Sequence record: NC_048046.1
DNA length: 64,000 nucleotides
Reading direction: 5' to 3' (one strand)
Below, in pieces: positions 1 through 64,000 of this stretch. The position numbers were made by a program, and so were the translations under genes. The notes under the pieces were generated by a model. That model made no database searches. It saw only the letters and a program-made list of their open reading frames with translations, and was not told where the DNA came from. How positions within the stretch are numbered: the first letter of the stretch is position 1; every line of letters begins with the position of its first letter.

Positions 1-5
1 CCGAG

Positions 6-704
6 GTGCCTGTCGTGGACGGCACGGCTCGCATTCAGTTCCGTCGCTCGATGACGCCTGGAGCCGTCCCGGCTTCGCTGGAGACGCGCGAGATCGCCTT
101 TAACGAGGTGGACGGGATCATGTACTCGCGTGACGGTTCGGGCAGCCTGCGTCCGACGCCGTGGGGCACGCTGCGCCGTGAGAGCATCCCGGCGACGATT
201 GGCGCGGCCGGACAGACCTATCGCGCGGACGGTGCCTGGGCTGCGCCGCAGCCGGTCTACGACCTGTTCGTCCAGGGCGTCCCCGCCTCTGGCGTCCGTG
301 TTGCGCTGGGCGAGACTTTCGTGGGCAAGTCGACGCGGACGCCGGAATCTGGCCTGCCGTATTACAGTCCGTTCTTCGTACCGCGCACCGTCGACATCGC
401 GAGCCTGTCGGTCGATATCCAGGCGGCTGACATGGGCGTCGCCCAGGTCGCGATCTGGACCATGGATACGGATCGCGTCTTGGGTCAAGCCTTGGTCTCG
501 GCCTTTGTCCCGACCACCGCCTCGGGCGTGCAGACGGCGGCGTCGACCTCGGTCGTGTTGCAGCCGGGTTGGTACGCCGCCTCGCTGATCTACATCGGTC
601 TGGGCGCACCGGTCTTCAACGTCATGGAAGGTCCAGCACAGATCGCTACCGACTTCACCACGCAACAGGGAACGCCGGCCTTCGTGTTGGCGAACCTCCA
701 ATGA
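6..704 (+). CDS. Putative virion structural protein, paralog 1 of 3 (Mtd-N-like N-terminal motif); true start may be upstream of the window
   Basis: ORF; N-terminus RIQFRRSMTPGAVPASLETREIAFNEVDGIMY resembles the IQxKRS...GELAxN motif of phage fibre N-termini; ATGA overlap with the next gene. Confidence 0.65.
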   Translation: MPVVDGTARIQFRRSMTPGAVPASLETREIAFNEVDGIMYSRDGSGSLRPTPWGTLRRESIPATIGAAGQTYRADGAWAAPQPVYDLFVQGVPASGVRVALGETFVGKSTRTPESGLPYYSPFFVPRTVDIASLSVDIQAADMGVAQVAIWTMDTDRVLGQALVSAFVPTTASGVQTAASTSVVLQPGWYAASLIYIGLGAPVFNVMEGPAQIATDFTTQQGTPAFVLANLQ

Positions 705-1378
705 CCGATGTAACCACGCCCAACACCATCTTCGCCAAGGCTCTGAAGATCAATGGCGGCACGGGCGCGCCCGCGTCCCTGGACGAAGGCGAACTCTACA
801 TCGACGAGCAGGGCCGCAAGCTGTACGTCCAGACGGATGCAGGTTTGAATGCGACGCCTCTGGATGTGATGGGTTTCCCGTCGACGATCGGCGTGGACCC
901 CAGCTACGTGCTGGTCAAGGCGGATGCTGGTTCGGAATGGCGTGAACTGAGCGCCGGCGGCGGCGGGTTCGTGCCTGATGACGAGCCCTGGCATATCCCA
1001 GGGCTTGCGCCGGCTTCGGTAGGAAGCCTCAGCTTCCCGGCCGCGTCCGGGCAGAAGAGCCTCATGCGCCTGGGTAAGGCGGGCCTGCTCGTAGGCACGC
1101 GCGTGCGCGCCACCTTCGGGACGGGGTCGCTTGCGATGTCGATCTACGAGTACGACGGCGCCTTGGGTACGCAGGCCTACACGCACACGTACGCGATCGC
1201 GGGCGCGGGCGTCTACACGTTCGCTCCCAACTTCCCGTTCGACGCCGGCGAGTACGCGATCGTCTTCACCTGCCTGTCTTCGGTCATCGTGGAGGCGGTG
1301 GAGGGCTATACGGTCTGGAGCGACGCGCTTCAATCGCACCCGGTCTCGCTTCAGGTGAACTATGTCGATTCAGAATAA
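701..1378 (+). CDS. Putative virion structural protein, paralog 2
   Basis: ATG at 701 overlaps the upstream stop; motif GAPASLDEGELYIDEQGRKLYV. Confidence 0.65.
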   Translation: MTDVTTPNTIFAKALKINGGTGAPASLDEGELYIDEQGRKLYVQTDAGLNATPLDVMGFPSTIGVDPSYVLVKADAGSEWRELSAGGGGFVPDDEPWHIPGLAPASVGSLSFPAASGQKSLMRLGKAGLLVGTRVRATFGTGSLAMSIYEYDGALGTQAYTHTYAIAGAGVYTFAPNFPFDAGEYAIVFTCLSSVIVEAVEGYTVWSDALQSHPVSLQVNYVDSE

Positions 1379-2129
1379 GCACTCGGACACCGAGAACTCG
1401 CTTCCCAATCTGGTGCTGGGCGAGATTGCAGTGAACACCGCCGATGATGTGCTCTGGGTGCGCGCCGGCGGCCGGCGCACGCCTATCCATCTTCCGTCGG
1501 TTCAGCGCGCCATGCCTTATGACGGCCAGTCGGGCGCCCCGCTGGTCTCGACGGGCGGCGCATCCACCTGGGACCCCGGTCTGGCGCCGGTCGCGGTTGT
1601 CGACAACGCGATCAAGGTGGACATTCCGCCTGACGACGGCTTCATGAGCGTGCCGGGCGTGCAGATCATCGGGATCGGGAACGACCGTACGTTGCCGGTG
1701 AACTCGATCCAGATCGAGCACTTTCAGGTGCGCTCCGATCAGATCACCCTGACGTCCCTAGCTTGTGTGATCCGCTCGGCTGGCGCCGGCGCGATCCGCA
1801 TGGGCCTCTTCGACGAAAACGACAACCGTCTGCTGAACCAGCTTTTCAGCACGCCGGCGCAGGGCGTCAATTCGTTCAACTTCAATCTGGTTCTGCCGCG
1901 CGGCCATTATCGCGCGCAGATGTGGAATGCCACCGCCACCGACTTTGGGGTGGCAACCGGTATCCAGACCGATCAGGGGTGGCGCGTGGTTGGCTCGGAT
2001 TTGCAGTTCGTGCGCGGCTACGAAGGCTCGGTCAATCAGAGTAGCGGTCTTGTTCCCATTGCGGGAACGCCGCGACTGTCGCTCACGCCGGGCGTCGACA
2101 AGACGCTCCTGATGCGCTGGCACCTCTAA
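1362..2129 (+). CDS. Putative virion structural protein, paralog 3
   Basis: Motif SLPNLVLGEIAVNTADDVLWV; beta-rich C-terminus similar to the two upstream ORFs; followed by a terminator. Confidence 0.65.
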   Translation: MSIQNKHSDTENSLPNLVLGEIAVNTADDVLWVRAGGRRTPIHLPSVQRAMPYDGQSGAPLVSTGGASTWDPGLAPVAVVDNAIKVDIPPDDGFMSVPGVQIIGIGNDRTLPVNSIQIEHFQVRSDQITLTSLACVIRSAGAGAIRMGLFDENDNRLLNQLFSTPAQGVNSFNFNLVLPRGHYRAQMWNATATDFGVATGIQTDQGWRVVGSDLQFVRGYEGSVNQSSGLVPIAGTPRLSLTPGVDKTLLMRWHL

Positions 2130-2134
2130 ACGAA

Positions 2135-2174
2135 AAACGCCGCCCCATGCGTGATCCTAGGGGCGGCGTTTCTT
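2135..2174 (+). terminator. Rho-independent terminator
   Basis: aaacgccgcccc / ggggcggcgttt stem followed by a T-rich run. Confidence 0.75.
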
Positions 2175-2369
2175 CCGATTTGGGCTCCCTGTACGGCCGA
2201 GAACCTCGCCTGAGTTAATTCACCGTTGGCGCGTCCTTTCCTTCGTCTATTGTGTTGATGTCGCCGGTTGGTCGACACCCAGAGACCTAGAGGGCGCGGC
2301 GCCGTCTGTCAACTCTCGGCGCGCCGGTTTTCTTGACACTGTAGGTTGCTTCGGCTACCCTTCACGATC

Positions 2370-2651
2370 ATGTCTACTGAACGAGTCTATTCGCCGGAAA
2401 ACGAGCCGTTCGACGTTACGCCGAACCGCGCCGCTTTTCTGTGCCTGGAACGTGGGTGGACCAAGACTCCCTTCGAGCGCGTCGCTGTGCCTGAAGTGAC
2501 CCCCGCGCCGGTGTTCGACGCGGATGCAGAATCTGAAATTGAAACCATCGCCTCGCCGGTTCCCGCACGAGGGCGAGGTCGTCGGCGCCGGGCTGTAGAA
2601 GCCGTGCCGGCAGACGTGATCGCTGATCACGACGAAAGCTGGCGTAGCTAG
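2370..2651 (+). CDS. Hypothetical protein
   Basis: ORF MSTERVYSPENEPFDV... downstream of a TCTTGACA promoter-like element. Confidence 0.6.
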   Translation: MSTERVYSPENEPFDVTPNRAAFLCLERGWTKTPFERVAVPEVTPAPVFDADAESEIETIASPVPARGRGRRRRAVEAVPADVIADHDESWRS

Positions 2652-2794
2652 TTCTACCGCGTCCGGCGCGCTCTCTCACATCACAACCTGATCGTGTCGA
2701 CGGTACCCTTTTGCCGTCTGTAGCTCAAGTATTCGTACTTTTGGGTACGCCTCTCTATTGCTCATTGCTTAGTAATAAGCCTTTGAAAATAAAT

Positions 2795-2832
2795 AGAAAA
2801 AGATATTGACCCCTCACTTCACTATGTGTATA
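2795..2832 (+). promoter_or_regulatory. Promoter with AT-rich upstream element, ahead of the first tRNA group
   Basis: aaaataaatagaaaaagata TTGACC ... ctatgtgtataa directly upstream of tRNA-Trp. Confidence 0.55.
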
Positions 2833-2853
2833 AGGTCTTCATCGAAAGTGAAT

Positions 2854-2939
2854 ACGGGAATTCCAGAGCGGTCAAATGGGCTGGTCTCCAAAACCAGCGG
2901 CGCAAGCCTTCGGGGGTTCGAATCCCTCTTCCCGTGCCA
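2854..2939 (+). tRNA. tRNA-Trp(CCA) with a long variable arm
   Basis: Acceptor acgggaa/ttcccgt, G73-CCA, anticodon arm ctggt-ctCCAaa-accag, T-loop ttcgaat. Confidence 0.85.
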
Positions 2940-2949
2940 CTTCGAATAC

Positions 2950-3026
2950 GCGTCTATAGTATATTGGTCTGATTACCCTTCGTTGCCAACGAAGAGAGGC
3001 GGGTTCGATTCCCGCTAGACGCTCCA
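2950..3026 (+). tRNA. tRNA-Gly(GCC)
   Basis: gcgtcta/tagacgc, cttcg-ttGCCaa-cgaag, U73-CCA. Confidence 0.9.
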
Positions 3027-3030
3027 ATTC

Positions 3031-3104
3031 GCGTCCGTAGCTCAATGGTAGAGCAATGGGCTTCCACCCCGTGGTCGTGGGTTCGATCCCCACCGGACGC
3101 TCCA
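3031..3104 (+). tRNA. tRNA-Gly(TCC)
   Basis: gcgtccg/cggacgc, atggg-ctTCCac-cccgt, U73-CCA. Confidence 0.9.
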
Positions 3105-3357
3105 GCTTTTCTTGCAAGCTGCCAGAAATCCTGACATCATCCTGTCGTGAACCGGGAAGCCCCTCTGTTCCTCTCTCCGCCCTGGCCGTGCGGATGAAGT
3201 ACATGCGCTCCCGCCTCTGCTCCCCGCGCCTGTCTTCGGACGGGAAGGCCATATGCCCACAAGGGCGCGCAGGAGTCGTGAGAAGAGGGCGTTGGCGCCG
3301 GGCCAGCAGGAGAAGGCGTTAGGAGCGTCACCCGGTATCATCACCTTTGGAGCGAGC

Positions 3358-4218
3358 ATGGCGCGCCTTTTCGTTTCTCCTGAAGTCGCGAACAACTTCG
3401 TCGTCCACGAGTATGATGAAGTCGCGCGCCGTTCGCCTGAAGTGAACGCTGCCATCTTGGCCGATTATGAGGCGGGCAAGGTAGTCTGCTTGAAGGGATG
3501 GAAGCTCGCGTACGATTCCGCGTTCTTTGCGTCTGTAGCGCTGGAGAATAACCGTCCTGCCAAGAAGCTGAAGAGTTGGGTCGACCAGGAGGGCACTATT
3601 GAGGGTAAGCCTCTTCGTAAGGCGTTGATCCAATCAGGAGCCCCGGAGCATCAGGCCGACCGTTTTGTCGCGCAGGCTGAGTCGCTCGCGCTGCAAATTG
3701 CGCCCGTAATCGACACGATCTTTGCGGGCATGCAGTTTCGCGAACGCCGCTTTACTTGGCGCATGCTGGAGACTCTGCACGAAGACCTTCATGTTGATTC
3801 CTACGGTGAAGACAAGGATGATCACCTTGTCCGGGCCTTCATCAACCTCGATATCGTACCGCGCCTTTGGCATACCAGCTTCAGTGTTGAAGCTCTCTTC
3901 GATCGCTACGGCGATCGCCTCACCGATGCCGAGATCGCTGAGGGTAGTCCGAATAGCCTCATTCGCCTTCTGAGTGAGCGCGTTTTCGGCGGAATGGCGA
4001 ACGCCGGCTTCGATCGAGAGCCGCGTCACGCGGCATTCTTTGACCCCGGAGATATCTGGCTGGTCGATAGCCGCAAGGTTTCCCATCAAATTATGTTCGG
4101 CCGCCGTGCGCTGACGGTGGACTATGTGGCCGAAGCTAACTCCATGGCTCGTCCCGCGCTCTATTACCAGAACGCGGTGCGGGATTACTGCAAGAGGCGA
4201 ACGAACGCCTCGACTTAG
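3358..4218 (+). CDS. Kdo hydroxylase (KdoO)-like Fe(II) dioxygenase
   Basis: Motifs LHVDSY, VRAFINL...PRLW and FDPGDIWLVDSRKVSHQ match the HxD...H pattern of the Kdo hydroxylase family. Confidence 0.7.
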   Translation: MARLFVSPEVANNFVVHEYDEVARRSPEVNAAILADYEAGKVVCLKGWKLAYDSAFFASVALENNRPAKKLKSWVDQEGTIEGKPLRKALIQSGAPEHQADRFVAQAESLALQIAPVIDTIFAGMQFRERRFTWRMLETLHEDLHVDSYGEDKDDHLVRAFINLDIVPRLWHTSFSVEALFDRYGDRLTDAEIAEGSPNSLIRLLSERVFGGMANAGFDREPRHAAFFDPGDIWLVDSRKVSHQIMFGRRALTVDYVAEANSMARPALYYQNAVRDYCKRRTNAST

Positions 4219-4227
4219 GAGAACGAC

Positions 4228-4422
4228 ATGCGTCCTTACTCCCCGCCCACCGATATCGGCCGCACGATCGCCGGCCACGAAGTCCATCACCTCACTGCCG
4301 ATCATCCTCGCAATCACGCGCGCCGCGCCGCCAAGCGGCTGCGTCACGCGGCCCGCCAGTACGATCGCCAACTTATTTGCCAGGAAGTCGCCAACTTTCT
4401 TGACACCGATCGAGCGGCCTGA
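4228..4422 (+). CDS. Hypothetical protein
   Basis: AGGAG RBS; 64-aa ORF. Confidence 0.65.
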   Translation: MRPYSPPTDIGRTIAGHEVHHLTADHPRNHARRAAKRLRHAARQYDRQLICQEVANFLDTDRAA

Positions 4423-4535
4423 TACAAGCGCATCATTATGACGTACCTGATGTCCCTTTACGAACGAGAGGCCCGCTCGGGCCGAGATACGACCGCCGCT
4501 TAACAGCGGCCCTCGTGTCAAGGCCCTGTGCTTAT

Positions 4536-4614
4536 GGGGCCTTCGTCTAAACTGGACTAAGGATAGCCGGCTTTCACCCGGCAGATGCGGGTTCGAACCC
4601 CGTAGGCCCTTCCA
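4536..4614 (+). tRNA. tRNA-Glu(TTC)
   Basis: ggggcct/aggccct, gccgg-ctTTCac-ccggc, encoded CCA. Confidence 0.9.
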
Positions 4615-4629
4615 AGCCATCCTCACTCA

Positions 4630-4704
4630 GGTGCGTTCGTATATCGGCTAATACACCGGACTGTCGATCCGGGAAGACGGGTTCGACTCCCGTACGCACC
4701 GCCA
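4630..4704 (+). tRNA. tRNA-Asp(GTC)
   Basis: ggtgcgt/acgcacc, ccgga-ctGTCga-tccgg, G73-CCA. Confidence 0.92.
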
Positions 4705-4824
4705 AGGATTCCTGATGCCCACTGGTTGATCTCCCTCCTGATGAACGAATTCCAGGAAGGAGGACCCAAATGGTCTCTCTACTAGAGCCTGCCTGCCCTC
4801 CTGGTTCGTTCAGGAGGAGCCACC

Positions 4825-5022
4825 ATGGCCCACAATATCCAGCGCTCCAAGCGCATGTTGACGCTGTCGAACGCGGCGTTGCTTCAGATCATCGCGGGCA
4901 AGACGCTCGCGTCGGCCGCCGCCCGCTTTGAGTTGAAGCGTCGCGGCTACGAAGCCGTCCTCACCAAGAAGGGAGGATGGCACTTGGCCCCCATCACTCC
5001 CCACAACGAGCCGGTGCCTTAG
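4825..5022 (+). CDS. Hypothetical protein
   Basis: Strong GGAGGAG RBS; 65 aa. Confidence 0.7.
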   Translation: MAHNIQRSKRMLTLSNAALLQIIAGKTLASAAARFELKRRGYEAVLTKKGGWHLAPITPHNEPVP

Positions 5023-5037
5023 CGCCGGCTCTTGAGA

Positions 5038-5517
5038 TCACCAGTTGTAGCGGACGAAGACGCCAGAGCCGCTCTTGTGCAGAATTTGCCAACTACGTCC
5101 CGTCCAACGAAGTTGGACGTATGAGTTGGTTAGGTTCTGGTATTGACCGACATCGCTTAGAGCGAAAATGGGCGTCACCCACAGATGCAGCCCAAAGCCG
5201 CTACCCACGGAATCGTCATACGGGTCCACGAAAAGAGGCGTTTCGAGCATCGGGAACGACAGCGTAGCCAACGCGATCGTGGGACTCTGCGGGAAGTCCA
5301 CATTGCTATCGGGAAAAGGGTTGGCGAGACGACTGGTATGGATGGTCAATTCGTCGCCAACCTTCTCACCTGGGGCCAATAGGCCGTAGCGGAAGGTTTC
5401 TTCGCTCGTAGAGGGAATTTCCGCAGGGCGCGGCACAAGGTTCAGTACCGTTTCGCCGTTAGGGTTGAGAATTTCAGCCAGATGGCGTTCCGTAGCGACC
5501 ACTTGCTTAAACAGCAT
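5038..5517 (-). CDS. Hypothetical protein, paralog of 8900..9352
   Basis: GGAG RBS before the ATG at 5517; shares YGxLAPGExxGDE and LRWTGxxW motifs with 8900..9352. Confidence 0.65.
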   Translation of the reverse strand: MLFKQVVATERHLAEILNPNGETVLNLVPRPAEIPSTSEETFRYGLLAPGEKVGDELTIHTSRLANPFPDSNVDFPQSPTIALATLSFPMLETPLFVDPYDDSVGSGFGLHLWVTPIFALSDVGQYQNLTNSYVQLRWTGRSWQILHKSGSGVFVRYNW

Positions 5518-5690
5518 GACGACTCCCATAATCAGTGAAGCCTTCTGCTTATAAGGCGTAGATCAACTGATCAACCCAATTTCCGTCAGGTTCCCGACAC
5601 CCGACCCTGATGGAGATCGCGTCCCCGACGACGCGGCGCGCCTGGATGCCCCCGCCCAGGCGCAAGCGCGGTGCCCGACCACCGCGCCCC

Positions 5691-6386
5691 TTATTCCGGA
5701 AACTGGTAGACGCGGTCCTTCCAGAAGGGCATCCCCTTCACCTCGACCATGCCCAGGCTCTCGACGAACTTGGAAGCTTCGTTGACCTCGGCGCCGTGCA
5801 TCAGCGCTTCGTTGCCACGCTGTTCCATCAGGATCACCGGCCGGCAGTGCAGGATTGTGTCCTTCGCGCCGAACACGACCGGGCCTTCGAAGCCCTCGGT
5901 GTCGATCTTGATGAAGTCGACATCGCCGTAACCGTACGAGTCGATCGTGCGGACTTCGATGGGATCGGTTACGAACGAATCGTCCCACTTGGGAGCTTCG
6001 CCATCCAGGAGCGCGTGCGAGAGTTGCCCGTGGGAGGGCTTGTATTCGAAACGCAGGGCTCCCGGCTCGCGCCCGATTGCGATTAGGTGGGCGACCAAGT
6101 CCGGGTCCTTGTGCGTGTTCAGCACGAGCGCGCCGTGGATTTCCGGAACCGCTTCGAACGCCTCCACTCGTTCGAAGGTGCGCTTCAGCAGCGTTGCCGT
6201 GATCCCGACGTTGGCGCCGACGTCCAGCGCGCGCCGGCGGCGCTTGCAGATCGCGGAAGCTGCCTTCACCTTCTTCACATCCATGTTGGGCAGCCCGTCG
6301 AGGACATCGATCGCCTGGAACCGAGCAGCATCCACGAGAGGGACGTAGAAACCGTGAGCTTTGGCATAAGCGCTGGAATGGGACAA
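5691..6386 (-). CDS. FkbM-family SAM-dependent methyltransferase
   Basis: ALDVGANVG, FIKIDTEGFE, RPVILMEQ motifs. Confidence 0.88.
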   Translation of the reverse strand: MSHSSAYAKAHGFYVPLVDAARFQAIDVLDGLPNMDVKKVKAASAICKRRRRALDVGANVGITATLLKRTFERVEAFEAVPEIHGALVLNTHKDPDLVAHLIAIGREPGALRFEYKPSHGQLSHALLDGEAPKWDDSFVTDPIEVRTIDSYGYGDVDFIKIDTEGFEGPVVFGAKDTILHCRPVILMEQRGNEALMHGAEVNEASKFVESLGMVEVKGMPFWKDRVYQFPE

Positions 6387-7033
6387 CGGAGACTCCTTGA
6401 AGATGTGCGACCCTTGGTAGCTTCAGCACGGACAGCCGTCAACGCATCGTGATTTCTTCACAAACGTTTTCACTGGCTAAGCTTGACTCTGTGGTTAACC
6501 CGACATAACGTCGTTCGTAATGCGGCTGCGCCTCGGCGCGGGCTAAAGGCAGTTCTGGGGGAAGACGGCCCTCGACGTCTTCGGGCGTCTTGCTAGTCGT
6601 CTGGACAAACGGGCTGGTGAGGGGGCGACCGCACTCGACCTCTCCGGTGAGTGACCACCCACAAGCCGCAGGCTGAATTTTTCTCTGACAGTATTCTTGA
6701 CACCCGTCTCGAACTGTGAGAGAAGCAAGACCTCAACACGGCCGAGCCCACTGCGCAAAGCGTACGGCCTCGGTTCTCTTTTTCGCCTTGGATCAGAAGA
6801 TGACCTTCTTGACGCATAAGCCGAGCACTTTGAAGCCCGCCACCGGCGCGGCCTCGCTCGCCCATGCGTCCCTTCTGACGCCGGCGACGAGCAAGCCGTC
6901 GCTATCACGGTCGCTCTAGGACTCCAGTAGTCCTCACAGAAGCGGCCGGATCACCGCCGCTTCTGCTCCCTACGCTTACTCCCCAAAGCACGGCAGACGC
7001 GGCCCCTCCAACTCGGGGATCGTTAACCATTAT

Positions 7034-7110
7034 CTGCGTATAGCTCAGTCTGGTGGAGTGCCCGTTTCGGTAACGGGAGGCCGTGGGTTCAAATCCTACT
7101 ACGCAGACCA
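7034..7110 (+). tRNA. tRNA-Pro(CGG)
   Basis: ctgcgta/tacgcag, cccgt-ttCGGta-acggg, A73-CCA. Confidence 0.9.
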
Positions 7111-7118
7111 ACTTCAGT

Positions 7119-7193
7119 CAGAGTCTGGCCGAGCGGCTAGGCACCGGTTTTGGGAGCCGGACGAGGCAGGTTCAACTCCTGCGGCTCTGACCA
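7119..7193 (+). tRNA. tRNA-Pro(TGG)
   Basis: cagagtc/ggctctg, ccggt-ttTGGga-gccgg. Confidence 0.9.
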
Positions 7194-7194
7194 T

Positions 7195-7271
7195 CAGTGT
7201 GTGGCGCAGTTTGGTAGCGCGCTTGCTCGGGATGCAAGAGGTCGCAGGTTCAAATCCTGCTACACTGACCA
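7195..7271 (+). tRNA. tRNA-Pro(GGG)
   Basis: cagtgtg/tacactg, cttgc-tcGGGat-gcaag (C33). Confidence 0.88.
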
Positions 7272-7277
7272 GTTTAA

Positions 7278-7350
7278 GCTGTCGCGTGTGGATTCACGCC
7301 GGCCCCTTGGTATGGGGAAGTAGAAGGTTCAATTCCTTCCGGCAGCACCA
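7278..7350 (+). tRNA. tRNA-Thr(GGT), atypical compact D-arm
   Basis: gctgtcg/cggcagc, cccc-ttGGTat-gggg, T-arm gaagg-ttcaatt-ccttc, CCA. Confidence 0.75.
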
Positions 7351-7355
7351 AGTTC

Positions 7356-7425
7356 GCCGATGCTTCAGGGAAGAAGTGTCTTTCGTAGTGACGCCAGGAG
7401 GGTTCGAGTCCTTCCATCGGCACCA
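7356..7425 (+). tRNA. tRNA-Thr(CGT), atypical compact D-arm
   Basis: gccgatg/catcggc, loop ttCGTag, T-arm gaggg-ttcgagt-ccttc, CCA; 70 nt. Confidence 0.7.
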
Positions 7426-7465
7426 GTTTAATTCTTGATCCGAGGAGATCAGATGTAGACAAAAT

Positions 7466-7546
7466 GGATCGTGAGCTTAATTCCGGGTGGCCGGGACCGT
7501 CCTCTTAAGTCGAGAGCAAGTGGTTCGACTCCACCACGATCCTCCA
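7466..7546 (+). tRNA. Atypical or degenerate tRNA-Lys(CTT)-like
   Basis: ggatcgt/acgatcc acceptor, T-loop ttcgact, CCA; ctCTTaa loop, but anticodon and D stems pair poorly. Confidence 0.5.
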
Positions 7547-7552
7547 AAACAT

Positions 7553-7642
7553 GGGTGAGTTCTCCGAGCGGTCGAAGGGGAGTGACTCTTAATCACTTGG
7601 ACGAAAGTCCCACCGTGGGTTCGAATCCCACCTCACCCTCCA
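7553..7642 (+). tRNA. tRNA-Lys(CTT) with a long variable arm
   Basis: gggtgag/ctcaccc, agtga-ctCTTaa-tcact, variable hairpin ggac-gaaa-gtcc, CCA. Confidence 0.85.
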
Positions 7643-7650
7643 AGTTTTAT

Positions 7651-7738
7651 CCCTGCGTGGCGAAGTATGGTAGACGCGCCAGTTTCAGATACTGGTGTCC
7701 GAAAGGGCGGGTAGGTTCGACTCCTATCGCAGGGACCA
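7651..7738 (+). tRNA. tRNA-Leu(CAG)
   Basis: Class II cloverleaf, ccagt-ttCAGat-actgg, A73-CCA. Confidence 0.92.
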
Positions 7739-7748
7739 AATTCCAGAT

Positions 7749-7835
7749 GCCCATCTGGTCGGAATGGTAGACGCAGCGCACTCAAAATGCGTGGGCCGAA
7801 AGGCCGTCCCGGTTCAAGTCCGGGGGTGGGCACCA
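7749..7835 (+). tRNA. tRNA-Leu(CAA)
   Basis: Class II cloverleaf, cgca-ctCAAaa-tgcg. Confidence 0.9.
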
Positions 7836-7843
7836 AAGTTAAT

Positions 7844-7931
7844 CGCAGCGTGGCGAAGTCAGGTAGACGCGCCATCTTGAGAGGGTGGTGTCCGAAAGGG
7901 CGGGTAGGTTCGAATCCTATCGCTGCGACCA
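7844..7931 (+). tRNA. tRNA-Leu(GAG)
   Basis: Class II cloverleaf, ccatc-ttGAGag-ggtgg. Confidence 0.92.
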
Positions 7932-7939
7932 AGTTCTGA

Positions 7940-8014
7940 TCTGGTGTAGTCGAGTGGTTAAGACGCTGCATTGTGGATGCGGAGGCTCTGGTTCAATCCC
8001 AGGCACCAGTACCA
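7940..8014 (+). tRNA. tRNA-His(GTG), A73 and no encoded G-1
   Basis: ctgca-ttGTGga-tgcgg, acceptor ctggtg/caccag, ACCA end. Confidence 0.85.
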
Positions 8015-8018
8015 ATAC

Positions 8019-8093
8019 GGGGATGTAGCTCAGGGGTAGAGCGGCTGTTTTGCAAGCAGCGGGTCGGGGGTTCGAATCCCTCCATCTCCACCA
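8019..8093 (+). tRNA. tRNA-Ala(TGC)
   Basis: G3.U70 pair, gctgt-ttTGCaa-gcagc. Confidence 0.92.
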
Positions 8094-8098
8094 ACTAC

Positions 8099-8169
8099 GG
8101 GGCCAGCGCTGGGCGCAGCCATCCTTTGCAAGGAAGGCGGGCGGGGTTCGATTCCCCGTGACTCCACCA
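8099..8169 (+). tRNA. Atypical tRNA-Ala(TGC), minimal D-arm and extended anticodon stem
   Basis: ggggcca/tgactcc with G3.U70; gcgc-tgg-gcgc D hairpin; gccatcc-ttTGCaa-ggaaggc. Confidence 0.7.
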
Positions 8170-8170
8170 C

Positions 8171-8259
8171 GGATGGTGAATTGATCAGGCGATCAGGGCG
8201 GTTTCGAAAACCGAGCGGACCTTCACGGGTCTGGGGTTCAAGTCCTCCGCCATCCGCCA
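8171..8259 (+). tRNA. tRNA-Ser(CGA), 8/4 fold
   Basis: 8-bp acceptor ggatggtg/cgccatcc, 4-bp T-stem gggg/cctc, ttCGAaa loop, long variable arm, G73. Confidence 0.85.
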
Positions 8260-8263
8260 ACAT

Positions 8264-8353
8264 GGAGAGCGAACCGGACAGCCGCGCCGGGACCGATTGG
8301 AAATCGCGTCGGACCTTCACGGGTCTGGGGATGGTGTCCTCCGCTCTCCGCCA
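8264..8353 (+). tRNA. tRNA-Ser(GGA), 8/4 fold, non-canonical T-loop
   Basis: ggagagcg/cgctctcc, cga-ttGGAaa-tcg, T-loop atggtgt. Confidence 0.8.
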
Positions 8354-8357
8354 ACAT

Positions 8358-8445
8358 GGATGTATGGCTGAGAGGCTGAAAGCGCCCGTCTTGAAAACGG
8401 GTCGACCGAGAGGTCGCGGGAGTTCGAATCTCTCTGCATCCACCA
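8358..8445 (+). tRNA. tRNA-Ser(TGA)
   Basis: Canonical 7/5 class II, cccgt-ctTGAaa-acggg, A73. Confidence 0.88.
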
Positions 8446-8519
8446 ACACATGAGGGTCACGACCTCTCTCGCCTGTCGTGAGAAATTCCGGGAAGGATCG
8501 TCCTGGAGCCCGTGGAATT

Positions 8520-8609
8520 GGAGAGCGAACCGGACAGCCGCGCCGGCGCCGATTGCTAATCGAGTGGAGCCTTCACGGGCCTGGGGATGGTGCCCTCCGC
8601 TCTCCGCCA
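8520..8609 (+). tRNA. tRNA-Ser(GCT), 8/4 fold, non-canonical T-loop
   Basis: Near copy of 8264..8353; cga-ttGCTaa-tcg, T-loop atggtgc. Confidence 0.8.
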
Positions 8610-8638
8610 AGTTCAACCGCGAGCAAGGGAGCCGCACA

Positions 8639-8860
8639 ATGACGACGATGACGCAATGCCGACTGGAACGCAATGGCGCGGTCCAAGTCGCCTGGATCGA
8701 GTCGAAGTTCGCCAAGCCGACGAAGGTCGTCAAGATCAAGGTCGACGGCGAGTGGGAAGACGGATGGGTGGTCGCTAAGACTGGCACGACCCTACCGGCC
8801 AAGACGGTCCAGGACCGCGAGCGGGACTTCAAGTCACACCGCCGCGCCACCGACGTGTAA
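8639..8860 (+). CDS. Hypothetical protein
   Basis: AGGGAG RBS; MTTMTQCRLERNG... Confidence 0.7.
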   Translation: MTTMTQCRLERNGAVQVAWIESKFAKPTKVVKIKVDGEWEDGWVVAKTGTTLPAKTVQDRERDFKSHRRATDV

Positions 8861-8865
8861 AGGGG

Positions 8866-8899
8866 AACGCCCCGGTCTCGCGACCGGGGCGTTCTTTGT
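8866..8899. terminator. Terminator between convergent genes, possibly bidirectional
   Basis: aacgccccggtc-tcgc-gaccggggcgtt followed by ctttgttt. Confidence 0.8.
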
Positions 8900-9352
8900 T
8901 TAGGCCGTCACGCCGTCAGTGGCAGCCACGACCAGCCATTGCGTGCCGGTCCAACGCAGGATCACCATCGTCGGCGGGGTCGGGATGTGAGCCCCGACAA
9001 CGCCCAGCGGATTGAACGGCAGGAAGGTCAGTTCCTGGTACTGCTGAGCGTTCCACTGGAATGGCTTGGCCGGCGAGGTCTCCGCCAGATTGAGCGTTTC
9101 CGAAAGCGCGCGCAGCTTGAAGGTGGTGCGATTTGCGGTGTTCGTGCTCGACTCGAACTGAGACGGCAGCGGTAGCAGACGGACGACAATCTCGTCACCG
9201 GGCGACTCACCCGGTGCGAGCCAGCCGTACAGCGTGACGTCGCTGTTATGCTCCAGGCGGATATCCACCTGACGCTCATCATTGCGATTGATCACCGGAG
9301 CCACGACGTAATTATTCGCGGACTGCGGAATCGAGATCAAGGTAGCAGACAT
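8900..9352 (-). CDS. Hypothetical protein, paralog of 5038..5517
   Basis: AGGA RBS before the ATG at 9352; YGWLAPGESPGDE and LRWTGTQW motifs. Confidence 0.7.
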   Translation of the reverse strand: MSATLISIPQSANNYVVAPVINRNDERQVDIRLEHNSDVTLYGWLAPGESPGDEIVVRLLPLPSQFESSTNTANRTTFKLRALSETLNLAETSPAKPFQWNAQQYQELTFLPFNPLGVVGAHIPTPPTMVILRWTGTQWLVVAATDGVTA

Positions 9353-9438
9353 ATGGTAGTTCCTTTGGTTTGATGGACCGGACAACGTCGTCCGGCTCAG
9401 CTTGTTTATAGAACGTAACCGGAACATGCAAGCGGTAA

Positions 9439-10110
9439 ATGGACAGAAATTCTGGCGACGTTAAACTGTGCGCCATGTCCTATCCGATCGCTCCGACCTC
9501 ATTCGAGTCCAACCATTTCGATCCGGCGTGGGTCGATTTGGATTTCTTCTATTCTCAGAGTGGGATTGGTAGCTTTCCCAAGCATGTATGTAAGCGGACC
9601 TTCCAGGCTTCGCTGCCCTACATCCAGAGCGCTCGACACGCGATCGACATTGGTTGTCGCGACGGCGAATACAGTCGCTACTTGCAGACGAGCTTCGCGC
9701 ACGTCTTCGGCTTCGATCCGCGCCGGCGCGAGTACCTTCCGTTCAACGTCGATCTCAAGCGCATGACGCATTTCCTCTGCGCTCTGGGCGATGAGCCCGG
9801 TACGATCAAGATGTCGGGCGGTACCCACAAGCAGTTCGGTCCTAAGCAGCATGTCGCGCCGTGCTTCACGCTCGACAGCTTCGGCCTTCAGGATATCGAC
9901 TACATTAAGATCGACGTCGAAGGATTCGAGAAGAAGGTACTGATTGGCGGTTGGGCAACGATTGACCGTTGCCGGCCGGTGATCGTCATCGAGCAGAACG
10001 ATGTCACGCTGCCGGGGGCAGCGCGCTACGAAGCGCGAGACTGGCTGGAGCAGCGAGGCTATAGCGTAGCTGCGATCAGCAAGGATGACCTGATCATGGT
10101 TCCGCAGTGA
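9439..10110 (+). CDS. FkbM-family SAM-dependent methyltransferase (alternative start 9475)
   Basis: AIDIGCRDG, YIKIDVEGFE, RPVIVIEQ motifs. Confidence 0.85.
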   Translation: MDRNSGDVKLCAMSYPIAPTSFESNHFDPAWVDLDFFYSQSGIGSFPKHVCKRTFQASLPYIQSARHAIDIGCRDGEYSRYLQTSFAHVFGFDPRRREYLPFNVDLKRMTHFLCALGDEPGTIKMSGGTHKQFGPKQHVAPCFTLDSFGLQDIDYIKIDVEGFEKKVLIGGWATIDRCRPVIVIEQNDVTLPGAARYEARDWLEQRGYSVAAISKDDLIMVPQ

Positions 10111-10124
10111 ACAAGGAGACCCAT

Positions 10125-10355
10125 ATGACCGACGCCCAAATCAAGTACATGACCGACCGCTTCCTTGGCTGGAAGCTGCCGGCCAATTTCCAACCCGACG
10201 CCGGAATCAGCTTCCAGCCCGAGTACAACGTCGAGTTCATGGCGAGCCAGGGCAAGCCGCCCATGCGCCACGAGCCGGTCGGCACGAATCTGTTCAGCGC
10301 TGAGCAGGCCCAGGCGATGATCCGCCACATGCTCGAAGGCTTGCCCAGCGATTAA
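10125..10355 (+). CDS. Hypothetical protein
   Basis: AAGGAG RBS; MTDAQIKYMTDRFLGWKLP... Confidence 0.75.
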   Translation: MTDAQIKYMTDRFLGWKLPANFQPDAGISFQPEYNVEFMASQGKPPMRHEPVGTNLFSAEQAQAMIRHMLEGLPSD

Positions 10356-10650
10356 CTGTGTTGACAGGGCTGGCGCCGCGTGCCAGTAATCCTGTCAGCC
10401 AATAGACCCCTGACGGCGTTCGAGCGTTGCGAAGCTCCCGGCAAGCACCGGGCTCCCACAGCATCGTCCCGCCCTCCTGGGATGCGGCTTCGAGCAGGTT
10501 CGTCAGGCCCATCTCACAAAAAGGTGCCTGACGGGGTTGGTGGATTGCCCGATGCGTACGCGCATCTGAAAACCACCACGAGTTCGCCGGTTCGCCGGCC
10601 TTATACGGATGAAGCTCTAGGGTGTCTCGGCGAAGCGCTTCGTCGGGCCT

Positions 10651-10729
10651 AGGATGGGGAGCGCTTCCCATCGTGGAGTGCCGGGTAGTTAACCCGGAGG
10701 CGGGGGTTCGAGTCCCTCCATCCGTTCCA
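10651..10729 (+). pseudogene. Degenerate tRNA-Asn(GTT)-like
   Basis: Good anticodon arm ccggg-taGTTaa-cccgg and T-arm, terminal CCA, but only a 5-bp acceptor and A33. Confidence 0.5.
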
Positions 10730-10852
10730 ATCAAGGTGGGCCAGCGGAGAATTTCATCCGTTCGCTGGATCAAGAAAAGGGACGCCGGGGTCTTGCCGGC
10801 TACCGAGGGCGCGGCACCTGAACCGCCTGCCCCACCGCCTCTCGGAGCCTAC

Positions 10853-11614
10853 ATGCGCATCCTGGTCTTGAGCGACCTGCACCTCGAATTCGGCAACATG
10901 GATCGCAACTGGCAGCCGCCCGAGTGCGACGCGGTGATCCTGGCCGGCGACATCGCGACCGGTGTCTTCGGCGTCATGTGGGCACAGACGCTCCCGGCGC
11001 CGGTCTTTTACGTGCCGGGCAACCACGAGTTCTACGGCAAGCGCCGCTACCTCCACCACATGGAGAAGCTGCACGCGAAGGCGGAAGACTCCAATGTCGC
11101 CGTCATGCAGAACCGCATTATCCAGGGCGAGATCGCCGGCGAGAAGGTCCGCATCCTCGGCGCCACGATGTGGACCGACTTTGGCCTGCATGGGACCGAG
11201 CATTTGTCCCAGGTCGCGGCGCAGCGCGAGATGAACGACTACAAGCAGATCAGGCTGGATCACAGCAAGATGCTGACGGCCGACCACACGCGCAGCCTCC
11301 ACCTGGAATCCCGCTACTGGCTCAGCGAGCAGCTTCGACAGCCGTTCGACGGCAAGACGATCGTCATCACCCACCACGCCCCTTCCGAGCAGTCGATTCC
11401 GCAGCGCTATCGCGGCGATCCTCTGTCGCCGGCCTACGCCGCGCGTCTGGAGAACCTGATCTGCAACTACGAGCCTACGCTGTGGGTGCATGGGCATATC
11501 CACGACAGCCTGGACTACCGCATCTGCGAGACGCGTATCGTCTGCAACCCTCGCGGCTACAAGGGCCACGAACTCAACAAGAACTTCAACCCGCATCTGG
11601 TGGTGGAGATTTAA
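10853..11614 (+). CDS. Calcineurin-like metallophosphoesterase
   Basis: SDLH, GD, GNHE, HH, HGHIH motifs. Confidence 0.92.
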   Translation: MRILVLSDLHLEFGNMDRNWQPPECDAVILAGDIATGVFGVMWAQTLPAPVFYVPGNHEFYGKRRYLHHMEKLHAKAEDSNVAVMQNRIIQGEIAGEKVRILGATMWTDFGLHGTEHLSQVAAQREMNDYKQIRLDHSKMLTADHTRSLHLESRYWLSEQLRQPFDGKTIVITHHAPSEQSIPQRYRGDPLSPAYAARLENLICNYEPTLWVHGHIHDSLDYRICETRIVCNPRGYKGHELNKNFNPHLVVEI

Positions 11615-11616
11615 GC

Positions 11617-11952
11617 ATGCCCCGCAAATGGCGCGTATTCGGTGGAGAGGTCTGGCACTTGCATGCGCCCGCACCGGAGCAGCTACCGACGAACAATCAG
11701 TTCGCGAGCATCTTCCGAGATTGCGATAAGGTTGAATTCGCGGGCGATTACGACACCGAGAAGGAAGCGCGGGATGTCTGGAAGGCTCGGGCGCAGCAGA
11801 CCGTCGACAACGCCTTGATGCGCTTCTTCATCGTCCCTTACGATTACGAAGAGATGTCACCGAAGGAGTGGTGGGCTAAACGCGTCGAGTTCCTATCGCA
11901 GAATATGGACGTACCTGCTATCGGCCGCTCGCGTCCGGAGATTATGCGCTAA
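11617..11952 (+). CDS. DUF4170-like protein
   Basis: VFGGE...WKARAQQTVDNALMRFFIV resembles alphaproteobacterial DUF4170. Confidence 0.7.
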   Translation: MPRKWRVFGGEVWHLHAPAPEQLPTNNQFASIFRDCDKVEFAGDYDTEKEARDVWKARAQQTVDNALMRFFIVPYDYEEMSPKEWWAKRVEFLSQNMDVPAIGRSRPEIMR

Positions 11953-12473
11953 TGGCTTACCGCCAGATCATCCCCATCGACGACAAGCTGCTGACCAAGC
12001 CGTCAGCGCCGATCGAACTCATCAACGGCGAGGTTCCGCAGGATATCCTCGATCTCGCTGGCGACATGCTGGAGACCTGCCGCGCTATCAACGGCGCCGG
12101 CCTCGCGGCGGTCCAGGTGGGCGAGCCGGTTCGCATGTTCGTGATGGACCTCGTCCAGATCAACGGCCCGACCATGGTCTTCATCAATCCGGAGATCATC
12201 GTGCGTTCGGGCGAGACGATCGAGATGCTGGAGGGGTGCCTGTCGATGCCGGGCATCGGCTTCACGCTGGAGCGCGCCGCGACTGTCACTGTCCGGTACA
12301 CTGCGATCGACGGCGAAGAGAAGACCTATGACGCCGGCGGATACGCGGCGATCTGCTGCCAGCACGAAATCGACCATCTCGACGGCATTAGGCATATTGA
12401 CCACTTGTCGAAGCTGAAGCGTTCGCGCTACATGTCCAAGTTCAAGAGCATGCTTCAAGCACGCTCTGGTTAA
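11952..12473 (+). CDS. def: Peptide deformylase
   Basis: GAGLAAVQVG, EGCLS, QHEIDHLDG signature motifs. Confidence 0.95.
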   Translation: MAYRQIIPIDDKLLTKPSAPIELINGEVPQDILDLAGDMLETCRAINGAGLAAVQVGEPVRMFVMDLVQINGPTMVFINPEIIVRSGETIEMLEGCLSMPGIGFTLERAATVTVRYTAIDGEEKTYDAGGYAAICCQHEIDHLDGIRHIDHLSKLKRSRYMSKFKSMLQARSG

Positions 12474-12497
12474 TTAACCCCTTAGCCTGGAGTCCAC

Positions 12498-13697
12498 ATG
12501 TCCCACTTCGCCCTCGTGGTCGTCACGACCACCAACTCGGAAGAACAACTCAAAGCGGTGCTCCAGCCGTTCCACGAGTTCGAGTGTACCGGCACCAGCG
12601 ACCAATATGTCGTCGAGGTCGACGACACGGAGGAGAAGCGCGCGTCCTACGAGACTGCGAAAGGCCGCCGTTACCGTTCGCCGGACGGCGCCCTGCACGA
12701 TCCCTACGACAACATCTACTTCCGCGATCTCACTGCCGATGAACTCAAGCAGGCCGGCACTGAGAAATTCGCCCGTATCCCAGGCCTCTTCATCCACGAT
12801 CAGGACTGGAATGACGGGCGCGGATATCGCTCGAAGGTCCACTTCGTGCCGGCGGGCTGGGAGGACGTCGAAGTTCCCGTCAAGGAGTTCTCCTCGCTCC
12901 GTGACTACATCGCCGGCCAAACCGACCGCAAGGTCATCGTTCAAGGCGGGCTTCCGGACTACAACGATACCCACAAGTACGGCTACACGATCGTCGACGC
13001 CAAGGGCGAGGTCGTGAAGACGGTGCGTCGCACCAACCCAAATGCCAAGTGGGATTGGTGGGAGATCGGCGGCCGGTATCGTGGGCGTCTCCTGTCCAAG
13101 GGCGGCTTCGGTCACCAAGGTCGGCCGGGCACCTTCAATAACGACACCTACCATCAAGGGGGCAGCGACGGCTTGCCGAAGGGCGAGATCGACTTCGAGC
13201 GCATGCGCAAGCTGAACGTCGAAAAGCATCTGGGCTGGGTCGAGGAAGCGTACGCCAAGATGGGTGACATGCCTCGCGTCGAGGTCAAGGCGCTCTGCAT
13301 CGAGTACGCCGGCCTGTTCAACGAGGTGATGCGCCCGAAGTTCGCCGCGATCGACGCCGGCACGTGGAAGGACGGTAACGTCTGGGAGAAGGCGAATGCG
13401 GAGAGCCCACGCTTCGAGGAACTCGGCAACATCCTCAACCCCTTCTACGACTACTTCAACGGCGCCGGCTTCGATCGCGACATCGGCGATCCCTGGGCCT
13501 GGGCGGAGTCCGTCGCGCCCCTGACCGCCTATGCCTTCCTGGGCACGGACGGCGTCTGGCGCGGCTCGGGCGAGATGGGTTGGTTCGGCATTTCGACCGG
13601 GGTGAAGGACTCGGGTGAGTGGAATCGCGAGTTCGCCAAGGCGCTCGCCGCCGTGCCGGACCACCACACGATCTGGGTCGTCGACTGCCACATCTAA
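12498..13697 (+). CDS. Hypothetical phage protein
   Basis: GGAG RBS; 399 aa, genome-typical codon usage; WDWWEIGGRY motif. Confidence 0.85.
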   Translation: MSHFALVVVTTTNSEEQLKAVLQPFHEFECTGTSDQYVVEVDDTEEKRASYETAKGRRYRSPDGALHDPYDNIYFRDLTADELKQAGTEKFARIPGLFIHDQDWNDGRGYRSKVHFVPAGWEDVEVPVKEFSSLRDYIAGQTDRKVIVQGGLPDYNDTHKYGYTIVDAKGEVVKTVRRTNPNAKWDWWEIGGRYRGRLLSKGGFGHQGRPGTFNNDTYHQGGSDGLPKGEIDFERMRKLNVEKHLGWVEEAYAKMGDMPRVEVKALCIEYAGLFNEVMRPKFAAIDAGTWKDGNVWEKANAESPRFEELGNILNPFYDYFNGAGFDRDIGDPWAWAESVAPLTAYAFLGTDGVWRGSGEMGWFGISTGVKDSGEWNREFAKALAAVPDHHTIWVVDCHI

Positions 13698-13751
13698 AAA
13701 AGTTTGCCAGAATAGTTGACACCTCTGGCTCAATGTGAGACACACAATCCC

Positions 13752-13847
13752 ATGATGACCTATCGCAACAACGTGCAGCAAATTCGAGTTCGCCAGTTTA
13801 ACTGGACGGGCCGTTCGCACGTGTGTGATGGAATGGTGGGCGGATAG
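13752..13847 (+). CDS. Possible 31-aa leader peptide
   Basis: Short ORF between a TTGACA promoter and a strong terminator; weak RBS. Confidence 0.3.
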   Translation: MMTYRNNVQQIRVRQFNWTGRSHVCDGMVGG

Positions 13848-13874
13848 CCCACTCCACATCAAACAGATCGAGCG

Positions 13875-13915
13875 AAGGCCCGCCAGGAACCCCTGGCGGG
13901 CCTTTTCTTTTTTCC
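13875..13915 (+). terminator. Rho-independent terminator upstream of the second large tRNA cluster
   Basis: aaggcccgccagg-aacc-cctggcgggcctt plus a T-run. Confidence 0.85.
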
Positions 13916-13966
13916 ACCTTCCGATCCGAGGAGATCGTCATGAACAACGGCGGGTAACCGCCTTCT

Positions 13967-14052
13967 GGGTAGGCACCGGGCACGAGTGAGCCCAACCGAC
14001 TGTAAATCGGCCGCGAAAGCTGTGAGGGTGCGAATTCCCTCCCTGCCCTCCA
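13967..14052 (+). tRNA. tRNA-Tyr(GTA), atypical T-loop
   Basis: gggtagg/cctgccc, ccga-ctGTAaa-tcgg, variable arm, T-loop tgcgaatt. Confidence 0.75.
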
Positions 14053-14053
14053 T

Positions 14054-14128
14054 CCCTACGTAGCTGAGACAGAGTAGCGCCAGAGTGAAATCCTGGAGAC
14101 GGAGGTGCGAGCACTCTCGTGGGGGCCA
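14054..14128 (+). tRNA. tRNA-Phe(GAA), atypical T-loop
   Basis: ccctacg/cgtgggg, loop gtGAAat, T-loop tgcgagc. Confidence 0.7.
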
Positions 14129-14136
14129 TTTTCAGT

Positions 14137-14211
14137 GGCAGGTTAGTTCAGAGGTAGAACGCCGCTATGACATGGCGGATGTCGGGGGTTCAATTCCCTC
14201 ACCTGCTACCA
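14137..14211 (+). tRNA. tRNA-Val(GAC)
   Basis: ggcaggt/acctgct, ccgct-atGACat-ggcgg. Confidence 0.88.
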
Positions 14212-14212
14212 T

Positions 14213-14288
14213 CCTAGTGTAGCTCAGTTGGTAGAGCAGCGGATCGATAATCCGCCGGTCGCCGGTTCAAGTCCGGCCGCTAGGTCCA
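14213..14288 (+). tRNA. tRNA-Ile(GAT)
   Basis: cctagtg/cgctagg, gcgga-tcGATaa-tccgc (C33, U73). Confidence 0.85.
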
Positions 14289-14296
14289 GTTTCTGA

Positions 14297-14372
14297 TGGG
14301 GCATAGCTCAGGGGTTAGAGCGCGCGCTTGATAAGCGTGAGGCCGTTGGTTCGAGACCAACTGTCCCTACCA
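14297..14372 (+). tRNA. tRNA-Ile(GAT)
   Basis: cgcgc-ttGATaa-gcgtg, canonical D and T arms. Confidence 0.88.
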
Positions 14373-14405
14373 ACAAAGGCCGGCGCGGAGATGCGCGCCG
14401 CCTAA

Positions 14406-14481
14406 CGCGAACGGGCCAGATGGGAAGGCTGGGGTGTCACATACCTCGATTGACTGTGTTCGATTCACAGGTTCGCGACCA
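14406..14481 (+). tRNA. tRNA-Val(CAC)
   Basis: cgcgaac/gttcgcg, ggggt-gtCACat-acctc, T-arm ctgtg-ttcgatt-cacag. Confidence 0.8.
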
Positions 14482-14488
14482 TGTTTAT

Positions 14489-14562
14489 TGGGGGATCGTC
14501 TAATGGTAGGACGGTAGAGTCTGGTTCTACAGATATAGGTTCGAGTCCTATTCCCCCATCCA
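14489..14562 (+). tRNA. tRNA-Gln(CTG)
   Basis: U1-A72, gtaga-gtCTGgt-tctac. Confidence 0.88.
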
Positions 14563-14568
14563 AGTTGT

Positions 14569-14642
14569 TCTCGGGTGGTCTAATGGTAGGACATCTGGTT
14601 TTGGTCCAGAGGGTTGGGGTTCGATTCCTTGGCCGAGAGCCA
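14569..14642 (+). tRNA. tRNA-Gln(TTG)
   Basis: U1-A72, tctgg-ttTTGgt-ccaga, G73. Confidence 0.88.
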
Positions 14643-14652
14643 ACTTATTTAT

Positions 14653-14741
14653 TCTCATGTGGCGGAACTGGTAAACGCACCGGACTGTTAATCCGGCGTC
14701 TCGCAAGAGACTTGGGGGTTCGAAGCCCTCCGTGAGAGCCA
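14653..14741 (+). tRNA. tRNA-Asn(GTT) with a long variable arm
   Basis: tctcatg/cgtgaga, ccgga-ctGTTaa-tccgg, variable hairpin gtctc-gcaa-gagac, G73. Confidence 0.88.
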
Positions 14742-14770
14742 ATTTGTCGCAGCCCCGGCTGCGGCGTTAT

Positions 14771-14854
14771 GCCCTGGTAACCCGGCGCGCACTACGAATG
14801 CGCGAGCCGTAGCTGGAGTTGAAAAGGCTGGTTCGAATCCAGCCCAGGGCGCCA
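14771..14854 (+). tRNA. D-armless tRNA-Arg(ACG)-like
   Basis: gccctgg/ccagggc, 8-nt connector, cgcgca-ctACGaa-tgcgcg, 22-nt variable region, canonical T-arm, GCCA. Confidence 0.7.
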
Positions 14855-14859
14855 CCTTT

Positions 14860-14937
14860 AGCGATGTAGCTCAGTGGATTTAGAGCGTTCCCCTACGAAG
14901 GGAAGGGTCGGGGGTTCGAGTCCCTCCATCGCTGCCA
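14860..14937 (+). tRNA. tRNA-Arg(ACG)
   Basis: agcgatg/catcgct, ttccc-ctACGaa-gggaa. Confidence 0.92.
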
Positions 14938-14942
14938 ACCTT

Positions 14943-15025
14943 AGCGTACAGGCCGAGCAGGATTATCGTCAGGCGCCGCCCTCCGAAGGCGGAGAGGCTC
15001 GGTTCGAGTCCGAGGTACGCTGCCA
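14943..15025 (+). tRNA. tRNA-Arg(CCG), enlarged D-loop
   Basis: agcgtac/gtacgct, ccgcc-ctCCGaa-ggcgg. Confidence 0.85.
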
Positions 15026-15142
15026 GACATTGAGAGTTGACAGGCATTTTTAGGCAGCCTATATCCTCTCAAGTGAATTCCAAGCCCGCACCGGGATCGC
15101 TCTGGCGATTAGGCGGGCCTGGGCCTCCTGATCGTCAAGCAG

Positions 15143-15178
15143 AGCCCCCGCGTGGTCCCGGTCCGCGCGGGGGCTTTG
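15143..15178 (+). terminator. Putative terminator after the tRNA cluster
   Basis: agcccccgcg / cgcgggggct followed by ttgt. Confidence 0.6.
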
Positions 15179-15308
15179 TGATTCAGGCGTATCCTGAGTC
15201 AAGGTATTTATAGTTGACAGACAAGTGCCAGGAATCTTGACTCTCCAGGTCGATTCTACTACCGTGCGCTGCATCAACAACGCGTAGCTACCGTCGGGGA
15301 CGAAGGCT

Positions 15309-15473
15309 GTGTCGGACAACGACAAGGGCCAAACGGTGATCCCCGAGGCCCAAGCTGAAAACCAGGGACAGCAGCGCTTTTACGCCCTGCTCAACGAACT
15401 TCGGACGGCACTGCGTCGTCCGTCGACGGAGGCTCATACACCCAACCTGGATGTCGAGACCGACCATGGCTAA
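15309..15473 (+). CDS. Small hypothetical protein (54 aa, below the ORF-track cutoff)
   Basis: GTG start, open for 55 codons, stop overlaps the next ATG. Confidence 0.5.
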   Translation: MSDNDKGQTVIPEAQAENQGQQRFYALLNELRTALRRPSTEAHTPNLDVETDHG

Positions 15474-15945
15474 CCAACCGAATGGAGCAGCGCAGGCCGA
15501 TCGCGTGCGGGAGATCGAGATGCGTCTTTGGGAAGAGGTGGGCACCCAACTCAAGGGTGTCACGGAAGCTATGAAGGAACTCGCGCTCGAAATGCGCGAC
15601 GTTCGTGAACGCCTCATTCGTATCGAGGCCCAGGACCAGCCCAAGAAGCTGGCAAGCCTGGAAGAAGACCTGCGCGAGACGCAGGACGAGATCGCGCGCG
15701 TCGAGAAGGACGCGGCGGACGATCTGGCCCGCGCGACGGCGGTGCATCACCAGGAAATTGGCCTGATCAAGTCCCAGGCCACGGCCGACATCGCCCGCGT
15801 CGAGAAGACCGCGTCGGACGACAAGCTTGCGCTCGAAAAGCGCCTCACTCGCATGGAAATGATCATCGCACCGCTGACCTGCGCGGGCGGCGCCCTGCTG
15901 GCGACGATCATCACGATCCTGGTTCAGAAGTTCACGGGGAGCTAA
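15466..15945 (+). CDS. Coiled-coil protein with a C-terminal transmembrane helix
   Basis: Heptad-rich body; hydrophobic IIAPLTCAGGALLATIITILV tail. Confidence 0.75.
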   Translation: MANQPNGAAQADRVREIEMRLWEEVGTQLKGVTEAMKELALEMRDVRERLIRIEAQDQPKKLASLEEDLRETQDEIARVEKDAADDLARATAVHHQEIGLIKSQATADIARVEKTASDDKLALEKRLTRMEMIIAPLTCAGGALLATIITILVQKFTGS

Positions 15946-16055
15946 ACTACCTGCGGTCGTTTGCCGCATCAGCTTCACAATAGGAAGTAGCTTGTGGCCC
16001 CGTCCGGGCAAGGGTAGCTTAAACGCTATACCAACGCGCCCTCGGAGGGGACCAC

Positions 16056-16292
16056 ATGATTAGCGCCGCTGCCGTCCTGGAATTTCAGGACGACCAAGAA
16101 CAAGAAACGGCGCACACCGCCGACGACTACCAAACGAATTTGATCCGTTTGAGTTCCGAGTTCTTCTCGCTCATTCAGGACGATGTGACGGACGAGGGTA
16201 AGCGCCGCCTGGGTGATCTCCACCGAGCGATCGGGGTCGATCTCCAAAAATTCCGCAAGGCTTCCACTGTGGAGGGTCTTGCGGCCATTTAG
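16056..16292 (+). CDS. Hypothetical protein
   Basis: GGAGGGG RBS; 78 aa. Confidence 0.65.
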   Translation: MISAAAVLEFQDDQEQETAHTADDYQTNLIRLSSEFFSLIQDDVTDEGKRRLGDLHRAIGVDLQKFRKASTVEGLAAI

Positions 16293-16318
16293 TTCCTTAC
16301 GCCGCAAGGGAGCGACGT

Positions 16319-17143
16319 TTGTCCGAAGCTTTTGAGTCTCACTCGTTCGACGATTCCACGTTCGAGCGTCCTCCCACCAAGTCTAAGGCGCAGGCGCGCG
16401 CTGAACGCCGCGCCGATCGAGCGTCAAAGCAGGCGGAGCATCGCGCTCCGCCGCTGGTTCCCAAGACCGAGAACCAGCGCGAGTACATCGAAATTCTCCG
16501 CGATGCCAATAGCTGCATCGCGCTCGGCCCCGCCGGCACCGGCAAGACCTACATCGCCGCCCGCATCGCGGCGCAGCGCAAGATGGCGGGGCACGTCGAC
16601 AAGATCATCATCACCCGCGTGAACGTCTCAAAGCGAGAGCACGCCCTGGGCTTCCTGCCGGGCAACATCGACGCCAAGATGAAGCCCTGGATGACTCCGG
16701 TTGTCGAAGGCCTGCGCGCCGAGGTGTCGGCCAAGGTCATGGACACCTGGAAGGCCGCCGGCGAGTTCGAGATCGTGCCGTTCGAGTTCATGCGTGGTCG
16801 TACCTTCGACAACGCCTTCGTCATCCTCGACGAAGCCCAGAACGCGTCGTTTGACGATCTGGAACTGTTCGTGACCCGTACGGGCCAGGGCTCGCAGGTC
16901 GTGATCTGCGGCGACCCCGGCCAGATCGACATCCCGAACTCGGGCTTGGAGATCATCGCCGACATCGCCGAGGAAGACGGCATCGTCGATCTGATCGAGT
17001 TCACCGAGGAGGACGTCGTTCGCTCGGCCGAGGCCAAGGCCTGGGTCAAGGGCATCGCGAAGTACAAGCGCGCTAAGGCTGCTGCCGCCGGCGACGCACG
17101 GAATCTTGACGGTGTCAACCGTTTCATCCATTCTGGGAATTAA
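16319..17143 (+). CDS. phoH: PhoH-family ATPase
   Basis: GPAGTGKT Walker A, MRGRTF, ILDEAQN. Confidence 0.95.
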   Translation: MSEAFESHSFDDSTFERPPTKSKAQARAERRADRASKQAEHRAPPLVPKTENQREYIEILRDANSCIALGPAGTGKTYIAARIAAQRKMAGHVDKIIITRVNVSKREHALGFLPGNIDAKMKPWMTPVVEGLRAEVSAKVMDTWKAAGEFEIVPFEFMRGRTFDNAFVILDEAQNASFDDLELFVTRTGQGSQVVICGDPGQIDIPNSGLEIIADIAEEDGIVDLIEFTEEDVVRSAEAKAWVKGIAKYKRAKAAAAGDARNLDGVNRFIHSGN

Positions 17144-17193
17144 GGAGTCACGTTTCGGAGGAAACGTGACTCATTTATAGGGTAGAACGGTCG

Positions 17194-17715
17194 ATGGCGT
17201 TTCAATTTGTGGTCGAGACGGGTGAGGGTGATCCCGACGCCAACTCCTACTGCACGGTGGAGTTCGCCGACGACTATTCGGAGATGAACATCCAGCGTTC
17301 CTCGGAGTGGCTAGCTCTGGAGGAAGAGGACAAGCAGCGCATCCTGGCGCGCGCGTCCAAGACGCTGGATGTCCGCTTCAAGTGGAACGGCACGCGCGTC
17401 GATGGAGACTCAGGTCTGAAGTGGCCGCGTGCCGGCATCTACGATGAGGATGGCTTCATCATCGCTGATGACGTCATCCCCGCCATCCTTCAGGAAGCGA
17501 CCGCCGAGTTCGCCCTGTATCTCATGTCGGATGACTGGACCGCGCCGCGTGACGAGGATCAGTTCAAGGAACTGAAGGTCGACGTGATCGACATCAAGTT
17601 CGACACCACCTATCGCCGCTCCTACATCCCACCGACGATCGTGGCGATGCTGGACGGCCTGGGCTCCTCCAACTCGGGCGGGCGCCCGGCTTTCAAGAAG
17701 ATCGTCCGGTCGTAA
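17194..17715 (+). CDS. Putative head-tail adaptor
   Basis: VETGEGDPDANSY N-terminus typical of DnaT-like phage adaptors; position before the tail genes. Confidence 0.7.
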   Translation: MAFQFVVETGEGDPDANSYCTVEFADDYSEMNIQRSSEWLALEEEDKQRILARASKTLDVRFKWNGTRVDGDSGLKWPRAGIYDEDGFIIADDVIPAILQEATAEFALYLMSDDWTAPRDEDQFKELKVDVIDIKFDTTYRRSYIPPTIVAMLDGLGSSNSGGRPAFKKIVRS

Positions 17716-17718
17716 TCC

Positions 17719-18093
17719 ATGGGTCTGAAGAACACGCTCCGTAAGGGGGTCAAGAAGGCGTTCGAAGCGCTGGACGATATCCCCAAGAAGGTCACGTACC
17801 AAAGCGTGTCCGGCCCGCCGGTGCGCGACCTGGATGCGGGCGCCTTCACGCGAGCGTCGTCCAACTACACGTTGCCGATGGTCGTGTTCACCAGCTTCAC
17901 CACGCGTGAGCGGGACAAGGACCCGGCGATCGAGACAAATGATGTCAAGGTGCTCTTCCCCAGCATGGACCTGCCGGTGAATGCCAAGACGCAGGACACC
18001 ATCATCGACGATGAAGGCGTGCTCTGGGAAGTGATCGACAAGAAGACGGACCCCGCTTCGGTCGTGACCATTCTCCAGATGCGAGCGGCCTAA
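17719..18093 (+). CDS. Putative head-closure protein
   Basis: Size, synteny and beta-rich sequence. Confidence 0.6.
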   Translation: MGLKNTLRKGVKKAFEALDDIPKKVTYQSVSGPPVRDLDAGAFTRASSNYTLPMVVFTSFTTRERDKDPAIETNDVKVLFPSMDLPVNAKTQDTIIDDEGVLWEVIDKKTDPASVVTILQMRAA

Positions 18094-18094
18094 C

Positions 18095-18592
18095 GTGGCG
18101 TACAAGCGCAGCGGGAGCAAGCTCGCTGTCCAAGTCGACAATCCCTTCTCCCATGCCTTCGAGCGTTTCTTCGAGCAGGCCCAGGATAGCTTTGAGCGCC
18201 GCGAGAACGCGCTGCTGATCAAGCTGAATGAGAAGATTCTGGAGAACACGCCGGTCTGGGAAGGCGACACGATCCTCAATTGGCGGTGGTCGACTCGCGC
18301 GCCGGACCTGAGCCACGAGGAGCCGCGCGGGACCGGTATCGATCCTGGCCCGACAAATACGATGCCGATCGGGTCCGAGCCGCGCCGTAAGGCCAATGAG
18401 TCGCGTCCTCGTCGTTCGCTGGCCGGCGCCCTGCGCGCCAAGAAGCCGGTCGACATCTATCTGACCAATACGTCGGACAGCGCGGTCGCCCTGGAATATG
18501 GGCTGCTGCCGACGCCGCAGCGGTCTCGTGTCGATAGTTCGAAGGGGATCGTCCGTCTGGCGATCGCTGAAGCTATGGCTGGTGTCCTGTGA
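18095..18592 (+). CDS. Putative neck/tail-completion protein
   Basis: NTPVWEG...VALEYG pattern of HK97 gp10-like proteins; synteny. Confidence 0.6.
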   Translation: MAYKRSGSKLAVQVDNPFSHAFERFFEQAQDSFERRENALLIKLNEKILENTPVWEGDTILNWRWSTRAPDLSHEEPRGTGIDPGPTNTMPIGSEPRRKANESRPRRSLAGALRAKKPVDIYLTNTSDSAVALEYGLLPTPQRSRVDSSKGIVRLAIAEAMAGVL

Positions 18593-18659
18593 TCTGGTTC
18601 GCCGCTTTCCACATCTTGCCCTGGCTGCCGTTCTGGTGGCTTTCTGAGGAGACCTGACC

Positions 18660-19115
18660 GTGTCGATCTTTAACGCCCTCCGACGTGTCCTGGACACGAA
18701 GGCGCTGGCGGCGGCCACGGAAGCAGGGCTCGCCGGCAAGATTCAGTTGATGAACGAAGAGACCGTGAAGGACAAGCGCACGGTTCACGCCGAGTTCTGG
18801 TTCCGAACGGGCGGCTCCAAGCAGTGCGAGCTTGGCCCGAACACGTCGCTCGAAATGACCGTGGGTATCTTCCAGTTCACCGTTTATTCGCCCGAGAACG
18901 TGGGCAGTGGCAGCGGCACTGCGGCGGCCGATATCCTGCGCGCGCGGTTCAATCGTAAGCAGTGGATGGTTGATCCTTACGGCTACATCAGCACCCAGGT
19001 CGCCAACCTCAAGACCCCGATGAGTGGTCCGGTAAACGGCCAGTTCGTGACGATCGTCGACGGTACCTTCTACTACTACCACCGTGACCCCGACGCAGGC
19101 GATTTCCGCGAATAA
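18660..19115 (+). CDS. Putative tail terminator protein
   Basis: GIFQFTVYSP...G.G...AD pattern; directly before the tail tube gene. Confidence 0.65.
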   Translation: MSIFNALRRVLDTKALAAATEAGLAGKIQLMNEETVKDKRTVHAEFWFRTGGSKQCELGPNTSLEMTVGIFQFTVYSPENVGSGSGTAAADILRARFNRKQWMVDPYGYISTQVANLKTPMSGPVNGQFVTIVDGTFYYYHRDPDAGDFRE

Positions 19116-19256
19116 CGCTTGACGACAGCTTGACTGGCTGCTATCTGCCAGGATTCTTGACACTCTCAGGCTTTTCGAGTAGGGTCCACCACATCGGCGC
19201 GCAGACCGGGGCGGTCGCCAGCCAACCCCCTGTTTTGCAACTTTTGGTGGGCAGAA

Positions 19257-21092
19257 ATGGTCCAAATCTTCGCCGACTCCAACCGCGCGGGTCTTCGCTA
19301 CATCAAGGAAGACCCGAACGCCTGGGGCACCACGCCGGTCGATGGTGTGTCGCGCGCGCTGCGCTACACTGGCTCGACCATCAACGCCAACAAGGAAACG
19401 GCGGTCTCGGAAGAAATCCGTGAAGACCGTATGACGGCCGACTACATCGAGACGGGCGCGCGCTCGGCCGGTGACTTCAACGTCGAATTCTCGGCCGGCT
19501 CGCACGACGACTTCCTGGAATCCTTCGTGTTCGGCGCGTGGACGCGCCCGATGACCTTTGACTCCGTCAAGGGCACCAGCCTGGAATGGGCGAACACCAC
19601 GACCCTGTACATCAAGGGCCAGGACGTCACCGACTACTTCTTCCCCGGTCGCCGCGTGAAGACGCTGGGCTTCCTGGAGACCGCCAACAACAACTACTGG
19701 CAGATCAGCACCGTCACCTGGAACGCCGGCGCGAACCGCACCGAGATCGTCGTGACCGATGCGACTGCCGTCGCCGAGTTGGGCTCCTTCTACACCTCGC
19801 TGATCGACGCCAACGACGTCATCGTTCTGAAGAACACCGCGATCCGCGCTGGCACCGCCGGCGAAGCTGCGTTCGACTCGAACGGCTCGAACGCTTTTGC
19901 GGCGGCGATCGCGGCGGGCCAACTGAGCCCCGGTCAGAAGATTTTCGTCGACGGCCTGGGCATCGAAACCGGCACCGTCACGTTCTCGGACCAGCCGGCC
20001 GTGGGTTCGAAGGTCACCGTCTCGGACGGCGACAAGACCCTGGTCTTCCAATTCGGCGGCACCGTGCCTCCGGGCACCGAAGCTGTCGACCTGGGTTCGG
20101 GCGCTGATGCGACCGCTGAAAACTTCGCTGCGGCTCTGAACGGCTTCAACCGCGACGGTTCGCTCCTCGTTTCGGCCACCGCTGCTGCGGGCGTCGTGAC
20201 GCTGAAGAACCTGCGCCGCACCAACGGCTCGATCCTGGAAACGACCGACACGGCCAACGTGATCACGGTCGCTCAGTTCTCGGGTGGTTCGGCTTCGCTG
20301 CACGGCGTGTTCAAGATTGAATCGGTCTCGGACGACAAGATCACCGTCTCGCCGGCGCCGGCGACCTTCGCCAATGGCGCGGGTCTGGCCGTGACGATCA
20401 AGGGCTCGATGCTGCGCAACCCGTCGGAAACCGCCGACATCATCCCGCAGTCGTTCACGATCGAAACCGGCTTCGGCGACGTCAGCCAATACTGGATCAC
20501 CGACGGTCTGCGCGTCGGCACGTTCACCTACAACATCGCCTCGAACGCGATCCTCACCGGCTCGTTCGGCTTCAACGGCCGCCAGACCAAGCGTCAGGGC
20601 GTGACCAAGCTGGGCGCGGCGCCGTACACGGTCCTGGACTCGACGGCCACGCCGGTCGCGAACGCTACGACCAACGTCGGCGCGATCAAGATCAACGGCG
20701 AAGAACTGTCGACCGCGATCCAGTCGATCACGATCTCGGGCAACAACAACCTGCGTGACCAGAACGCCGTCAGCTACAAGTTCCCCGCCGGTATCGGCGC
20801 GGGCCGCCTGGAAGTGACCGGCAACCTCGTAGCCTACTTCGCCGACGGCAGCCTGTGGGACAAGTTCATCGAGCACGACACCGTTTCGGTGGAATTCTCG
20901 ATCGAGGACGTCTTGAGCAACCACTACGAGTTCACGGTCCCCGCCGTCAACTTCACCACGGACACGGTCAACCCGCCGGGCGGCAACCAGGACGTGATGG
21001 AGAACATGGAATACGGCGCCAAGCGCGACCCGATCACGAAGTGCGAACTCCAGATCGACCGCTTCTCGGCGATCTCCGCCGTCACCGCCTAA
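19257..21092 (+). CDS. Major tail tube protein
   Basis: EEIREDRM...GDFNVEFS N-terminus and GRLEVTGNLVAYF C-terminus of tube proteins; strong codon bias. Confidence 0.85.
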   Translation: MVQIFADSNRAGLRYIKEDPNAWGTTPVDGVSRALRYTGSTINANKETAVSEEIREDRMTADYIETGARSAGDFNVEFSAGSHDDFLESFVFGAWTRPMTFDSVKGTSLEWANTTTLYIKGQDVTDYFFPGRRVKTLGFLETANNNYWQISTVTWNAGANRTEIVVTDATAVAELGSFYTSLIDANDVIVLKNTAIRAGTAGEAAFDSNGSNAFAAAIAAGQLSPGQKIFVDGLGIETGTVTFSDQPAVGSKVTVSDGDKTLVFQFGGTVPPGTEAVDLGSGADATAENFAAALNGFNRDGSLLVSATAAAGVVTLKNLRRTNGSILETTDTANVITVAQFSGGSASLHGVFKIESVSDDKITVSPAPATFANGAGLAVTIKGSMLRNPSETADIIPQSFTIETGFGDVSQYWITDGLRVGTFTYNIASNAILTGSFGFNGRQTKRQGVTKLGAAPYTVLDSTATPVANATTNVGAIKINGEELSTAIQSITISGNNNLRDQNAVSYKFPAGIGAGRLEVTGNLVAYFADGSLWDKFIEHDTVSVEFSIEDVLSNHYEFTVPAVNFTTDTVNPPGGNQDVMENMEYGAKRDPITKCELQIDRFSAISAVTA

Positions 21093-21250
21093 TCGGAGAG
21101 TCACGTTTCCCCCGAAACGTGACTACTCCTCCTTCTTTTCCCCGACAGACGCCAGTTTAGCCCTCGGGCTTACGGAGTCTCAGCGCTGAGCAGGGCGTCC
21201 CGGAGTCGGGGCCGGGACGCCCACCCTTCCCCTGACAAGGTATCCCGAAA

Positions 21251-21664
21251 ATGAGCGAAGCTCTCGACCTGTTTGATCTGTTCTCGTCCAACAAGGAATC
21301 CGAAGAAGCCGGCCGCTGGGTCGAACTCGGTTCCGGCACCAGCTTCAAGATTCGTGCGTTCGGCGCCAAGGCCGTCTCCGACCTGCGCGACAACCTGACG
21401 AAGCCCTACGCGCAACTGCTGCGCGTCGGCTCGAAGATTCCGGACGACAAGAACGAAGAGATCGGCCTGAAGGTTCTGGCCGGCGCCGTCATCGCCGACT
21501 GGAAGAACGTCAAGAACGCCGCCGGCGAAGTCGTTCCCTACACCGCCGACGAAGCCTACGCCATCCTGAAGGCCCTGCCGAAGCTCGCCAGCTTCATCGT
21601 GCAGTACAGCCTGGAAGGCCAGAACTACCGCGACGAGGCCAAGGAAGACGGCCTGGGAAACTGA
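21251..21664 (+). CDS. Tail assembly chaperone (gpG-like)
   Basis: Between tube and tape measure; ends at the G GGA AAC slippery site. Confidence 0.85.
   Translation: MSEALDLFDLFSSNKESEEAGRWVELGSGTSFKIRAFGAKAVSDLRDNLTKPYAQLLRVGSKIPDDKNEEIGLKVLAGAVIADWKNVKNAAGEVVPYTADEAYAILKALPKLASFIVQYSLEGQNYRDEAKEDGLGN
21655..21661 (+). other. -1 programmed ribosomal frameshift site (GGGAAAC)
   Basis: X XXY YYZ heptamer before the stop; the -1 frame is open to 22056. Confidence 0.85.
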
Positions 21665-22056
21665 TCAGCGCGCTCGATCAGGCCCTAGAAAACCCTCCCG
21701 ATGCGAATTGGGAGTTTAAGAACACGGCACGTGTGGCGAAGGGGCTCCCGCCCCTTCCGCCACCACCGCCCCCGATCGAGGTCTTCCAAGACCTTCAGTG
21801 GGCATATGCCGGTTTCTGGCGCCTGTCGAACGCGCGCCCCATCGGCATGGCCGGACCTCTCCGAATCCCCTTCTCCGAAATCGCCGGCTACTGCCAACTG
21901 CACGGCTACGATATCGGGAAGCGACTAGACTTCCTCTACTACGTCGAACGGCTCGATGACAAGTTCATGGAGTACGTGAAGAAGAAGCAAGACGAGGAAG
22001 AGCAAAAGAAGGCTCAAAATAATGGCACGCCGCGATCGAATCCTTCGCGGCGCTGA
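21655..22056 (+). CDS. Tail assembly chaperone extension (gpT part of gpGT)
   Basis: -1 frame ORF, FWRLSNARPIGMAGPLRIPFSEI. Confidence 0.8.
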   Translation, partial: GKLISALDQALENPPDANWEFKNTARVAKGLPPLPPPPPPIEVFQDLQWAYAGFWRLSNARPIGMAGPLRIPFSEIAGYCQLHGYDIGKRLDFLYYVERLDDKFMEYVKKKQDEEEQKKAQNNGTPRSNPSRR

Positions 22057-22063
22057 GGGATAG

Positions 22064-25000
22064 ATGGACACCCAACCGCTCAAGCTTAAGGTAGACTCAG
22101 GGCAAGCGCAGGCCGACTTGGCGGCGCTGGCCCGTTCGCTTGACATGGCGGGTGTCGCGGCCCTCAAGACCGCGAAGAATTTCGAGACCGGCATGGCCGG
22201 CGTGTCCAAGGCCATCAACGGCTCCTTGGGCTCTATGGAGAAGTTCGCGAAGGTCGCGGGCCTCCTCTCCAAGATTAAGATGGATGGTTCGGGCGTCTCG
22301 GCGATCGGTGAATTCGCTAAGGCTCTGAACCAAGTCGCGCGCGTCCGCGAGATCGAACAGTCGAAGCTGAACAGCTACCGCAAGTTCATCGAAGTCGGCG
22401 CCCAGGTCTCGAAGCTGCGCTTCGATGGCCAAGCCACCAACAGCATCCTTAAGTTCTCTCAGGCCCTGGACGCGGTGTCCAAGGCCCGCGCGATCACGCC
22501 TGCCAAGATGCAGTCGTGGGTCAAGTTCATCGAGATCACCGCGCGCGCCAGTCAACTGCGCCTGTCGGGCTCGGCGACCAATAGCATCAAGCAGTTTGCC
22601 GAGGCCCTGGAATCGGTCTCGAAGGTGCGCGCCATCACGCCGGCGCGCGTGCAGTCGATCAAGAGCCTGTTCGAGGTTCTGGGCTCGGCGAAGGGCCTGG
22701 GCAACGCCGGCAAGCTGGCGGGCGACTTGGACAAGATTGCGGCGGCAGCGGCGCGTGCGTCGACCGCGCTGAGTTCGATGCCGTCTAAGGTCCGCGCCGT
22801 TTCGCCGGGCTTCCAGGCAGCGACCAAGAACGCAGAATCGCTCCACAAGGAAATCGCCAAGACGCCGGGGCACGCCAGCCGTGCGAGCAAGGGTCTCGGC
22901 GGACTGATCGGCCGCCTGGGTGACTTGGGCGAGCGCTTCAAGCTTTCCTATCAGGCTGGTACGGCGTTCAGTGCCTTCTTCTCGGCCTTCACCTTCGGCC
23001 AGTTCCTCAAGAGCACCTACGAAACCAACATCGCCCTGGCTAAGCTCCAGAAGGCTCTGCTGTTCTCGACCGGTACCTTCAAGGGCGCCCACGAGGCGAT
23101 GGACCGCTTCGTCGGCACGTCGCTGGAACTCGGCCTGAACATCGAGAAGACGGCAGAAGCTTACGGCCGCTTCACGCTGTCGGCTAAGGCTTCGGGTATC
23201 GGTATCACTGACTCCGAAAAGATTTTCAAGTCCGTTGCAGGTACTCTTCAAGTAGTTGGCGCTAATTCTGAGCAGACTGAACTTGCGTTCTATGGTCTGA
23301 CGCAGATGATCCAAAAGGGCAAGGTCAGCGCCGAAGAATTTAATCGCCAGATCGGCGAGCAAATTCCTGGTAATGCTGTTATCGGTGCGCGCGCGCTGAG
23401 TAAGCTTGAAGGCCGCGTGGTCTCTGTTGCTGAATTCTTCAAGCGCATGTCTCTTGGTCAGATTATGTCGACCAAGTTCGTGCCGGCATATGCCGAGGCG
23501 CTGCAAGAAGAGTTCGGTGATCTCTTGAAGGTTGCTCAACGTCGTCCTGACGTCGCGCTGAACAAGCTGACCTCGGCCTTCACGATCTTCAAGAAGAGTG
23601 TGGGTGAAGCGGGCTTCATGGCCTCGCTGGGCCGTGAGTTCGGGCGCCTCACCGACAAGATCATCGTCACCAAGGACGGCCAGACGTCGCTGACGCCGGC
23701 CGCGCAGCGTCTCGCCGATACCCTGGGCAAGAACCTCGCCAGCATGGTGCGCCTGCTCGGTAAGGGCCTGGAGTTCCTGGTCGAGAATCTCGATAGCGTC
23801 GTCGCCGCGATCAAGGGTCTCGCTGCCCTGAAGATCGGCGCGACCTTCATGGACTGGACCAAGAAGGCCAACGGTTTTGCCGGCAGTCTGATCCCGGTCA
23901 AGAACAACGTCGCCGAAGTCGCCAAGACCGAAGCGGCTATCGCCGGCGCTGGAGCGAATGCCGCGACGGCTGCTGCCGCCACCCAGGGCTCGACCATGGG
24001 CGGTCCGGCGCTGTATGCCTCGAAGGGCTCCAAGACCCAGACCTACGACAACCTGCGCAAGCAGGGCTACTCGCACGAGGATGCGACCTTCTACGGCTCG
24101 CTGCCCACCCGAGACAACGAGAAGTTCACGGCGCAGAGCGGCACGCTCATGGGCAATCCTGGGCAGCGCACGCAGCGCCAGTTTGGCCGCCGTGTCCAGA
24201 CCTACAACAACACCACCAACGGTCTGAGCGGAAACGCCGTAGCCTTCGGCATGCGCAACAACGCGGCAGCTACCGCTGCGGCTCAAACGGCGTCTAAGGG
24301 CGCCGGTGCGATGGCGGCTGCCGCTAAGGGCGCTTCCATGGCGTTCGCAGGCCTGCGAGGCGTACTGAACCTGCTGCCCGGCGTCGCGGTTGCGGCCGGC
24401 ATTGCCCTGGCGATCTTCAGCGACAAGATCACCGGTGTGAAGACTGCCGCTGGCAACGATGTCCAAGTTGGCGATATCGCGAGCGGAGCGCTCGGCGCCG
24501 CCGGCAAGGACATCGGCAAGTGGTTCAACGATGCTGCAATCGGTATCGGCGCGCTGTTTGGCGTCTCCAAGGAAAAGGCTGGCGGTAAGTCGCTGGGCGA
24601 GTGGCTCGGTTGGATCGCTGCGGGCCTGATCACCCTGGGTAAGGTTCTGTTCTCTCTCGCCGACTCTCTGGGCAAGGTCATCGGCACGACGCTGGCGAGC
24701 ATCATTGGCGACGTGGTTACTTTCGCTCGCGTCACGGGTCGCGTCTTCAAGGGCGACTTCGCGGGTGCCAAGCAGATCGGCGCAGACTGGCAGAAGCAGA
24801 AGGAAACGAACGCGAAGAACACCGCTGACGATATCGTGGCGGGTACGCGCAACGCCTTCAACATGCGCGGCGTGTACGACGACATCATGGCTCGCGCCAA
24901 GACGGCAGCGGACGGTCGTAATCAAGAGCAGGCTACCGACGCCGCTGTTCAGCGCGAAAACGCCGACATTGAGCGCCAGATGGCTGCGCGTCAGCAGGCC

Positions 25001-28000
25001 TTCAAGGACCAGGAAGCCGCCGCTGAACTGGAAGCTCTGCGCAATCGTGCGAACCTTGGCAGCCTGAGCGCGCCTTCGTGGGACAGCGTCTTCCAGAAGT
25101 TCGCCGACGCTGGCAAGACCACGGCAGAAGCCGCTAAGACGTCTGCGGATGCGGCGTCGACGACTGCTGCTGCCGCGACCGTGGCCGCCAGCGGTGTGAC
25201 CACGGCAGCCAAGGGTACGGCCCCTACGCCGAAGAACCAGAACGTCGCTGGAGCCATCACGGATGCCGCGCGCGTCACGGGCGTAAATGAAGAAGTTCTG
25301 AAGGCGATCGCTTATCGTGAATCGCGCTTCAATCCTACGGCTGCTGCGCAGACGTCGTCGGCGCGTGGCCTCTTCCAATTCACTTATGCGACGGCGCGCG
25401 ACTACGGCCTGACGAAGGCGAAGTCGGTCGATGAGTACAAGCGTAATCCTGGCGATGCGTTCGACGCTCAGGCTTCCTCCTTGGCGGCAGGACGACTGGC
25501 GAACGCGAATGCGGAAGCGATCAAGAAGGCCACCGGCCGCGACGCGACGGGCGGCGAAATCTACGCAGCCCACTTCATGGGCTCGGGTGGCGTCACGAAG
25601 CTGATCAACGCGGTGGGCAAGAGCCCCAACGCAAGCTTCGAGAAGCTCTTCCCGGCCGAAGCCAAGGCGAACGGCTTCACCCAGGGCAAGACCGTCAAGC
25701 AAGTTTACGACAACCTGACGGCAACGGTGGGAGGGACCGCCGGCACGGGCGCGGCGATCAACCCGCGCGCGGCGCTGGACGGCATCACTGAGGTCGAAGG
25801 CGAGTCCCTGACCGCCAAGTATGAAAATCTCAGCAAGCAGCTTGCCGCGATCACGTCTCAGGTTGATCCGGCTGCGGACGCTATCGGCGGCATGCAGGAA
25901 ATCCTGGTGCGTCTGTCGAAGCTGGGTGACGCGAACGCCAAGCTGGTCGAGCAGGGCGTGTCGAGCCAGTTCACGCCGGAAGTCCAGGCGTCGTTGCAGC
26001 GCCTGAAGGATAAGCTGAACCGCGACATCCAGGACGCCGTCAATCCGTTCACGAAGGACGAGCGCACCGCTAAGCAGGCGAATGAAATCACGCAACTGCG
26101 CCTGAAGGGCATGCAGGACGAAGCGGAGTTCAAGGAGAAGCTGAACGGCCTCTACGAGCAAGGCTACGATATCTCCAAGCTCGACACGCAAGAGAACCGC
26201 AATCGCATGAAGGCGACCCGTCAGCAGACGGACGCCCTGGCCGCGCAACTCGAAGTCGTCAACGCCTTGAATGACGCTCAGCAGAAGCGCGTTGAACGCA
26301 CCGGCTCAGCCGCCGATATCGCCTTCGCGCGTGGCGTGAAGCTGCGCGACGGCCAATCGCTCAACGATGCGATCAGCCAGATGTCGCCGGAAGAACTGGC
26401 AGCGCGCCGCAAGGCCGCGAACATCGCCGTGCAGACGCAGCGCGACGATGCGCTGTACAACGCCCAGGGCCAAATCCAGGAAATGGTGGCGACTGCGGGT
26501 CTGAAGGGTCGCGGCAAGTCGCTGCGCGATGACTACAAGACCTTCCTGGAAGATATCAGCGGCCTGACTGACACTTCGCTGTCGCGTCTGGAGCAACGTG
26601 CTGGTCCGGAACTGACGACCCTCGCCAAGAAGGCCGCCGAGATCAAGGACACCCTTGAGAACCCGCCGGGCTTCCAACGTTGGGCCGACGGTCTGGAGCC
26701 GTTGAAGGAGCGCCTGGAGGACATCAAGGCCGGCTTCGCTGAAGACCTGTCGAGTGCGATCACCGACGCTCTGTCGGGCGACGACGTCGACTGGCGCGAA
26801 CTGGTCCACAACACGTCCAAGCAGATGCTGAAGGCGCAGGTTGACAGCCAGCTTGCCGGTCTCTTCAACATCTTCTCGGGCGGCCCGCAGGCCCAGGCTC
26901 AGCAAGTCGCGAGCGGCTTCCCTGGTATGCAGGGCATGCCGGGTATGCAGCAACAGCAGCAGCCGAACATCTTCCAGCGGCTGTTCGGAACGCGCCCGGC
27001 TAATGGCGGCACCAACACGGGCGTTGGCGCTGGCGTGGGCAGTGCCCAAGGTAACGCCGGTCCGAGCACGGGCGGTGGCTTCTTCGGCGGCCTGTTCCGT
27101 GGTCTCTTCGGTGGCGGCACCCCGCCGGCTTCTAGCCTTGCTCAGGCCCCTGGCCAGAACACGGGCTTCAGCAGCGGCATGCCCAGCATCTACGACTTCA
27201 ACGGTTCGCCGAGCGTGGCGCAGGCCGGTTGGGCAAACGGCACGGACCTGCAAGTTGCAGGCCCGACCGTGGACACGTCGTCGGGCCTGGGTCAGGCTCT
27301 GTCGTTCTTCGGTCTCTCGAATGCCGGCATCAAGTCTGAAACGGCGATGAGCGGAGCGTCGGCGTTCGGCGGCAACACGGCCGTGACGACCGGTATCGGC
27401 GCGATCAATGGACCGACGGGCGCGGCCGACGCGATGAACTCGGCCAACATCTCGGTGTCGAACGCCCAGGTGTCGGCCCAGAACATGACGGTTCAGGCTC
27501 AAACGGTCAACCTGAGCGGCAACGTCGCAGGTGGTGGCGGCGCCGGGGGAGCGCCCGGCGTTGGTCCGGCAGGTGCTGCGTCGGCGACGGGCGGCCTGGG
27601 CGGTGGTGCAGGCGCGGGCGGTGGTGGAGCTAATCCGTTCAGCAGCATCTTTGGTGGTGGCGGTAGCGCCGGTATCACGGCGCCTGCCGTCAACCCGGTG
27701 TCGGTGAACGACGCCATGCTGACGCCGTACACGGTCGATCAGACGGGCGGCCCTGGCTTCGTGCCGGCGGGCATGGGTATGCCTGATCTGAGTGGCATGA
27801 CCCCGTTCGGACAGGGCGGCGGAATCACGGGCTGGTTCAGCAACACGTTCGGTAACATGGGTCAAATGGGTCAGCAGGTCGGGCAGCAGGTCATGGCCCT
27901 GGCTCCGTTCCTGCTGGCGAACCTGACCCGCCGCAAGGACAAGAACAAGGAACCGAAGAAGAACATTAACGGCGTGATCGGCGAAGCACGTCCGGTTGAA

Positions 28001-28540
28001 GTTTCGGGTACCCAGGTATCGGCGCACGGCAACATCGCGGCCGACCTGATCAACATGGGCCTGAACGCCGCGACCGGCAACTTCGGCGCCGGCGGCGGCT
28101 GGAGCATCGGCCAGACGTTCGGCAATATGGGTTCTTCGCTGGGCAGCAGCTTCAGCAACATGGGTGCCGGTTTCTCGCGCATGTTCGGCGGTGGTTTCTC
28201 GGAAGGCGGCTATACCGACAAGCCGGTCCACAAGATGGCTCTGGGCGGGTTCTCGTTCGCGAACGCTCCGCATTACTCGGAAGGCACGCCGAACACCTCG
28301 GGCGGCATGCCGGCGATCCTGCATCCGAACGAAGCAGTCATCCCGCTGTCGCGTGGCCGCTCGATCCCGATCGAAATGCCAGAAGATCACGCCGGCCCCG
28401 GCGTGACGAACAACATCACGTCGCGCATCACGGTCGTGGCACCCAATCCGGACGGGTTCCGTAAGTCGTCTGGCGCGATTACCCGTCAGCAGAACCGCGA
28501 TCTGAAGCGCGCGGCCCTGCGTAACCTGAGCAGCCGGTAA
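22064..28540 (+). CDS. Tape measure protein with an embedded lytic transglycosylase domain
   Basis: 2158 aa, Ala/Gly-rich, tape-measure core; SLT motif IAYRESRFNP...ARGLFQF near 25260-25720. Confidence 0.93.
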   Translation: MDTQPLKLKVDSGQAQADLAALARSLDMAGVAALKTAKNFETGMAGVSKAINGSLGSMEKFAKVAGLLSKIKMDGSGVSAIGEFAKALNQVARVREIEQSKLNSYRKFIEVGAQVSKLRFDGQATNSILKFSQALDAVSKARAITPAKMQSWVKFIEITARASQLRLSGSATNSIKQFAEALESVSKVRAITPARVQSIKSLFEVLGSAKGLGNAGKLAGDLDKIAAAAARASTALSSMPSKVRAVSPGFQAATKNAESLHKEIAKTPGHASRASKGLGGLIGRLGDLGERFKLSYQAGTAFSAFFSAFTFGQFLKSTYETNIALAKLQKALLFSTGTFKGAHEAMDRFVGTSLELGLNIEKTAEAYGRFTLSAKASGIGITDSEKIFKSVAGTLQVVGANSEQTELAFYGLTQMIQKGKVSAEEFNRQIGEQIPGNAVIGARALSKLEGRVVSVAEFFKRMSLGQIMSTKFVPAYAEALQEEFGDLLKVAQRRPDVALNKLTSAFTIFKKSVGEAGFMASLGREFGRLTDKIIVTKDGQTSLTPAAQRLADTLGKNLASMVRLLGKGLEFLVENLDSVVAAIKGLAALKIGATFMDWTKKANGFAGSLIPVKNNVAEVAKTEAAIAGAGANAATAAAATQGSTMGGPALYASKGSKTQTYDNLRKQGYSHEDATFYGSLPTRDNEKFTAQSGTLMGNPGQRTQRQFGRRVQTYNNTTNGLSGNAVAFGMRNNAAATAAAQTASKGAGAMAAAAKGASMAFAGLRGVLNLLPGVAVAAGIALAIFSDKITGVKTAAGNDVQVGDIASGALGAAGKDIGKWFNDAAIGIGALFGVSKEKAGGKSLGEWLGWIAAGLITLGKVLFSLADSLGKVIGTTLASIIGDVVTFARVTGRVFKGDFAGAKQIGADWQKQKETNAKNTADDIVAGTRNAFNMRGVYDDIMARAKTAADGRNQEQATDAAVQRENADIERQMAARQQAFKDQEAAAELEALRNRANLGSLSAPSWDSVFQKFADAGKTTAEAAKTSADAASTTAAAATVAASGVTTAAKGTAPTPKNQNVAGAITDAARVTGVNEEVLKAIAYRESRFNPTAAAQTSSARGLFQFTYATARDYGLTKAKSVDEYKRNPGDAFDAQASSLAAGRLANANAEAIKKATGRDATGGEIYAAHFMGSGGVTKLINAVGKSPNASFEKLFPAEAKANGFTQGKTVKQVYDNLTATVGGTAGTGAAINPRAALDGITEVEGESLTAKYENLSKQLAAITSQVDPAADAIGGMQEILVRLSKLGDANAKLVEQGVSSQFTPEVQASLQRLKDKLNRDIQDAVNPFTKDERTAKQANEITQLRLKGMQDEAEFKEKLNGLYEQGYDISKLDTQENRNRMKATRQQTDALAAQLEVVNALNDAQQKRVERTGSAADIAFARGVKLRDGQSLNDAISQMSPEELAARRKAANIAVQTQRDDALYNAQGQIQEMVATAGLKGRGKSLRDDYKTFLEDISGLTDTSLSRLEQRAGPELTTLAKKAAEIKDTLENPPGFQRWADGLEPLKERLEDIKAGFAEDLSSAITDALSGDDVDWRELVHNTSKQMLKAQVDSQLAGLFNIFSGGPQAQAQQVASGFPGMQGMPGMQQQQQPNIFQRLFGTRPANGGTNTGVGAGVGSAQGNAGPSTGGGFFGGLFRGLFGGGTPPASSLAQAPGQNTGFSSGMPSIYDFNGSPSVAQAGWANGTDLQVAGPTVDTSSGLGQALSFFGLSNAGIKSETAMSGASAFGGNTAVTTGIGAINGPTGAADAMNSANISVSNAQVSAQNMTVQAQTVNLSGNVAGGGGAGGAPGVGPAGAASATGGLGGGAGAGGGGANPFSSIFGGGGSAGITAPAVNPVSVNDAMLTPYTVDQTGGPGFVPAGMGMPDLSGMTPFGQGGGITGWFSNTFGNMGQMGQQVGQQVMALAPFLLANLTRRKDKNKEPKKNINGVIGEARPVEVSGTQVSAHGNIAADLINMGLNAATGNFGAGGGWSIGQTFGNMGSSLGSSFSNMGAGFSRMFGGGFSEGGYTDKPVHKMALGGFSFANAPHYSEGTPNTSGGMPAILHPNEAVIPLSRGRSIPIEMPEDHAGPGVTNNITSRITVVAPNPDGFRKSSGAITRQQNRDLKRAALRNLSSR

Positions 28541-28673
28541 CAGCCAACTAGGCTGTCACCGGCGTGCCAGGAATCTTGACGCTCCTGGCGTTTCGTGACA
28601 CTCAGATAGTCCCCGTTAACCACGTCGGTGAAAGCCGGCGCGCCCCTTCACGCACAACGAGTTAACCCCCAGC

Positions 28674-29321
28674 ATGCCCGCTTTCCACGAGGTTCTGTTC
28701 CCTACGGACATCTCCTATGGCAGCCAGGGCGGTCCGAAGTTCAAGACGACCGTCTTCATGGCAGACTCCGGCTACGAGCAGCGCAATATCGACTGGCGAT
28801 CGACGCGCGCCGAGTACGACGTCAGCCACGGCATCAAGCGCCTGGACCAAATGCACGAACTGACGGCGTTCTTCTACGCCCGCATGGGCCGGGCTTACGG
28901 TTTCCGGTTCAAGGACTTCAACGACTATCACCTCCAGGCTGAGACGATCGCGATCGGGGATGGGGTGAAGAAGGCGTTCCAGATCGTCAAGACCTACACC
29001 AGCTTCCAGTCTGAATCGGGTGAGACCTACAGCCACACTCGCAATATCACCAAGATCGCCTGGGGCACGCTGACCCAAGTCATGGTTGGTCTCGCGGCCC
29101 AGACGCCGGACGTCGACTATTCGGTCGACGAGAACACTGGCATCATCACGTTCGTCGATGCGCCGCCTGAAGGCGCCACGATCAAGATCGGCTACTGCGA
29201 ATTCCACGTGCCGGTCCGTTTCGACACCGACCACCTCGATTCGGTCCATGATTTCTGGAACACGCAGTCCTGGTCCTCGATCCCGCTGGTCGAAGTGCGT
29301 GATTGGGGGAACCTGTTCTAA
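28674..29321 (+). CDS. DUF2460 distal tail protein
   Basis: FHEVLFP...SGYEQRN...VPVRFDTD. Confidence 0.9.
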   Translation: MPAFHEVLFPTDISYGSQGGPKFKTTVFMADSGYEQRNIDWRSTRAEYDVSHGIKRLDQMHELTAFFYARMGRAYGFRFKDFNDYHLQAETIAIGDGVKKAFQIVKTYTSFQSESGETYSHTRNITKIAWGTLTQVMVGLAAQTPDVDYSVDENTGIITFVDAPPEGATIKIGYCEFHVPVRFDTDHLDSVHDFWNTQSWSSIPLVEVRDWGNLF

Positions 29322-30949
29322 TGAAGAACCTGACCCCGGCACTCCAGCAGCACCTCCAAAGCGGCGTGACGACAATCTGCACCTGCATGGAGATCATCCG
29401 CCGCGACCAGAAGTCCTACCACTTCACGGATAACGACCAGATCGTCCGTGTCGCCAATGTCGACTACGTGCCGTACGCCTCGTTCGCACGCACGTCGATC
29501 TCCACGTCGCTCGATCTCGAAGTCGACGGCATGGAGATCAAGGGCATCCTGAACTCGAACTACATCTCCCGCGATGATGTCGCCGGCGGCGTGTTCGACT
29601 TCGCCGAGGTGCGTGTCTTCGTTGTCAACTATATGGACCCGGATGGCGGGCAGGCCGTGCTTCGTGTCGGCTGGCTCGGCGAAGTGACCATGAACGAGGA
29701 CGGCACGTTCAACGCCGAGCTTCGCGGCCTCAGCCAAGTCTACGCCTATCGCATTGGCGAAGCGTACGCACCCGAGTGCCGCGCCGACCTGGGTGATCGT
29801 CGCTGCAAGCTCGCCTTGGCGCCGCCGCGCTGGCTACCCAACTACGCCTACAAGCGCGGAGACACGGTGCTTGGCGCGATCAACCCCGCGAACGCCTACG
29901 TCAACCTGTCGCTGGTCAATCCGTCGTTCGATGACGAGGCGGCGGTCACCCTGACCCGCGACGTCGAAGGCTGGACGACCTACGGCGACTCCAAGGGCCG
30001 GTGGACGATCCGTCAGGACCCCTGGTACAACACCAAGGCTCAGGATAGCTACGCCATCTACAACACCGACAATGGCGACCGAGATACGTCGGACCTGGGG
30101 CTCTACCAGGACGTCAACATCGTCGAGCAAGGCGTCGACGCCTACGAGATTGATACGGGCCTCTGCCGGCTCTACGCGACGTTCAAGACGGCGTGCGTCA
30201 ACGGGCGCGAGGCCGGCACGCGCGTGCGCATCTACTGCTACGACGAGAACCACAACCCGATCGGCCCTACGACGCTCTATGACACGGGCCTTCAGAAGAC
30301 CGCTGAAGATCGCTGGTTCACCCAAATCTGCGACAATGTCCTGATCCCGCCGGGCACCCGCATCCTTCGTTTCGATCTCTTCGCTCACAAGCGCTCGCGC
30401 TATGAAGAAGGCGCCGGCTTCGACACGGTTACGGCCGCGATCAACACGCCGGAAGGCGACTTCGCGGGTTCTGATCAATTCGGCGACGTGGCCTTCATGG
30501 CGATGAACTCGGGCCACACCGGCGATACCGAGCCGGCCTGGAGCAACCTGATCGGCAGCGAAGTCGTCGACAACGAGATCACCTGGAAGGCGATCAAGCT
30601 GTGGCGCGTCACGACCTATGTCGACGGTGTGGTTTCCCCGAACAAGCTGCGGCCGACCTACGTGTTTGACGCGGATGGCTATTACGATGGCGGTCTGATC
30701 CGCTGGGAGACCGGAAAGAACGCCGGCCGCGCCCAGGAGATCAAGTTCTGGAAGGATGGCGTCCTGACGCTGTTCCAGCGCCCTTATCACGTGCCCCAAG
30801 AAGGTGACCGCTTCGTCCTCCACCCTGGCTGCGACAAGCGCCGCGCGACCTGTAAGACGAAGTTCGGGAACATCCTGAATTTCCGAGGCGAGCCCGACGT
30901 GCCGGGCCAGGACTCCTACTACAGCGGACCGGATGCTCCGACCTCGTAA
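29321..30949 (+). CDS. DUF2163/BR0599-type tail hub protein with an internal insertion
   Basis: CRADLGDRRC and GCDKRRATCKTKFGNILNFRGEP motifs. Confidence 0.88.
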   Translation: MKNLTPALQQHLQSGVTTICTCMEIIRRDQKSYHFTDNDQIVRVANVDYVPYASFARTSISTSLDLEVDGMEIKGILNSNYISRDDVAGGVFDFAEVRVFVVNYMDPDGGQAVLRVGWLGEVTMNEDGTFNAELRGLSQVYAYRIGEAYAPECRADLGDRRCKLALAPPRWLPNYAYKRGDTVLGAINPANAYVNLSLVNPSFDDEAAVTLTRDVEGWTTYGDSKGRWTIRQDPWYNTKAQDSYAIYNTDNGDRDTSDLGLYQDVNIVEQGVDAYEIDTGLCRLYATFKTACVNGREAGTRVRIYCYDENHNPIGPTTLYDTGLQKTAEDRWFTQICDNVLIPPGTRILRFDLFAHKRSRYEEGAGFDTVTAAINTPEGDFAGSDQFGDVAFMAMNSGHTGDTEPAWSNLIGSEVVDNEITWKAIKLWRVTTYVDGVVSPNKLRPTYVFDADGYYDGGLIRWETGKNAGRAQEIKFWKDGVLTLFQRPYHVPQEGDRFVLHPGCDKRRATCKTKFGNILNFRGEPDVPGQDSYYSGPDAPTS

Positions 30950-31371
30950 TGCTGCGCTCTGAAATCGTCTTCGAAGCTCGTCGCTATCTCGAACGCCCCA
31001 CGCGCTGGACGCACATGGGGCGCACGATCACGGGCGTCGATTGCATCGGTCTGGTCTGCGGCGTCGCCGATCAGTTCCAAATCCAGTACGACGACATCAG
31101 CGGCTATTCGCGTAATCCGGACGGCCGGTTCGTCGATCACGTCAAGAAGTTCATGGTTCTGCGTGAGCCGCAGACTGTGGTGCCCGGCTGCGCGGTCATC
31201 TTCCGCGACAACTATCAGCCCTGCCATATCGGGATCATCTCCGAAAAGTACGGCCGGCACTACCTCATCCATTCTTCCTTGGCGAAGCGGTGCGTCGTCG
31301 AGGAGGAGTACGACCAATTCTGGCAGAAGCGTTTCCGCTGCTCTCTCGATTTCCCTGGCGTGGAGGACTAA
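30949..31371 (+). CDS. NlpC/P60-family tail protein
   Basis: GVDCIGLV...H catalytic pattern. Confidence 0.88.
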   Translation: MLRSEIVFEARRYLERPTRWTHMGRTITGVDCIGLVCGVADQFQIQYDDISGYSRNPDGRFVDHVKKFMVLREPQTVVPGCAVIFRDNYQPCHIGIISEKYGRHYLIHSSLAKRCVVEEEYDQFWQKRFRCSLDFPGVED

Positions 31372-34300
31372 ATGGCCGATCCCGTTTCCTTCATCGTCGC
31401 GCGGGTCGCGCAGGTCGGCGTCAGCTATCTCTTCCCCTCGGAAGGCCCTCGTCTCAAGGACTTGAAGGTCACCGCGTCGACCTATGGCGCCGCGATCCCC
31501 TGGGTCTTCGGCCTGACTCGCGTGCCCGGAAACATGATCTGGGCTAAGCCGATCCGGGAAAAGAAGAAGAAGAAGATGGCCGGCAAGGGCGGCTTCTACA
31601 ACCAGTACACCTATTACGGCACGTTCGCGATGGGTCTCTGCATGGGACCGGTCAAGTCGATCCTGCGCATCTGGGCCGACGGCAAGCTGATCTACGACTT
31701 GACCAACGGGTTCGACCGCAAGGACCAGGACGACATGACGATCAAGCAGACGCTCCAGTCTGCGATCAACAATCCCCAGGCCGTTTCGCCTAAGTACCGC
31801 ATCCGCATGTACATGGGTGATGAAGAGCAACTGCCCGACTCCGCCATGGAGCAGTACCTGGGTGCCGGTAATGCGCCGGCGTTCCGAGGTATGTGCTACC
31901 TCATGTTCGATGACGTCCCTCTGGCCGACTTCGGGAACCGTTTCCCGCAGATCACCGCCGAGGTGTTCGTGGGGTCGACCGAGAACAACGCCCAGGTCGT
32001 TCCGCTGACCCTGTTTGACGGCACCACGCCGATCGACACTGACTACGCGCCGGGCGAGGCCATCTTCGATTGGGAGCGCAGCTTCGCCTATCTGCGCTAC
32101 GACGACACGATGGCGCAGATCAATCTGCGCACTTCCAAGCAGAATCAGCTTTTCACCAACGAGAATTTCCGCTTCCCGGATGGCGGCGGACTCGACAAGC
32201 TGCTCTGCGCCGGTCGCGACAGTTCACTCTACGTCAACTTCGATTCGGCTACCGGTGGATCGGGCCGGTTCGCGCGCCTGGACCCCTACTCGCTCCAATG
32301 CCTGGGTGTTAAGGATTATCCGTCCGAGGTCGTGGCCGCGACGACGGCCTACGATAACCAGTCGATCGAGCACGTCCTGACCGTCTCGGCCGACGGTACG
32401 ACGAAGTGCCTGAAGAAGGCAGACCTCAGCGAAGAGTGGTCGCTGACCTTGCCGGGCAGTATCTTCAAGGTGTGTGCGCGGGATGCGGACGCGACGGGTA
32501 AGCCGACCTTTTTCGTCTTCCATGGCGACGGCGGCACTAACCTCTATCTGGCGCGTGTCCGCGACGGCGCCTACGAGGACGTCTGGGCCGGCTGGGCACC
32601 AGATACGACCACGCCCAGCGCGATCCTGTGGGACAGCGCCGTCCCTGGCGTGATCATGTTCTGGCACGATGGCGCTGCGCCCAATTCTAGCATCGCGAAG
32701 TGGTCGGAGGACTCCAACTCGGAGGTCTGGCACCACAGCATCGTCGGTTACCCAGACGTCTATGACGGCCAGTCGCGGCTACTCAATCAGGTACTCGCGT
32801 GGCAAGTCGACGGGCGCCTGTTCGTGATCGATACGAACACGGGCTACTATCGAGACGATATCGTCGATCCAAGCACCGGCGAGATCAACGACGACGTTGG
32901 TGAGGTCAACTGGCAGGACTACCTGGATCGCTACCCAGACGTCAACGCTGCCTATTACGCGGGCGGCTATGAGGTCGCGTCCTCACCGACCGAGTTCGCG
33001 CAGTGGCACTATCAGCATTACGGCGAAGACGAAGGCCGCACGCTAACCTACATCGGTGACAATCAGGGCCAGGGCTTCGCGCTTCCGCCTGAGTACGCTG
33101 GCATCTCCAGTAAGCTGCAAGGCTACGATGGGTTGCGTGCGGCATTGATCTGCCTGGATGGCATCGAAGGGTCTGCCGGCATCACGACGACGGGCGTGGG
33201 CGTGAGTGTCGGCACCGTCATCCAGCGCATGCTGACGGAAGGTGGCTTGACGCCGGCGCAGATGGTGCTCGACCCGCTTTACAAGATCGGTCTGCGCGGA
33301 TTCGGCTGGGCCTCCGGCACGGACATCAAGTCGATCGTCGAGGAGTTGAAGCGCCTCTACCTTTTTGACCTTGTCGAAAGCGAGGGCATGATTGTCGCGA
33401 TCATGCGCGGCAATCCCGATAATGGCCTGGGCGAGCCCGACATCACGATCCCTCAGAACGTCCTCGGCTCTTCGAGTCCCGACGCGATGGACTTCTGGCA
33501 GGAGACGCGCGCTCAAGAAGCTGACTTGCCTTTCAACGTCACCTTGGCCTACATGAATTGGGAGCAGGACTACGAGACGGGCACGGCCCGCTCGCAGCGG
33601 ATCAGCAACCCATTCCCGACGATGTTTTCGCGCCAGCAACTGGCGTTGGAGATGAACGTCGTCATGACCCCGACCGAAGCCAAGGTCCAGGTCAACAAGA
33701 TTCTCTACGCTCAGTGGTACGAGCGTACGCAGCACGTGTCGCGTCTGCCTTGGGCCTACCTCGCCGTCGATCCGGCTGACATCATTCAGGTTCACATGAA
33801 TGATGGGCGCTCTTACATCGACCGGCTGCATCGAACCGAGCTAGGCGCTGACTTCTCGATCGCGACCGAGAGCTATAGCCAGGATAGCGGCGCCTACGCC
33901 GAGTGGGAAGACTTCGTCAATGGCGATGGCGGTGCGGGTACCGGTACGTCGATCGTAGACGACGCGCCGCAGGTCTCGCTGCCCTTTATCCTGAACACGC
34001 CGCTACTGCGCGACCAGGATGATACGGGCGGGTCCTTCTCGACCTATTACGTCGGCCTGGGCAACGGCTCGCCGGGCGTGTGGAAGGGTGCTTCCCTCTA
34101 CCGCTCGACCAACAACCTCGACTACGACCTGATCGACTCCGGCGCCAGCGATGTCGAATGGGGTACCGTGATCGGTAAGTTGCCGCCACCGCCGGCCAGC
34201 GCTTTCGCGGTGGACTGGAAGACCAAGCTGACCATCTTGCCGGCGGTTAGCTGGTTCGACGTCGACTCGATCACCGATGACGACCTGTGGCTGGGCGCCA

Positions 34301-34968
34301 ACGCGTGCATGGTCGGCAACGAAGTGATCCAGTTCCGCGATGTCGTGGAGAATGAGGATGGAACTTGGACGCTGTCCACGCTGCTGCGCGGCCGGCGGGG
34401 GACCGAGTACGCCTGCGACAACCACGTCGCCGGGGAACGCTTCCTTTTCCTCGATTCCAACACGATCGCCGAGCAAGGCGACTTGATCAACTCGCGCGGT
34501 CAGGCTCGCTTCTTCAAGGGCGTTGGTAATGGCAAGTCGCTGCAAGATGCGACCACGATCCAGATCGCTTACGAACCGCGCGACCTCATGCCCTATGCGC
34601 CCAAGGACATCCGTCGGGAGTTCGGTACGGCCGGCATCGAAGTCACGTGGTCGCGTCGTCCTCGCTTCGGCGGAAACATGATGGACGGCACGGGTGAAGT
34701 ACCCCTGGTCGAGAAGTCGGAACGCTACGAGGCCTATGTGCTTTCGGGGCCGTTCGAGGGAGACCTGTCGCGCGGTGCGGCCCCGACCAACTACCTCCAC
34801 AAGTACGAAGTGACCGAGCCGCGCTTCACGTACAACCTCCTGTCGCAGGGCCTGGATGGGTTCAATCCCGCAACGGACACCTTGTACGTCGTGATTTACC
34901 AGTTGTCGGATTCCGTGGGACGAGGCTTCCCCGGTTACCGTGCCATTCCTCCGTACACCGAGTTCTAG
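31372..34968 (+). CDS. Tail tip/host-specificity protein, copy 1
   Basis: STYGAAIPWVFG...GNMIW, APAFRG, FGNRFPQ, LLRGRRGTE motifs. Confidence 0.88.
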   Translation: MADPVSFIVARVAQVGVSYLFPSEGPRLKDLKVTASTYGAAIPWVFGLTRVPGNMIWAKPIREKKKKKMAGKGGFYNQYTYYGTFAMGLCMGPVKSILRIWADGKLIYDLTNGFDRKDQDDMTIKQTLQSAINNPQAVSPKYRIRMYMGDEEQLPDSAMEQYLGAGNAPAFRGMCYLMFDDVPLADFGNRFPQITAEVFVGSTENNAQVVPLTLFDGTTPIDTDYAPGEAIFDWERSFAYLRYDDTMAQINLRTSKQNQLFTNENFRFPDGGGLDKLLCAGRDSSLYVNFDSATGGSGRFARLDPYSLQCLGVKDYPSEVVAATTAYDNQSIEHVLTVSADGTTKCLKKADLSEEWSLTLPGSIFKVCARDADATGKPTFFVFHGDGGTNLYLARVRDGAYEDVWAGWAPDTTTPSAILWDSAVPGVIMFWHDGAAPNSSIAKWSEDSNSEVWHHSIVGYPDVYDGQSRLLNQVLAWQVDGRLFVIDTNTGYYRDDIVDPSTGEINDDVGEVNWQDYLDRYPDVNAAYYAGGYEVASSPTEFAQWHYQHYGEDEGRTLTYIGDNQGQGFALPPEYAGISSKLQGYDGLRAALICLDGIEGSAGITTTGVGVSVGTVIQRMLTEGGLTPAQMVLDPLYKIGLRGFGWASGTDIKSIVEELKRLYLFDLVESEGMIVAIMRGNPDNGLGEPDITIPQNVLGSSSPDAMDFWQETRAQEADLPFNVTLAYMNWEQDYETGTARSQRISNPFPTMFSRQQLALEMNVVMTPTEAKVQVNKILYAQWYERTQHVSRLPWAYLAVDPADIIQVHMNDGRSYIDRLHRTELGADFSIATESYSQDSGAYAEWEDFVNGDGGAGTGTSIVDDAPQVSLPFILNTPLLRDQDDTGGSFSTYYVGLGNGSPGVWKGASLYRSTNNLDYDLIDSGASDVEWGTVIGKLPPPPASAFAVDWKTKLTILPAVSWFDVDSITDDDLWLGANACMVGNEVIQFRDVVENEDGTWTLSTLLRGRRGTEYACDNHVAGERFLFLDSNTIAEQGDLINSRGQARFFKGVGNGKSLQDATTIQIAYEPRDLMPYAPKDIRREFGTAGIEVTWSRRPRFGGNMMDGTGEVPLVEKSERYEAYVLSGPFEGDLSRGAAPTNYLHKYEVTEPRFTYNLLSQGLDGFNPATDTLYVVIYQLSDSVGRGFPGYRAIPPYTEF

Positions 34969-34969
34969 T

Positions 34970-37900
34970 ATGGCTGATCCTATTTCGTTTGCCGTCGGGA
35001 CGGTCGCCACCATGGGGGTGAGCTACCTGTTTCCGTCTGAAGGCCCGCGCATCAAGGACATGAAGATCAGTGCGTCGACGTACGGCGCACAGATTCCGAA
35101 TGTCTTTGGAGTCACGCGCGTGCCCGGCAACATGATCTGGTCGAACAAGATTCGTGAGACCAAGCGCAAGAAGATGGTTGGGAAGGGCGGTTTCTACAAC
35201 CAATATAAGTATTACTGCACGTTCGCGATGGGTTTCTGCTACGGCCCGATCACGATGCTTCGTAAGCTCTGGGCGGACGGTAAGCTCATCTATGATGCTA
35301 GCGGACAGTCTGAGCTTGAGACCAAGCATAACTATAAGCTGAACGTTTATACGGGTAGCGAGGAGCAATACCCGGACCCGATCATGGAAGCGATCGTCGG
35401 AGAAGGGAACACGCCAGCATATCGCGGCCTGTGCTATGTCGTGTTCGACGACATGCCTCTCGACGACTTCGGCAATCGCATTCCGCAGTTGACTGCTGAA
35501 GTCTTCAATGGCGAAGGCGTCATTGTCGCTGACGGCCCGGATGTTGTTTATCAGAATCCAGAGCCTGAAGAGAATACGGGAGATAATCGTCCTCCCGTGC
35601 TGATGGGCTATCAAATTAATCAAATCGCTGTAGATAGTTTTGGGGGCTATTTTTACGTTCTAGATAAGTCATCTGTCTATCCGGTAATTCGTCAAGTCCG
35701 TATTTCGGATGGACAGGAGTGCGGGCGTTTCAGCTTCATGACGCCTCGGACCGATTCCTGCTATGAGTTCAGCTACGACTCTCAGACTATTGATCAGATC
35801 GTAGGGGTAGCTCCGGGCGGCGAACTACTGTGCTCGATCAGTCTCAATAATAATGTCGCCTATGCCATGATCGATTTGATCACCGGTAATCTGGCAGTGC
35901 ATGGTACGACCGATCCTTTTGGAGGACGCAATTGCGGCTTCGGAACGGGGACGCCGCCTGGGAACGGTTCGAACTATCACGCAGTATCCGTGAACAGTGC
36001 TGGCCAAGCTCAGTTGGGCATTAGCGGGCTGTTCGGCGACGTTTCTATTTACGACTGTACTTCACTTCTCGCGTTCGAAGGTAACCCGCAGAATACTCCT
36101 ACGGGTCATTCGGGCTTTGGATCGTTTCCTATTGTCGGCGCAATCGGGAGCACGTGCCATTTTTATTTGCCGTCTGTAGCGTCCGAGAACAGTAATTTCA
36201 TTACGATCAATCGAGCGACGCGCGTCGCCGATCAAGTGGGCTTCTGGTCTGCGGGCTATATTATGCCTTATCAGCCTCAAGACCCTGATTACGGTTACGG
36301 TCATATTATTGTGCGCAACGCCGTCTACGATGCCACGGATGGGGGAGTGCTCGTAATGTTTACCGTTCGCAAGGCGAACGGTCTCGAAGCCTATATGTTT
36401 GGGAAGTGGTCAGGGGTCACGTATCAACAGCTTTGGGTCAAGGAAGTCCCGATCGAGGCGCCGGGGGTGTATCCGCGCGTGGGCGTCGCACACCAGGGTC
36501 AATATGCTTTCGTGCAGCCCCTCAACTCCCATGTACCGTATCCTACGGTCTGGATCATCGACACGATGACGGGCGAATGGAAGGCGATGTCTGTCTCGGA
36601 GCAGCCGTCTTTCGTGACCTATACCGATGAAACGGAAAGCGAAGTGATCGTTGATCAGTCGGCCTACACGGGCTACCCGATCAAGGATACGCAGTTCATC
36701 GGCTACGATATGCAGTATTACGATCCGATCCGACAAGCGGTGATCACGCTTGGGCCGGACGGCGTTGATAAGATCGTCAAGATCGGTCCCGAGATCGGAT
36801 CGACGACCCTGGGCGCGATTGTCCGCAGCGTGCTCAAGCGGGGAGGCCTGTCCGAGCAACACATGGACATGTCCCGCCTGGAGTCGACTCATGTCTGGGG
36901 CTATGGCTGGGCCGCTGCGACCGACATCAAGTCGATCCTGGAAGAGCTTGAACGCGTCTACCTCTTTGATATCGTCGAGAGCGAAGGCAAGCTGGTCGGC
37001 GTCATGCGTTCGGCAGGGTCCGACGAAGACTTCCCCGGCTCGACGGTCGTGACGATCAAGCAGGGCGCCCTGGGGTCCACGAGTCCCGAAGTCGCTGACT
37101 TCTGGCAAGAGACTCGCATCCAGGAAGCGGACCTGCCGGCGAAGATCAACTTCACCTACATGAACCTGGACGCGGACTATCAGCCCGCCACCGCTTACTC
37201 CAAGCGGATCAGTGATCCGGCGCCGACTATGTTTTCGGCGCAGCAGGTAGCAATCGAGATCAACATCGTCATGAAGCCTTCCGAGGCTAAGACCCAGGCT
37301 AATCGCGCGCTCTACGCTCAGTGGGCTGAACGTACGATGCACAAGACGATTCTGCCCTGGGCCTATTTGCGTCTGGACCCGGCCGACATCATTTCCGTCG
37401 AGATGGATGACGGACGTTCTTATCGCGAGCGCCTGCATCACACCGAAATCGGCGCGGACTTCTCAATTCAATCCGAGACGTACGGCCAGGACAGCGGTGC
37501 CTACGACATTGTCCGCGAGGGTGATGGTGGCGGTGTGCCGTCTCAGCCTATCAAGGCGCCCGGCACGATCACCGGCTTCATCATCAACACGCCGCTACTG
37601 CGGGACCAGGATGATACGGGTGGTTCGTCCAGCCGCTATTACTCGGCGCTCGGCAACGCGAGTGGCGATGGTTGGCGCGGCGGAGAACTGTGGCGTGCGG
37701 AATCGCTTCCCAACTTCGATCAGATTGACACGCCGATCAATGAGGCTGAGTGGGGATATGTTTCGGGTACGCTGCCCCCGCCGCGACACGGCCATTTTGC
37801 CCTGGATTGGGAAAACAAGATCACGATCTGGCCCGGCGTGAAGTGGTTCGAACTCGATTCGATCACGGATGACGAACTGTGGGCTGGCGGCAACGCGGCT

Positions 37901-38560
37901 CTCGTGGGCGACGAAGTGATCCAGTTCCGCGACGTTCGCGAGAACGATGATGGGTCCTGGACCGTCTGGAACTTGCTGCGCGGCCGGCGCGGGACGGAGT
38001 ATGCGACCCACACGCATAAGCAAAGTGAAAAGTTCCTGTACCTGTTGAACGAGAATTCGATCGCTCCCGAGGGGGAAATGATCGACACGCGCGGACAGAA
38101 GCGCTACTATAAGGCCGTCGCTTATGGTCGGACGATCGCGGAGACGCCGCTGATCACCGTCGACTACGAGCCGCGCGATCTGATGCCGTATGCCCCTAAG
38201 GACATTCGGCGCGAATTCTCCTCCGACGGCCGCATCGAAGTTTCCTGGGCGCGCCGCACGCGCATGGGCGGCAACATGCAGGATTACGTGGGCGAGGTCC
38301 CTGTTAACGAGGCTGCCGAGAAGTACGAGGTCTATTTCTACAAGACCCCCTTCATCGGCGATCTGTCTCGCGGCGGCCAAGTTCAGCCGGACTATTTCCA
38401 CTCGGCGGTAGTCACGGAGCCCCACTACAGCTTCCTGCCTAATCCGGCCCAATTTGCCAGTAATCTTGACACTTTGACGGTCGTGGTTTACCAAATTTCT
38501 GCGACGGTCGGTCGTGGATTCCCAGGCACTCGCGATATCGAACCCTGGCAGGACTTCTAG
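34970..38560 (+). CDS. Tail tip/host-specificity protein, copy 2
   Basis: Paralog of 31372..34968 with a different central domain. Confidence 0.88.
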   Translation: MADPISFAVGTVATMGVSYLFPSEGPRIKDMKISASTYGAQIPNVFGVTRVPGNMIWSNKIRETKRKKMVGKGGFYNQYKYYCTFAMGFCYGPITMLRKLWADGKLIYDASGQSELETKHNYKLNVYTGSEEQYPDPIMEAIVGEGNTPAYRGLCYVVFDDMPLDDFGNRIPQLTAEVFNGEGVIVADGPDVVYQNPEPEENTGDNRPPVLMGYQINQIAVDSFGGYFYVLDKSSVYPVIRQVRISDGQECGRFSFMTPRTDSCYEFSYDSQTIDQIVGVAPGGELLCSISLNNNVAYAMIDLITGNLAVHGTTDPFGGRNCGFGTGTPPGNGSNYHAVSVNSAGQAQLGISGLFGDVSIYDCTSLLAFEGNPQNTPTGHSGFGSFPIVGAIGSTCHFYLPSVASENSNFITINRATRVADQVGFWSAGYIMPYQPQDPDYGYGHIIVRNAVYDATDGGVLVMFTVRKANGLEAYMFGKWSGVTYQQLWVKEVPIEAPGVYPRVGVAHQGQYAFVQPLNSHVPYPTVWIIDTMTGEWKAMSVSEQPSFVTYTDETESEVIVDQSAYTGYPIKDTQFIGYDMQYYDPIRQAVITLGPDGVDKIVKIGPEIGSTTLGAIVRSVLKRGGLSEQHMDMSRLESTHVWGYGWAAATDIKSILEELERVYLFDIVESEGKLVGVMRSAGSDEDFPGSTVVTIKQGALGSTSPEVADFWQETRIQEADLPAKINFTYMNLDADYQPATAYSKRISDPAPTMFSAQQVAIEINIVMKPSEAKTQANRALYAQWAERTMHKTILPWAYLRLDPADIISVEMDDGRSYRERLHHTEIGADFSIQSETYGQDSGAYDIVREGDGGGVPSQPIKAPGTITGFIINTPLLRDQDDTGGSSSRYYSALGNASGDGWRGGELWRAESLPNFDQIDTPINEAEWGYVSGTLPPPRHGHFALDWENKITIWPGVKWFELDSITDDELWAGGNAALVGDEVIQFRDVRENDDGSWTVWNLLRGRRGTEYATHTHKQSEKFLYLLNENSIAPEGEMIDTRGQKRYYKAVAYGRTIAETPLITVDYEPRDLMPYAPKDIRREFSSDGRIEVSWARRTRMGGNMQDYVGEVPVNEAAEKYEVYFYKTPFIGDLSRGGQVQPDYFHSAVVTEPHYSFLPNPAQFASNLDTLTVVVYQISATVGRGFPGTRDIEPWQDF

Positions 38561-38608
38561 TCCGCCGGCCCTTCCACCGTCTCTTAAGAGTCACGTTTCG
38601 GTCCAAAA

Positions 38609-39442
38609 ATGACTGACTACACCTCCATCCTCCATATGCCGATGGTGGCCCCCAACCAGAACCAGAAGGAGGCCACGATCAACACCGCCTTGGCGATCGT
38701 CGAGGCCGCGTGCAACGACACGCTGGTGTTGGCCCTGACCGGCAACCGTGCGCTGAACGCTGAGGAGTTCACGCGTTACTTCTTCTTCAAGTTCACCGGC
38801 AATTCCGTCACGCGGAATGTCTCGGTTCCCAACACCCCTCGCTTCTTCACGGTCTCGAACGCCGGCACGGCGTCCATCAACCTGGACGTCATTGGCGGCA
38901 GCGACACGCCGGTCGTGATCGAGGCGGACAAGCGCGTCCTGGTTTACAGCGACGGTACCCAGATCGTGGCGGTCTCGTCGGGCGTATCGGCCCTCGGTAA
39001 CCTCTCGGATGTGACCGGCGCCGGCGATGCAAGCGCGGGACAGGTGCTGAGCTTCGACTCGGGCTCTGGGACCTGGACGCCGACCGACAACATCGCCGAC
39101 CGCGAGTTCTTCACCAACGGCAAGCCGACGGCCTCACAGCGCGTCTATGCCCACACCTTCGTGCGCAACTGCCGCCTCTTCAGCGACTTCACCGGGTCGC
39201 AGGGCCGTGCGGGCACCGCCGCCACCGCGAACGCAGTCTTCAATGTCTACAAGGGCGCCACCTTGGTCGGCACCATGACCGTCGCGGCCGGCTCCACGGT
39301 GTTCACCTTCTCGACCGACACGGGGGGCGGCTCGACCACTGTAACCTACGCGCCCGGCGACACGCTAACGATCCGGGCTCCGTCCTCGCAGGACGCCAAC
39401 CTCGCCGATATCTCCGTCACCCTCAAGGGCGTCTACTTCTAA
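38609..39442 (+). CDS. DUF2793-like tail protein
   Basis: P(N)QNQKEATINTAL N-terminus shared with the next gene. Confidence 0.75.
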   Translation: MTDYTSILHMPMVAPNQNQKEATINTALAIVEAACNDTLVLALTGNRALNAEEFTRYFFFKFTGNSVTRNVSVPNTPRFFTVSNAGTASINLDVIGGSDTPVVIEADKRVLVYSDGTQIVAVSSGVSALGNLSDVTGAGDASAGQVLSFDSGSGTWTPTDNIADREFFTNGKPTASQRVYAHTFVRNCRLFSDFTGSQGRAGTAATANAVFNVYKGATLVGTMTVAAGSTVFTFSTDTGGGSTTVTYAPGDTLTIRAPSSQDANLADISVTLKGVYF

Positions 39443-39443
39443 A

Positions 39444-42400
39444 ATGACCGACTACACGCCGGACCTCCACCTTCCTCTGGTCGCGCCGAACCAGAACCAG
39501 AAGGAAGCCACGATCAACACTGCGCTGGCCATTCTGGAGTCGGCGGCGAATGATTCGGTCACGATCTCGCTGATCTCGGGCAATCTGACGCTCAACGACG
39601 ATCAGTACACGAAGTATTTCCATCACCAGTTCGTCGACCACCTGTCCTCGCGCATCGTTTCGCTGCCGGCGACGCGACGCTGGTTTGCTGTTGAGAACCT
39701 CGGCAGCGGCCCGATTACCTTCAAGGTAACGGGCTCGACTGGCCTGTCCGCAGAACTGCCTTCCGGCAAGATCGGCCTCGTGGTTTCTGATGGCGTCGAT
39801 GTGCGTTTTGTGGTCCCCGATCCCACTGGCGGCCTGGGTCTGCTGCGCGATCTCTCTGACGTTGACGGCATCCCTACGGATGGGCAACTGCTGCGCTGGT
39901 ATGCGGCTGATAGCCTGTGGAAGCCTTGGACCCTGACTTTGCCCTTCAAGGGCTTGAGCGACGTCCCGAGCACGTACGTCGGGCAGGGCGGCAAGCTGCT
40001 GGCAGTGCGTAACGATGGCAACGGCATCGAGTTTGTTTCCTCGGCCGCCAACATCAACTCGTTCGTCGACCTGGACGACACGCCCAATAGCTACAGCGGG
40101 TCCGCCAATTTCACCGTCAAGGTCAACTCCGCCGGCACGGGCCTGACCTTCGCGCTGCCGCGCCTGACCGAAGCTGCCGATTTCCCCTCGAACTACACGG
40201 GAGCCGCCAACAAGCTGCTGCGCGTCAACTCGACCGCTAACGGAGTCACGTTTGACGTCCTGAAGGTCGTCGACCTGAGCGACGGCCCTGGCGCGCCGAC
40301 CGCGCCTAACGCCCTGCGCTATATCCGCGTCAACGCCGCTGGCGATGGCTGGGAGTACGCGACGGGCACCGGCGGCCCTGACCACTTCACGCAACTCGAA
40401 GACACGCCCGACAGCTACACGGGCAAGGCTAAGCAATTCCCCCGAGTCAACGATGCCGAAGACGGCCTGATCTTCTCGACCGTCAAGTTCATCGATCTCG
40501 CCGACGGTCCGGGAGACTTCACGGGCTCCGCGAAGAAGTTTCTGCGCATCAACAACGCGGCGAACGCGATCATCTACGATGCGCCTAAGGTTGAAGACCT
40601 CGCGGATGGTCCCGGCGCGCCGGCGGTTGCACATGCCAAGAAGGTGCTGCGCGTCAACACGGCAGGTAACGCGGTTGAGTACATTACGCTCAAGATCACC
40701 GATCTGGGCGGCTTCCCTTCATCGTTCACCGGCCAGGGCGGCAAGTACCTGATCGTCAAGGGCGATGAATCTGGCATCCAGTTCACCACGGCCTCGTACA
40801 CCACGAGCTTCCTCAATCTGACCGACGTGCCGGCTGAGTCTTATGCTGGGCTCGCGGGCCGTGCCTTCGTGGTCGACCCCACGGCTACGGGCCTCATCCC
40901 TGGGCCGATCATTCCGACTCGCTTGGGTCAACTGGCTGACGTCGAGGACGGTACCGGTACGCCGCAGCAGGGCGACTTCCTGCGCTGGATTGACGGTGTC
41001 TGGCAAGCCGATCCGTTCCCGGTCTCGGGCGGAGGGGGCGGCGCGACCGAATTGGCGGAACTGACGGACGTCGAGATCGCCGCCTCGGACCCGCCGCAGG
41101 ATGGGCAGGTGCTGGGCTTCAGCGCCGCCACCGGAAAGTGGACGCCGACGACCGTTCAGACGACGGTCGTCTCGGACTTGGACGATTTGACTGACGTCAC
41201 GCTCACGTCGCCGGTCAACGGCCAGATCATCGTCTACCGTGACGGTGAGTGGGTCAACGAAGACCCTGCCAGCCAGGGCGTGCCGTCGAACGGTTCGCAT
41301 ATCTACTGGCGCCTCCTGCTGCACGCGACCGACGGCTCGACCGTCCAATACGGCATCCAGGAAATCCAGTTCAAGCAGTCCAAGTTCGGGCCGGATTTGG
41401 CAAACGGTGGCACGGCCTCGGCGAGCACGGACGAATTCGGTACCGTGAGCGGCGCGTTCGACAACGTCATCAGCGGCGCGTGGTTCTCGACCTCGGCCGC
41501 AGACGGTCAATGGATCAAGTACCAGTTCCCGACGCCGGCCGAAGTCCGCTACATGACGATCCAAGGATCGCAGTCGCAGCCTAACACGTCGCCGTCGGCC
41601 TTCTCGGTTCAGTGGTCGGACAACAACGCCGACTGGACGACGGCTTGGGAAGTGACCGGACAGACCGGTTGGGCGCCGGGCCAGACGCGTGAGTTCCACG
41701 CGCCGATCGACCTCTACTTCACCGATCTGGCCGACGCGCCGCAATCGTACATCGGGCAGGCCGCCAAGCTGCTGCGCGTCAAGGGCGACAGTACCGGCCT
41801 GGAGTTCTTCTCGCTGTTCGTGCCGACGACCCTCGGTCAACTGTCCGACGTCGAAGATGGTACGGGTACGCCGCTGGATGGCTACGTCCTGACCTATAAG
41901 GACGGCGTATGGCAGGCTGAGCCGCCGGCGGGCGGGCCGGGCGGAGGCGGTGGCGCGAGCACTTTCCTGGACCTGACCGATACGCCTAACGTTTATGCCG
42001 GCGAGGGCGGCAACGCCGTGCGGGTCAAGATGACCGAGGACGGCCTGGAATTCTATGCGCCCGGCACGGGAGGAGGTGGAGGCGGCGGCTGGCGTGGCGG
42101 CTGGGCGGCGGGAGCCGAGCAGGTCTTCATCACCTTTGAAGATGGGACTCTCAATCCAGCCTTCACCTATGATGCGGCAGGTTTCACGGTGGTTAGCCAG
42201 CCGGATTCTGTTGTGGGTACTAACTTCGCGTTGAAGTTCCGCCCGATCGGAGATGGTGCGACCTGCTATTGCGAACTTCCAATCGAAGACGTGGTCAATG
42301 CAGGTGATTTGACGGTACGCTATAAGGTTTCCTCGGAAAGTCCGGATTTCTTCCGCATCCGCCAGGACGGTGTGCAAGTTCATCAGGACAGCGGTAACAC

Positions 42401-44444
42401 CGGGGTCTACGAGACGTTTACGCTGGCAACGACGGGTGATCACACCCTGCGCTTCTCCTACAGCAAGGACGGCTCGCTAGCGATCGGCGCTGATACTGTC
42501 TACATCTCGCAAATCAGCTACTATAAGACCTTGACCAATCCTTATGTTTATGGGGATACGGTCTCGTACCAGGGTGCGTATTGGTTCTGCCGCCAAGCCG
42601 GAACCAGTGAGGCGCCGGGCGCGGGTGACGACTGGATCAAGCTCCCGGAATATCTCGCCAATCTTAAGGATGTCGACCTCTCGACCCCGCCTTCGAATGG
42701 ACAGGCGCTCGTTTTCGACGGGGTCTCGAACAAGTTCAAGCCGGGCACCGTTTCCGGAGGAGGAGGCGGTTCGGGTAACACCTATAACATCGGCTTGGCG
42801 CCTCGCACGCGCGTTCATCGCGTGGCTGTTCAATCGATCGCGACTGCGACCTGGACGGCAGTTCAATGGGACGCCGAAGCGGAAGATGCGGTCAACGCAT
42901 TCTCCAGCGGCACGAACACTCGGATTACTGTGCCGGCCGGTGTAACCAAGGCACGTGCGACGGGCTACGTGAATTGGGGCACCAACCTGAGTGGAGCCAG
43001 CATCGTCGGCGCTGCGTTGCGCCGCAATGGTGTCGAGACCGGGAGCACGGGAGGAAGCCGGATTGTTGCCTCGCGCAGTGGTCAGTACGAGTCGCACCTC
43101 AACTTCACGTCGGAATGGTTCCCGGTTACGGCTGGGGATTACTACGAGCTGTTCGTCCTTCAACAATCAGGGGTCAACGCCAATCTCAACGGCCCGGTCA
43201 CCAACTTTGGCGAGAACACCTATCTCCAATTTGAATGGGATGACGGGACGCCGACTTCGGCTATCGAAGCGGGCGACCTCCATGCTGCGCACCAGGGATG
43301 GCGGGTAATCGTCACTGACAGCCAAACGGGGACGTTTGCCTCGCTCTCGGAACTGAAGTTCTACGATCGATCAGGTGTGCAGATCGCCACGACGGGCGGT
43401 AAGGTCTTTGACACCAACTCGCACGGTACCTATCCGGCCTCGCAGGCTTTCGATGGGAACACTTCTACGTTGTGGTCGTCGCTCCAGCAAACTTCGACTG
43501 ATGTGCTGGGAGGGCCGGGCTATATCTTTGCCTCGGCCGTTGACGTTGGATCAATCAAGATCACTTCGACTGATACGAGCTTTAATACCACCAATTCGCC
43601 CAAGAATTTCGCTGTCCAATACACCGATGACGATGGGGCAACTTGGCTGACTTACGCTTATTTCAGCGGGCAGACTAGCTGGGGTGACCGAGAAGAACGC
43701 ACTTTCGTCCTCCCGCTGATCGGTACGGCTCGGGTGGGGGGCGCGCGTAAGATTAGCGAACTCCAAGACGTCGCGATCGGTACGCCCAAGCACGGCGATC
43801 TGCTGACCTACGATGGTTTTTCACAGGTCTGGAAGCAGAAGACGCGTTGGGGGTATTCGCCGCCGAAGGCTGCCGATTTCCCGACCCTTTTGGGATCGGT
43901 TTCCCTCACCCTGACCGATGATGATGATGTCGGACTGATGGTTGATTGCGGCCAAAGCACCTTCGGTGACATCCAGCGCATCGCCGTAAAGCCCCTACCC
44001 GCAGGCCTCGCCGATTTTACGGTGACTGCCAAGATCGTCGATCACCTGCTGCCGTACAACTACAACGGTGTCGGGCTCATCATGCGAGAATCCTCGTCTG
44101 GTAAGATCGTGATGTTCGGTATTGAGAACAACACTAACGGCAGCACGACTCAATCGATTCGGAAGCTGCGATATAGCCGCCTGCCCGGCTTGACGGGGTT
44201 TACCAGCAACGTCTATTCGGATTTTACGCCTTCTGGGGCTCAGTGGTTCCGCCTCAAGAGCACCTCAGGCCTATTGACGGCTTGGGTTTCCGTCGACGGA
44301 AAGATGTGGCGGCAAATCTATCTGGAATCGAATGGCGGGTCCTTCAATTCTGGACCTGACCAGATTGGCATTGGCTGCTCGCTCAATGCCAACTACGCAC
44401 TAAACCCTATGTTCTCGATCCCCTATTGGGATCAGAGCTTCTAA
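39444..44444 (+). CDS. Long tail fibre with repeats and carbohydrate-binding-like domains
   Basis: QNQKEATINTAL start; many LxDLxDxPxxYxG repeats; two discoidin-like segments (YWRLL...EIQF, WRVIV...ELKF). Confidence 0.88.
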   Translation: MTDYTPDLHLPLVAPNQNQKEATINTALAILESAANDSVTISLISGNLTLNDDQYTKYFHHQFVDHLSSRIVSLPATRRWFAVENLGSGPITFKVTGSTGLSAELPSGKIGLVVSDGVDVRFVVPDPTGGLGLLRDLSDVDGIPTDGQLLRWYAADSLWKPWTLTLPFKGLSDVPSTYVGQGGKLLAVRNDGNGIEFVSSAANINSFVDLDDTPNSYSGSANFTVKVNSAGTGLTFALPRLTEAADFPSNYTGAANKLLRVNSTANGVTFDVLKVVDLSDGPGAPTAPNALRYIRVNAAGDGWEYATGTGGPDHFTQLEDTPDSYTGKAKQFPRVNDAEDGLIFSTVKFIDLADGPGDFTGSAKKFLRINNAANAIIYDAPKVEDLADGPGAPAVAHAKKVLRVNTAGNAVEYITLKITDLGGFPSSFTGQGGKYLIVKGDESGIQFTTASYTTSFLNLTDVPAESYAGLAGRAFVVDPTATGLIPGPIIPTRLGQLADVEDGTGTPQQGDFLRWIDGVWQADPFPVSGGGGGATELAELTDVEIAASDPPQDGQVLGFSAATGKWTPTTVQTTVVSDLDDLTDVTLTSPVNGQIIVYRDGEWVNEDPASQGVPSNGSHIYWRLLLHATDGSTVQYGIQEIQFKQSKFGPDLANGGTASASTDEFGTVSGAFDNVISGAWFSTSAADGQWIKYQFPTPAEVRYMTIQGSQSQPNTSPSAFSVQWSDNNADWTTAWEVTGQTGWAPGQTREFHAPIDLYFTDLADAPQSYIGQAAKLLRVKGDSTGLEFFSLFVPTTLGQLSDVEDGTGTPLDGYVLTYKDGVWQAEPPAGGPGGGGGASTFLDLTDTPNVYAGEGGNAVRVKMTEDGLEFYAPGTGGGGGGGWRGGWAAGAEQVFITFEDGTLNPAFTYDAAGFTVVSQPDSVVGTNFALKFRPIGDGATCYCELPIEDVVNAGDLTVRYKVSSESPDFFRIRQDGVQVHQDSGNTGVYETFTLATTGDHTLRFSYSKDGSLAIGADTVYISQISYYKTLTNPYVYGDTVSYQGAYWFCRQAGTSEAPGAGDDWIKLPEYLANLKDVDLSTPPSNGQALVFDGVSNKFKPGTVSGGGGGSGNTYNIGLAPRTRVHRVAVQSIATATWTAVQWDAEAEDAVNAFSSGTNTRITVPAGVTKARATGYVNWGTNLSGASIVGAALRRNGVETGSTGGSRIVASRSGQYESHLNFTSEWFPVTAGDYYELFVLQQSGVNANLNGPVTNFGENTYLQFEWDDGTPTSAIEAGDLHAAHQGWRVIVTDSQTGTFASLSELKFYDRSGVQIATTGGKVFDTNSHGTYPASQAFDGNTSTLWSSLQQTSTDVLGGPGYIFASAVDVGSIKITSTDTSFNTTNSPKNFAVQYTDDDGATWLTYAYFSGQTSWGDREERTFVLPLIGTARVGGARKISELQDVAIGTPKHGDLLTYDGFSQVWKQKTRWGYSPPKAADFPTLLGSVSLTLTDDDDVGLMVDCGQSTFGDIQRIAVKPLPAGLADFTVTAKIVDHLLPYNYNGVGLIMRESSSGKIVMFGIENNTNGSTTQSIRKLRYSRLPGLTGFTSNVYSDFTPSGAQWFRLKSTSGLLTAWVSVDGKMWRQIYLESNGGSFNSGPDQIGIGCSLNANYALNPMFSIPYWDQSF

Positions 44445-45094
44445 TGAGCCGCTTCTGGAAGGCCCAGAAGTGGCACCCCAACAAGACCTGCTTCATCGTC
44501 GGTGGAGGCCCAAGCCTTAAGGGCATGGACCTCTCCGGCCTTGACGGACGACTCGTAATCACCGCGAACAACGCCTACCAGTTGGTGAAGGAGCCTGACA
44601 CGATCTTCTTCGCCGATACGCGTTGGTGGCGCTGGCATCGTGAGCGCATCGGCGAGTTCCGAGGACGGATCGTGACTGCGGCGTCGTCGCGCGACTTTGG
44701 TGATGGCCGCGTCTGTCGTATGGGTCGTGACTACAGCTTTACCAAGGACGAGGGACCTGCACTCGCTCGGGACCCCTCGATGCTGTGTGGTGCCGACAGT
44801 GGCTATATGGCGATCAACCTCGCCTACCACTATGGCGTCAGCCGCATCGTGCTCCTGGGCTTCGACATGGGTTTTATGGGCGGCGAGGCCCACTGGCATC
44901 CGGACCATCCGATCGCCACGCCAGAGTCACATTACGTGGATCGATTCGGGCCAACCTATCCCGCCTTGATCGCGGCCTTGAAGAAGGAAAACGTCGAGGT
45001 GCTGCGCAGCACGCCTTCGCGGCTGGACTTCATTCCGGAAGTCGCCTTGGCCGATGCCCTCGAACTGCCGGATCGATTCCACGGCCGTCTCTAG
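44444..45094 (+). CDS. GT29/Maf/MptE-like nucleotide-sugar transferase domain protein
   Basis: FIVGGGPSL, SGYMAINLAYHYG..RIVLLGFDM. Confidence 0.7.
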   Translation: MSRFWKAQKWHPNKTCFIVGGGPSLKGMDLSGLDGRLVITANNAYQLVKEPDTIFFADTRWWRWHRERIGEFRGRIVTAASSRDFGDGRVCRMGRDYSFTKDEGPALARDPSMLCGADSGYMAINLAYHYGVSRIVLLGFDMGFMGGEAHWHPDHPIATPESHYVDRFGPTYPALIAALKKENVEVLRSTPSRLDFIPEVALADALELPDRFHGRL

Positions 45095-45143
45095 GGCGCC
45101 AGTATTCTTGACACGTTAACCCTATTCGCCTTAAGACCTAGGG

Positions 45144-45977
45144 ATGCCCAAGGCTTACGTCCATCTCCTGGAAGCGGTCCACTACCGCCGCGATGCGTTC
45201 GTCAACGGCTTCGCGCGTCTGGGCTATATCGTTGAGCGCGGCACGCCGGCAGTCCCGTTGGCGCCCGATGATGTCGTGGTGATCTGGAATAAGACGGCGC
45301 GTTCTGCCCAGGCTCTTCGGATGGCACGCAAGAACGGTGCGGCCGTCCTCGTGGCCGAGAACGGTTACTTCGGGAAGGACGCTAACGGGCACCAGCCCTA
45401 CGCCCTAGCGCTCGACGGGCATAACGGATCAGGGCGTTGGTATGCGCCAGATTCTTCGCGTCTCGATCGCTTGAATGTACCGTTCGAGCCCTTGCGTGCT
45501 CCTGGGATGGGCAAGGTTCTGATTGCCGATCAACGCGGCATCGGTAGCCAAAAGATGCGCTCGCCGCCCAAGTTCGGCGTGCAGATGTTGGAGCGCCTGA
45601 CGCACCATCAGCCGTTCCGCCAGATCGAGCTTCGAGCGCATCCCGGACGCCATGCTGCCGGGGTGTCGCTGGAGCGTGACCTGGAGGATTGCGACGCGCT
45701 TGTGGTCTGGTCTTCGAATTGCGCAACTCTCGCGCTTCAGAAGGGCATTCCCGTCCACTACTGCGCACCCGCGATCGCCTCGGCCGGCGCCGCTAAGCCA
45801 TTCATGCCGAGCTTGCGCGCCTCCTTCACGGAGACAGAGCGCCGTGAGGCCTTTTCCAATATGGCCTGGGCGCAGTGGTTCCTAGACGAGATCGCCAGCG
45901 GCGAGGCGATGCGCACACTGCTTGACGTATATGCGGGCAAGCTTCCCTCCGTTTCACCGGGCATTGACCTCGCATGA
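45144..45977 (+). CDS. KpsC/KpsS-like GT-B glycosyltransferase
   Basis: ENGYF and LVVWSSNCATLALQKGIPV motifs. Confidence 0.6.
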   Translation: MPKAYVHLLEAVHYRRDAFVNGFARLGYIVERGTPAVPLAPDDVVVIWNKTARSAQALRMARKNGAAVLVAENGYFGKDANGHQPYALALDGHNGSGRWYAPDSSRLDRLNVPFEPLRAPGMGKVLIADQRGIGSQKMRSPPKFGVQMLERLTHHQPFRQIELRAHPGRHAAGVSLERDLEDCDALVVWSSNCATLALQKGIPVHYCAPAIASAGAAKPFMPSLRASFTETERREAFSNMAWAQWFLDEIASGEAMRTLLDVYAGKLPSVSPGIDLA

Positions 45978-46819
45978 TCCGACCGCCTCATAACCCTCTA
46001 TTCCAGCCGCCGGTCTGCATCATCCAGCGTGGTAAGCCCAAGTCTCAGATGCTCGCGGAAGCGATCGTCAAGGGCGCCCGTGGCGGCAAGATCATGGTCG
46101 CGCCGCATGTGAGCGATTTGCCGGCTGGACATGTCCCGGTCGTGATCGGGGCGCACCCCACGACCATCGAGACGCTGCGAGCGCTCCACTACAACGGGCA
46201 CCCCTACGTCTACGTGGATAACGGCTACTTCCATCCGTACAAGAGCGGCGGCTATTTCCGCGCCACCTGCAATGCGCTCCAATGGGTCGATCGCTGGCCC
46301 TACGATCGCGCCGAGGCGCGAAACCGCTGGGAAAGTCACAAGCTGAAGGTCGCGCCCTGGCGGGAAGAAGGCGACCATGTGCTGATCGCCCTTCAGACTC
46401 CGACTTGGTATCAGATGATGGGCGTCGATCAGGACGCCTGGGTGCGCGATGTCCTGGAGCGTCTGACGCCGTGGACGAAGCGTAAGATCATCGTCCGCCA
46501 GAAGCCGCTCAAGGGCATCCAGGTCCCTCCTCTGGAGGAAGAACTGAAGAACGCCTGGGCGGTGGTCGCCTATTCCTCGAACGTCATGCTCGACGCATCC
46601 CTTCAGGGCATCGCTGTCTTCCCGCAGCGGTCGTGCGCCGCGCAAGCCCTGGGCACCGGACAGCTATCGCGTATCGAGGAGCCTCGCCGGGTGTTCGACC
46701 GCGAAGGCGTCTATGAAGAACTCGCAGCAGCGCAGTGGACCGTCCCCGAGATGGAATCCGGGAAGATGTGGAACGACCTGCGCTGCCAGTACCAGCCTGA
46801 ATTTGGACGTCTTGCATGA
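45974..46819 (+). CDS. KpsC/KpsS-like GT-B glycosyltransferase, paralog
   Basis: DNGYF and VVAYSSNVMLDASLQGIAV motifs. Confidence 0.6.
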   Translation: MIRPPHNPLFQPPVCIIQRGKPKSQMLAEAIVKGARGGKIMVAPHVSDLPAGHVPVVIGAHPTTIETLRALHYNGHPYVYVDNGYFHPYKSGGYFRATCNALQWVDRWPYDRAEARNRWESHKLKVAPWREEGDHVLIALQTPTWYQMMGVDQDAWVRDVLERLTPWTKRKIIVRQKPLKGIQVPPLEEELKNAWAVVAYSSNVMLDASLQGIAVFPQRSCAAQALGTGQLSRIEEPRRVFDREGVYEELAAAQWTVPEMESGKMWNDLRCQYQPEFGRLA

Positions 46820-47601
46820 CCCTTCACGTCTTCGTCGGCTACGACATTCGCGAGCACGCCGCCTGGATGGTGTGCCGCGACAGTCTGCTCAATCCGATCG
46901 CCTACGAAGGCGACGCGCCGCTGGATGTCCAGGTCCATCCTGTCTCCCACCGTGAACTGCGCCGCGCCGGCGTCTTCGATCGTCCCTGGCGAATCGACGA
47001 GAAGGGTCAGACCTGGGACGAGCGAGACGGCCGCCCGTTCTCGACCGAGTTCAGTCACTCGCGTTTTCTGGTCCCGTCTCTGGCGCAAGCGATGGGTTTG
47101 ACCGGGCAAGTCGTCTTCGTCGACTGCGATTTCATGTTCATGCACTCGGTGGTCGACATGGTCGATGCGCTCGATCCGACCAAGCTGGTGTCAGTGGTCA
47201 AGCATGACTTCGAGCGGATCGCGGCCGGCACGAAGATGGATGGCATGTCCCAGAGCCGCTACTATCGCAAGCTCTGGTCGAGCCTGATGGTGTTCAACCT
47301 CGATCACGAGGATGCACACCTCTTCCATCCGCACTACGCCAACACCTGGGACGGGTCCAGCCTGCACGGCTTCCAGCCTCTGACGGATGCTGAGATCGGC
47401 GACATCCCCAGCGAGTGGAACCACATCCCCGGCCATTCCTCGGCGAACGAAGTCCCGTCTGCGATCCACTGGTCTTTCGGCGGTCCCTGGATGCCGGCCT
47501 ACGAAAAGGCAGCATGGGCGCCGCTGTGGCGCGCTCGCTACGTCCAGGTGATGCAGGATGCCTTGACCGACGATATCTCCACCACTTTCCCGATCCTGTG
47601 A
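46816..47601 (+). CDS. GT-A fold glycosyltransferase (GT8-like)
   Basis: FVGYD, STEFSHSRFLVP, DxD (FVDCD), RKLWSS, EWNH. Confidence 0.8.
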   Translation: MTLHVFVGYDIREHAAWMVCRDSLLNPIAYEGDAPLDVQVHPVSHRELRRAGVFDRPWRIDEKGQTWDERDGRPFSTEFSHSRFLVPSLAQAMGLTGQVVFVDCDFMFMHSVVDMVDALDPTKLVSVVKHDFERIAAGTKMDGMSQSRYYRKLWSSLMVFNLDHEDAHLFHPHYANTWDGSSLHGFQPLTDAEIGDIPSEWNHIPGHSSANEVPSAIHWSFGGPWMPAYEKAAWAPLWRARYVQVMQDALTDDISTTFPIL

Positions 47602-47603
47602 CC

Positions 47604-48110
47604 ATGCTGATCAGTACCCAATATCAGGCGCTCAATGCGCAACTCCACGCGGACATCGCGACCTACGGCGCCGGCGGCTGGCAGTGGATCGGTCCTGCCC
47701 TGAAGTTCGCTGAGCATCTGGGCGTCCGCACCATCCTCGACTATGGCTGTGGCAAGGCGAGCTTCGGCGAATGGACGCCGGGCGATTATGTCGTGCTCCC
47801 CTATGATCCGGTGACCTATCCCGGTGAGCGTCCGGCTTGCGGCATGGTCGTCTGTCTCGACGTCATGGAACACATCGAGCCGGATTGTCTGGATTCGGTC
47901 CTGCGCCACATCCGCTCGAAGGCTGAACGCGGCGCTTTCTTCGTGATCGCGATGCGGCCGGCTCAGAAGACGCTGGCCGATGGGCGCAACGCCCACCTGA
48001 TCGTGGAGGACGCGAAGTTCTGGATCAACAAGCTCCACGAGCACTTCACGTCTACCGAAATCGTCAACATCGGCCGCCCCGATGAACTGGTCGTGCGTGC
48101 GAAGGTCTGA
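47604..48110 (+). CDS. Class I SAM-dependent methyltransferase
   Basis: ILDYGCGK; DVMEHI. Confidence 0.85.
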   Translation: MLISTQYQALNAQLHADIATYGAGGWQWIGPALKFAEHLGVRTILDYGCGKASFGEWTPGDYVVLPYDPVTYPGERPACGMVVCLDVMEHIEPDCLDSVLRHIRSKAERGAFFVIAMRPAQKTLADGRNAHLIVEDAKFWINKLHEHFTSTEIVNIGRPDELVVRAKV

Positions 48111-48112
48111 GT

Positions 48113-48988
48113 ATGGGTTACGGCGACAAGTTGATGGCGATCGGCGACGCCTGGGCGATGCACCAGCGCGATCCGATGAAGCGGAAGGTGGCGATCGGTG
48201 ATGGCCGCAACATCGATAAGACGGACCTCAATCTGACTTGGGGCCTGGAGCATTTTCTAGCGACTCAGGAAGAGGTCGACGCTGGGTATCCGATCAATTG
48301 GGTCATCAGCTACCCAGGCAATCGCCCCTACATCGACTACGGCGCCGTGCGCTCAGCGCTGGTCAACCAAGGCATTCGGCTCATCAAGCCGCGCAAGATG
48401 ATCGGAAAGCTGGGGCGCTACATCTTCGATCTCTCGTATCGTCCGCGCCCGGCTCCGATCAAGCTAACGCCCGAGGAAGAAGCCATCGCCGCCGAATGGG
48501 CCGCCAAGGGTCCGTTCGTACTGATCGAAGGCTTCACCAAGGCACGCGCCTCGCCGAACAAGCAGTGGCCCGTGGATCGATTCCGCGAAGTCGCCCGCAC
48601 GCTGAAGCGGGAAATCCCGGTCTATCAGATCGGTGCGGCCGGCACGATGCCGCTGCTGCCGAGCTTGCCGCAAATCCGCCCCGAGAGCTTCCGCCAGTCT
48701 CTGGCATACCTGAAGGCGGCTTCGCTCTACATCGGCCCCGAGGGCGGATTGCATCACGGCTCTCGTGCGATGAACACGCGTGCGGTGGTGATCTATGGCG
48801 GGTTCACGTCCCCTCTCATCACGGGGTACCCCGACCTGCACATCAATTTGACCGGGGACAACGAGGGCCGCGCCTGCGGTTCGAAGAACGAGTGCATGCA
48901 CTGTACCAAGGCGCTCCAGAGCATCTCGGCTGGAGAAGTCCTGGCGCACGCTCGTCGGCAACTGGAGAAGGTCCATGCTGGACTCTAA
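48113..48988 (+). CDS. GT9 (heptosyltransferase-like) glycosyltransferase
   Basis: GYGD, NKQWP, YIGPEGGLHH motifs. Confidence 0.8.
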   Translation: MGYGDKLMAIGDAWAMHQRDPMKRKVAIGDGRNIDKTDLNLTWGLEHFLATQEEVDAGYPINWVISYPGNRPYIDYGAVRSALVNQGIRLIKPRKMIGKLGRYIFDLSYRPRPAPIKLTPEEEAIAAEWAAKGPFVLIEGFTKARASPNKQWPVDRFREVARTLKREIPVYQIGAAGTMPLLPSLPQIRPESFRQSLAYLKAASLYIGPEGGLHHGSRAMNTRAVVIYGGFTSPLITGYPDLHINLTGDNEGRACGSKNECMHCTKALQSISAGEVLAHARRQLEKVHAGL

Positions 48989-49238
48989 GCCGGGCTATCA
49001 CGTCGCTGAAATCCCCAAGGGCGTCCTGGGCGAACCGTCCAAGATCGCCGAAGAACACGCCGAGTTCCAGGACGCGGTCTCTCAGGGCATCAAGATCATG
49101 GCCCTGGTCGAACTGGCGGACCTCTACGGCGCCATCAAGAAGTACCTCGAAAAGCACCATCCCGGCGTCACCTTCGACGACCTGGACGCCATGAGCTTCG
49201 TCACCGAAAGGGCATTCATCAATGGCCGCCGCGCTTAA
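48975..49238 (+). CDS. Small protein, possibly MazG-like NTP pyrophosphohydrolase
   Basis: KIAEEHAEF...ELADL acidic pattern. Confidence 0.5.
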   Translation: MLDSKPGYHVAEIPKGVLGEPSKIAEEHAEFQDAVSQGIKIMALVELADLYGAIKKYLEKHHPGVTFDDLDAMSFVTERAFINGRRA

Positions 49239-50076
49239 TTGGCGGGATTTCCCCGTCGCCGACTGTGAGTTCAGTGTCAAAGCGCTGAACGCGATCTGGA
49301 ACGATCACGGACCGAACGCCACCCTGGGCATGCTCGCCTCCAAGACCGATGAGGAACTGGTGCGCTCAGCCCACATCGGACGCAAAACGCTGAAGGAAAT
49401 CCGATCCATGATCGACTACATCTCGCAGCAACACCCCGATCCGGCACCGCAACGTCCGATCTTCATCCCGCACGCGACTATCGACTGGTCGTTGCTGGCG
49501 CGCGCCGTGGACTTCTATCAGGCCCAGGGCTTCAAGTACGTCGAGATGCCCTGGGCGGTCAGCCGCGAGAGTGTCGCGATCACCTGTCCGAAGCCGGAGT
49601 TCACCGCTGAGGTCGACGGTCTGGGCAGCCTCGTGGGGTCGGCCGAGCAGTCGTTCCTGCACATGGACCTCGCCGGCAAGTTGGGTAAGGGGCGCTTCTG
49701 CGCCCTGACGCCGTGCTTCCGGCTGGGCGACTACGAGGACGATCTGCATCACCCCTACTTCATGAAGGTCGAACTCTACGCCAATAACGCCGAGGGCATT
49801 TCGGTGATGATGGGGGACGAGGAGGTGGCTCCGCCCGAAGCGCGTGCTATGATGTCGCTCCTCCACATGATGAGCATCGTCGGCCAGTTCAATCGTTCGG
49901 AGTTGACTGCCGAGGAACTCGCGAATGTCCATGGCGTCCAGACGGCCGAAGGCTACGACATCGAACTGAACGGTATCGAGATCGGCAGCTACGGCGTCCG
50001 CCAGCATGGCGACCACACCTGGGTCTACGGCACCGGTGTCGCCGAGCCGCGCTTCTCGCAAGCCCGCCGCGCCTAG
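49222..50076 (+). CDS. RNAP alphaCTD-like domain fused to a class II aminoacyl-tRNA synthetase-like catalytic domain
   Basis: N-terminal FSVKALN...SKTDEELVRSAHIGRKTLKEI; C-terminal GFKYVEMP (motif 1), CFR..HHPYFMKVE (motif 2), GTGVAEPR (motif 3). Confidence 0.72.
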   Translation: MAAALNWRDFPVADCEFSVKALNAIWNDHGPNATLGMLASKTDEELVRSAHIGRKTLKEIRSMIDYISQQHPDPAPQRPIFIPHATIDWSLLARAVDFYQAQGFKYVEMPWAVSRESVAITCPKPEFTAEVDGLGSLVGSAEQSFLHMDLAGKLGKGRFCALTPCFRLGDYEDDLHHPYFMKVELYANNAEGISVMMGDEEVAPPEARAMMSLLHMMSIVGQFNRSELTAEELANVHGVQTAEGYDIELNGIEIGSYGVRQHGDHTWVYGTGVAEPRFSQARRA

Positions 50077-50152
50077 CCGATTTCTTGACCGCTGTCAACA
50101 ATGCTGGCAGGATGCCGTTAACCAAACTGGCATCTTGCTGAGCCTCTCTGAC

Positions 50153-50764
50153 ATGCAAATTTCCGCCGAGGGGCTGAAGATCATTCAGTCCGCCGAAAAG
50201 TTCGAGCCCAAGTTCTACTACGAGAACGCCCACATCGCCACGGTCGGCTGGGGGCACGCGCTCACGACGCCCGCCGGTCAACTGATCGACTACGATGTCT
50301 TCGGGCGTCCGAAGGCCGACCAACTGGCGCGCGAGGCCATGCAGCGGATGTTCGGTAAGCAGGAGATCACCGTCGCTGAAGCCGACGCGCTCCTGACGAA
50401 GGACTTGGCCCGCTTCGTTGCGGCCGTCAACGCCGTTGCGGACGACAAGACCTACCAGTGCGAGTTCGACGCCATGGTTTCCATGGCCTTCAACATCGGC
50501 ACCGCCGGCTTCGCGAGTTCGGCCGTCGCCCGTCTACACAAGGCCGGGACCCGCAAGGTCGGTCAGGTCTCGATGAGCGCGCTGTCGGCCGCCGCGAAGA
50601 ACAAGGCCTCGCCGACGGACATCAAGATCGCCTTCGTGCGCTGGTCCAACGTCAACGGAGCCTATTCGCTGGGCTTGTTCCGCCGCCGTCTCGCTGAGGT
50701 CATGGTCTACGGCGGCATGAAGGCTGCCGATGCCCTGAAGACCGCCTGGAGTTTCAAGGGCTAA
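50153..50764 (+). CDS. GH24 lysozyme-family endolysin
   Basis: ISAEGLKII..E...TVGWGH and EFDAMVSMAFNIG. Confidence 0.88.
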   Translation: MQISAEGLKIIQSAEKFEPKFYYENAHIATVGWGHALTTPAGQLIDYDVFGRPKADQLAREAMQRMFGKQEITVAEADALLTKDLARFVAAVNAVADDKTYQCEFDAMVSMAFNIGTAGFASSAVARLHKAGTRKVGQVSMSALSAAAKNKASPTDIKIAFVRWSNVNGAYSLGLFRRRLAEVMVYGGMKAADALKTAWSFKG

Positions 50765-51234
50765 TGCAGATGCCGGCAATGCCCAACATGGCTCAGGCGC
50801 AAGGGTTCGCGCAGCGCTTCGCCAATTGGGCGGGCTCCACTGTAAAGACGCTTTGCGATCGTCCTGATCATCTTCAGCGCCTCGCCATCATCGGCGCTGG
50901 CATGGTGGTTCAGTTGACGATGTGGGCGGTCATCCTCATCGTCTGGCTCGGCTATGACCGCACGCCTGAACTCCAGTCGCAGTCGCTTAATTTCATGGGC
51001 TGGGCGCTGATGGGCTCCATGGCTCTGTGGGGCCTAGTTGTCGTCACGCTGCTGGGCACGATCAAGGGCCTCTCGATCGCGGGGCCGGGCGGCTTCGGCA
51101 TCAATCTGCTGACCACGGCTGACGACCCTGATGTCGATCCCAACACGCCGCGCGGTCATGATCATGGCGGCTGGCGCGGAGGGGGCGGGGGGCCGCCGGC
51201 CGACGGCGGGAAGCAAATCCAGGTGACCGAATAG
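50764..51234 (+). CDS. Holin-like membrane protein
   Basis: Two hydrophobic helices; directly after the endolysin. Confidence 0.55.
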   Translation: MQMPAMPNMAQAQGFAQRFANWAGSTVKTLCDRPDHLQRLAIIGAGMVVQLTMWAVILIVWLGYDRTPELQSQSLNFMGWALMGSMALWGLVVVTLLGTIKGLSIAGPGGFGINLLTTADDPDVDPNTPRGHDHGGWRGGGGGPPADGGKQIQVTE

Positions 51235-51735
51235 ATGTTCTCGATCCTTCTCCACATGCTTATCTCGCCGGCGACCCTCTGGGGCGTCGGCGGCCTCGCG
51301 CTGATCGCGGTGGCGCTCTACTTCCTCGCTGGCCCGGTCTTCCTCTGGAAGCTCGCTTCGGACATCCGCACTTGGTTCGCGATCGCGGCCGTGCTGGCGG
51401 TCCTGGCTTTTGCTCACAATGAGAAGCAGAACAGCGACCTGAAGGCGCAGATCGCCCAGGCGGGGGAGCAGAAGACCGCTGATAAGGACGCCCAGAAGAC
51501 TACCGAACTGCGCGTCAAGCAGAAGACGGCCCGCGCGTCCCAGACGCAGCGCTACCAAGCCGCCATCACCAACGCCACCCCCGGAACTGAAGTGGACACC
51601 CTTCTCGATGCAATCGCCGCTGACCAAGCCCCTGTCGTCCGTACTGCGCCGCCTGTCCAAGGCCCTGTTCCTGGCCCCGCTCCTGGTGGTGGTGACGGGC
51701 TGCGCAAGCACCCCGACGTCACTGTTGTCCCCTGA
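51235..51735 (+). CDS. Inner-membrane spanin (Rz-like)
   Basis: N-terminal TM helices plus a coiled coil; overlaps the lipoprotein gene. Confidence 0.7.
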   Translation: MFSILLHMLISPATLWGVGGLALIAVALYFLAGPVFLWKLASDIRTWFAIAAVLAVLAFAHNEKQNSDLKAQIAQAGEQKTADKDAQKTTELRVKQKTARASQTQRYQAAITNATPGTEVDTLLDAIAADQAPVVRTAPPVQGPVPGPAPGGGDGLRKHPDVTVVP

Positions 51736-51988
51736 CAGCCTCTACCCGGAGTCGATCACGTCCTGCGCCCCTGAGCCTGACGTGCCGGCGCGTCCGGCAC
51801 CCAACGTCGCGCGCCCGGAGCCGGTGAAGGCGACCTACGTCAACGACCTGCGGGCTGCCGGCGCAGATTGCCGCGATACGGTCGGGGCCACGGCCCAGCG
51901 CAAGGCAGACTACAAGAAGCAGTACGACGCCGCCACGGCGCCGGCCTGGAAGAAGCTCTTCAAGTTCGGCAAGAAGGACTAGGACCAT
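51608..51988 (+). CDS. Outer-membrane spanin (Rz1-like lipoprotein)
   Basis: Lipobox VTGC, Pro-rich, overlaps the Rz-like 3' end. Confidence 0.7.
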
Positions 51989-52133
51989 GAAGACTGAAGG
52001 TTATCGAGAAATCGACACCGGTTGGATCGGCGATGGCGGCTCGGCCGGTATCGGCGATGGAGGTACGGGCTGCATCGGTGACGGCGGCACCAAGATTTAG
52101 TCCCCGGTCTGAGTCGACTCCTCGACGGAAATC

Positions 52134-52162
52134 TTGACAGATCGCCGTTCGTTCATCATAAT
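52134..52162 (+). promoter_or_regulatory. Sigma70-type promoter
   Basis: TTGACA-N17-CATAAT. Confidence 0.75.
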
Positions 52163-52175
52163 GCGCGTCTCTTGA

Positions 52176-52209
52176 AAAGCTCGCCTCTAATCGGGGCGGG
52201 CTTTCTTTT
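52176..52209 (+). terminator. Terminator-like hairpin
   Basis: aaagctcgcctc-taatc-ggggcgggcttt followed by ctttt. Confidence 0.7.
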
Positions 52210-52217
52210 GCCTTAGA

Positions 52218-52533
52218 TGGCATGGCCCCGTGGAAGCGGGCCAAAGCGGTAGGCGCGGCCTGGGAAACCTCGCACGCACCACACGCTGTCCCGGCTGGAA
52301 AGCCGGCTTATAGCAGGAGGGTCGCCCAGCGCCTCTCCACCCCTGGGACGTTACAGCTACGGCTCTGGCGTCGTCATTGTGAGGTGAGAACTCCTTCCTC
52401 ACACACGCTGGGACGCCGGCGTAAAGTACGAGGGCAAAAGGGACGTCCATGTTGGCGTCCACCCGTCGGAAGAGATGCGGGAGATCGGTCGACTTGTCGG
52501 CCGACTGAAAACCGAGGACCCCGCCACAATGAC
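52218..52533 (+). ncRNA. Candidate structured ncRNA of unknown family
   Basis: No credible ORF; many hairpins with purine-rich loops; two crossing long-range helices. Confidence 0.5.
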
Positions 52534-52534
52534 A

Positions 52535-52569
52535 AAGGCCCGCCGGAGTGATCCGGCGGGCCTTCCTTT
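52535..52569. terminator. Bidirectional terminator downstream of the TROVE gene
   Basis: aaggcccgccgga-gtga-tccggcgggcctt, T-runs on both strands. Confidence 0.85.
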
Positions 52570-52589
52570 AATCGGCTTCCGGCGCCCGC

Positions 52590-53999
52590 TTAGTCGCGGA
52601 CACCCTCCGGCAGAAGCGCCTCGCCGATGACGCCGGCCGCTTCGGCTTCATGGATGAAGCGCAGGACCGATTCCGAGAAGCCGTCGATGTGCGTCCACTT
52701 GCCGTAGCCCACGCCGTTCTTGTTCGAAGCGACGTTGATCACGTACGAGTGCTTTGCCTTCGGCGCCGGCATGCTGCCGCCGCCCAGCATGTGGTTGACG
52801 CTCGCGCCCGAGGCTTGCTCATCGGTGATGATGATCAGGCGATCGAACTCGAACTTCGCCTGGACAGTGGCGACGGCTTGAACGAGCGCCGTGCCACCGT
52901 AAGGCTGCGAGCGAGCGATCGCTTCGACGCCGGCCATGCCCTTGCGAGCCGGCACTTCCACCACCGAGTTCGAGAAGCTGATCACGCGCAGGTCTTCGGC
53001 CGGGATGACCGAAGCCAGGGCGCAGGCAGCATCACGACGCGTCAGATCGGACTTGGCCGACAGGCGGTCCCGCATCGAACCCGACACGTCCACCATGACC
53101 ACGGTGCGGCCCGGCAGCTTCGGCATGTCGGCGATCGACGCGATCAGCGCTTCATCCAGGGCCGGTTCGAACGACGGTGCCGCACGAGCCGCCGCGATGT
53201 AGCGGAACGGCAGGACGCGGTGCGCGCCGCCCTTGCGGGCCTTAATCGCATCGATCACCAGCTTGCGGTCGACGCCGGCCTGTTCCATGTTGCGCAGGTT
53301 GCGCAGCAGGGCGAGGTAGCCGAGCTTCTTGTCTTCCAGCAGACGGGTGAACTCCGCCTTCTTGTCACCGCCGGCCGACAGCGCGACTTCCCAGGTGTCC
53401 GGCGACTCCAGCGTCTGTTCGACCAGACCCTTGTACAGGGTTTGACGTTCGTCGTTGGCGGCCTTCGGGTGGCTCAGGAACAGCACGTCACGCAGACGCA
53501 CCTCCTTGGCGCGGTCGTACTTGGCGATCTGGTACGCGTCGAACTTCGCGAACGCCTTGGCGAGGCCCAGCTTCATTTGCTTGGACAGCGGAGCCTTGCG
53601 GGCGCCGTCGCGCGGCGGGTTGTACTTCCAGTACAGCGCCACCAGTTCCGACAGTTCGTCGGCGCGCTGGATCACGCGGGCGATCGTCTCGGAGACGAGG
53701 CCGTTGCCCGAGCCGCGCTTGGCCAGGGTGACGAGCAGCAGCAGCGGCACGTGACGCAGGTTGGCGACTTCACGGGCTTCGATGGCGATCTGAGCCAGGG
53801 TGTCGACCGGGACCTGCTCGGCCAGCTTGGCGATGCGGGTGCTGATCTCGACGCCGTCCTCGTAGGCCTCGTTCTCGAACAGGAGGCAGGACATCACCGA
53901 CCGGCGCAGCGCCTGGACGGTCGTCATGCGGGCAGCGGTCGCGCCCTCGTGCGTCTTTTCGGTGAAGGTGTTCTTGGTCGAACGGTTGGTCGATGCCAT
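52590..53999 (-). CDS. rsr: Ro60/TROVE-domain RNA-binding protein with a C-terminal vWA domain
   Basis: THEGA, LRRSVMSCLLFE, DTWEV, LGYLALLRNLRNM, LPFRY, vWA MIDAS DVSGSM and ITDEQ. Confidence 0.92.
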   Translation of the reverse strand: MASTNRSTKNTFTEKTHEGATAARMTTVQALRRSVMSCLLFENEAYEDGVEISTRIAKLAEQVPVDTLAQIAIEAREVANLRHVPLLLLVTLAKRGSGNGLVSETIARVIQRADELSELVALYWKYNPPRDGARKAPLSKQMKLGLAKAFAKFDAYQIAKYDRAKEVRLRDVLFLSHPKAANDERQTLYKGLVEQTLESPDTWEVALSAGGDKKAEFTRLLEDKKLGYLALLRNLRNMEQAGVDRKLVIDAIKARKGGAHRVLPFRYIAAARAAPSFEPALDEALIASIADMPKLPGRTVVMVDVSGSMRDRLSAKSDLTRRDAACALASVIPAEDLRVISFSNSVVEVPARKGMAGVEAIARSQPYGGTALVQAVATVQAKFEFDRLIIITDEQASGASVNHMLGGGSMPAPKAKHSYVINVASNKNGVGYGKWTHIDGFSESVLRFIHEAEAAGVIGEALLPEGVRD

Positions 54000-54038
54000 G
54001 GTCGGGTCGGCTCCTCTACTGCGTCAAAGGTTGACCGC

Positions 54039-54172
54039 AAGGTTGAGGGGGAACAAGTCGTCCACGGGGTGCGTCTACCAATTCCGCCATCCCTTTCCGA
54101 AGATCGGGAGCAGGGCTCGAACCTGCATTTCGCTTTACCGAAGTATCCGTGTACTACGCCACCCTCAACCTT
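54039..54172 (-). ncRNA. Y-RNA-like unit 1 (permuted tRNA module, T-arm before D-arm)
   Basis: Terminal stem aaggttgaggg/ccctcaacctt; UGGCGUAG core; T-arm gcagg-ttcgagc-cctgc, then D-arm tggcggaattggtagacgc. Confidence 0.85.
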
Positions 54173-54187
54173 ACGGCTGATGACTTG

Positions 54188-54349
54188 GAGAGGTTGAGGG
54201 GGAACTGGCGAGCACGGTTTCTTATTCCGGTGCGTTTGGCCACTCCGCCACATGATCCTGTTGGGGATCAAGGTGGGACTCGAACCCACGTGCCCTTTCG
54301 GACGCCGGTTCCACGAAGTATCCGCACTCTGCGCCACCCTCAACCTCTC
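54188..54349 (-). ncRNA. Y-RNA-like unit 2 (permuted class II tRNA module)
   Basis: 13-bp terminal stem; Leu-type variable arm gtccgaaagggc, T-arm, acceptor closed by ccaaca, D-arm. Confidence 0.88.
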
Positions 54350-54362
54350 GGTCGTTGGTGTC

Positions 54363-54506
54363 GAGGTAGAGGGGGAACAGTCGGCAACGCGTTTTTAGCG
54401 CTCTACCACTGAGCTACCTTGGGCTTTTGGCCCTCGGGTTGGACTCGAACCAACGACCTCTCGATTAACAGTCGAAGAACTCGTCGCCTACGCCACCCTC
54501 TACCTC
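54363..54506 (-). ncRNA. Y-RNA-like unit 3 (permuted tRNA retaining an Asn GTT anticodon hairpin)
   Basis: gaggtagaggg/ccctctacctc stem; tcga-ctGTTaa-tcga, T-arm, acceptor, D-arm tagctcagtggtagagc. Confidence 0.88.
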
Positions 54507-54508
54507 AA

Positions 54509-54648
54509 TCGGCGTGTAGGTTGACACATGGGGAACTGGCGCCGTCGGTTTAGGGGGATCGAACCCCGTGGCGCGGATTTGCGGCCGCACCATTTCAACC
54601 AGCGAAGTAGCCGAAAGCTACGCCACCATGTGTCAGCCTACACGCCGA
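54509..54648 (-). ncRNA. Y-RNA-like unit 4 (non-permuted, D-armless, Cys-like module)
   Basis: About 22-bp terminal stem; gcgg-ccGCAaat-ccgc, then T-arm gggg-ttcgatc-cccc. Confidence 0.8.
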
Positions 54649-54661
54649 CACCCCGATCATT

Positions 54662-54832
54662 AGGCGGTGGGGGAACAAGCGATCCCACAACCTTAGGCGC
54701 TCTAACCGCTGAGCTACACGCCCATCATCAATTCAGGCCGGAGCCTGGACTGGTGGTGGACGCGGCTGGATTCGAACCAGCGACCTCCCGCTCCTAATGC
54801 GAAGTAAGTGACATCTACGCCACCCACCGCCT
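54662..54832 (-). ncRNA. Y-RNA-like unit 5 (permuted tRNA with an internal ACCA)
   Basis: aggcggtggg/cccaccgcct stem; T-arm gctgg-ttcgaat-ccagc, cgcgtcc-ACCA, linker hairpin, gggcgtg plus D-arm. Confidence 0.88.
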
Positions 54833-54842
54833 CGTGATCGGT

Positions 54843-55018
54843 GTCGAGTGCGTTTTGGAGGGCTCAGGGGAATGAACGAGAAGGCACTTTGGATGCCGGT
54901 TGTTCTACCGCTGAACTACACCCGAGTTGCCCCGGATGGTGGGATTCGAACCCACGACCCACTGGTTGGAGAAGAAATCCTCCTCTACGCCACCTGAGCC
55001 TTCCAAAACGCACTCGAC
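54843..55018 (-). ncRNA. Y-RNA-like unit 6 (permuted tRNA module)
   Basis: 26-bp terminal stem; T-arm gtggg-ttcgaat-cccac, acceptor catccgg/tcgggtg, D-arm tagttcagcggtagaac. Confidence 0.88.
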
Positions 55019-55047
55019 CTGCCTTTGACGACAGACCAACCCGATCA

Positions 55048-55144
55048 GCGGTGGGGGAACGAGCGCCCCCAGGGAGACTAGACCTTTCAGTCCGGTCGCT
55101 TGGTTATGGTAAGCGAAGTACCCGAGGACTACGCCACCCACCGC
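55048..55144 (-). ncRNA. Y-RNA-like unit 7 (no tRNA module)
   Basis: gcggtggg/cccaccgc stem; same UGGCGUAG-N8-UACUUCG and GUUCC core; two small apical hairpins. Confidence 0.8.
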
Positions 55145-55154
55145 AAATCTGGTC

Positions 55155-55233
55155 GTCCGGGAATTGTCGAGGTCGGAAATGGGCCGAAGCCCGCTCTATG
55201 CAAAAGAAGTAACCGATCTCTGTCGCCACGGAC
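55155..55233 (-). ncRNA. Y-RNA-like unit 8 (short, divergent)
   Basis: gtccg/cggac stem; UGGCGACAG-N8-UACUUC; AUUCC 3' strand; inner helix still pairs. Confidence 0.6.
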
Positions 55234-55239
55234 AGTGAC

Positions 55240-55278
55240 CTTGTCACATAGGGCGATTCCGATGTCAACAATGCTGGC
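55240..55278 (-). promoter_or_regulatory. Promoter of the Y-array/rsr unit
   Basis: Minus strand GCCAGcattgTTGACA...ctatgt directly upstream of unit 8. Confidence 0.6.
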
Positions 55279-55374
55279 AAACTTTTTTCGAGAAATGTGT
55301 GCCTGACTGTCAGACATGAAAAAGCCCCGCAACGTCCGGACGTCACGGGGCTTCCCCAGGTAGGTGATGGCGAC

Positions 55375-56106
55375 CTAGAGGTCGCTCACCTTCCCTACCA
55401 CCTTGCCGAGGAAGTGCAACTCCTCCGGATCGACCTCGTCGAATTTCTTGCGATCGGCCGAGTAGACGCGGTAGGGGCCGTTGCGATGCGGGCGCGTGAT
55501 CGACGCGACCGAGGCGATGCCGTTCTGGGCGTAGACGTACTCGGCGTGGGAGGAGCCGGGTTCGGAACCACGGCGCACGACCGCGACGTCGCCGGGCTTC
55601 AGGTTGGTGGAGAAGTCGTTGACTGTGTAGAGGGCTAGGGCTTGGGGCGAGACCTCGAATCTGGAGACGATCCAGTCTTCATCGAAGGTCCAGGGCTTGA
55701 GGGCGATCCAGACTTCGCCGTCGGCGATGTAGTCGACCTCTTCGATCATGCCGGGCATGTCGGTGGATTCTTCGCCGATCCCGAAGGCCAGCCACTGCGG
55801 GTCGCACTTGAGCACCGTGGCGAGCAGGACGATCTTGGACAGGTCGGGAACGACTTCGCCCGACTCGTACATGCAGTACGCCGAGCGGGAGAGCACTTTG
55901 TGCTCATGCTGCTTGTTGTTCCAGAAGATGATCTGGCGGGCGACGTCGAGTTGGCTCAGCCCAAGGGCGTCGCGCTTCTCCTTCAGTCGATCCTTCAGAC
56001 CCTCGATCATTTCCAGAGGCGTCGGGGAAGAGCCACCGCGCGCCTTCGATTGAGTGGGGCGCTCGGTGGTGTTGACCGACTCCCTCATCATCGTAACCTG
56101 TTGCAT
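55375..56106 (-). CDS. XRE/Cro-CI HTH transcriptional regulator with an S24-like C-terminal domain
   Basis: RDALGLSQLDVA...SRSAYCMYESGEVVP...DPQWLAFG. Confidence 0.8.
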   Translation of the reverse strand: MQQVTMMRESVNTTERPTQSKARGGSSPTPLEMIEGLKDRLKEKRDALGLSQLDVARQIIFWNNKQHEHKVLSRSAYCMYESGEVVPDLSKIVLLATVLKCDPQWLAFGIGEESTDMPGMIEEVDYIADGEVWIALKPWTFDEDWIVSRFEVSPQALALYTVNDFSTNLKPGDVAVVRRGSEPGSSHAEYVYAQNGIASVASITRPHRNGPYRVYSADRKKFDEVDPEELHFLGKVVGKVSDL

Positions 56107-56446
56107 GCCTTCATCCTTGTCGGAGCCCGTTGGGGGCGAATTGGTTATCCCCTGCCAGCACGGTTAACACGCCATGTCAGCAGTAGTTGCATGCCGAACG
56201 TAGTCTTCGTCTGGCAACAAATCAACTCCAGACGAGATATAGCGGCCATCATTTGTTAAGAACACATCCTATAGTACGTGCAGAAGCACAGGTTGCAGTA
56301 AAGAGCTTGGCAGTAGAAAACCCAAGCCAGGAAGGGAGTTGCCGTGAATCACGACAGCCGGACCGGCCTTTCGGCCAGCCCGGCTGTCATGGGGTAGTTT
56401 GTCCCAGGTGTGACGGCTAAGCCACACATAAATAGGTGAAAATAGT

Positions 56447-57094
56447 TTACGAAATTCCGGTCGACCCGAATCCGCCGGTGCCGCGCTCGGTCTGGTCAAG
56501 CTCCGCAACGACGTCGAAACGGATGCGGACATAGGGCGCGAAGACGGCCTGGGCAATCCGATCGCCACGATTGATGACGAACGGCAGCTTGCCGTGGTTG
56601 ATCAGGATCACCTTGATCTCGCCGCGATAGTCGCTGTCGACGGTGCCGGGCGAATTCAGGACGGTGATCGACGACTTGGCAGCGAGGCCCGAGCGCGGTC
56701 GAACTTGCAGTTCCAGCCCGGTCGGCAGAGCGACCGTGACGCCGGTCGGGATGATACCGACGTCGCCCGGCGCGATCGTGAAGGGTTCATCCTCTGGGAT
56801 CGCGGCGCGCAAGTCTAGGCCGGCGGACCCACGGGTCTCGTAGGCCGGCAGTGGTAGGCCCTGGGCGTGTTCCAGAGCCACGAATGCGACGGGAACGCTG
56901 TTGTGCTGATCCTGAACGTAGGCCAGGGCCGCCTCCCAGGTCAGCACCGTGTTGTCGTCCAGGTAGACGGCCTCTTGGTCGTCAGTCGAGACGTTCGTGC
57001 GCCGGCCGAGCGCCTCGAACAGCTTGGCGAGTTCGTAGGCGCGTTCAGCCCGATTGGCGCGGGTATAGGTGATGATGACGGTCGGGGTCGCCAT
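56447..57094 (-). CDS. dut: Trimeric dUTPase with an N-terminal extension
   Basis: AGLDL, RSGLA, GTVDSDYRGE, RIAQ, RGTGGFGSTG. Confidence 0.95.
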   Translation of the reverse strand: MATPTVIITYTRANRAERAYELAKLFEALGRRTNVSTDDQEAVYLDDNTVLTWEAALAYVQDQHNSVPVAFVALEHAQGLPLPAYETRGSAGLDLRAAIPEDEPFTIAPGDVGIIPTGVTVALPTGLELQVRPRSGLAAKSSITVLNSPGTVDSDYRGEIKVILINHGKLPFVINRGDRIAQAVFAPYVRIRFDVVAELDQTERGTGGFGSTGIS

Positions 57095-57097
57095 GGG

Positions 57098-58504
57098 TTA
57101 TTCCTTCAGGTAGGTGCGGAGATCGGAGGCGCCGCCGATGAATTCGACTTCTTCGTCGCCATTGAGGGTGAAGATCATGGGCGAGGACTGCCAGCCGGTG
57201 GCGCCCCACTTCGAATTGACTTCGGCGAACTTGGCTTGACGCTGTTCCGCTTCCGGCAATTCGATGGCTTCGAAGACTAGGCCCTTGGCCTTCAGCAAGG
57301 CCTTGGCGTCGTCGCAGTGCTGGCAGCCGGGCTTGGTGTAGACCCGGAACTCCGGCTCGATCTGCATGTCGATCGTGATCGAGCCCCCGTGGGACAGCGG
57401 CAGGACGAGTTCGATCGGATGCACGACCCCTTCCGGAACTGCGCAGAAGCCGTCTTCTTCGCAGCCGTCGGTCGCTTCGGCCGCGAGCAGCTTGGCGATC
57501 TTGCCGGCGCCGCCTTCGATCAGCAGAGGACCGCGCTTCAGGAAGTCGAAGGCGTTCGGCCAGCCGGGCGTCTCGCCCTTGCCGTACTCCGTCGAGCGCT
57601 GCTCAAAGAAGTTGGTGTGGGTCGGCGCGTTCATGATCCAGTCGAGCCAGTCGAACGGATTTTCCTTCACACCGTAGTTCGGCTTCAGGCCGAGTTGCAG
57701 CAGGCGGCGGTCCGCGATGTAGCGGATGTATTCCTTGGCCTCGGCGGCGGTGAAGCCTTCGACCTCGCCCAGGTTGGTGCATTGGTCGATGAAGGCGTCT
57801 TCCAGGGTGACCATGGCGCGACAGGCGTCGTAGACACGCTTCTTGGTCTCGTCGTTCCAGGCGCGCGGATGCTCCTTGATCAACTCGTGCAGGAGCTTGA
57901 TCATCGATTCGACGTGCAGCGATTCGTCACGGATCGACCACTCGACGATCGTGGTCATGCCCTTCATCAGGCCACGACGCTGGAAGCTCATCAGCAGCGC
58001 GAAGCTAGAGAAGAGTTGCATGCCTTCACCGAAGGCGCTGAAGACGGCGATGTCCACCATCAGGTCGGCGATGCCCTTGCCGGACTCGCGCTCGAACATG
58101 TACTCATGCTTCTTGCGCATCGCCTCGTATTCCTGGAAGGCCTTGTATTCGACCTCCGGCAGGCCCAGGGTCTCGATCAGCGTCGAGTAGGCGTCGATGT
58201 GATTGGCCTCGGCCGCGATGAACGCGCCGATCATCATGCGCAGTTCAGGCAGCTTGAAGCGCGGGGCGTACTTGTCGAAGTAGCCGGAGGCGATGTCGAT
58301 GTCGGCCTGGGTGAAGAATCGGAAGAGTTGGGTCAGCAGACCCTTCTCCTTCGGATTGAGCTTCATGTTCCAGTCGAGAATGTCCTTGTCCATGGGTGCC
58401 TCGTGGGGCTCCCAGGCAATGTCACGCATCAACTTGTAGGCCTTGTAAGCCCAGGGGTATTGGAAGGGCTTGTAGTAATCGCGGGTCGAGAAAAGGTCGG
58501 ACAT
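57098..58504 (-). CDS. nrdB: Class I ribonucleotide reductase beta subunit fused to a C-terminal glutaredoxin
   Basis: EANH, EGMQLFSSF, RDESLH iron ligands; C-terminal YTKPGCQHC...SPMIF. Confidence 0.92.
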   Translation of the reverse strand: MSDLFSTRDYYKPFQYPWAYKAYKLMRDIAWEPHEAPMDKDILDWNMKLNPKEKGLLTQLFRFFTQADIDIASGYFDKYAPRFKLPELRMMIGAFIAAEANHIDAYSTLIETLGLPEVEYKAFQEYEAMRKKHEYMFERESGKGIADLMVDIAVFSAFGEGMQLFSSFALLMSFQRRGLMKGMTTIVEWSIRDESLHVESMIKLLHELIKEHPRAWNDETKKRVYDACRAMVTLEDAFIDQCTNLGEVEGFTAAEAKEYIRYIADRRLLQLGLKPNYGVKENPFDWLDWIMNAPTHTNFFEQRSTEYGKGETPGWPNAFDFLKRGPLLIEGGAGKIAKLLAAEATDGCEEDGFCAVPEGVVHPIELVLPLSHGGSITIDMQIEPEFRVYTKPGCQHCDDAKALLKAKGLVFEAIELPEAEQRQAKFAEVNSKWGATGWQSSPMIFTLNGDEEVEFIGGASDLRTYLKE

Positions 58505-58554
58505 AAGCGGCGCTCGAAAATGGAGAGAAGGGCAAGTGGGGGAGGGCCGGAGCC

Positions 58555-61368
58555 CTACCCCTCGCAGGCGATGCAGGTGGAGTCGTCGAGCGGATTGGCC
58601 GACAGACCGTTGGAAGGCGGCGCTTCCACCTCGACCGACGCGGTCTTCGCCCGCTCGATCTTCTCGTTGGTGTTCTCTGCGCGCTTGGGCGTCGTCGAAC
58701 GGTAGTAGTAGAGGCTCTTGATCGGCGCGCCTTCGGCGTCCGGGTCCCAGGCCAGATAGTGGACTTCCGACATGTAGCCGGCGTCCGCATCGTGCGGGAA
58801 CGCGGTGTTCACCGACTGAGCTTGGTCGATGTCTTCCTGGCGGTCGCGCGCCAACTGGACAACCCAGCGCATGTCCAGTTCGGTGAAGGTCTTGAAGACC
58901 TCCATCAGGTTTTCCCAGACCTCGGCATCGATCTCGATACCTTCCACGCCCAGGTCGTCGAAGACGTAGTAGGGAGCCTTGCCGAGTTCCTTGACCAGGG
59001 TACCCAGGCCCTGCACCGAGCCTTCGTTGGCGATGATCGCCTTCCAGACGCCTTGCGTGTCCAGGCCGAGCTTGGCCAGTTCGCGGACCAGCCACGGGTT
59101 CTTCACAGGGAAGGAGCCCGACAGCGTCTTGTGCAGGTAGGCGTTCGCGCGCCACGGTTCGATCGACGGCGACGTGTTGCCGCAGAGGATCGACGACGAC
59201 GCGTTCGGCGCGATCGCCATCTTGTGGGCGAAGCGCTCGCCCGTGCCGGCCATGTCCGGAGCTTCACCGCGCTCAGCGCCCAGCTTCAACGAAGCGGCAT
59301 CCGCCAGGGAGCGGATGTGCTTGAAGATCGCACGGTTCACCTTGCGAGCCTTGTGCGACTCGAAACGGATCATGTGCTTCTGGAGATAGGCGTGGAAGCC
59401 CAGCAGGCCCAGGCCAACCGAACGCTCTTGCGTAGCCGAGTAGATCGCGTAGGCCAGCGCCTCAGGCGCCTGCTCGATGAACACCTGGAGGCAGTTGTCC
59501 AGCATGCGCATCAGGTCTTCGATGAAGTGCGGATCGTCGACCCATTCATCGTACTTCTCGGCGTTGACGCTCGACAGGCAGCAGACAGCGGTGCGCTTCT
59601 TGCCCTGGTCGTCGCGGCCGGTTGCCAGCGTGATCTCGGTGCAGTTGCCGGTCAGGGTGCCGTTGAAAACGGCGCGATGGCGCAGCGGCTCGGTGACGCA
59701 GTACGTGTCGGTCTTGAACGGGATCGGCACGACGTCGGCTACGACCGGGTGGGTCTTCTTGGTCGTGGCGCGGCCCGTATGCTTCAGAAGCATACCGCCC
59801 TGGTTCAGCCACCACACGTCACCTTCGTCCAGCATGAAGGCGTTGCCGGCGTCGGTGATGCGGATGCGCGGCGTCAAGAAGGCTTCGAGAGCATCCAGGC
59901 GCATCTGGTTGACCATCGCTGCGTCGTTCAGGGTCACGGTGAGGTACTTGCCCTCGGCGCCCAGGTCGACCCAGCTACCGCCGGCGTCCATGATGCCCGC
60001 GAACCAAGCCAGACGTGCGGTCTCCGTCCACCCCGTCGGCGCGCGGCCCGAGGGGATCGACTTCGGCTCGTAGCGGATCGTGAATCCGCCCGCGAGCGCA
60101 TCAGCCGAGGCGTTGACCGAATGTTGCATCAGGCGCTTCGTCACGGCGTCACCGGGAATGTCCGGCGAGAACACCGTCAGGCGATTGGCATCTTCGAAGC
60201 CTGCGAACGTAGCGTAGCCCGCCGTGTAGGCGACATCGACGCTATAGTCGTGGCCGCCTTCGATAATCGGATGAGCCGCCGGCTCCAGGATCGTGCCGAC
60301 CTTCAGAGCGCCGGCGCGGATTTCCGTGCCGTCCTTGGCGTAGAACTTGTGGTAGGGCGTGACGTCCAGGTGGCTGCCGTCTTCGAACCAGACACGGACC
60401 AGTTCTTGAGCCTTGCCGGTTTCCTCGACCGTGACCTTCGACCACGCGTCGCCGTTCCAGACCTCGACTTCCTGACCAACCAGGGCGCCGATCGGCTTGT
60501 GGCCCAGCTTGGTCAGCAGTTCGGTGTACGGTGCGACGCACAGGTTCGACTGGTTGACGCGCAGGCCCTTCTTCTTCTGAGGCTCCGGCAGGGCGCGGTT
60601 CGCCACGTCCACGAAGAACATGTACGGCTCGCCGGTCTGCTTGCGCGTCTCCATGATCTGCTTCCACATCTCGCGGGCAGAATGGGTCGCGACGACCTGC
60701 TTGGACTTCGGATCGACGAGATCGAACGGCGCATCGTCGCGCACCGCTTCCATGAACTTGTCGGTGATGCAGAGGGCGTTGTGCAAGTTGATGAACTTGC
60801 GGTTCGCGTCACCACCGGTCGGCTTGCGCCCGGTGATGAATTCCATCACTTCGGGGTGGTCGATATCCATGTAAGCGGCGTACGAGCCACGGCGGGTGCC
60901 GCCCTGGCTGACCGACAGAATGATGCGATCGACGGCCGCGATGAACGGAATGACGCCGGTGGACGACGAGCCTTGCGAGGTCTTCGTGCCGTTGGAGCGC
61001 AGCGGCCAATAGCCGCCGACGCCGCCGCCGACGCTGGACAGCCAGCCGGTTTCGGTCCAGTGATCGAAGATGCCTTCACGGCTGTCTTCGGCGGTCGAGA
61101 GGAAGCAGGAGATAGGCAGGCCGCGCGACGTGCCGCCGTTGCTGAGCAACGGAGTGGCAAACATGAACCAGCCCTTCGACACAGCGTCGTACAGACGCTG
61201 GGCATGCTCAGCGTCGTCTGCGAACGCGGCCGAAGCGCGAGCGAAGGCATGCTGCGGCGAGGTTTCGCCGTCGATCAGGTAGCGATCTCGAAAGGTCTGG
61301 AGCGTGAATTCGTCGAACAGGCTGTCGCGGGAGAGGTCGAAGGTAACGAGGTGCGGGTCGACGGCCAT
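58555..61368 (-). CDS. nrdA: Class I ribonucleotide reductase alpha subunit, intein-containing
   Basis: TPLLSNGG, ISCFL, SNL[intein]CTE, AIAPNASSS, IDQAQS, C-terminal CIACEG. Confidence 0.95.
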   Translation of the reverse strand: MAVDPHLVTFDLSRDSLFDEFTLQTFRDRYLIDGETSPQHAFARASAAFADDAEHAQRLYDAVSKGWFMFATPLLSNGGTSRGLPISCFLSTAEDSREGIFDHWTETGWLSSVGGGVGGYWPLRSNGTKTSQGSSSTGVIPFIAAVDRIILSVSQGGTRRGSYAAYMDIDHPEVMEFITGRKPTGGDANRKFINLHNALCITDKFMEAVRDDAPFDLVDPKSKQVVATHSAREMWKQIMETRKQTGEPYMFFVDVANRALPEPQKKKGLRVNQSNLCVAPYTELLTKLGHKPIGALVGQEVEVWNGDAWSKVTVEETGKAQELVRVWFEDGSHLDVTPYHKFYAKDGTEIRAGALKVGTILEPAAHPIIEGGHDYSVDVAYTAGYATFAGFEDANRLTVFSPDIPGDAVTKRLMQHSVNASADALAGGFTIRYEPKSIPSGRAPTGWTETARLAWFAGIMDAGGSWVDLGAEGKYLTVTLNDAAMVNQMRLDALEAFLTPRIRITDAGNAFMLDEGDVWWLNQGGMLLKHTGRATTKKTHPVVADVVPIPFKTDTYCVTEPLRHRAVFNGTLTGNCTEITLATGRDDQGKKRTAVCCLSSVNAEKYDEWVDDPHFIEDLMRMLDNCLQVFIEQAPEALAYAIYSATQERSVGLGLLGFHAYLQKHMIRFESHKARKVNRAIFKHIRSLADAASLKLGAERGEAPDMAGTGERFAHKMAIAPNASSSILCGNTSPSIEPWRANAYLHKTLSGSFPVKNPWLVRELAKLGLDTQGVWKAIIANEGSVQGLGTLVKELGKAPYYVFDDLGVEGIEIDAEVWENLMEVFKTFTELDMRWVVQLARDRQEDIDQAQSVNTAFPHDADAGYMSEVHYLAWDPDAEGAPIKSLYYYRSTTPKRAENTNEKIERAKTASVEVEAPPSNGLSANPLDDSTCIACEG
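59644..60540 (-). mobile_element. Intein (299 aa) in the NrdA active-site loop with a degenerate LAGLIDADG region
   Basis: N-terminal CVAPYT; C-terminal YCVTEP..H..VFNGTLTGN followed by Cys+1. Confidence 0.92.
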
Positions 61369-61553
61369 GTACGGTTCCGAAGAAAAAGGCCCTGCACAGC
61401 AAAAGTGCTGTGAAAACAGGGCCTTACGTTTGTGACGAAAGGCGTTAACGATACTTCTCCAGGGCTCTAAAGTCAAGATTCCTGGCAGTTCAGAAAGGTA
61501 AATTGATTCCTTGACTGGCTAAGTCTCAGAAGCCCTTTGGGAAACGTGACTCC

Positions 61554-61778
61554 TTAGGAGTCCTTGAACTTCAAACCGGCCGCCTTGAGCACCTTTTCGG
61601 TGTTCGCCGGCTTGCCGTCGAGCAGGAAACCCTGCTTGGTGATCTTCAGGCGCTGGCCCAGGATGATCTCGGCGGTGTCGATCAGCGGGGGCGGGTCGTC
61701 GAACGGAACCGTGGGGAAGTTGTCTTCGCGCGGAAGGCGAAACTGGAGCTTCGGATTGGGGGTCTTGTCTTCGGACAT
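61554..61778 (-). CDS. Hypothetical protein
   Basis: In the co-directional gene run; 74 aa. Confidence 0.65.
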   Translation of the reverse strand: MSEDKTPNPKLQFRLPREDNFPTVPFDDPPPLIDTAEIILGQRLKITKQGFLLDGKPANTEKVLKAAGLKFKDS

Positions 61779-61796
61779 ACGCGTACGCTCTACTGA

Positions 61797-62159
61797 CTAG
61801 GTGCCGGACGCGCGGTCGTGATAGCCCGTCTCGATCGCCTCGGGAGCGATGATCTTGACCTTCTGGATGCGGTGCGGAGGGTAATGGACCAGGATGTTCG
61901 GCTGATTTTCCTGGACCGAGCGGTAGCCCGTAGCGATGATCGCCGAGACGTGCTCGCGGGCTGAGGACATGGAGTCTACGTCGTAGTTAAACGTGACTCC
62001 ATCATCCAGGTAGATCACGATCCGATAGCTCGCCGGCGCCGGTTGGATGAAGGGCTGGCCAGCCGCGTCCCGCATTTCCCGCGCCAGAAGGGGCGGGAAA
62101 CCGGTCGAGTTGAAGTCGCTCTCGAAGATGGGGCCGCCGTCGAGATACTCGGTCGACAT
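61797..62159 (-). CDS. Hypothetical protein
   Basis: ATG at 62159; YRIVIYLDDG...SAREH motif. Confidence 0.7.
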   Translation of the reverse strand: MSTEYLDGGPIFESDFNSTGFPPLLAREMRDAAGQPFIQPAPASYRIVIYLDDGVTFNYDVDSMSSAREHVSAIIATGYRSVQENQPNILVHYPPHRIQKVKIIAPEAIETGYHDRASGT

Positions 62160-62163
62160 GACC

Positions 62164-62586
62164 TTAAGCCTCCGGCGTGGGCTCTTGTGGCAGATCGACG
62201 TCGCCGATGCTGCCGTCCAGCGCCTTGTCGGCGGTGGCGAAAGCGTCTTCAACCGAGGCGCCTTCAGCGAGTTGCTTGTGGACGTTGCCGAGCGTCTGGG
62301 CGACGAGGCCGACGGCGTCCTGGAGCGCTTGCGGGCGCTGGCGAATGATGGTCGAGATGGCGAGCGCCATGATGTCGACGATCGACACCGGATGCGACGT
62401 GTTCGGGTAGAGTTCTTCCATCCGGGCGCCGTGAAGGCCCAGGCCGACCGTAAAGCCGCCGGTGCCGGGGATTTCGGTCAGGGTGATGACGGACTTGGCG
62501 GCGTCGCCCGGCTTGTAGGAGAGCTTGGAGGCCAGCGCCTTCTCGGCGGCGCGGCGTTGAACTCGGGACTTGGAGGCGGAGGTCAT
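62164..62586 (-). CDS. Hypothetical protein
   Basis: AAGGA RBS; 140 aa. Confidence 0.7.
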   Translation of the reverse strand: MTSASKSRVQRRAAEKALASKLSYKPGDAAKSVITLTEIPGTGGFTVGLGLHGARMEELYPNTSHPVSIVDIMALAISTIIRQRPQALQDAVGLVAQTLGNVHKQLAEGASVEDAFATADKALDGSIGDVDLPQEPTPEA

Positions 62587-62594
62587 GAGGGTCC

Positions 62595-62885
62595 TTAAGC
62601 GGTGGTGAACTTGGCGATGCGATTGCAGGCATCGACTTCGTTGATGGGGCCGGCGTCCAGGAGTTCGTTCATGCGCTGCTCGATCGTCCCGTCGTGATCC
62701 AGCGACAGGATCGCCAGCCCGTAGAGAAGAGAAAGCGAGGCCGCGCGCCGAATGTTGGGCTTGGACGGGGTGGTGGTGATGATCTGGACGTCGCCCTCGG
62801 GCTCGTCGTACGCAGTCAGACTGAAACGGGCTTCAGCTTCCTCGTGGGCGGCCTGGATCACATCGAGAGCAGCGGCTTGGGACAT
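62595..62885 (-). CDS. Hypothetical protein
   Basis: 96 aa, co-directional. Confidence 0.65.
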   Translation of the reverse strand: MSQAAALDVIQAAHEEAEARFSLTAYDEPEGDVQIITTTPSKPNIRRAASLSLLYGLAILSLDHDGTIEQRMNELLDAGPINEVDACNRIAKFTTA

Positions 62886-62970
62886 CGGGGAACGAACTCA
62901 TTGCCAGGAAAACTGACATCTTAGTAGCCAGGAATCCTGGCGCCGGTCAACGTAGTTAATGCGGTGAAGC

Positions 62971-63345
62971 TTAATTTTCCAGGGGTGTGAATACGTCGCA
63001 GTCGACGGAGGGGGCGCGACGCCATCCACCGTAGATCGGCTTGCCCCACATCTTGGCCCAGGCGATCTCACGGCGAGTGCTGAATCCGATGTAGTGCTGG
63101 AAGGCGCTAACCTCGCTTTCGTGCAGCGTGAGTCCGTCGCCGCCGACGATCAGGATCGCGTCGCTCTCCACGATCTTCCGGAAATGGACGAGATCGAGCA
63201 TAATCTTGTCCTCCTCGGTCATGTCGTCTTCGTGGTGCCCGAAGCTGGCGACCGAGTAGACGATATGCCCGGCCTTCGAGAGGACACGGTTGGCGTGGGT
63301 GAAGGCGTCACGATACTTGGTCGAGCCGCAGAGGGTGATCTTCAT
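62971..63345 (-). CDS. Nucleoside 2-deoxyribosyltransferase-like protein
   Basis: ITLCGS, HFRKIVESDAI, YIGFSTRREI pattern. Confidence 0.6.
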   Translation of the reverse strand: MKITLCGSTKYRDAFTHANRVLSKAGHIVYSVASFGHHEDDMTEEDKIMLDLVHFRKIVESDAILIVGGDGLTLHESEVSAFQHYIGFSTRREIAWAKMWGKPIYGGWRRAPSVDCDVFTPLEN

Positions 63346-63348
63346 GGG

Positions 63349-63555
63349 TTATTCCTTCCAGAGGCGGTCGACGAAGGCGCAAAGCGCGGTTTCGGCGCGG
63401 TCCTCGGCATCGATCAGGTCTTGAGGCTCGCACCACTGACCATCACCCGGCGGCCCGCCATTCGTCGCGTTCACGACGGTCTGGCGGTAGCGCTTCAATA
63501 GGCGGATGAAATCCGCCAGTTGAGCCGATTGGGCATCACTGGCCGTGCCCATCAC
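63349..63555 (-). CDS. Hypothetical protein
   Basis: 68 aa, overlaps the upstream stop. Confidence 0.6.
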   Translation of the reverse strand: MMGTASDAQSAQLADFIRLLKRYRQTVVNATNGGPPGDGQWCEPQDLIDAEDRAETALCAFVDRLWKE

Positions 63556-64000
63556 AGTCGCTCGTTCGGGACGAACTTACGGAATTGGGCGAAGCCGCTG
63601 AAGTTGCCCTGGACGTAGTCCGGATCGCTCATCAGCAGCGGCCGAGCCTGATGTTCCAGCGGCGAAGCGTGCTTCGGATCGGCGCCGGCGAGGCGCAGAT
63701 AGAGGTTCAGGTCGGTCTCGATCTCGGGGCGGGCTCCGTCGTGCTTCGAATACGAGACACGGCAGCAGCGGGCAGTCGAGATCGCCAGGAGCAAGGCGTT
63801 GCGAGCCGAGATCGCGTGATGGCCTTCCAGACCCTTGAGGCCCATCAGATCGTAGATCACCTTCGGGACCACCTCGCCCGGTAGAGCGCGTTGGCGAGCG
63901 ATGTTGTCGGCGTCGACGACATCCTGCTGGGTGATGTAGGGCAGGTGCCATTCGCCGTGCTTGAGCACCTTCGGCGTCGCCGCCTCTCGGGCCTCCAGCA
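63552..64000 (-). CDS. ThyX-like protein, C-terminal part (runs off the window)
   Basis: WHLPY, STARCCRVSY, HASPLEHQA motifs seen in phage ThyX-like proteins. Confidence 0.6.
   Translation of the reverse strand, partial: LEAREAATPKVLKHGEWHLPYITQQDVVDADNIARQRALPGEVVPKVIYDLMGLKGLEGHHAISARNALLLAISTARCCRVSYSKHDGARPEIETDLNLYLRLAGADPKHASPLEHQARPLLMSDPDYVQGNFSGFAQFRKFVPNERL

What the first reader, a model, noticed from the sequence alone, without database searches (positions are those of the whole stretch)
54039..55018. Array units carry different circularly permuted tRNA bodies
Seen: in units 1, 2, 5 and 6 the order is T-arm, acceptor 3' strand, short linker, acceptor 5' strand, D-arm. That is a tRNA opened at the anticodon region and joined to the shared core. 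The bodies differ: unit 2 has the Leu-type variable arm gtccgaaagggc, also present in this phage's Leu tRNAs at 7651 and 7844, while units 5 and 6 are class I types. Established: this T-before-D permutation is the YrlA architecture. Inference: several different tRNAs were captured independently, giving a panel of mimics rather than copies of one.
Basis: partly seen in the sequence, partly recalled or inferred. Interest (0 to 1): 0.85.

Follow-up and report, generated by a model that had tools for sequence, protein, structure and literature searches.

The report
Phage Ro60 Y-RNA array, mixed tRNA mimics
Upstream of its Ro60 gene, Caulobacter phage CcrPW carries eight tandem Y-RNA-like genes, five holding a circularly permuted tRNA-like domain of at least two tRNA classes; this is a known RNA kind (YrlA) in an unusually large and varied form.

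Summary
On the minus strand, 54039-55237 holds eight tandem units directly upstream of a TROVE+vWA (Ro60/Rsr) gene. Each unit has its own outer stem around a shared core: GG-U-GG-CGUAG, then (Y)UACUUCG, then GUU-CC-CC. Units 1, 2, 3, 5 and 6 carry T arm, closed acceptor stem, then D arm. All five become ARAGORN-valid tRNAs once re-permuted; none does in native order, and none of 1000 shuffles does.

This is the YrlA architecture. YrlA-type RNAs were already reported for phages, including the 96%-identical CcrColossus.

The bodies do differ. Units 1 and 2 are class II and Leu-like. Units 3, 5 and 6 are generic class I. Unit 5 adds alanine-type acceptor features and an encoded ACCA. A tree test rejects one origin for the bodies (p-AU 0.0009).

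"Independent capture" holds only in part. The same unit types recur in Brevundimonas, Xanthomonas/Xylella and Rhizobium phages and in viral metagenome contigs, so they are old. No specific donor tRNA is identifiable for units 5 and 6. Class II units fit a single origin.

Verdict: a new variant of a known kind, with a conserved panel of tRNA mimics on Ro60-binding scaffolds. Function is untested.

The parts
55318..55357 (-). Terminator-like hairpin ending the upstream HTH gene; marks the start of the array transcription unit
   Evidence: GC-rich hairpin followed by a T run in the sequence. Weak Rfam F6 hit.
55263..55268 (-). TTGACA box about 30 nt upstream of the first unit; candidate -35 element of a single promoter for the array plus rsr
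   Evidence: Located. A TTGACA box sits at the same place ahead of the arrays of Kabachok, Kikimora and Usme. The E. coli-type promoter scan found nothing, so this is an inference.
55151..55237 (-). Unit R8: degenerate Y-like unit (GUGGCGACAG ... UUACUUCU ... AUUCCC) with no tRNA body
   Evidence: Orthologs occupy the first position in the Kabachok and Kikimora arrays.
55048..55144 (-). Unit R7: full Y core with two small hairpins and no tRNA body (comparable to YrlB-type Y RNAs)
   Evidence: The hairpin CGCUUACCAUAACCAAGCG recurs in Rhizobium phage unit T6.
54843..55018 (-). Unit R6: 26-bp outer stem, Y core, and a class I permuted tRNA body at 54896-54965 (T arm GUGGG/CCCAC, GCAA-capped acceptor stem, D arm GUUC/GAAC)
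   Evidence: Rfam YrlA 33.4 bits. ARAGORN accepts it after re-permutation. Compensatory changes against CcrColossus in the T stem, stem 2 and outer stem. Folding z-score -7.9.
54653..54841 (-). Unit R5: Y core, anticodon-like hairpin UUCGC-AUUAGGA-GCGGG, and a class I body at 54698-54786. The acceptor has G1-C72, G2-C71, G3oU70 and A73, with an encoded CCA (ACCA = 54754-54757) followed by a 30-nt linker with a hairpin (54734-54747)
   Evidence: ACCA and both stems are unchanged in CcrColossus; the substitutions fall in loops. Orthologous units in Brevundimonas phages have 77-86% (Kabachok) and 70-77% (Kikimora) identical scaffolds, but a different, Gln-like D arm and a closed acceptor.
54511..54646 (-). 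Unit R4: 21-bp outer stem, Y core, one hairpin and a T-arm-like hairpin (54553-54568); no acceptor stem or D arm
   Evidence: Orthologs in Kabachok, Kikimora and Usme.
54361..54508 (-). Unit R3: Y core, then a complete anticodon-like arm UUCGA-CUGUUAA-UCGAG, AGGUC, T arm, closed acceptor stem and D arm (54399-54476)
   Evidence: Rfam YrlA 29.9 bits and tRNA 25 bits over model positions 7-64. The same unit type lies next to Ro60 in Usme, Kikimora and 13 viral metagenome contigs (15 such units in all).
54188..54349 (-). Unit R2: Y core, a residual 4-bp anticodon stem (CCGG/CCGG), and a class II body at 54227-54308 with variable arm GUCCGAAAGGGC (54292-54303), a 3-bp D stem and loop GAGUGGCCAAA
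   Evidence: In an alignment with R1, Kabachok K6 and Rhizobium T8, 17 of 37 pairs show changes on both sides.
54039..54172 (-). Unit R1: Y core and a class II-type body at 54070-54131. The D arm UGGCGGAAUUGGUAGACGC is identical (19/19) to that of a Rhizobium-phage tRNA-Leu. The UUCG-capped acceptor stem has two mismatches. The variable hairpin is built from the CUUCG motif
   Evidence: An ortholog with the same D arm lies in viral contig L016. It falls in the starred tRNA-Leu clade.
52590..53999 (-). rsr: phage Ro60 ortholog of 469 aa (TROVE + Ro60 vWA domains); its start codon is 40 nt downstream of R1
   Evidence: Pfam TROVE 1.3e-18 and vWA_Ro60 2.7e-06. 503 viral contigs encode relatives.

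Best explanation
This is an array of eight Y-RNA paralogs. It most likely forms one transcription unit with the phage Ro60 (rsr) gene immediately downstream.

Shown:
- Every unit closes its ends in a unit-specific outer stem. That stem runs into a conserved bulged helix and loop: 5' GG-U-GG-CGUAG paired to GUU-CC-CC 3'.
- The 5' half of this core is one base away from the GNCGAA(N)G motif that earlier work assigns to Ro60 binding.
- Five units carry a tRNA-like domain in the YrlA order: T arm, closed acceptor stem, D arm. The tRNA tertiary-contact nucleotides are intact.
- The domains are not copies of one body. R1 and R2 are class II and Leu-like. R3, R5 and R6 are the common GCUC/GUUC class I type. 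Homologous arrays in other phages add Gln/Glu-like, Pro-like and other D arms.
- Scaffold and body histories disagree. R1, R2 and R3 share scaffolds but not body class. R5 shares its scaffold with Brevundimonas-phage units that carry a different D arm.

Inferred:
- The core binds phage Ro60.
- Bodies have been exchanged on conserved scaffolds. The likely route is recombination with junctions of tandem tRNA genes. R5 still carries ACCA plus a spacer, as such a junction would.
- The unit types are old and maintained, so the array works as a panel. Each Ro60-Y RNP would present a different tRNA-shaped handle to tRNA-binding proteins, such as modification and processing enzymes or exoribonuclease partners like PNPase. 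This would diversify what phage Ro60 is tethered to or shielded from during infection.
For: - Location and strand next to a TROVE+vWA gene.
- Sub-threshold Rfam YrlA hits on R6, R5 and R3.
- The core is invariant in R1-R7.
- ARAGORN accepts 5 of 5 re-permuted modules, 0 of 5 in native order and 0 of 1000 shuffles.
- Covariation of the T, acceptor and D stems across 18 modules and within the class II units.
- Compensatory substitutions between CcrPW and CcrColossus in the R6 stems.
- Homologous arrays in the same genomic neighbourhood or upstream of Ro60 in Brevundimonas, Xylella/Xanthomonas and Rhizobium phages.
- In the loci examined, 67 have at least one module upstream of Ro60, 26 have two or more, and 20 have two or more different D stems. 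CcrPW has the most, with five.
- The tree places R1, K6 and T8 with tRNA-Leu (98/96) and K4 and Kik4 with tRNA-Gln (97/86). One clade for all modules is rejected, p-AU 0.0009.
- Scaffold-body discordance.
[quoted passage not shown] A phage Ro60-Yrl-PNPase complex has been described (PMC12135203).
Against: - No expression, processing or Ro60-binding data exist for any unit.
- No unit reaches Rfam's YrlA gathering score (best 33.4 against 69), and R1 and R2 give no YrlA hit.
- The core reads GGCGUAG, not GNCGAA.
- No E. coli-type promoter was found.
- The tree rests on 43 columns of constrained sequence. Selection for tRNA-like shape, or gene conversion, could mimic separate origins.
- The body replacement in R5 is not significant in the clade test (p 0.138).
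- BLAST gives no isotype-specific donor for R5 or R6.
- The proposed panel-of-handles function is inference only.
Confidence: 0.75

Rival explanations
1. There was a single origin. All bodies descend from one ancestral YrlA body by tandem duplication and divergence, and the class II look of R1 and R2 (long variable arm, 3-bp D stem) evolved secondarily.
For: - YrlAs with long variable loops are known (bioRxiv 10.1101/312249).
- R1, R2 and R3 scaffolds are 78-81% identical.
- The GCUC-type modules are only marginally rejected as one clade (p 0.042), and class II modules are not rejected (p 0.15).
- The sequences are short and heavily constrained.
Against: - One clade for all modules is rejected (p-AU 0.0009).
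- The R1 D arm is identical (19/19) to a tRNA-Leu D arm.
- The R2 variable arm matches the phage's tRNA-Leu 12 of 12.
- Starred branches force at least three changes of the module label on the tree.
- D arms of Gln/Glu, Pro and other types occur in homologous arrays.
Confidence: 0.12
2. One reading: each unit was captured recently and separately from this phage's own or its host's tRNA genes.
For: - The variable arm of R2 is identical to that of the phage's tRNA-Leu-CAG and -GAG.
- R5 retains ACCA plus a spacer, as a fresh tandem-tRNA junction would.
- The phage's tandem tRNA-Gly junction already scores 56.5 bits with the permuted-module model.
Against: - Unit types R1, R2, R3, R4, R5, R6 and R8 have orthologs in phages whose Ro60 is only 37-70% identical.
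- Outside the variable arm, R2 is no closer to the phage's tRNA-Leu than to other class II tRNAs.
- R5 and R6 have no close donor among 50,697 phage genomes.
Confidence: 0.08
3. The units are permuted pre-tRNAs, or tmRNA-like genes, that are processed into working decoders or ribosome rescuers.
For: - R5 has an alanine-type acceptor stem, A73 and an encoded CCA, and gives weak hits to permuted tmRNA models.
- R3 has an intact anticodon-like arm.
Against: - R1, R2 and R6 have no anticodon loop.
- The tmRNA hits cover only the T arm and acceptor region and are far below threshold (24.2 against 47).
- No tag reading frame or pseudoknots were seen.
- Bacteria lack the splicing endonuclease pathway that matures permuted tRNAs (bioRxiv 10.1101/312249).
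Confidence: 0.03
4. The array is decayed debris of a tRNA gene cluster with no function of its own.
For: Tandem tRNA junctions can score well with the permuted-module model. Annotators called parts of such units tRNA-Gln or tRNA-Ser.
Against: - The non-tRNA core is invariant in seven units.
- Each unit has its own fully paired outer stem.
- Compensatory changes occur between close and distant relatives.
- Position next to Ro60 is conserved across many phage lineages.
Confidence: 0.02

Closest known systems
YrlA Y RNAs (Rfam RF02553; Salmonella Typhimurium, Mycobacterium smegmatis, mycobacteriophages; Chen et al. 2014, PMC4201824)
   Same: They are encoded beside rsr on the same strand, and the terminal stem carries a Ro60-type motif. 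The effector domain runs T arm, closed acceptor-like stem, D arm, with tRNA tertiary nucleotides. A YUAY motif precedes the variable region. Phage examples, including CcrColossus, were already listed (PMC12135203, citing Chen et al.).
   Different: - There are eight units in tandem, not one or two.
- The motif is GGCGUAG, not GNCGAA.
- T and D stem sequences are not the near-invariant YrlA ones.
- Two units have class II Leu-like D arms and are invisible to the Rfam model.
- One unit encodes ACCA with alanine identity pairs.
- All units score below half of the family's gathering score.
Thermus phage phiLo Ro60 with Yrl1 and Yrl2 (PMC12135203)
   Same: A phage Ro60 has several Y-like RNA genes directly upstream. 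These were shown to bind the phage Ro60 and to form a complex with host PNPase.
   Different: The phiLo Yrls were described as stem-bulge-stem RNAs with a CGAA motif and no tRNA-like domain. There are two units, not eight. The proteins share only about 28% identity.
Deinococcus radiodurans Yrn1
   Same: It is a Ro60-bound Y RNA that carries tRNA-like elements (a T arm) and tethers Ro60 to PNPase.
   Different: The order of its arms relative to the ends is the opposite, and it has no full D arm. The nearest analogues found here are Rhizobium-phage unit T6 and the crAss001 element, not the CcrPW units.
Two-piece (circularly permuted) tmRNA of alpha-proteobacteria
   Same: R5 has T arm, acceptor 3' strand, ACCA, an intervening segment, then acceptor 5' strand, with G3oU70. 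This is the gene order of permuted tmRNA. A Brevundimonas relative encodes a true permuted tmRNA near rsr.
   Different: R5 has a full D arm and sits inside a Y scaffold. It has no tag reading frame or pseudoknots, and its model scores are far below threshold.
Circularly permuted tRNA genes of red algae and some archaea
   Same: The 3' half precedes the 5' half, the acceptor stem is closed by a loop, and the ends pair in place of the anticodon stem.
   Different: Those genes are matured into complete decoders with an anticodon loop. Here the anticodon loop is replaced by a Ro60-binding scaffold.

Membership tests
YrlA (Y RNA-like A, RF02553) | Encoded within about 4 kb of the Ro60/rsr gene, on the same strand | tested here: met
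   The array spans 54039-55237(-). The rsr gene at 52590-53999(-) has TROVE and Ro60-vWA domains.
YrlA (Y RNA-like A, RF02553) | Effector domain in the order (V), T arm, closed acceptor-like stem-loop, D arm, with the RNA's 5' and 3' ends pairing in place of the anticodon stem | tested here: met
   Met for R1, R2, R3, R5 and R6, with covariation support. Not met for R4, R7 and R8, which resemble non-tRNA Y RNAs.
YrlA (Y RNA-like A, RF02553) | tRNA tertiary-contact nucleotides conserved (U8, G18-G19, T54-Psi55-C56, A58, last base of the variable loop a pyrimidine) | tested here: met
   All five modules have U8, a GG in the D loop, a UUCGA/UUCAA T loop, and a C or U before the T stem.
YrlA (Y RNA-like A, RF02553) | GNCGAAN0-1G motif near the 5' end (proposed Ro60 contact) | tested here: inconclusive
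   The CcrPW units have GGCGUAG, or GGCGCAG in R2, which is one or two bases off. Rhizobium-phage homologs have GUUGCGAA/GUUGCGAC.
YrlA (Y RNA-like A, RF02553) | Near-invariant T-stem and D-stem sequences (GCGGG/CCCGC and GCUC/GAGC) | tested here: not met
   T stems are GCAGG, GUGGG, GUUGG and GCUGG. D stems are GCG/CGC in R1 and R2, and GUUC/GAAC in R6. Fourteen D-stem types occur across related loci.
YrlA (Y RNA-like A, RF02553) | Score at or above the Rfam gathering threshold (69 bits) | tested here: not met
   R6 scores 33.4, R5 30.5 and R3 29.9 bits. R1 and R2 give no hit even at E<=1, and nothing reaches the gathering threshold.
YrlA (Y RNA-like A, RF02553) | Bound by Rsr in vivo and modified by TruB and DusA | not testable with these tools
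   Needs immunoprecipitation and modification mapping.
Functional tRNA gene (RF00005) | Colinear cloverleaf with an anticodon loop and free acceptor ends | tested here: not met
   ARAGORN finds no tRNA in 54039-55237, nor in the native modules. The only Rfam tRNA hit is partial: 25 bits in R3, over model positions 7-64.
Permuted tmRNA (RF04321 / RF01849) | Acceptor 3' piece with CCA placed ahead of the 5' piece, plus a tag reading frame and pseudoknots, scoring above threshold | tested here: not met
   Only the R5 T arm and acceptor region aligns (24.2 bits against 47; beta_tmRNA 26.5 against 84). ARAGORN calls no tmRNA.

The most novel reading that the evidence does not exclude
Y-RNA scaffolds of this phage Ro60 clade act as cassette holders that repeatedly take up bodies from different tRNA genes through tandem-tRNA junctions. 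The maintained panel lets the phage present mimics of several tRNA classes.

A recurrent subtype is CcrPW R5 and the viral contigs L032 and L035. All three have G1-C72, G2-C71, G3oU70, A73 and an encoded CCA. This subtype would be opened by RNase P to give a two-piece Y RNA with a free CCA end that alanyl-tRNA synthetase can charge. The result would be an aminoacylated Ro60 RNP. More generally, the modules could act as decoys or adaptors for host enzymes that act on tRNA, including tRNA-targeting defences.
Probability: 0.25. Interest if true: 0.8.

Novelty: new variant of a known kind. Interest (0 to 1): 0.6.

Why it matters
YrlA RNAs are described as having nearly invariant T and D stems. That has led to the idea of one sequence-specific, still unknown partner at the tRNA elbow. 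This phage clade breaks the rule. One Ro60 gene is served by up to eight Y RNAs whose tRNA-like domains fall into different tRNA classes, and the set is conserved across phages of alpha- and gamma-proteobacteria.

This gives natural variants for asking what the tRNA-like domain binds. It also gives sequence-level support to the dimeric-tRNA model of Y RNA origin: R5 retains ACCA plus a spacer, and R3-type units retain a whole first tRNA. Finally, it makes a specific testable prediction, namely RNase P opening and alanylation of R5-type units. Caulobacter CB15 with CcrPW or CcrColossus is a tractable laboratory system for these tests.

Tried and rejected
- Tandem Repeats Finder sees no array. 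The units share only short core motifs, so the array had to be defined from the core and the stems.
- Rfam at gathering threshold finds nothing in the array.
- The E. coli-type promoter scan found nothing.
- BLAST of re-permuted R1, R2, R5 and R6 against 50,697 phage genomes was meant to name donor isotypes. It gave colinear matches but mixed isotypes: R2 to Tyr/Ser/Lys/Leu, R5 to Met/Val/Ala/Thr/Pro/Asn/Arg, R6 to Thr/Gly/Asn/Ala/His/Lys. R1 gave only partial hits. Isotype assignment beyond "class II, Leu-like" and "generic class I" was dropped.
- Concerted evolution of the class II variable arm with each phage's own tRNA-Leu was tested. It holds in CcrPW, nearly holds in the Rhizobium phage, and fails in Kabachok. 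It is left as an open observation.
- The body swap in R5 was tested by a clade test and was not significant (p 0.138). It is kept only as suggestive, based on the D-arm type and the contrast between scaffold and body identity.
- A TTAGG/CCTAA residual anticodon stem in R5 was considered and dropped, because CcrColossus breaks it while the alternative hairpin is kept.
- The supplementary tables of Chen et al. 2014, which list how many CcrColossus YrlAs were reported, are not held. The Annual Review article (PMC10870794) is not held either.
Full report
**Source and setting.** The window is Caulobacter phage CcrPW: 100% identity to NC_048046 115990-117320, and 96% to CcrColossus. The 469-aa gene has TROVE (1.3e-18) and Ro60-type vWA domains, so it is a Ro60/Rsr ortholog. 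GenBank annotates nothing sensible over the span. CcrPW has a small plus-strand "hypothetical protein". CcrColossus has a "tRNA-Gln" and two "terminators".

**Checking the observation.** Read on the minus strand, the region holds eight tandem units. Their limits are R1 54039-54172, R2 54188-54349, R3 54361-54508, R4 54511-54646, R5 54653-54841, R6 54843-55018, R7 55048-55144 and R8 55151-55237.

- Tandem Repeats Finder sees nothing, because the units share only a short core.
- R1 to R7 all contain GG-U-GG-CG(U/C)AG near the 5' end and UU-CC-CC near the 3' end. Between these and the variable middle lies a second stem followed by (A/U/C/G)UACUUCG.
- Around the core, each unit has its own perfectly or nearly perfectly paired outer stem of 9 to 26 bp.
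- Six of the eight units fold far better than shuffled copies, with z from -3.3 to -7.9.

R1, R2, R3, R5 and R6 contain, in order, a T arm, an acceptor 3' strand, a linker, an acceptor 5' strand, U8-N9 and a D arm.

- After in-silico re-permutation with an artificial anticodon loop, ARAGORN calls all five as tRNAs at default settings. It draws R1 and R2 with a variable-arm stem-loop and a 3-bp D stem.
- It calls none in native order, and none of 1000 shuffles.
- The 12-nt variable arm of R2 is identical to that of tRNA-Leu-CAG and tRNA-Leu-GAG, and occurs nowhere else in the window.

The array is on the minus strand. R3 also has the permuted order. The R5 linker is ACCA plus 30 nt, not short. 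R3 keeps a full anticodon-like arm (UUCGA-CUGUUAA-UCGAG), so it is opened between the D and anticodon arms.

**What it is.** The architecture is that of YrlA Y RNAs. These are encoded next to rsr on the same strand. A terminal stem carries a Ro60-type motif, and a tRNA-like domain has T before D with a closed acceptor stem (PMC4201824; bioRxiv 10.1101/312249). Rfam's YrlA model hits R6, R5 and R3, but only at 30-33 bits against a threshold of 69. It misses R1 and R2. Phage YrlAs were reported in 2014, and a 2025 paper names CcrColossus among them. The supplementary table that would say how many is not held.

The structure is supported by evolution.

- Between CcrPW and CcrColossus, R6 shows compensatory changes in its T stem (U-A to C-G), in stem 2, and at several places in the outer stem, including a paired deletion. 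Changes in R5 and R7 fall in loops.
- Across 18 modules from five phage lineages, 92.4% of cells in the T, acceptor and D stems pair. Shuffles give 62.8%, and slid partners give 32-44%. There are 82 doubly changed cells against 27.5 in shuffles.
- The four class II units alone show changes on both sides at 17 of 37 pairs.

**Relatives.** The same arrangement exists in several other phage groups.

- Brevundimonas phages have two array types, Kabachok and Kikimora, in the same HTH-dUTPase-RNR neighbourhood.
- The 43-kb Xylella/Xanthomonas phages (Usme) have an array.
- Rhizobium phage RHph_TM39 has about eight to nine units, with core GUUGCGA ... AUCUC.

Unit types are recognisably orthologous and largely keep their order:

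| CcrPW unit | Relatives | Shared feature |
|---|---|---|
| R8 | K1, Kik1 | degenerate first unit |
| R6 | K3, Kik3, Usm1 | class I body |
| R5 | K4, Kik4, Rhizobium T4 | scaffold |
| R4 | K5, Kik5, Usm4 | T arm only |
| R3 | Kik6, Usm5 | anticodon-like arm |
| R2 | K6, T8 | class II body |
| R1 | unit in viral contig L016 | identical D arm |

A covariance model of the permuted module was searched over 79 Ro60-encoding viral contigs plus six reference phage loci. 67 loci have at least one module within 1.6 kb upstream on the Ro60 strand. 26 have two or more, and 20 have two or more different D stems. CcrPW has the most, with five. GCUC/GAGC dominates (71 of 102). Types GUCU/GGAC, GUGU/GCAC, GCGC/GCGC, GCCC/GGGC and the class II GCG(G)/(A)CGC recur.

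**One body or several.** A maximum-likelihood tree was built on the elbow core (positions 8-26, the last five variable-loop bases, and the T arm). It used 18 modules and 45 tRNAs from CcrPW and Kabachok.

- R1, K6 and T8 fall in a starred clade (98/96) with all six tRNA-Leu and the two odd class-II-shaped Asn tRNAs.
- K4 and Kik4 fall with tRNA-Gln (97/86).
- R3, R5 and R6 sit in the unresolved Ile/Ala/Arg/Gly group.
- Holding all modules as one clade costs 65 log-likelihood units and is rejected (p-AU 0.0009). Holding the five CcrPW modules together is rejected at 0.0048.
- Within classes, a single origin is not rejected for class II (0.15) or Gln-like modules (0.20). It is marginal for GCUC-type modules (0.042; this group was named after seeing the tree).

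Scaffolds tell a different story from bodies.

- R1, R2 and R3 scaffolds are 78-81% identical although R3 is class I.
- R5 shares 86% and 77% of its flanks with Kabachok K4 but only 51% of its body, and the D-arm type differs. That swap is suggestive only, since the clade test gives p 0.138.

BLAST of re-permuted modules against all phage genomes gives end-to-end colinear matches to ordinary tRNAs at 70-75%, but with mixed isotypes. R1 gives only partial matches. No donor can be named beyond "Leu-like class II" and "generic class I".

The bodies are not copies of one. But the diversity is old and shared with distant phages, part of it arose by duplication, and recent capture from this phage's own tRNAs is not shown.

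**Unit 5.** Its acceptor stem is G1-C72, G2-C71, G3oU70, C4-G69, G5-C68, U6oG67, G7-C66. It is followed by A73 and CCA, then a 30-nt linker with a hairpin. All of this is kept in CcrColossus, where changes occur only in loops.

- Among 84 non-junction modules, eight have a 7-nt acceptor strand followed by N-CCA (binomial P 5e-5).
- Three of them (R5, L032 2732-2799, L035 2600-2665) have the full alanine set.
- These counts are not independent events, because some units are orthologs.

The layout is what a junction of two tandem copies of a CCA-encoding tRNA gene would give. The phage's own tandem tRNA-Gly junction at 2994-3055 scores 56.5 bits with the module model. M. smegmatis YrlA is cut by RNase P in the acceptor loop and receives CCA (PMC4201824). 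R5 is thus a good candidate for the same processing, with the CCA already encoded.

**Mechanism.**

Shown:
- The array lies next to Ro60, with no terminator-like element between the units and rsr.
- A TTGACA box sits about 30 nt upstream of R8, and also ahead of the Kabachok, Kikimora and Usme arrays.
- The core is invariant, and the tRNA-like domains are covariation-supported.

Inferred:
- The units are cut from one transcript that also carries rsr.
- The bulged helix GG-U-GG/CC-CC with the CGUAG and GUU loops is the Ro60 site. It is one base off the GNCGAA(N)G motif.
- The tRNA-like domains are effector handles. In Deinococcus, Salmonella and Thermus phage phiLo, Y RNAs tether Ro60 to PNPase (PMC4201824, PMC12135203). 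For YrlA the partner of the tRNA-like domain is unknown.
- A conserved panel of different bodies suggests several partners, or decoy roles towards enzymes that recognise tRNA shape. This step is speculative.

**Novelty.** The kind is known: YrlA, phage Ro60, and the permuted-tRNA description. Not found in the papers searched:
- the eight-unit array;
- its conservation as a set;
- bodies of different tRNA classes, contradicting the near-invariant D and T stems;
- scaffold-body mosaicism;
- the recurrent alanine-type ACCA units.

I file it as a new variant of a known kind.

Noticed in passing
window 7553-7642, 14653-14741, 2854-2939 (+): The phage tRNA cluster contains long-variable-arm (class-II-shaped) tRNAs with Lys-CTT, Asn-GTT and Trp-CCA anticodons. 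These amino acids normally use class I tRNAs. Brevundimonas phage Kabachok has the same odd Asn (84 nt) and Trp (82 nt) genes. The D arm and anticodon-stem strand of R2 closely resemble this odd Asn tRNA.
   Followed up: partly
L008 (Bacteroides phage crAss001) 4124-4267 (+): Downstream of the crAss001 TROVE gene lies a colinear tRNA (Rfam tRNA 46.6 bits, model positions 1-71). Its anticodon arm is replaced by about 70 nt resembling a closed Y core (UGUUCC ... GUUGGUGUAG ... UUACUUCAA). It looks like the un-permuted counterpart of YrlA, with free acceptor ends.
   Followed up: partly
L007 (Rhizobium phage RHph_TM39) about 1915-2060 (+): One unit of the Rhizobium-phage array carries a tRNA body in normal order (D arm, anticodon arm, T arm; Rfam tRNA positions 6-65, 33.9 bits), with the Y stem in place of the acceptor stem. 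Both orientations therefore coexist in one array. Its first hairpin matches the CcrPW R7 hairpin CGCUUACCAUAACCAAGCG.
   Followed up: partly
window 54399-54476 (-); L004, L005 and 13 IMG/VR loci: R3-type units are the commonest unit next to Ro60. Their anticodon-like hairpin keeps a Y-U-N-N-N-A-A loop, while the "anticodon" varies: GUU, UGU, CUU, GCU, GAU, GCG and others. Most have U36-A37-A38. ARAGORN and genome annotators call them tRNAs (Asn, Ser, Thr, Lys, Ile, Arg).
   Followed up: partly
window 54754-54764 (-); L032 2732-2799; L035 2600-2665; also L007 1677-1741 and 2264-2331, L062 2142-2204, window 54231-54294: An encoded N73-CCA directly after the 7-nt acceptor 3' strand is enriched in Y-RNA modules: 8 of 84, binomial P 5e-5. 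Three have the alanine identity set G1-C72, G2-C71, G3oU70, A73. Several share a CCA-UCUAU-type linker.
   Followed up: partly
window 2994-3055 (+): The junction of the tandem tRNA-Gly-GCC and tRNA-Gly-TCC genes scores 56.5 bits with the permuted-module model. Their acceptor strands are nearly complementary. It is a present-day example of the raw material assumed by the dimeric-tRNA origin model.
   Followed up: no
L004 (Brevundimonas phage Kikimora) 220-565 (-): A permuted (two-piece) tmRNA gene (Rfam tmRNA_permuted 57.7 bits, above threshold) and a tRNA-Cys lie downstream of that phage's Ro60 gene. No tmRNA was found in the CcrPW window.
   Followed up: no
window 54069-54197 (+); L002 4771-4838 and 4896-4911: Database annotations over the array look spurious. 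CcrPW gp439 "hypothetical protein" lies antisense across R1 and R2. The CcrColossus "tRNA-Gln" covers the 5' scaffold, hairpin and T arm of R5. A CcrColossus "terminator" lies inside R6.
   Followed up: partly
window 14054-14125 (+): An Rfam tRNA hit just above threshold (30.2 bits) lies upstream of tRNA-Val. It is not called by ARAGORN or annotated. It may be a degenerate extra tRNA.
   Followed up: no
L006 (Microcystis phage Mvi-JY20) 2391-2472 (+): In this phage (Ro60 46% identical) a normal, full-length tRNA-Leu (48.5 bits) sits directly upstream of the Ro60 start, where other phages have a class II or R3-type Y unit. No permuted module was found upstream there.
   Followed up: no

What the first reader, a model, noticed from the sequence alone, without database searches (positions are those of the whole stretch)
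54240..54780. Internal CCA ends in permuted units may allow processing to two-piece, chargeable RNAs
Seen: unit 5 reads acceptor-3' cgcgtcc-A-CCA, then a linker hairpin, then a fully complementary acceptor-5' gggcgtg. Unit 2 reads cttgatc-C-CCA-acag-gatcatg. Established: alphaproteobacterial tmRNA is circularly permuted and matured by excising such a linker. Inference: host RNase P and 3' trimming could convert these Y RNAs to two-piece, aminoacylatable forms.
Basis: inference. Interest (0 to 1): 0.65.

Follow-up and report, generated by a model that had tools for sequence, protein, structure and literature searches.

The report
Phage Y RNAs with built-in CCA ends
Two of the small Ro60-partner RNAs (Y RNAs) encoded by a giant Caulobacter phage contain a tRNA-like arm with a ready-made CCA tail inside a loop, and one also carries the mark that alanine-charging enzymes read, so they are probably cut into two-piece, possibly chargeable RNAs, as was shown once in a mycobacterium.

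Summary
The window is Caulobacter phage CcrPW. On the minus strand, eight Y-RNA-like units precede a Ro60/Rsr gene.

- **Unit 5:** T-arm, cgcgtcc, A, CCA, a 30-nt linker with a hairpin, gggcgtg, then a D-arm. All 7 pairs form; two are G·U.
- **Unit 2:** cttgatc, C, CCA, acag, gatcatg. Six of 7 pairs form.

This is not chance. In 148 non-redundant modules of this kind next to Rsr genes, CCA sits exactly at tRNA positions 74-76 in 22. It occurs 0-1 times at each neighbouring offset (p about 4e-13).

Unit 5 also carries G1-C72, G2-C71, G3·U70 and A73, the alanine identity set. In orthologues, pairs 5-7 covary and the linker ranges from 5 to 31 nt, while this set stays fixed.

The idea itself is not new. 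Mycobacterium smegmatis YrlA is cut by RNase P and gains CCA (Chen 2014). What I found in no paper is a CCA written in the genome, an alanine-type acceptor end, and the frequency of both.

No RNA reads were available, so cutting and charging remain inferred. A relic of tandem tRNA genes is the main rival.

The scan's other notes on this stretch (array, permuted tRNA bodies) agree. I rate it a new variant of a known kind.

The parts
54662..54832 (-). It holds a Y stem (GGCGGUGGG / CCCACCGCC), the Ro60-type 5' motif GGCGUAG, and a permuted tRNA-like body.
   Evidence: Sequence. The MFE fold reproduces the Y stem, T-arm, acceptor helix, linker hairpin and D-arm, z = -3.4. Rfam YrlA scores 30.5 bits, below its gathering score.
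54765..54781 (-). Unit 5 T-arm (GCUGG UUCGAAU CCAGC).
   Evidence: Identical in the orthologues L203 and Colossus.
54754..54764 (-). Unit 5 acceptor 3' strand CGCGUCC (54764-54758), A73 (54757) and CCA (54756-54754). This is the predicted mature 3' end of the 5' piece.
   Evidence: GUCCACC is invariant in 5 orthologues.
54724..54753 (-). Unit 5 linker, 30 nt: a second CCA, the hairpin CAGGC-UCCG-GCCUG (54747-54734), then an A/U-rich leader ending in U(-1). Predicted to be excised.
   Evidence: Substitutions between related phages cluster here. Orthologue L203 has an unrelated 31-nt linker with the same hairpin-plus-leader layout; L290 and L313 have 5-6 nt.
54699..54723 (-). Unit 5 acceptor 5' strand GGGCGUG (54723-54717; G+1 at 54723 is the predicted RNase P site), U8 A9, and D-arm GCUC-AGCGGUUA-GAGC.
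54191..54346 (-).
   Evidence: Fold z = -4.2; the acceptor hairpin and Y stem appear in the MFE structure, the T-arm does not. Scanner result.
54262..54289 (-). Unit 2 T-arm (54289-54273), acceptor 3' strand CUUGAUC (54272-54266), C73 (54265) and CCA (54264-54262).
   Evidence: The orthologue in Brevundimonas phage Bambus reads CUCGCGC-G-CCA-CAAU-GCGCGGG.
54258..54261 (-). Unit 2 linker ACAG. G(-1) can pair with C73.
   Evidence: In a related phage assembly it reads CCAG (54261 T>G).
54232..54257 (-). Unit 2 acceptor 5' strand GAUCAUG (54257-54251), U8 G9, and D-arm GCG-GAGUGGCCAAA-CGC.
52590..53999 (-). Ro60/Rsr gene (469 aa, TROVE plus vWA domains) directly 3' of the array. It is the expected protein partner.
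   Evidence: Pfam TROVE 1.3e-18 and vWA_Ro60. Syntenic in CcrColossus and the Brevundimonas phages.
55263..55268 (-). TTGACA -35-like hexamer after the terminator of the upstream HTH gene. It is the likely start region of the array-rsr transcript (inference).
   Evidence: Conserved in Colossus and in the Brevundimonas phages Bambus and Gurke. The consensus sigma-70 scan found no full promoter.

Best explanation
Units 5 and 2 are YrlA-type Y RNAs, partners of the phage's own Ro60 protein. Their tRNA-like module is written in permuted order. Unlike most YrlA RNAs, its acceptor arm is an exact 7-bp tRNA acceptor stem followed by a genome-encoded discriminator base and CCA, then a disposable linker.

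The most likely course has four steps.
1. The array is transcribed together with rsr (inferred).
2. Host RNase P cuts 5' of G+1, at 54723 in unit 5 and 54257 in unit 2 (inferred from the M. smegmatis precedent and from substrate features).
3. The linker left on the upstream half is removed back to CCA (inferred). Unit 2 needs only 4 nt of exonuclease trimming. Unit 5 needs the route that also removes the structured insert of permuted tmRNA precursors.
4. The two halves stay paired through the Y stem and acceptor stem and sit on Ro60 (inferred). Expected sizes are about 79 + 62 nt for unit 5 and 85 + 67 nt for unit 2.

The free end of unit 5 carries G1-C72, G2-C71, G3.U70 and A73, the set that alanyl-tRNA synthetase reads on tRNA-Ala and tmRNA without needing an anticodon. 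Unit 5 is therefore the one unit for which charging can be predicted concretely. I put processing at about 0.5-0.55 and alanylation of unit 5 at about 0.3.
For: - **Anatomy:**
- **Partner gene:** Ro60/Rsr lies directly downstream.
- **Precedent:** M. smegmatis YrlA, the one tested YrlA with a 7-bp acceptor stem, is cut by RNase P in vitro and in vivo and gains CCA. The 82- and 65-nt halves co-precipitate with Rsr (PMC4201824; 10.1101/312249).
- **CCA position:** CCA lies at 74-76 in 22 of 148 non-redundant Rsr-linked modules, against 0-1 at each other loop offset. Binomial p = 4e-13.
- **Residue -1:** U in 11 of 22 CCA modules against 23 of 126 others. This matches the known RNase P preference, which I state from my own knowledge.
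- **Unit 2 orthologue:** in phage Bambus it keeps CCA while three stem pairs (3:70, 5:68, 6:67), the discriminator and the linker all changed.
- **Hyphomicrobiaceae:** all four loci keep NCCA with different stems.
- **Alanine-type stem:** 4 of 22 CCA modules against 2 of 126 others, Fisher p = 0.005.
- **Unit 5 orthologues:** L203, L290 and L313 keep GGGC/GUCC-A-CC. Pairs 5:68, 6:67 and 7:66 covary and linkers run 5-31 nt.
- **Same-cell processing demand:** all 29 phage tRNA genes encode CCA and are spaced 1-10 nt apart. The phage's own permuted tmRNA has the same T-arm, CGGCUCC-ACCA, hairpin, leader, GGGGCCG layout. The infected cell must therefore already process such junctions.
- **Pieces stay together:** cofolding predicts the halves remain paired through the Y stem.
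Against: - No RNA evidence exists. The only RNA run laid gave no reads.
- The CCA is dispensable in some lineages. The unit 2 orthologues in Kabachok and Domovoi, and a Hoeflea locus (L150), lack it.
- In the uncut fold of unit 5, A73 pairs with U(-1) and C75-A76 pair inside the linker helix. In unit 2, C73 can pair with G(-1). Either pairing could slow or shift RNase P cleavage.
- The 30-nt structured linker of unit 5 cannot be removed by simple exonuclease trimming.
- Unit 5 has C4-G69 rather than the G4-C69 of tRNA-Ala and tmRNA.
- Unit 2 has a U.U mismatch and no recognisable identity set.
- My survey used a home-made scanner that requires stem complementarity. It covers mostly alphaproteobacterial relatives, and the rows are not phylogenetically independent.
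Confidence: 0.5

Rival explanations
1. Evolutionary relic. The permuted modules arose from tandem tRNA genes. N73-CCA plus linker is simply the old junction between two genes (3' end, spacer, next 5' end). The loop stays closed in the RNA and the CCA has no present function.
For: - Wang et al. proposed that YrlA arose from dimeric tRNA precursors (10.1101/312249).
- In this phage every tRNA gene encodes CCA, and neighbours lie 1-10 nt apart.
- A tandem tRNA-Gly pair at genome position 64999 looks like a module to my scanner and to the Rfam YrlA model (28 bits).
- The CCA was lost without loss of the unit in Kabachok, Domovoi and L150.
- The trait needs at least 10-12 gains or losses on the Rsr tree.
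Against: - A relic should decay at the rate of the linker. Instead CCA persists where the stems, the discriminator and the linker have turned over.
- U is enriched at -1.
- Alanine-type ends are over-represented, compared with 2 of 29 tRNA genes in this phage being tRNA-Ala.
- The G3.U70 wobble is kept while neighbouring pairs covary.
- A junction of this form would be cut by RNase P whatever its origin, so 'relic' and 'processed' do not exclude each other.
Confidence: 0.25
2. The uncut loop is the working form. A closed loop displaying NCCA on a tRNA-shaped body acts as a decoy or docking site for factors that read tRNA 3' ends. Candidates are RNase P, the phage's own CCA-adding-type enzyme, and host tRNA-end-directed defence nucleases or transferases.
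For: - Most YrlA RNAs are closed-loop tRNA mimics (10.1101/312249).
- Many chromosomal alphaproteobacterial modules have only 1-2 nt after CCA, giving 5-6-nt loops.
- The phage carries a tRNA-repair kit: RtcB and a CCA-adding-type nucleotidyltransferase.
Against: - No known factor reads an internal CCA in a loop.
- The 4-31-nt linkers of the phage units serve no purpose in this model.
- The tested 7-bp case (M. smegmatis) is cut.
Confidence: 0.12
3. Chance. The two CCA triplets are coincidental and the stems are ordinary hairpins.
For: Only 3 nt are involved per unit. The Rfam YrlA hits are below the gathering score.
Against: - Position-specific enrichment with p about 4e-13.
- About 0.004 within this array alone.
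- Conserved in four related phages and in distant orthologues.
Confidence: 0.02

Closest known systems
Mycobacterium smegmatis YrlA (Chen et al. 2014, RNA 20:1715; PMC4201824)
   Same: - A Y RNA encoded 5' of rsr, with a permuted tRNA-like module and a 7-bp acceptor stem.
- Shown to be cut by RNase P, to end in CCA, and to persist as two halves (82 + 65 nt) on Rsr.
- The predicted halves here are of similar size (79 + 62 and 85 + 67 nt).
   Different: - There, only part of the CCA is encoded; CA is added after nibbling. Here the whole N73-CCA is in the genome, followed by a defined linker.
- Here the units sit in an eight-unit phage array.
- One unit here carries the alanine identity set. Nothing of the kind was reported for M. 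smegmatis.
Closed-loop YrlA RNAs (Salmonella Typhimurium YrlA; Rfam RF02553; Wang et al. 2018)
   Same: Ro60-binding stem plus T-arm, acceptor-like stem-loop and D-arm in the same permuted order, beside rsr.
   Different: - Salmonella YrlA has a 6-bp stem closed by a loop, has no CCA, and is not cut by RNase P.
- The units here score only 30-33 bits against the Rfam model (gathering score 69).
- The Ro60 motif here reads GGCGUAG rather than GNCGAA(N)G.
Circularly permuted two-piece tmRNA of alphaproteobacteria (Keiler et al. 2000; PMC3985003), including the copy in this phage
   Same: - The order T-arm, acceptor 3' strand, ACCA, structured insert, short leader, acceptor 5' strand.
- G1-C72, G2-C71, G3.U70 and A73.
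- Maturation by excision of the insert.
   Different: - No tag reading frame, no pseudoknots, and a normal D-arm instead of the SmpB-binding one.
- Rfam permuted tmRNA scores 24 bits (gathering score 47), and ARAGORN makes no call here.
- The body continues into a Ro60-binding stem.
tRNA-Ala acceptor helix and alanine minihelices
   Same: G3.U70 with A73 and G1-C72/G2-C71 on a 7-bp stem stacked on a T-arm. AlaRS is known to need no anticodon.
   Different: C4-G69 instead of G4-C69. The anticodon arm is replaced by the Y stem. Charging is untested.
Permuted tRNA genes of Cyanidioschyzon and some archaea (Soma et al. 2007)
   Same: The acceptor stem is first made as a closed loop and is opened by tRNA end-processing enzymes.
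   Different: Those RNAs are circularised by the splicing machinery and become ordinary one-piece tRNAs with an anticodon loop. Here there is no anticodon loop and no such machinery.

Membership tests
YrlA-type bacterial/phage Y RNA | Encoded next to, and on the same strand as, a Ro60/Rsr (TROVE) gene. | tested here: met
   The array at 55232-54040 (-) ends 40 nt before the rsr start at 53999. Pfam TROVE and vWA_Ro60.
YrlA-type bacterial/phage Y RNA | A stem formed by the 5' and 3' ends, carrying the conserved 5'-strand motif GNCGAAN0-1G. | tested here: inconclusive
   The terminal stem is present and folds. The motif reads GGCGUAG (unit 5) and GGCGCAG (unit 2), one position off the published motif. 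Ro60 binding was not tested.
YrlA-type bacterial/phage Y RNA | A tRNA-like module in the order T-arm, acceptor-like stem-loop, D-arm. | tested here: met
   cmscan alignments to the YrlA model, own scanner, MFE fold of unit 5.
YrlA-type bacterial/phage Y RNA | Score at or above the Rfam RF02553 gathering threshold (69 bits). | tested here: not met
   33.4, 30.5 and 29.9 bits. Tandem tRNA genes in the same genome reach 28 bits, so the score alone does not discriminate.
Two-piece, RNase P-processed YrlA (M. smegmatis type) | An acceptor stem of exactly seven base pairs stacked on the T-arm. | tested here: met
   Unit 5 has 7 of 7 pairs (two G.U). Unit 2 has 6 of 7.
Two-piece, RNase P-processed YrlA (M. 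smegmatis type) | Cleavage by RNase P at G+1, with both halves bound by Rsr. | not testable with these tools
   No RNA run holds the phage; 0 reads were laid.
Two-piece, RNase P-processed YrlA (M. smegmatis type) | The 3' end of the upstream half is CCA. | tested here: inconclusive
   CCA is encoded at the right place. Whether it becomes an end is unknown.
Permuted tmRNA | T-arm, acceptor 3' strand, ACCA, insert, acceptor 5' strand, with G3.U70. | tested here: met
   Unit 5. Same layout as the phage's own tmRNA.
Permuted tmRNA | A tag reading frame with resume codon, pseudoknots, and a reduced D-arm. | tested here: not met
   ARAGORN makes no tmRNA call in the window. Rfam tmRNA_permuted scores 24.2 bits against a gathering score of 47, matching model positions 36-95 only. 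The D-arm is canonical.
Alanine-accepting RNAs (tRNA-Ala, tmRNA) | G3.U70 wobble pair in the acceptor stem. | tested here: met
   Unit 5: G54721 pairs with U54760. Kept in orthologues while pairs 5-7 covary.
Alanine-accepting RNAs (tRNA-Ala, tmRNA) | A73 discriminator, G1-C72, G2-C71 and a free CCA end. | tested here: inconclusive
   A73, G1-C72 and G2-C71 are present. A free end would require processing. G4-C69, a minor element, is C4-G69 here.
Alanine-accepting RNAs (tRNA-Ala, tmRNA) | Aminoacylation by AlaRS. | not testable with these tools
   Needs a biochemical assay.

The most novel reading that the evidence does not exclude
A recurrent class of phage Y RNAs, of which unit 5 of CcrPW/CcrColossus and its orthologues next to Rsr in other viral contigs are examples, are two-piece, alanine-accepting tRNA mimics. 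After tmRNA-style excision of the linker they are charged by AlaRS. Through the charged end, Ro60 is linked to the translation apparatus (AlaRS, EF-Tu or the ribosome), or the RNA is shielded from the exonucleases that Ro60 recruits. That would make them a third kind of alanine-charged non-tRNA, beside tmRNA and viral tRNA-like ends.
Probability: 0.25. Interest if true: 0.85.

Novelty: new variant of a known kind. Interest (0 to 1): 0.6.

Why it matters
What the tRNA-like half of bacterial Y RNAs does is an open question. The one processed example (M. smegmatis) has been treated as an exception.

This survey suggests that about one in seven Rsr-linked modules, in phages and alphaproteobacteria, carries a complete encoded N73-CCA exactly where a tRNA ends. 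A subset also carries the alanine identity set.

That turns a vague idea, that a Y RNA 'could potentially be aminoacylated', into a specific experiment with defined ends, a defined enzyme (AlaRS) and a defined control (G3.U70 changed to G3-C70). The experiment would run in a tractable laboratory phage-host pair.

If confirmed, it would link Ro60 RNA surveillance to tRNA charging or translation during phage infection.

Tried and rejected
- **RNA evidence.** The look-up of sequencing runs listed no RNA holder of the phage. Read laying on 1,501 letters gave 0 reads from the only raw RNA run. The three other runs were DNA contigs of 93-95% identical relatives. They are useful only for variation.
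- **Origin of the units.** I compared them with the phage's own tRNAs and found only generic tRNA similarity, no clear donor.
- **tmRNA reading of unit 5.** Rejected: no tag frame, no pseudoknots, a normal D-arm, and sub-threshold scores.
- **Histidine identity for unit 2 (G-1:C73).** Considered and set aside. The phage's own tRNA-His has A73. From my own knowledge, Caulobacter-group bacteria use a tRNA-His without G-1.
- **Metagenome scan to widen the unit 5 family.** A scan for its variable-loop/T-arm word returned mostly ordinary tRNA-Arg and tRNA-Pro genes. Only four real permuted modules were found: two with alanine-type stems and two without. The 5-of-5 result from viral contigs is therefore not general.
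- **Host association.** NCCA modules occur in 10 of 49 alphaproteobacterial against 0 of 18 other bacterial modules. The numbers are too few and not independent, so I treat this as a hint only.
- **Supplementary tables.** Those of Chen 2014, which list phage Y RNAs, are not held. The Annual Review PMC10870794 is not held.
- **The count of structure pairs.** Not run on alignment A3, because it needs a long typed structure string. Pair counts were made by script instead.

Full report
**What the stretch is**

The window is identical to Caulobacter phage CcrPW (MH588545, 116000-117300) and 95.9% identical to CcrColossus. The genes of interest lie on the minus strand.

- The terminator of an HTH gene ends near 55318.
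- A conserved TTGACA hexamer lies at 55268-55263.
- Eight Y-RNA-like units follow, from about 55232 to 54040.
- A 469-aa Ro60/Rsr gene with TROVE and vWA domains lies at 53999-52590.
- The same order, dUTPase, HTH, about 1 kb of RNA units, then rsr, occurs in CcrColossus and in giant Brevundimonas phages whose Rsr is 67-70% identical.
- Y RNAs in CcrColossus were already listed by Chen et al. 2014, according to PMC12135203.

Rfam's YrlA model hits three units at 30-33 bits, far below its gathering score of 69. Tandem tRNA genes in the same genome reach 28 bits. I therefore assign the units to the YrlA kind on anatomy and on the neighbouring rsr gene, not on that score.

**The observation**

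It is correct.

- **Unit 5** reads T-arm, CGCGUCC, A, CCA, a 30-nt linker containing the hairpin CAGGC-UCCG-GCCUG, GGGCGUG, U8 A9, then a canonical D-arm. Seven standard pairs form, two of them G.U.
- **Unit 2** reads T-arm, CUUGAUC, C, CCA, ACAG, GAUCAUG, U8 G9, then a class-II-type D-arm. A long variable arm precedes the T-arm. Six of seven pairs form.
- The MFE fold of unit 5 reproduces the Y stem, T-arm, acceptor helix, linker hairpin and D-arm (z = -3.4).
- The fold of unit 2 gives the Y stem and acceptor hairpin but not the T-arm (z = -4.2).

**Is it more than chance?**

I fetched Rsr loci from several sources:
- phage records
- IMG/VR viral contigs
- bacterial genomes

I scanned them with a simple script. 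It required a T-arm, 7 nt, a loop of 3-60 nt, 7 complementary nt, U8, R9 and a D-arm.

| Measure | Result |
|---|---|
| Non-redundant modules | 148 |
| CCA at loop offset 1 (tRNA positions 74-76) | 22 |
| CCA at offsets 0, 2, 3, 4, 5 | 0, 0, 1, 1, 0 |
| Expected frequency per site | about 2% |
| Binomial p | 4e-13 |
| U at -1, CCA modules | 11 of 22 |
| U at -1, other modules | 23 of 126 |
| Linker length after CCA | 1-30 nt |

Most other modules close the stem with GNRA- or UUCG-type loops.

On an Rsr tree the CCA trait is clustered but needs at least 10-12 changes. All four Hyphomicrobiaceae loci keep it on different stems.

The unit 2 orthologue in phage Bambus reads CUCGCGC-G-CCA-CAAU-GCGCGGG. 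The CCA is kept while three stem pairs (3:70, 5:68, 6:67), the discriminator and the linker all differ. In Kabachok and Domovoi, however, the same unit has a closed 5-nt loop. The CCA is therefore favoured but not indispensable.

**The alanine signature**

Unit 5 has G1-C72, G2-C71, G3.U70 and A73. The third pair, G.U, is the main mark read by AlaRS on tRNA-Ala and on every tmRNA (PMC3985003).

- In the unbiased survey this stem type occurs in 4 of 22 CCA modules against 2 of 126 others (Fisher p = 0.005). One of those two others reads ACCU.
- A pattern scan of viral contigs found further alanine-type ACCA modules next to Rsr: L203, L290, L312 and L274.
- L203, L290 and L313 are clear orthologues of unit 5. 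They share the variable loop, T-arm and D-arm.
- In these orthologues GGGC/GUCC-A-CC is invariant. Pairs 5:68, 6:67 and 7:66 change in a compensatory way.
- The linker is 30-31 nt in CcrPW, Colossus and L203, with unrelated sequence but the same hairpin-plus-short-leader layout. It is only 5-6 nt in L290 and L313.
- A metagenome scan for the same variable-loop word mostly found ordinary tRNA-Arg and tRNA-Pro genes. It added two alanine-type and two non-alanine permuted modules. The signature is recurrent, not universal.

**Context in the same genome**

- All 29 tRNA genes of the phage encode CCA, and many lie 1-10 nt apart.
- The phage encodes its own circularly permuted tmRNA outside the window. 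Its layout is T-arm, CGGCUCC-ACCA, an 81-nt hairpin insert, leader CUGAU, then GGGGCCG.
- The infected cell must therefore already cut and trim junctions of exactly the two kinds seen in units 2 and 5.
- The phage also encodes a CCA-adding-type nucleotidyltransferase and RtcB, but no SmpB.

**What is known**

- Chen et al. 2014 showed that M. smegmatis YrlA, the tested YrlA with a 7-bp acceptor stem, is cut by RNase P in vitro and in vivo and acquires CCA. Its 82- and 65-nt halves stay on Rsr. The authors noted that it 'could potentially be aminoacylated'.
- Wang et al. 2018 describe most YrlA RNAs as closed-loop permuted tRNA mimics without a free CCA end, and propose an origin from dimeric tRNA precursors.
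- In the papers I could search, I found none that describes a genome-encoded internal CCA or an alanine identity set in Y RNAs.

**Mechanism, and what is shown or inferred**

Shown: the anatomy, the position-specific CCA, the alanine set and its persistence, and the parallel with the phage's tRNA clusters and tmRNA.

Inferred:
- RNase P cleavage at G+1.
- Removal of the linker back to CCA.
- Persistence of two paired halves on Ro60. Cofolding keeps them together through the Y stem.
- Alanylation of unit 5.

Points against:
- There are no RNA data.
- N73 can pair with residue -1, and in unit 5 part of the CCA pairs inside the linker helix.
- The CCA has been lost in some relatives.

The main rival is that CCA plus linker is a fossil of the tandem-tRNA junction from which the module arose. 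That origin is plausible, but it does not exclude present-day cutting.

**Verdict**

It is a new variant of a known kind. The known kind is the two-piece YrlA of M. smegmatis. The variant has a fully encoded CCA, a tmRNA-like linker and an alanine-type acceptor end, and is unexpectedly common in Rsr-linked modules of phages and alphaproteobacteria.

Noticed in passing
G000:C1:140723-141138 (outside the window): The phage encodes its own circularly permuted, two-piece-type tmRNA (tag VNDNDAPVMEQRLAA) with an 81-nt structured insert after ACCA. No SmpB gene was found in the genome.
   Followed up: partly
G000:C1:251440-251530 (+), outside the window: Another permuted tRNA-like module with an internal A-CCA and a 12-nt linker (CCCGCUG-A-CCA-UCUCUCGAAUAA-CGGUGUG, 6 of 7 pairs, canonical D-arm). 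It lies far from rsr and also scores 24 bits with the Rfam YrlA model.
   Followed up: no
G000:C1:217730-218092 and 176744-177889 (outside the window): Phage-encoded CCA-adding-type nucleotidyltransferase (PolyA_pol family, 427-aa frame) and RtcB RNA ligase. Together with Ro60, the Y RNAs, 29 tRNAs and the tmRNA, they form a tRNA maintenance kit.
   Followed up: no
In CcrColossus, unit 3 becomes a tandem G.A/A.G with a GAAA loop. This looks like a conserved non-Watson-Crick motif rather than decay.
   Followed up: no
window 54754-54759 and 54258-54264, minus strand: Unit 5 reads ACCA-CCA-G, a doubled CCA. In a related phage assembly the unit 2 linker changes from ACAG to CCAG, which gives C-CCA-CCA-G there too.
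   Followed up: no
L001:3405-3545 (CcrColossus record): The GenBank record annotates part of unit 5 as 'tRNA-Gln' and places a 'terminator' inside the Y-RNA array. CcrPW annotates a small hypothetical ORF over unit 1. These are probably mis-annotations of Y-RNA units.
   Followed up: partly
L006:1230-2430 (Rhizobium phage RHph_TM39): About nine Y-RNA-like units with a different 5' motif (GUUGCGA ... UACUUCG) precede its TROVE gene. Two carry internal CCA: U-CCA-UCUAU, and C-CCA-AUACUAUG with a tRNA-Leu-like D-arm.
   Followed up: partly
L290 (IMG/VR contig of 107,975 bases): An alanine-type ACCA module sits next to a partial Rsr gene. The contig has the same length as Microcystis phage Mvi-JY20 (hit H19), so the type may also occur in a cyanophage.
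   Followed up: no
I saw no evidence linking it to the Y RNAs.
   Followed up: no

What the first reader, a model, noticed from the sequence alone, without database searches (positions are those of the whole stretch)
54363..54506. Unit 3 keeps an intact tRNA-Asn anticodon stem-loop
Seen: tcga-CU GUU AA-tcga precedes the variable loop and T-arm, so the permutation point lies between the D-arm and the anticodon arm. In the other permuted units the anticodon loop is lost. The loop CUGUUAA is identical to that of the phage tRNA-Asn at 14653. Inference: it could be a decoy for an anticodon nuclease or a modification enzyme acting on GUN tRNAs.
Basis: partly seen in the sequence, partly recalled or inferred. 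Interest (0 to 1): 0.75.

Follow-up and report, generated by a model that had tools for sequence, protein, structure and literature searches.

The report
Phage Y RNA keeping anticodon arm
The flagged stretch is one of eight small Y-RNA genes lying in front of a phage Ro60 gene; it mimics a tRNA and keeps a complete asparagine-type anticodon hairpin, a feature I found in about 150 such RNAs of phages and bacteria although published descriptions say these RNAs lack an anticodon loop.

Summary
The window is Caulobacter phage CcrPW. The hairpin is real. On the minus strand, 54476-54460 reads UUCGA-CUGUUAA-UCGAG, followed by AGGUC, a T arm, a closed acceptor-like hairpin and a D arm, all between two long pairing strands (54506-54363). 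It is not an orphan permuted tRNA. It is unit 3 of eight tandem Y-RNA-like (YrlA-type) genes directly upstream of a Ro60 (TROVE+vWA) gene. The anticodon arm is conserved in CcrColossus, a Brevundimonas phage (GCU), Xanthomonas phages (identical 24 nt) and about 70 viral and 74 bacterial Ro60-linked units. Its stem covaries. U33, purine 37 and A38 are kept, and position 36 is coupled to 37, but the anticodon triplet varies freely. Selection therefore acts on a genuine anticodon-arm shape, not on Asn or GUN identity. Best reading: it is the RNA subunit of the phage Ro60 particle, and its tRNA mimic presents a real anticodon arm to tRNA-directed proteins. A decoy role against anticodon nucleases is plausible and has been proposed for YrlA, but it is untested. 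No expression data were found.

The parts
54363..54506 (-). Unit 3: a Y-RNA-like (YrlA-type) gene with a complete tRNA-like module that includes the anticodon arm
   Evidence: Inverted repeat I18; covariance model R1 128 bits; sub-threshold Rfam YrlA hit, 29.9 bits
54496..54506 (-). Unit 3 outer helix, 5' strand. It pairs with 54363-54373; G-G at 54493-54494 pairs with C-C at 54374-54375 across a bulged U
   Evidence: compensatory changes in all 9 pairs of this helix across homologues
54488..54494 (-). GGCGUAG, the likely Ro60-binding motif. It differs at one base from the published GNCGAAN0-1G
   Evidence: Conserved as GGYGNAG in all units and homologues; motif definition from PMC4201824
54482..54488 (-). 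Helix 2, 5' strand GGCGACG. It pairs with CGUUGCC at 54383-54389
   Evidence: Covaries between units 1, 2 and 3 and across homologues
54460..54476 (-). Anticodon arm UUCGA-CUGUUAA-UCGAG (loop 54465-54471, GUU 54467-54469)
   Evidence: The inner three pairs form with probability 0.91-0.99 in single-sequence folding. Stem pairs 31:39, 30:40 and 29:41 show compensatory changes in Ro60-anchored homologues
54455..54459 (-). Five-nt variable loop AGGUC
   Evidence: Read directly; conserved in most homologues
54438..54454 (-). T arm GUUGG-UUCGAGU-CCAAC
   Evidence: all 5 pairs covary
54417..54437 (-). Closed acceptor-like hairpin, with two internal mismatches
   Evidence: In homologues it is 4-15 bp long and often capped by GNRA or UUCG tetraloops (20 of 44)
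54400..54414 (-). D arm GCUC-AGUGGUA-GAGC, preceded by UA at 54415-54416
   Evidence: nearly invariant in the family
54650..54844 (-). Unit 5: a second unit with a complete anticodon arm, UUCGC-AUUAGGA-GCGGG (UAG). CcrColossus has CUG here
   Evidence: (98.8 bits)
54035..54176 (-). Unit 1: T arm plus a tRNA-Leu-like D arm; the hairpin before the T arm is degenerate (4 bp, 5-6 nt loop)
   Evidence: (40 bits)
54188..54349 (-). Unit 2: class-II-type module with a long variable arm; the anticodon loop is lost
   Evidence: (51 bits)
54509..54648 (-). Unit 4: Y stem, motif and T arm, but no D arm
   Evidence: (I2)
54843..55018 (-). Unit 6: T and D arms; the anticodon-arm remnant is degenerate
   Evidence: I1; Rfam YrlA 33 bits; 61 bits
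55039..55153 (-). Unit 7: Y stem and motif without a tRNA-like module (YrlB-like)
   Evidence: (I8)
55155..55233 (-). Unit 8: the first, short Y-like unit (GUGGCGACAG ... UUACUUC). It is conserved at the head of the Brevundimonas phage arrays
55263..55268 (-). TTGACA, a possible -35 box of the array-Ro60 transcription unit (inferred)
   Evidence: A TTGACA lies upstream of the first unit in CcrPW, CcrColossus, the Brevundimonas phages and the Xanthomonas phage. The consensus scan found no full sigma-70 site
52590..53999 (-). Ro60 orthologue (TROVE + Ro60 vWA), 469 aa, directly downstream of the array on the same strand
   Evidence: Pfam TROVE 1.3e-18 and vWA_Ro60; full-length match to Thermus phage phiLo Ro60 structures 9KOP and 9L5Y, E 6e-21

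Best explanation
Unit 3 is a gene for a Y RNA of the YrlA type. It is one of eight tandem units, probably transcribed together with the downstream phage Ro60 gene. Shown by sequence and comparison: two terminal helices flank a conserved bulged motif (GGCGUAG ... GUUCC), which is the expected Ro60-binding platform. The interior is a tRNA-Asn-derived module in the order anticodon arm, variable loop, T arm, closed acceptor hairpin, D arm. The module resembles a tRNA that cannot be charged, with the Ro60-binding stem entering at the 26/27 junction. The GUU hairpin is the inherited anticodon arm. It is kept under selection as a true anticodon-arm shape (5-bp stem, 7-nt loop, U33, purine 37, A38, position 36 coupled to 37), while the triplet itself drifts. 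Inferred: the RNA tethers phage Ro60, and probably host PNPase as shown for other Ro60 particles, to proteins that read the tRNA elbow plus the anticodon arm without needing the acceptor end. Host enzymes probably modify the loop (t6A37 predicted for unit 3, m1G37 for unit 5). My leading guess for the partner class is anticodon-loop-directed enzymes, including anticodon nucleases of host defence, which the RNA would bind or titrate.
For: Identity of the locus: the window is 100% CcrPW, with the TROVE+vWA gene directly downstream. Rfam YrlA is the best hit on three units, though below threshold. The literature lists Y-RNA-like RNAs next to Ro60 in CcrColossus (PMC12135203). Structure: RNAalifold on 44 homologues independently recovers the outer helix, helix 2, the anticodon hairpin, the T arm, the acceptor hairpin and the D arm. 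On 20 mostly Ro60-anchored homologues, 92.9% of cells pair against 66% in shuffles and 39-45% in slid controls, and 32 of 38 pairs show compensatory changes, including 3 of 5 anticodon-stem pairs. Linkage: 37 of 46 viral units and 60 of 80 bacterial units have a Ro60 gene in the held DNA; the distances printed for the bacterial units are mostly 150-850 nt. Conservation of the arm: it is identical in CcrColossus. A 24-nt stretch is identical in Xanthomonas phage MET23-P3 although the outer helices, T stem and acceptor hairpin differ. Kikimora has GCU. About 20 of 33 Ro60-anchored loci that were not selected by RNA pattern have such an arm. Loop rules: U33 in 65/70 viral and 70/74 bacterial units, purine 37 in 70/70 and 70/74, U36 with A37 in 49/49, G36 with G37 in 15/17, Fisher p 5e-13. 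Not chargeable: the acceptor hairpin is 4-15 bp long and often tetraloop-capped. Published support for mimicry: YrlA is modified by DusA and TruB (PMC4201824), and a phage Ro60 binds Y-like RNAs and host PNPase (PMC12135203).
Against: There is no evidence here that the units are transcribed, processed or bound by Ro60. The public runs found hold only DNA-like contigs. Rfam's YrlA model scores only 29.9 bits against a gathering score of 69. The Ro60 motif differs by one base from the published consensus. Single-sequence folding prefers another fold (-62.7 against -56.2 kcal/mol) in which the T arm is not formed. The family statistics are not corrected for relatedness. For 44 viral and all bacterial units the stem was fixed by my search pattern. 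The partner protein is entirely inferred.
Confidence: 0.75

Rival explanations
1. General anticodon-nuclease decoy or sensor. This is a sharper form of the best explanation, not exclusive of it. The Ro60-bound RNA presents authentic anticodon loops that compete with host or phage tRNAs for defence nucleases, and arrays carry several loop types.
For: The arm is conserved while the triplet varies, even between near-identical RNAs: CcrPW UAG against CcrColossus CUG in unit 5, with 2 of about 10 differences falling in the triplet. Nearly identical Bradyrhizobium orthologues carry GUG, CAU, GAU, GUU, GCU and GCG. Arrays repeatedly combine a ..UAA and a ..GGA loop type. The top viral anticodons, UGU (13) and GUU (9), are AriB targets, and unit 3 has U36AAUC. 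Hughes 2020 proposed competitive inhibition for YrlA.
Against: No biochemical data exist. The variability of the triplet is no greater than that of unconstrained linkers (0.37 against 0.21-0.24 mean pairwise difference), so neutral drift explains it. The same RNA type sits in bacterial chromosomes next to their own Ro60, so it is not a phage-specific counter-defence. The UAAUC motif is not kept in homologues with G39.
Confidence: 0.25
2. One reading: a decoy specific to enzymes acting on GUN anticodons, such as a colicin E5-type nuclease or the queuosine-inserting Tgt.
For: Unit 3 has U33-G34-U35 in a 7-nt loop. By general knowledge, not tested here, this is the minimal Tgt and colicin E5 context. 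GUU is the commonest bacterial state (14/74) and occurs on three different stems in phages.
Against: Orthologous units carry GCU (Kikimora), GAU, GGU, UGU, CGU and others. Position 35 has the highest entropy of the loop, 1.89 bits.
Confidence: 0.07
3. An evolutionary relic. The arm is simply left over from the tRNA-Asn (tandem tRNA dimer) ancestor of YrlA and has no function of its own.
For: The very same arm plus variable loop occurs in true tRNA-Asn genes (8 of 10 true tRNAs found with the pattern). The model scores real tandem tRNA-Asn pairs at 65-67 bits. Many bacterial loops are single-step variants of CUGUUAA. The arm has decayed in units 1, 2 and 6.
Against: The arm is retained, with compensatory stem changes and with U33, R37 and A38 kept, in loci whose Ro60 proteins are only about 25-60% identical to the CcrPW protein. 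A neutral 17-nt hairpin would not survive that divergence.
Confidence: 0.1
4. A working permuted or split tRNA-Asn. After the acceptor hairpin loop is cut and CCA is added, the two pieces would act in translation.
For: All tRNA elements are present. M. smegmatis YrlA is cut by RNase P and receives CCA (PMC4201824). Annotation tools call homologues tRNA-Gln, tRNA-Ser and tRNA-Asn.
Against: The acceptor hairpin has two mismatches, has variable length in the family (4-15 bp) and is often capped by stable tetraloops (20 of 44). ARAGORN does not call unit 3, and Rfam tRNA gives 25 bits against 29. A long Ro60-binding stem is inserted at the 26/27 junction. The phage already has a tRNA with GUU.
Confidence: 0.03

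Closest known systems
YrlA (Y RNA-like A) of Salmonella Typhimurium and other bacteria; Rfam RF02553; Chen et al. 2014 (PMC4201824); Wang et al. 2018 (bioRxiv 10.1101/312249)
   Same: It is encoded next to Ro60/Rsr. It has a terminal bulged helix with a GNCGAA-like motif and a YUAY-type motif before the T arm. The T arm lies 5' of the D arm, joined by a closed acceptor-like hairpin, and the tRNA elbow nucleotides are kept.
   Different: The solved YrlA 'lacks the anticodon loop', and its Ro60-binding stem continues the anticodon stem one nucleotide after the D arm. Here a complete 5-bp/7-nt anticodon arm plus a 5-nt variable loop is present, and the Ro60 stem joins through 5-nt and 9-nt linkers. 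Chen et al. drew a 'less-conserved' V stem-loop at this place and equated it with a variable arm. The Rfam model scores these units at only 30-53 bits.
Yrl1/Yrl2 with Ro60 of Thermus phage phiLo (PMC12135203; PDB 9KOP, 9L5Y)
   Same: A phage Ro60 with Y-like RNA genes directly upstream. The CcrPW protein matches it over its full length. That paper reports binding to host PNPase.
   Different: As described in that paper, the phiLo RNAs are stem-bulge-stem hairpins with a CGAA motif, and it mentions no tRNA-like module. There are two units there and eight here.
Deinococcus radiodurans Yrn1
   Same: It is a Ro60-bound Y RNA with a T-arm-like loop. Chen et al. note a possible 'anticodon arm' with a 5-bp stem.
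   Different: Its loop has 6 nt rather than 7, the order of the arms differs, and there is no full D arm.
Nuclease-resistant phage tRNAs (T5 tRNA-Lys, Thr and Asn against PARIS AriB; PMC12409363, PMC11464382)
   Same: They are phage-encoded RNAs with authentic anticodon arms of the ANN-decoding class, and they bear on tRNA-targeting defence.
   Different: Those are chargeable tRNAs that replace cleaved host tRNAs. Unit 3 cannot be charged and sits on a Ro60 scaffold.
Circularly permuted tRNA genes of Cyanidioschyzon merolae (general knowledge; alluded to in bioRxiv 10.1101/312249)
   Same: The 3' part of the tRNA is encoded before the 5' part, joined through the acceptor ends.
   Different: Those are processed into normal tRNAs. 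Here the acceptor end stays closed and the ends form a protein-binding stem.

Membership tests
YrlA-type Y RNA | Encoded within 4 kb of a Ro60/Rsr gene | tested here: met
   The array ends 36 nt upstream of the TROVE+vWA ORF 52590-53999 on the same strand
YrlA-type Y RNA | GNCGAAN0-1G motif near the 5' end, within a terminal helix | tested here: inconclusive
   Unit 3 has GGCGUAG, with U where the consensus has A. The family shows GGYGNAG. Binding was not tested
YrlA-type Y RNA | tRNA-like domain with the T arm 5' of the D arm, joined by a closed acceptor-like stem-loop | tested here: met
   The T stem and acceptor hairpin covary; the D arm is nearly invariant
YrlA-type Y RNA | Reaches the Rfam RF02553 gathering score (69 bits) | tested here: not met
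   29.9 bits for unit 3, and 30-53 bits for homologues including bacterial ones. The Rfam consensus has no hairpin at this place
YrlA-type Y RNA | No anticodon loop; the Ro60 stem takes the place of the anticodon stem (Wang 2018) | tested here: not met
   A complete anticodon arm is present. I therefore file it as a variant of the family, not a typical member
YrlA-type Y RNA | Bound by Ro60; carries dihydrouridine and pseudouridine 55 | not testable with these tools
   Needs immunoprecipitation and modification mapping
Functional tRNA-Asn | Cloverleaf order with a free 7-bp acceptor stem, discriminator and CCA end | tested here: not met
   The acceptor is a closed hairpin with two mismatches. 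ARAGORN makes no call. Rfam tRNA gives 25 bits against 29, partial
Processed permuted tRNA gene | The acceptor junction is a removable spacer flanked by a regular 7-bp stem, and the termini are joined to restore a tRNA | tested here: not met
   Hairpin length is 4-15 bp across the family, and 20 of 44 hairpins carry GNRA or UUCG caps. The termini form a conserved protein-binding helix
Anticodon-nuclease decoy | Bound or cut by, and inhibitory to, an anticodon nuclease | not testable with these tools
   Only circumstantial: U36AAUC as at the AriB site, and authentic loop rules
Ro60 protein (neighbouring gene) | TROVE domain followed by a vWA domain | tested here: met
   Pfam PF05731 at 1.3e-18 and PF25045 at 2.7e-06; PDB 9KOP at E 6e-21 over residues 14-451

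The most novel reading that the evidence does not exclude
The hairpin that the literature calls the 'V arm' of YrlA is a real, modifiable anticodon arm whose triplet can be swapped. On this reading, Ro60 particles of phages and bacteria would use it as an exchangeable bait for anticodon-loop-directed nucleases or modification enzymes. A phage array such as this one (a GUU unit plus a UAG unit, on two stem types) would be a small panel of baits tuned to the tRNA-targeting defences of its hosts.
Probability: 0.15. Interest if true: 0.85.

Novelty: new variant of a known kind. Interest (0 to 1): 0.55.

Why it matters
What the tRNA-like domain of bacterial and phage Y RNAs binds has been an open question since 2014. 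If a large share of these RNAs carry a genuine anticodon arm, with tRNA-like rules at positions 33, 36, 37 and 38, the list of candidate partners narrows. The partners would be proteins that read the anticodon arm and elbow but not the acceptor end. This gives direct tests: t6A or m1G mapping, nuclease competition, and loop swaps in a phage that grows on a laboratory Caulobacter strain. It also has a practical side. These units fall below Rfam's threshold and are mis-annotated as tRNA-Gln, tRNA-Ser or tRNA-Asn, or covered by spurious ORFs, in deposited phage genomes.

Tried and rejected
1. An orphan permuted tRNA or a chargeable split tRNA: rejected because of the closed, variable, often tetraloop-capped acceptor hairpin and the Ro60 stem.
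2. A copy of the phage's own GUU tRNA at 14653: rejected. Only the loop heptamer is shared, and that tRNA has a different stem and a long variable arm.
3. Chance hairpin: rejected.
4. Phage-specific invention: rejected. The same unit type lies next to Ro60 in Bradyrhizobium, Dactylosporangium, planctomycetes, Bacteroidota and others.
5. Positive selection on the anticodon: not demonstrable. In Bradyrhizobium orthologues the triplet varies about as much as linkers do.
6. Expression evidence: the run search gave only relatives or near-identical DNA-like contigs, with no RNA ends.
7. Promoter scan: no full sigma-70 consensus; only a conserved TTGACA was seen by eye.
8. Chen 2014 supplementary tables, which list the phage YrlAs, and the Sim et al. 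2020 review are not held. I could not check whether the anticodon-like nature of the 'V arm' was noted there. Full-text searches for YrlA or Y RNA with 'anticodon' found no such description.

Full report
WHAT IS THERE. The window is Caulobacter phage CcrPW: it is 100% identical over 53900-55400, and 95.6% identical to CcrColossus. The finding lies on the minus strand. Read 5' to 3' from 54506 to 54363, it contains the following elements.
- An 11-bp outer helix strand, a bulged U and G-G.
- The motif GGCGUAG.
- A 7-bp second helix strand (GGCGACG).
- AGUUC.
- The hairpin UUCGA-CUGUUAA-UCGAG (54476-54460).
- AGGUC.
- A T arm (GUUGG-UUCGAGU-CCAAC).
- A closed hairpin with two mismatches.
- UA, then a D arm (GCUC-AGUGGUA-GAGC) and G.
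- A 9-nt A-rich linker.
- The partner strands of helix 2 and, after GUUCC, of the outer helix.
The 22-nt arm plus variable loop is unique in the window, with none expected by chance. The bare heptamer CTGTTAA is not rare, with 4 matches against 1.8 expected, so its identity with the tRNA at 14653 carries little weight. That tRNA has a different stem and a long variable arm.

CONTEXT. The unit is the third of seven clear units, or eight counting a short first one. They are packed head to tail from 55233 down to 54035 on the minus strand. Each is enclosed by its own inverted repeat, and all share GGUGGCGYAG-N9-(U/A)CUUCK at the 5' side and GUUCC at the 3' side. The array ends 36 nt before an ORF on the same strand (52590-53999). 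That ORF has a TROVE domain and a Ro60-type vWA domain and matches the solved Ro60 of Thermus phage phiLo over its full length. A permissive Rfam scan gives YrlA (Y RNA-like) as the best family for units 6, 5 and 3, at 30-33 bits, well under the gathering score of 69. Chen et al. 2014 defined YrlA by three features: linkage to Ro60, a GNCGAAN0-1G motif, and a T arm placed 5' of a D arm with a closed 'acceptor' stem between them (PMC4201824). A later paper states that Y-like RNAs next to Ro60 had already been identified in CcrColossus (PMC12135203). The array is not annotated in the CcrPW record, and a small ORF is annotated on the opposite strand across unit 1.

THE CLAIM ABOUT THE OTHER UNITS. 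Unit 5 (54844-54650) also has a 5-bp stem and a 7-nt loop, UUCGC-AUUAGGA-GCGGG, followed by AGGUC and a T arm. In CcrColossus the same unit reads AUCUGGA and was deposited as 'tRNA-Gln'. Units 1, 2 and 6 keep only remnants. Units 4, 7 and 8 lack a full tRNA-like module. 'Lost in the other units' is thus wrong for one unit.

IS THE ARM CONSERVED?
- In CcrColossus, unit 3 differs at three positions, none of them in the arm.
- Brevundimonas phage Kikimora, whose Ro60 is 67% identical, has the orthologous unit with CUGCUAA and a stem change that keeps pairing. Marchewka and Kabachok lack this unit.
- Xanthomonas phage MET23-P3, whose Ro60 is 58% identical, has a unit in which 24 nt, from CUUCG through the loop to AGGUCG, are identical to unit 3. 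Its outer helices, T stem and acceptor hairpin all differ. ARAGORN even calls it tRNA-Asn.
- Scanning IMG/VR for the stem with a free loop gave 46 permuted units (42 distinct) and 10 true tRNAs. Eight of those true tRNAs are tRNA-Asn genes with the very same arm.
- 37 of the 46 permuted units have a Ro60 homologue in the DNA held.
- In a sample drawn through the Ro60 protein, and so not selected by RNA pattern, about 20 of 33 loci carry a unit with at least 4 stem pairs and a 7-nt loop just upstream of Ro60.
- A scan of one genome per bacterial species gave 80 matches to the pattern, 74 of them distinct permuted units. They come from Bradyrhizobium, Dactylosporangium, planctomycetes, Bacteroidota, Verrucomicrobiota and others. 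60 of the 80 lie near a Ro60 gene.
The arm is therefore neither an accident of CcrPW nor specific to phages.

STRUCTURE. RNAalifold on 44 units recovers, unprompted, the outer helix, helix 2, the hairpin, the T arm, the acceptor hairpin and the D arm. 22 of 31 pairs show compensatory changes. On 20 units aligned to a covariance model (17 of them from Ro60-anchored loci), 92.9% of cells pair, against 66% in shuffles and 39-45% when partners are slid. 32 of 38 pairs change on both sides. Within the anticodon stem, pair 31:39 is A-U in 11 and C-G in 9, pair 30:40 is G-C in 16 and C-G in 3, and pair 29:41 is C-G in 16 and U-A in 2. That alignment is fitted to the model, which favours the structure. 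The slid controls and the independent RNAalifold result argue that this is not the whole story. Single-sequence folding of unit 3 keeps the inner three pairs of the hairpin (probability 0.91-0.99) but prefers a different overall fold (-62.7 against -56.2 kcal/mol) without the T arm. As with tRNAs generally, tertiary contacts are not modelled.

WHAT IS SELECTED IN THE LOOP. In 70 distinct viral units:
- U33 is present in 65, a purine at 37 in all 70, and A38 in 68.
- Positions 34, 35 and 36 carry 1.66, 1.89 and 1.14 bits of entropy.
- U36 goes with A37 in 49 of 49, and G36 with G37 in 15 of 17 (Fisher p 5e-13).
The 74 bacterial units behave the same way. The commonest triplets are GCU, UGU and GUU in viruses, and GUU, GCU and GAU in bacteria. 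Many bacterial loops are one step away from CUGUUAA. Nearly identical Bradyrhizobium orthologues carry GUG, CAU, GAU, GUU, GCU or GCG. Their triplet varies about as fast as unconstrained linkers (0.37 against 0.21-0.24), while positions 33, 37-38 and the stem do not vary. These counts are not corrected for relatedness, and in most units the stem was fixed by my pattern. My reading is that GUU is the ancestral state, inherited from a tRNA-Asn. Selection maintains a canonical anticodon-arm conformation, but not the Asn or GUN identity. By general knowledge of tRNA biology, not tested here, the 36/37 rule matches the determinants of the position-37 enzymes: U36-A37 for t6A, G36-G37 for TrmD, and A36-A37 for MiaA.

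WHAT IT IS NOT. The acceptor-like hairpin is 4-15 bp long in the family, and 20 of 44 hairpins are capped by GNRA or UUCG tetraloops. ARAGORN does not call unit 3, and Rfam tRNA stays below threshold. It is not a chargeable tRNA, and it is not a permuted tRNA gene of the algal type.

HOW IT DIFFERS FROM PUBLISHED YrlA. The solved Salmonella YrlA 'lacks the anticodon loop', and its Ro60-binding stem continues the anticodon stem one nucleotide after the D arm (bioRxiv 10.1101/312249). Chen et al. noted a 'less-conserved' stem-loop V upstream of the T arm and equated it with a variable arm. In unit 3 and its relatives this stem-loop has every sequence mark of an anticodon arm. It is followed by a normal 5-nt variable loop, whereas the Ro60 stem is attached by 5-nt and 9-nt linkers. 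I infer that the hairpin, not the Ro60 stem, occupies the anticodon-arm position. This needs probing or a structure. Rfam's model lacks this hairpin and scores such units at 30-53 bits even in bacteria. I found no paper in the searchable library that describes an anticodon arm in YrlA, but two key sources were not available.

ORIGIN. The 5' end GGUGGCG-UA-G reads like tRNA positions 1-10, and the 3' GUUCC reads like a T-loop remnant. The covariance model scores real tandem tRNA-Asn pairs at 65-67 bits. This fits the published idea that YrlA arose from a dimeric tRNA transcript, with the first tRNA's anticodon arm still intact here.

MECHANISM. Shown: the architecture, the linkage to Ro60 and the pattern of constraint. 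Established for relatives:
- Ro60 binds the bulged stem of Y RNAs.
- Y RNA tethers Ro60 to PNPase.
- YrlA is modified by tRNA enzymes (PMC4201824).
- A phage Ro60 binds its Y-like RNAs and host PNPase (PMC12135203).
Inferred: unit 3 RNA sits on phage Ro60 and offers an uncharged tRNA look-alike, anticodon arm included, to proteins that read the elbow and anticodon arm. The most attractive partner class is anticodon-loop-directed enzymes. Hughes et al. suggested that YrlA might competitively inhibit an anticodon nuclease (PMC7790460). PARIS AriB cuts tRNA-Lys(UUU), Thr(UGU) and Asn(GUU) next to U36AAUC and also contacts the D loop (PMC12409363). Unit 3 has exactly U36-A-A-U-C-G and a normal D loop. 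This is a lead only: the motif is not kept in homologues with G39, and the RNA type also occurs in bacteria.

VERDICT. The object is a Y RNA of the YrlA kind in a known phage lineage, so the locus itself is not new. What seems not to have been described is that a large YrlA subfamily keeps a bona fide anticodon arm with a freely varying triplet. The decoy idea survives as a minority hypothesis, and its GUN-specific form is disfavoured.

Noticed in passing
window 2854-2939, 7553-7642, 14653-14741 (+): Three phage tRNAs have a class-II body (long variable arm, Leu/Ser/Tyr-type D arm) but carry the anticodons CCA (Trp), CUU (Lys) and GUU (Asn). Which amino acid they accept is unclear.
   Followed up: partly
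window 54188-54349 (-) and 54035-54176 (-): Unit 2 keeps CCGGCGUC, a long variable arm and a class-II D arm much like the tRNA at 14653. Unit 1 has a tRNA-Leu-like D arm. The units of one array therefore derive from, or have exchanged with, different tRNA types.
   Followed up: partly
window 54069-54197 (+): RefSeq CDS HOU00_gp439 (42 aa, hypothetical) lies antisense across Y-RNA unit 1 and is probably spurious. The Y-RNA array itself is not annotated in CcrPW.
   Followed up: no
L001 3861-3928 (CcrColossus); L004 3311-3385 (Kikimora); L005 3294-3364 (Xanthomonas phage MET23-P3): The deposited 'tRNA-Gln' and 'tRNA-Ser', and an ARAGORN 'tRNA-Asn', are Y-RNA-like units, not tRNAs. In a Sphingomonas MAG the Rfam tRNA model even passes its threshold on such a unit, at 38 bits.
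   Followed up: yes
L003 7291-7548, L004 6886-7231, L006 7291-7546: The Brevundimonas phages carry a two-piece (permuted) tmRNA about 2.4 kb downstream of Ro60, among tRNA genes (Rfam RF04321, 57 bits).
   Followed up: no
L059, L068, L069, L004, L073 and window units 3 and 5: Arrays repeatedly pair one unit with stem UUCGA/UCGAG and a ..NNUAA loop with another unit with stem UUCGC/GCGGG and a ..NNGGA loop. This suggests two old paralogous lineages of anticodon-arm units.
   Followed up: partly
window 55318-55357: A strong palindromic terminator hairpin lies behind the HTH gene (55375-56106, -), just upstream of the array (Rfam F6-like hit, 27 bits). It marks the start of a separate transcription unit for the array.
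   Followed up: no
window 14054-14125 (+): Rfam tRNA scores 30.2 bits here, just over threshold, but ARAGORN and the RefSeq record do not call a tRNA.
   Followed up: no
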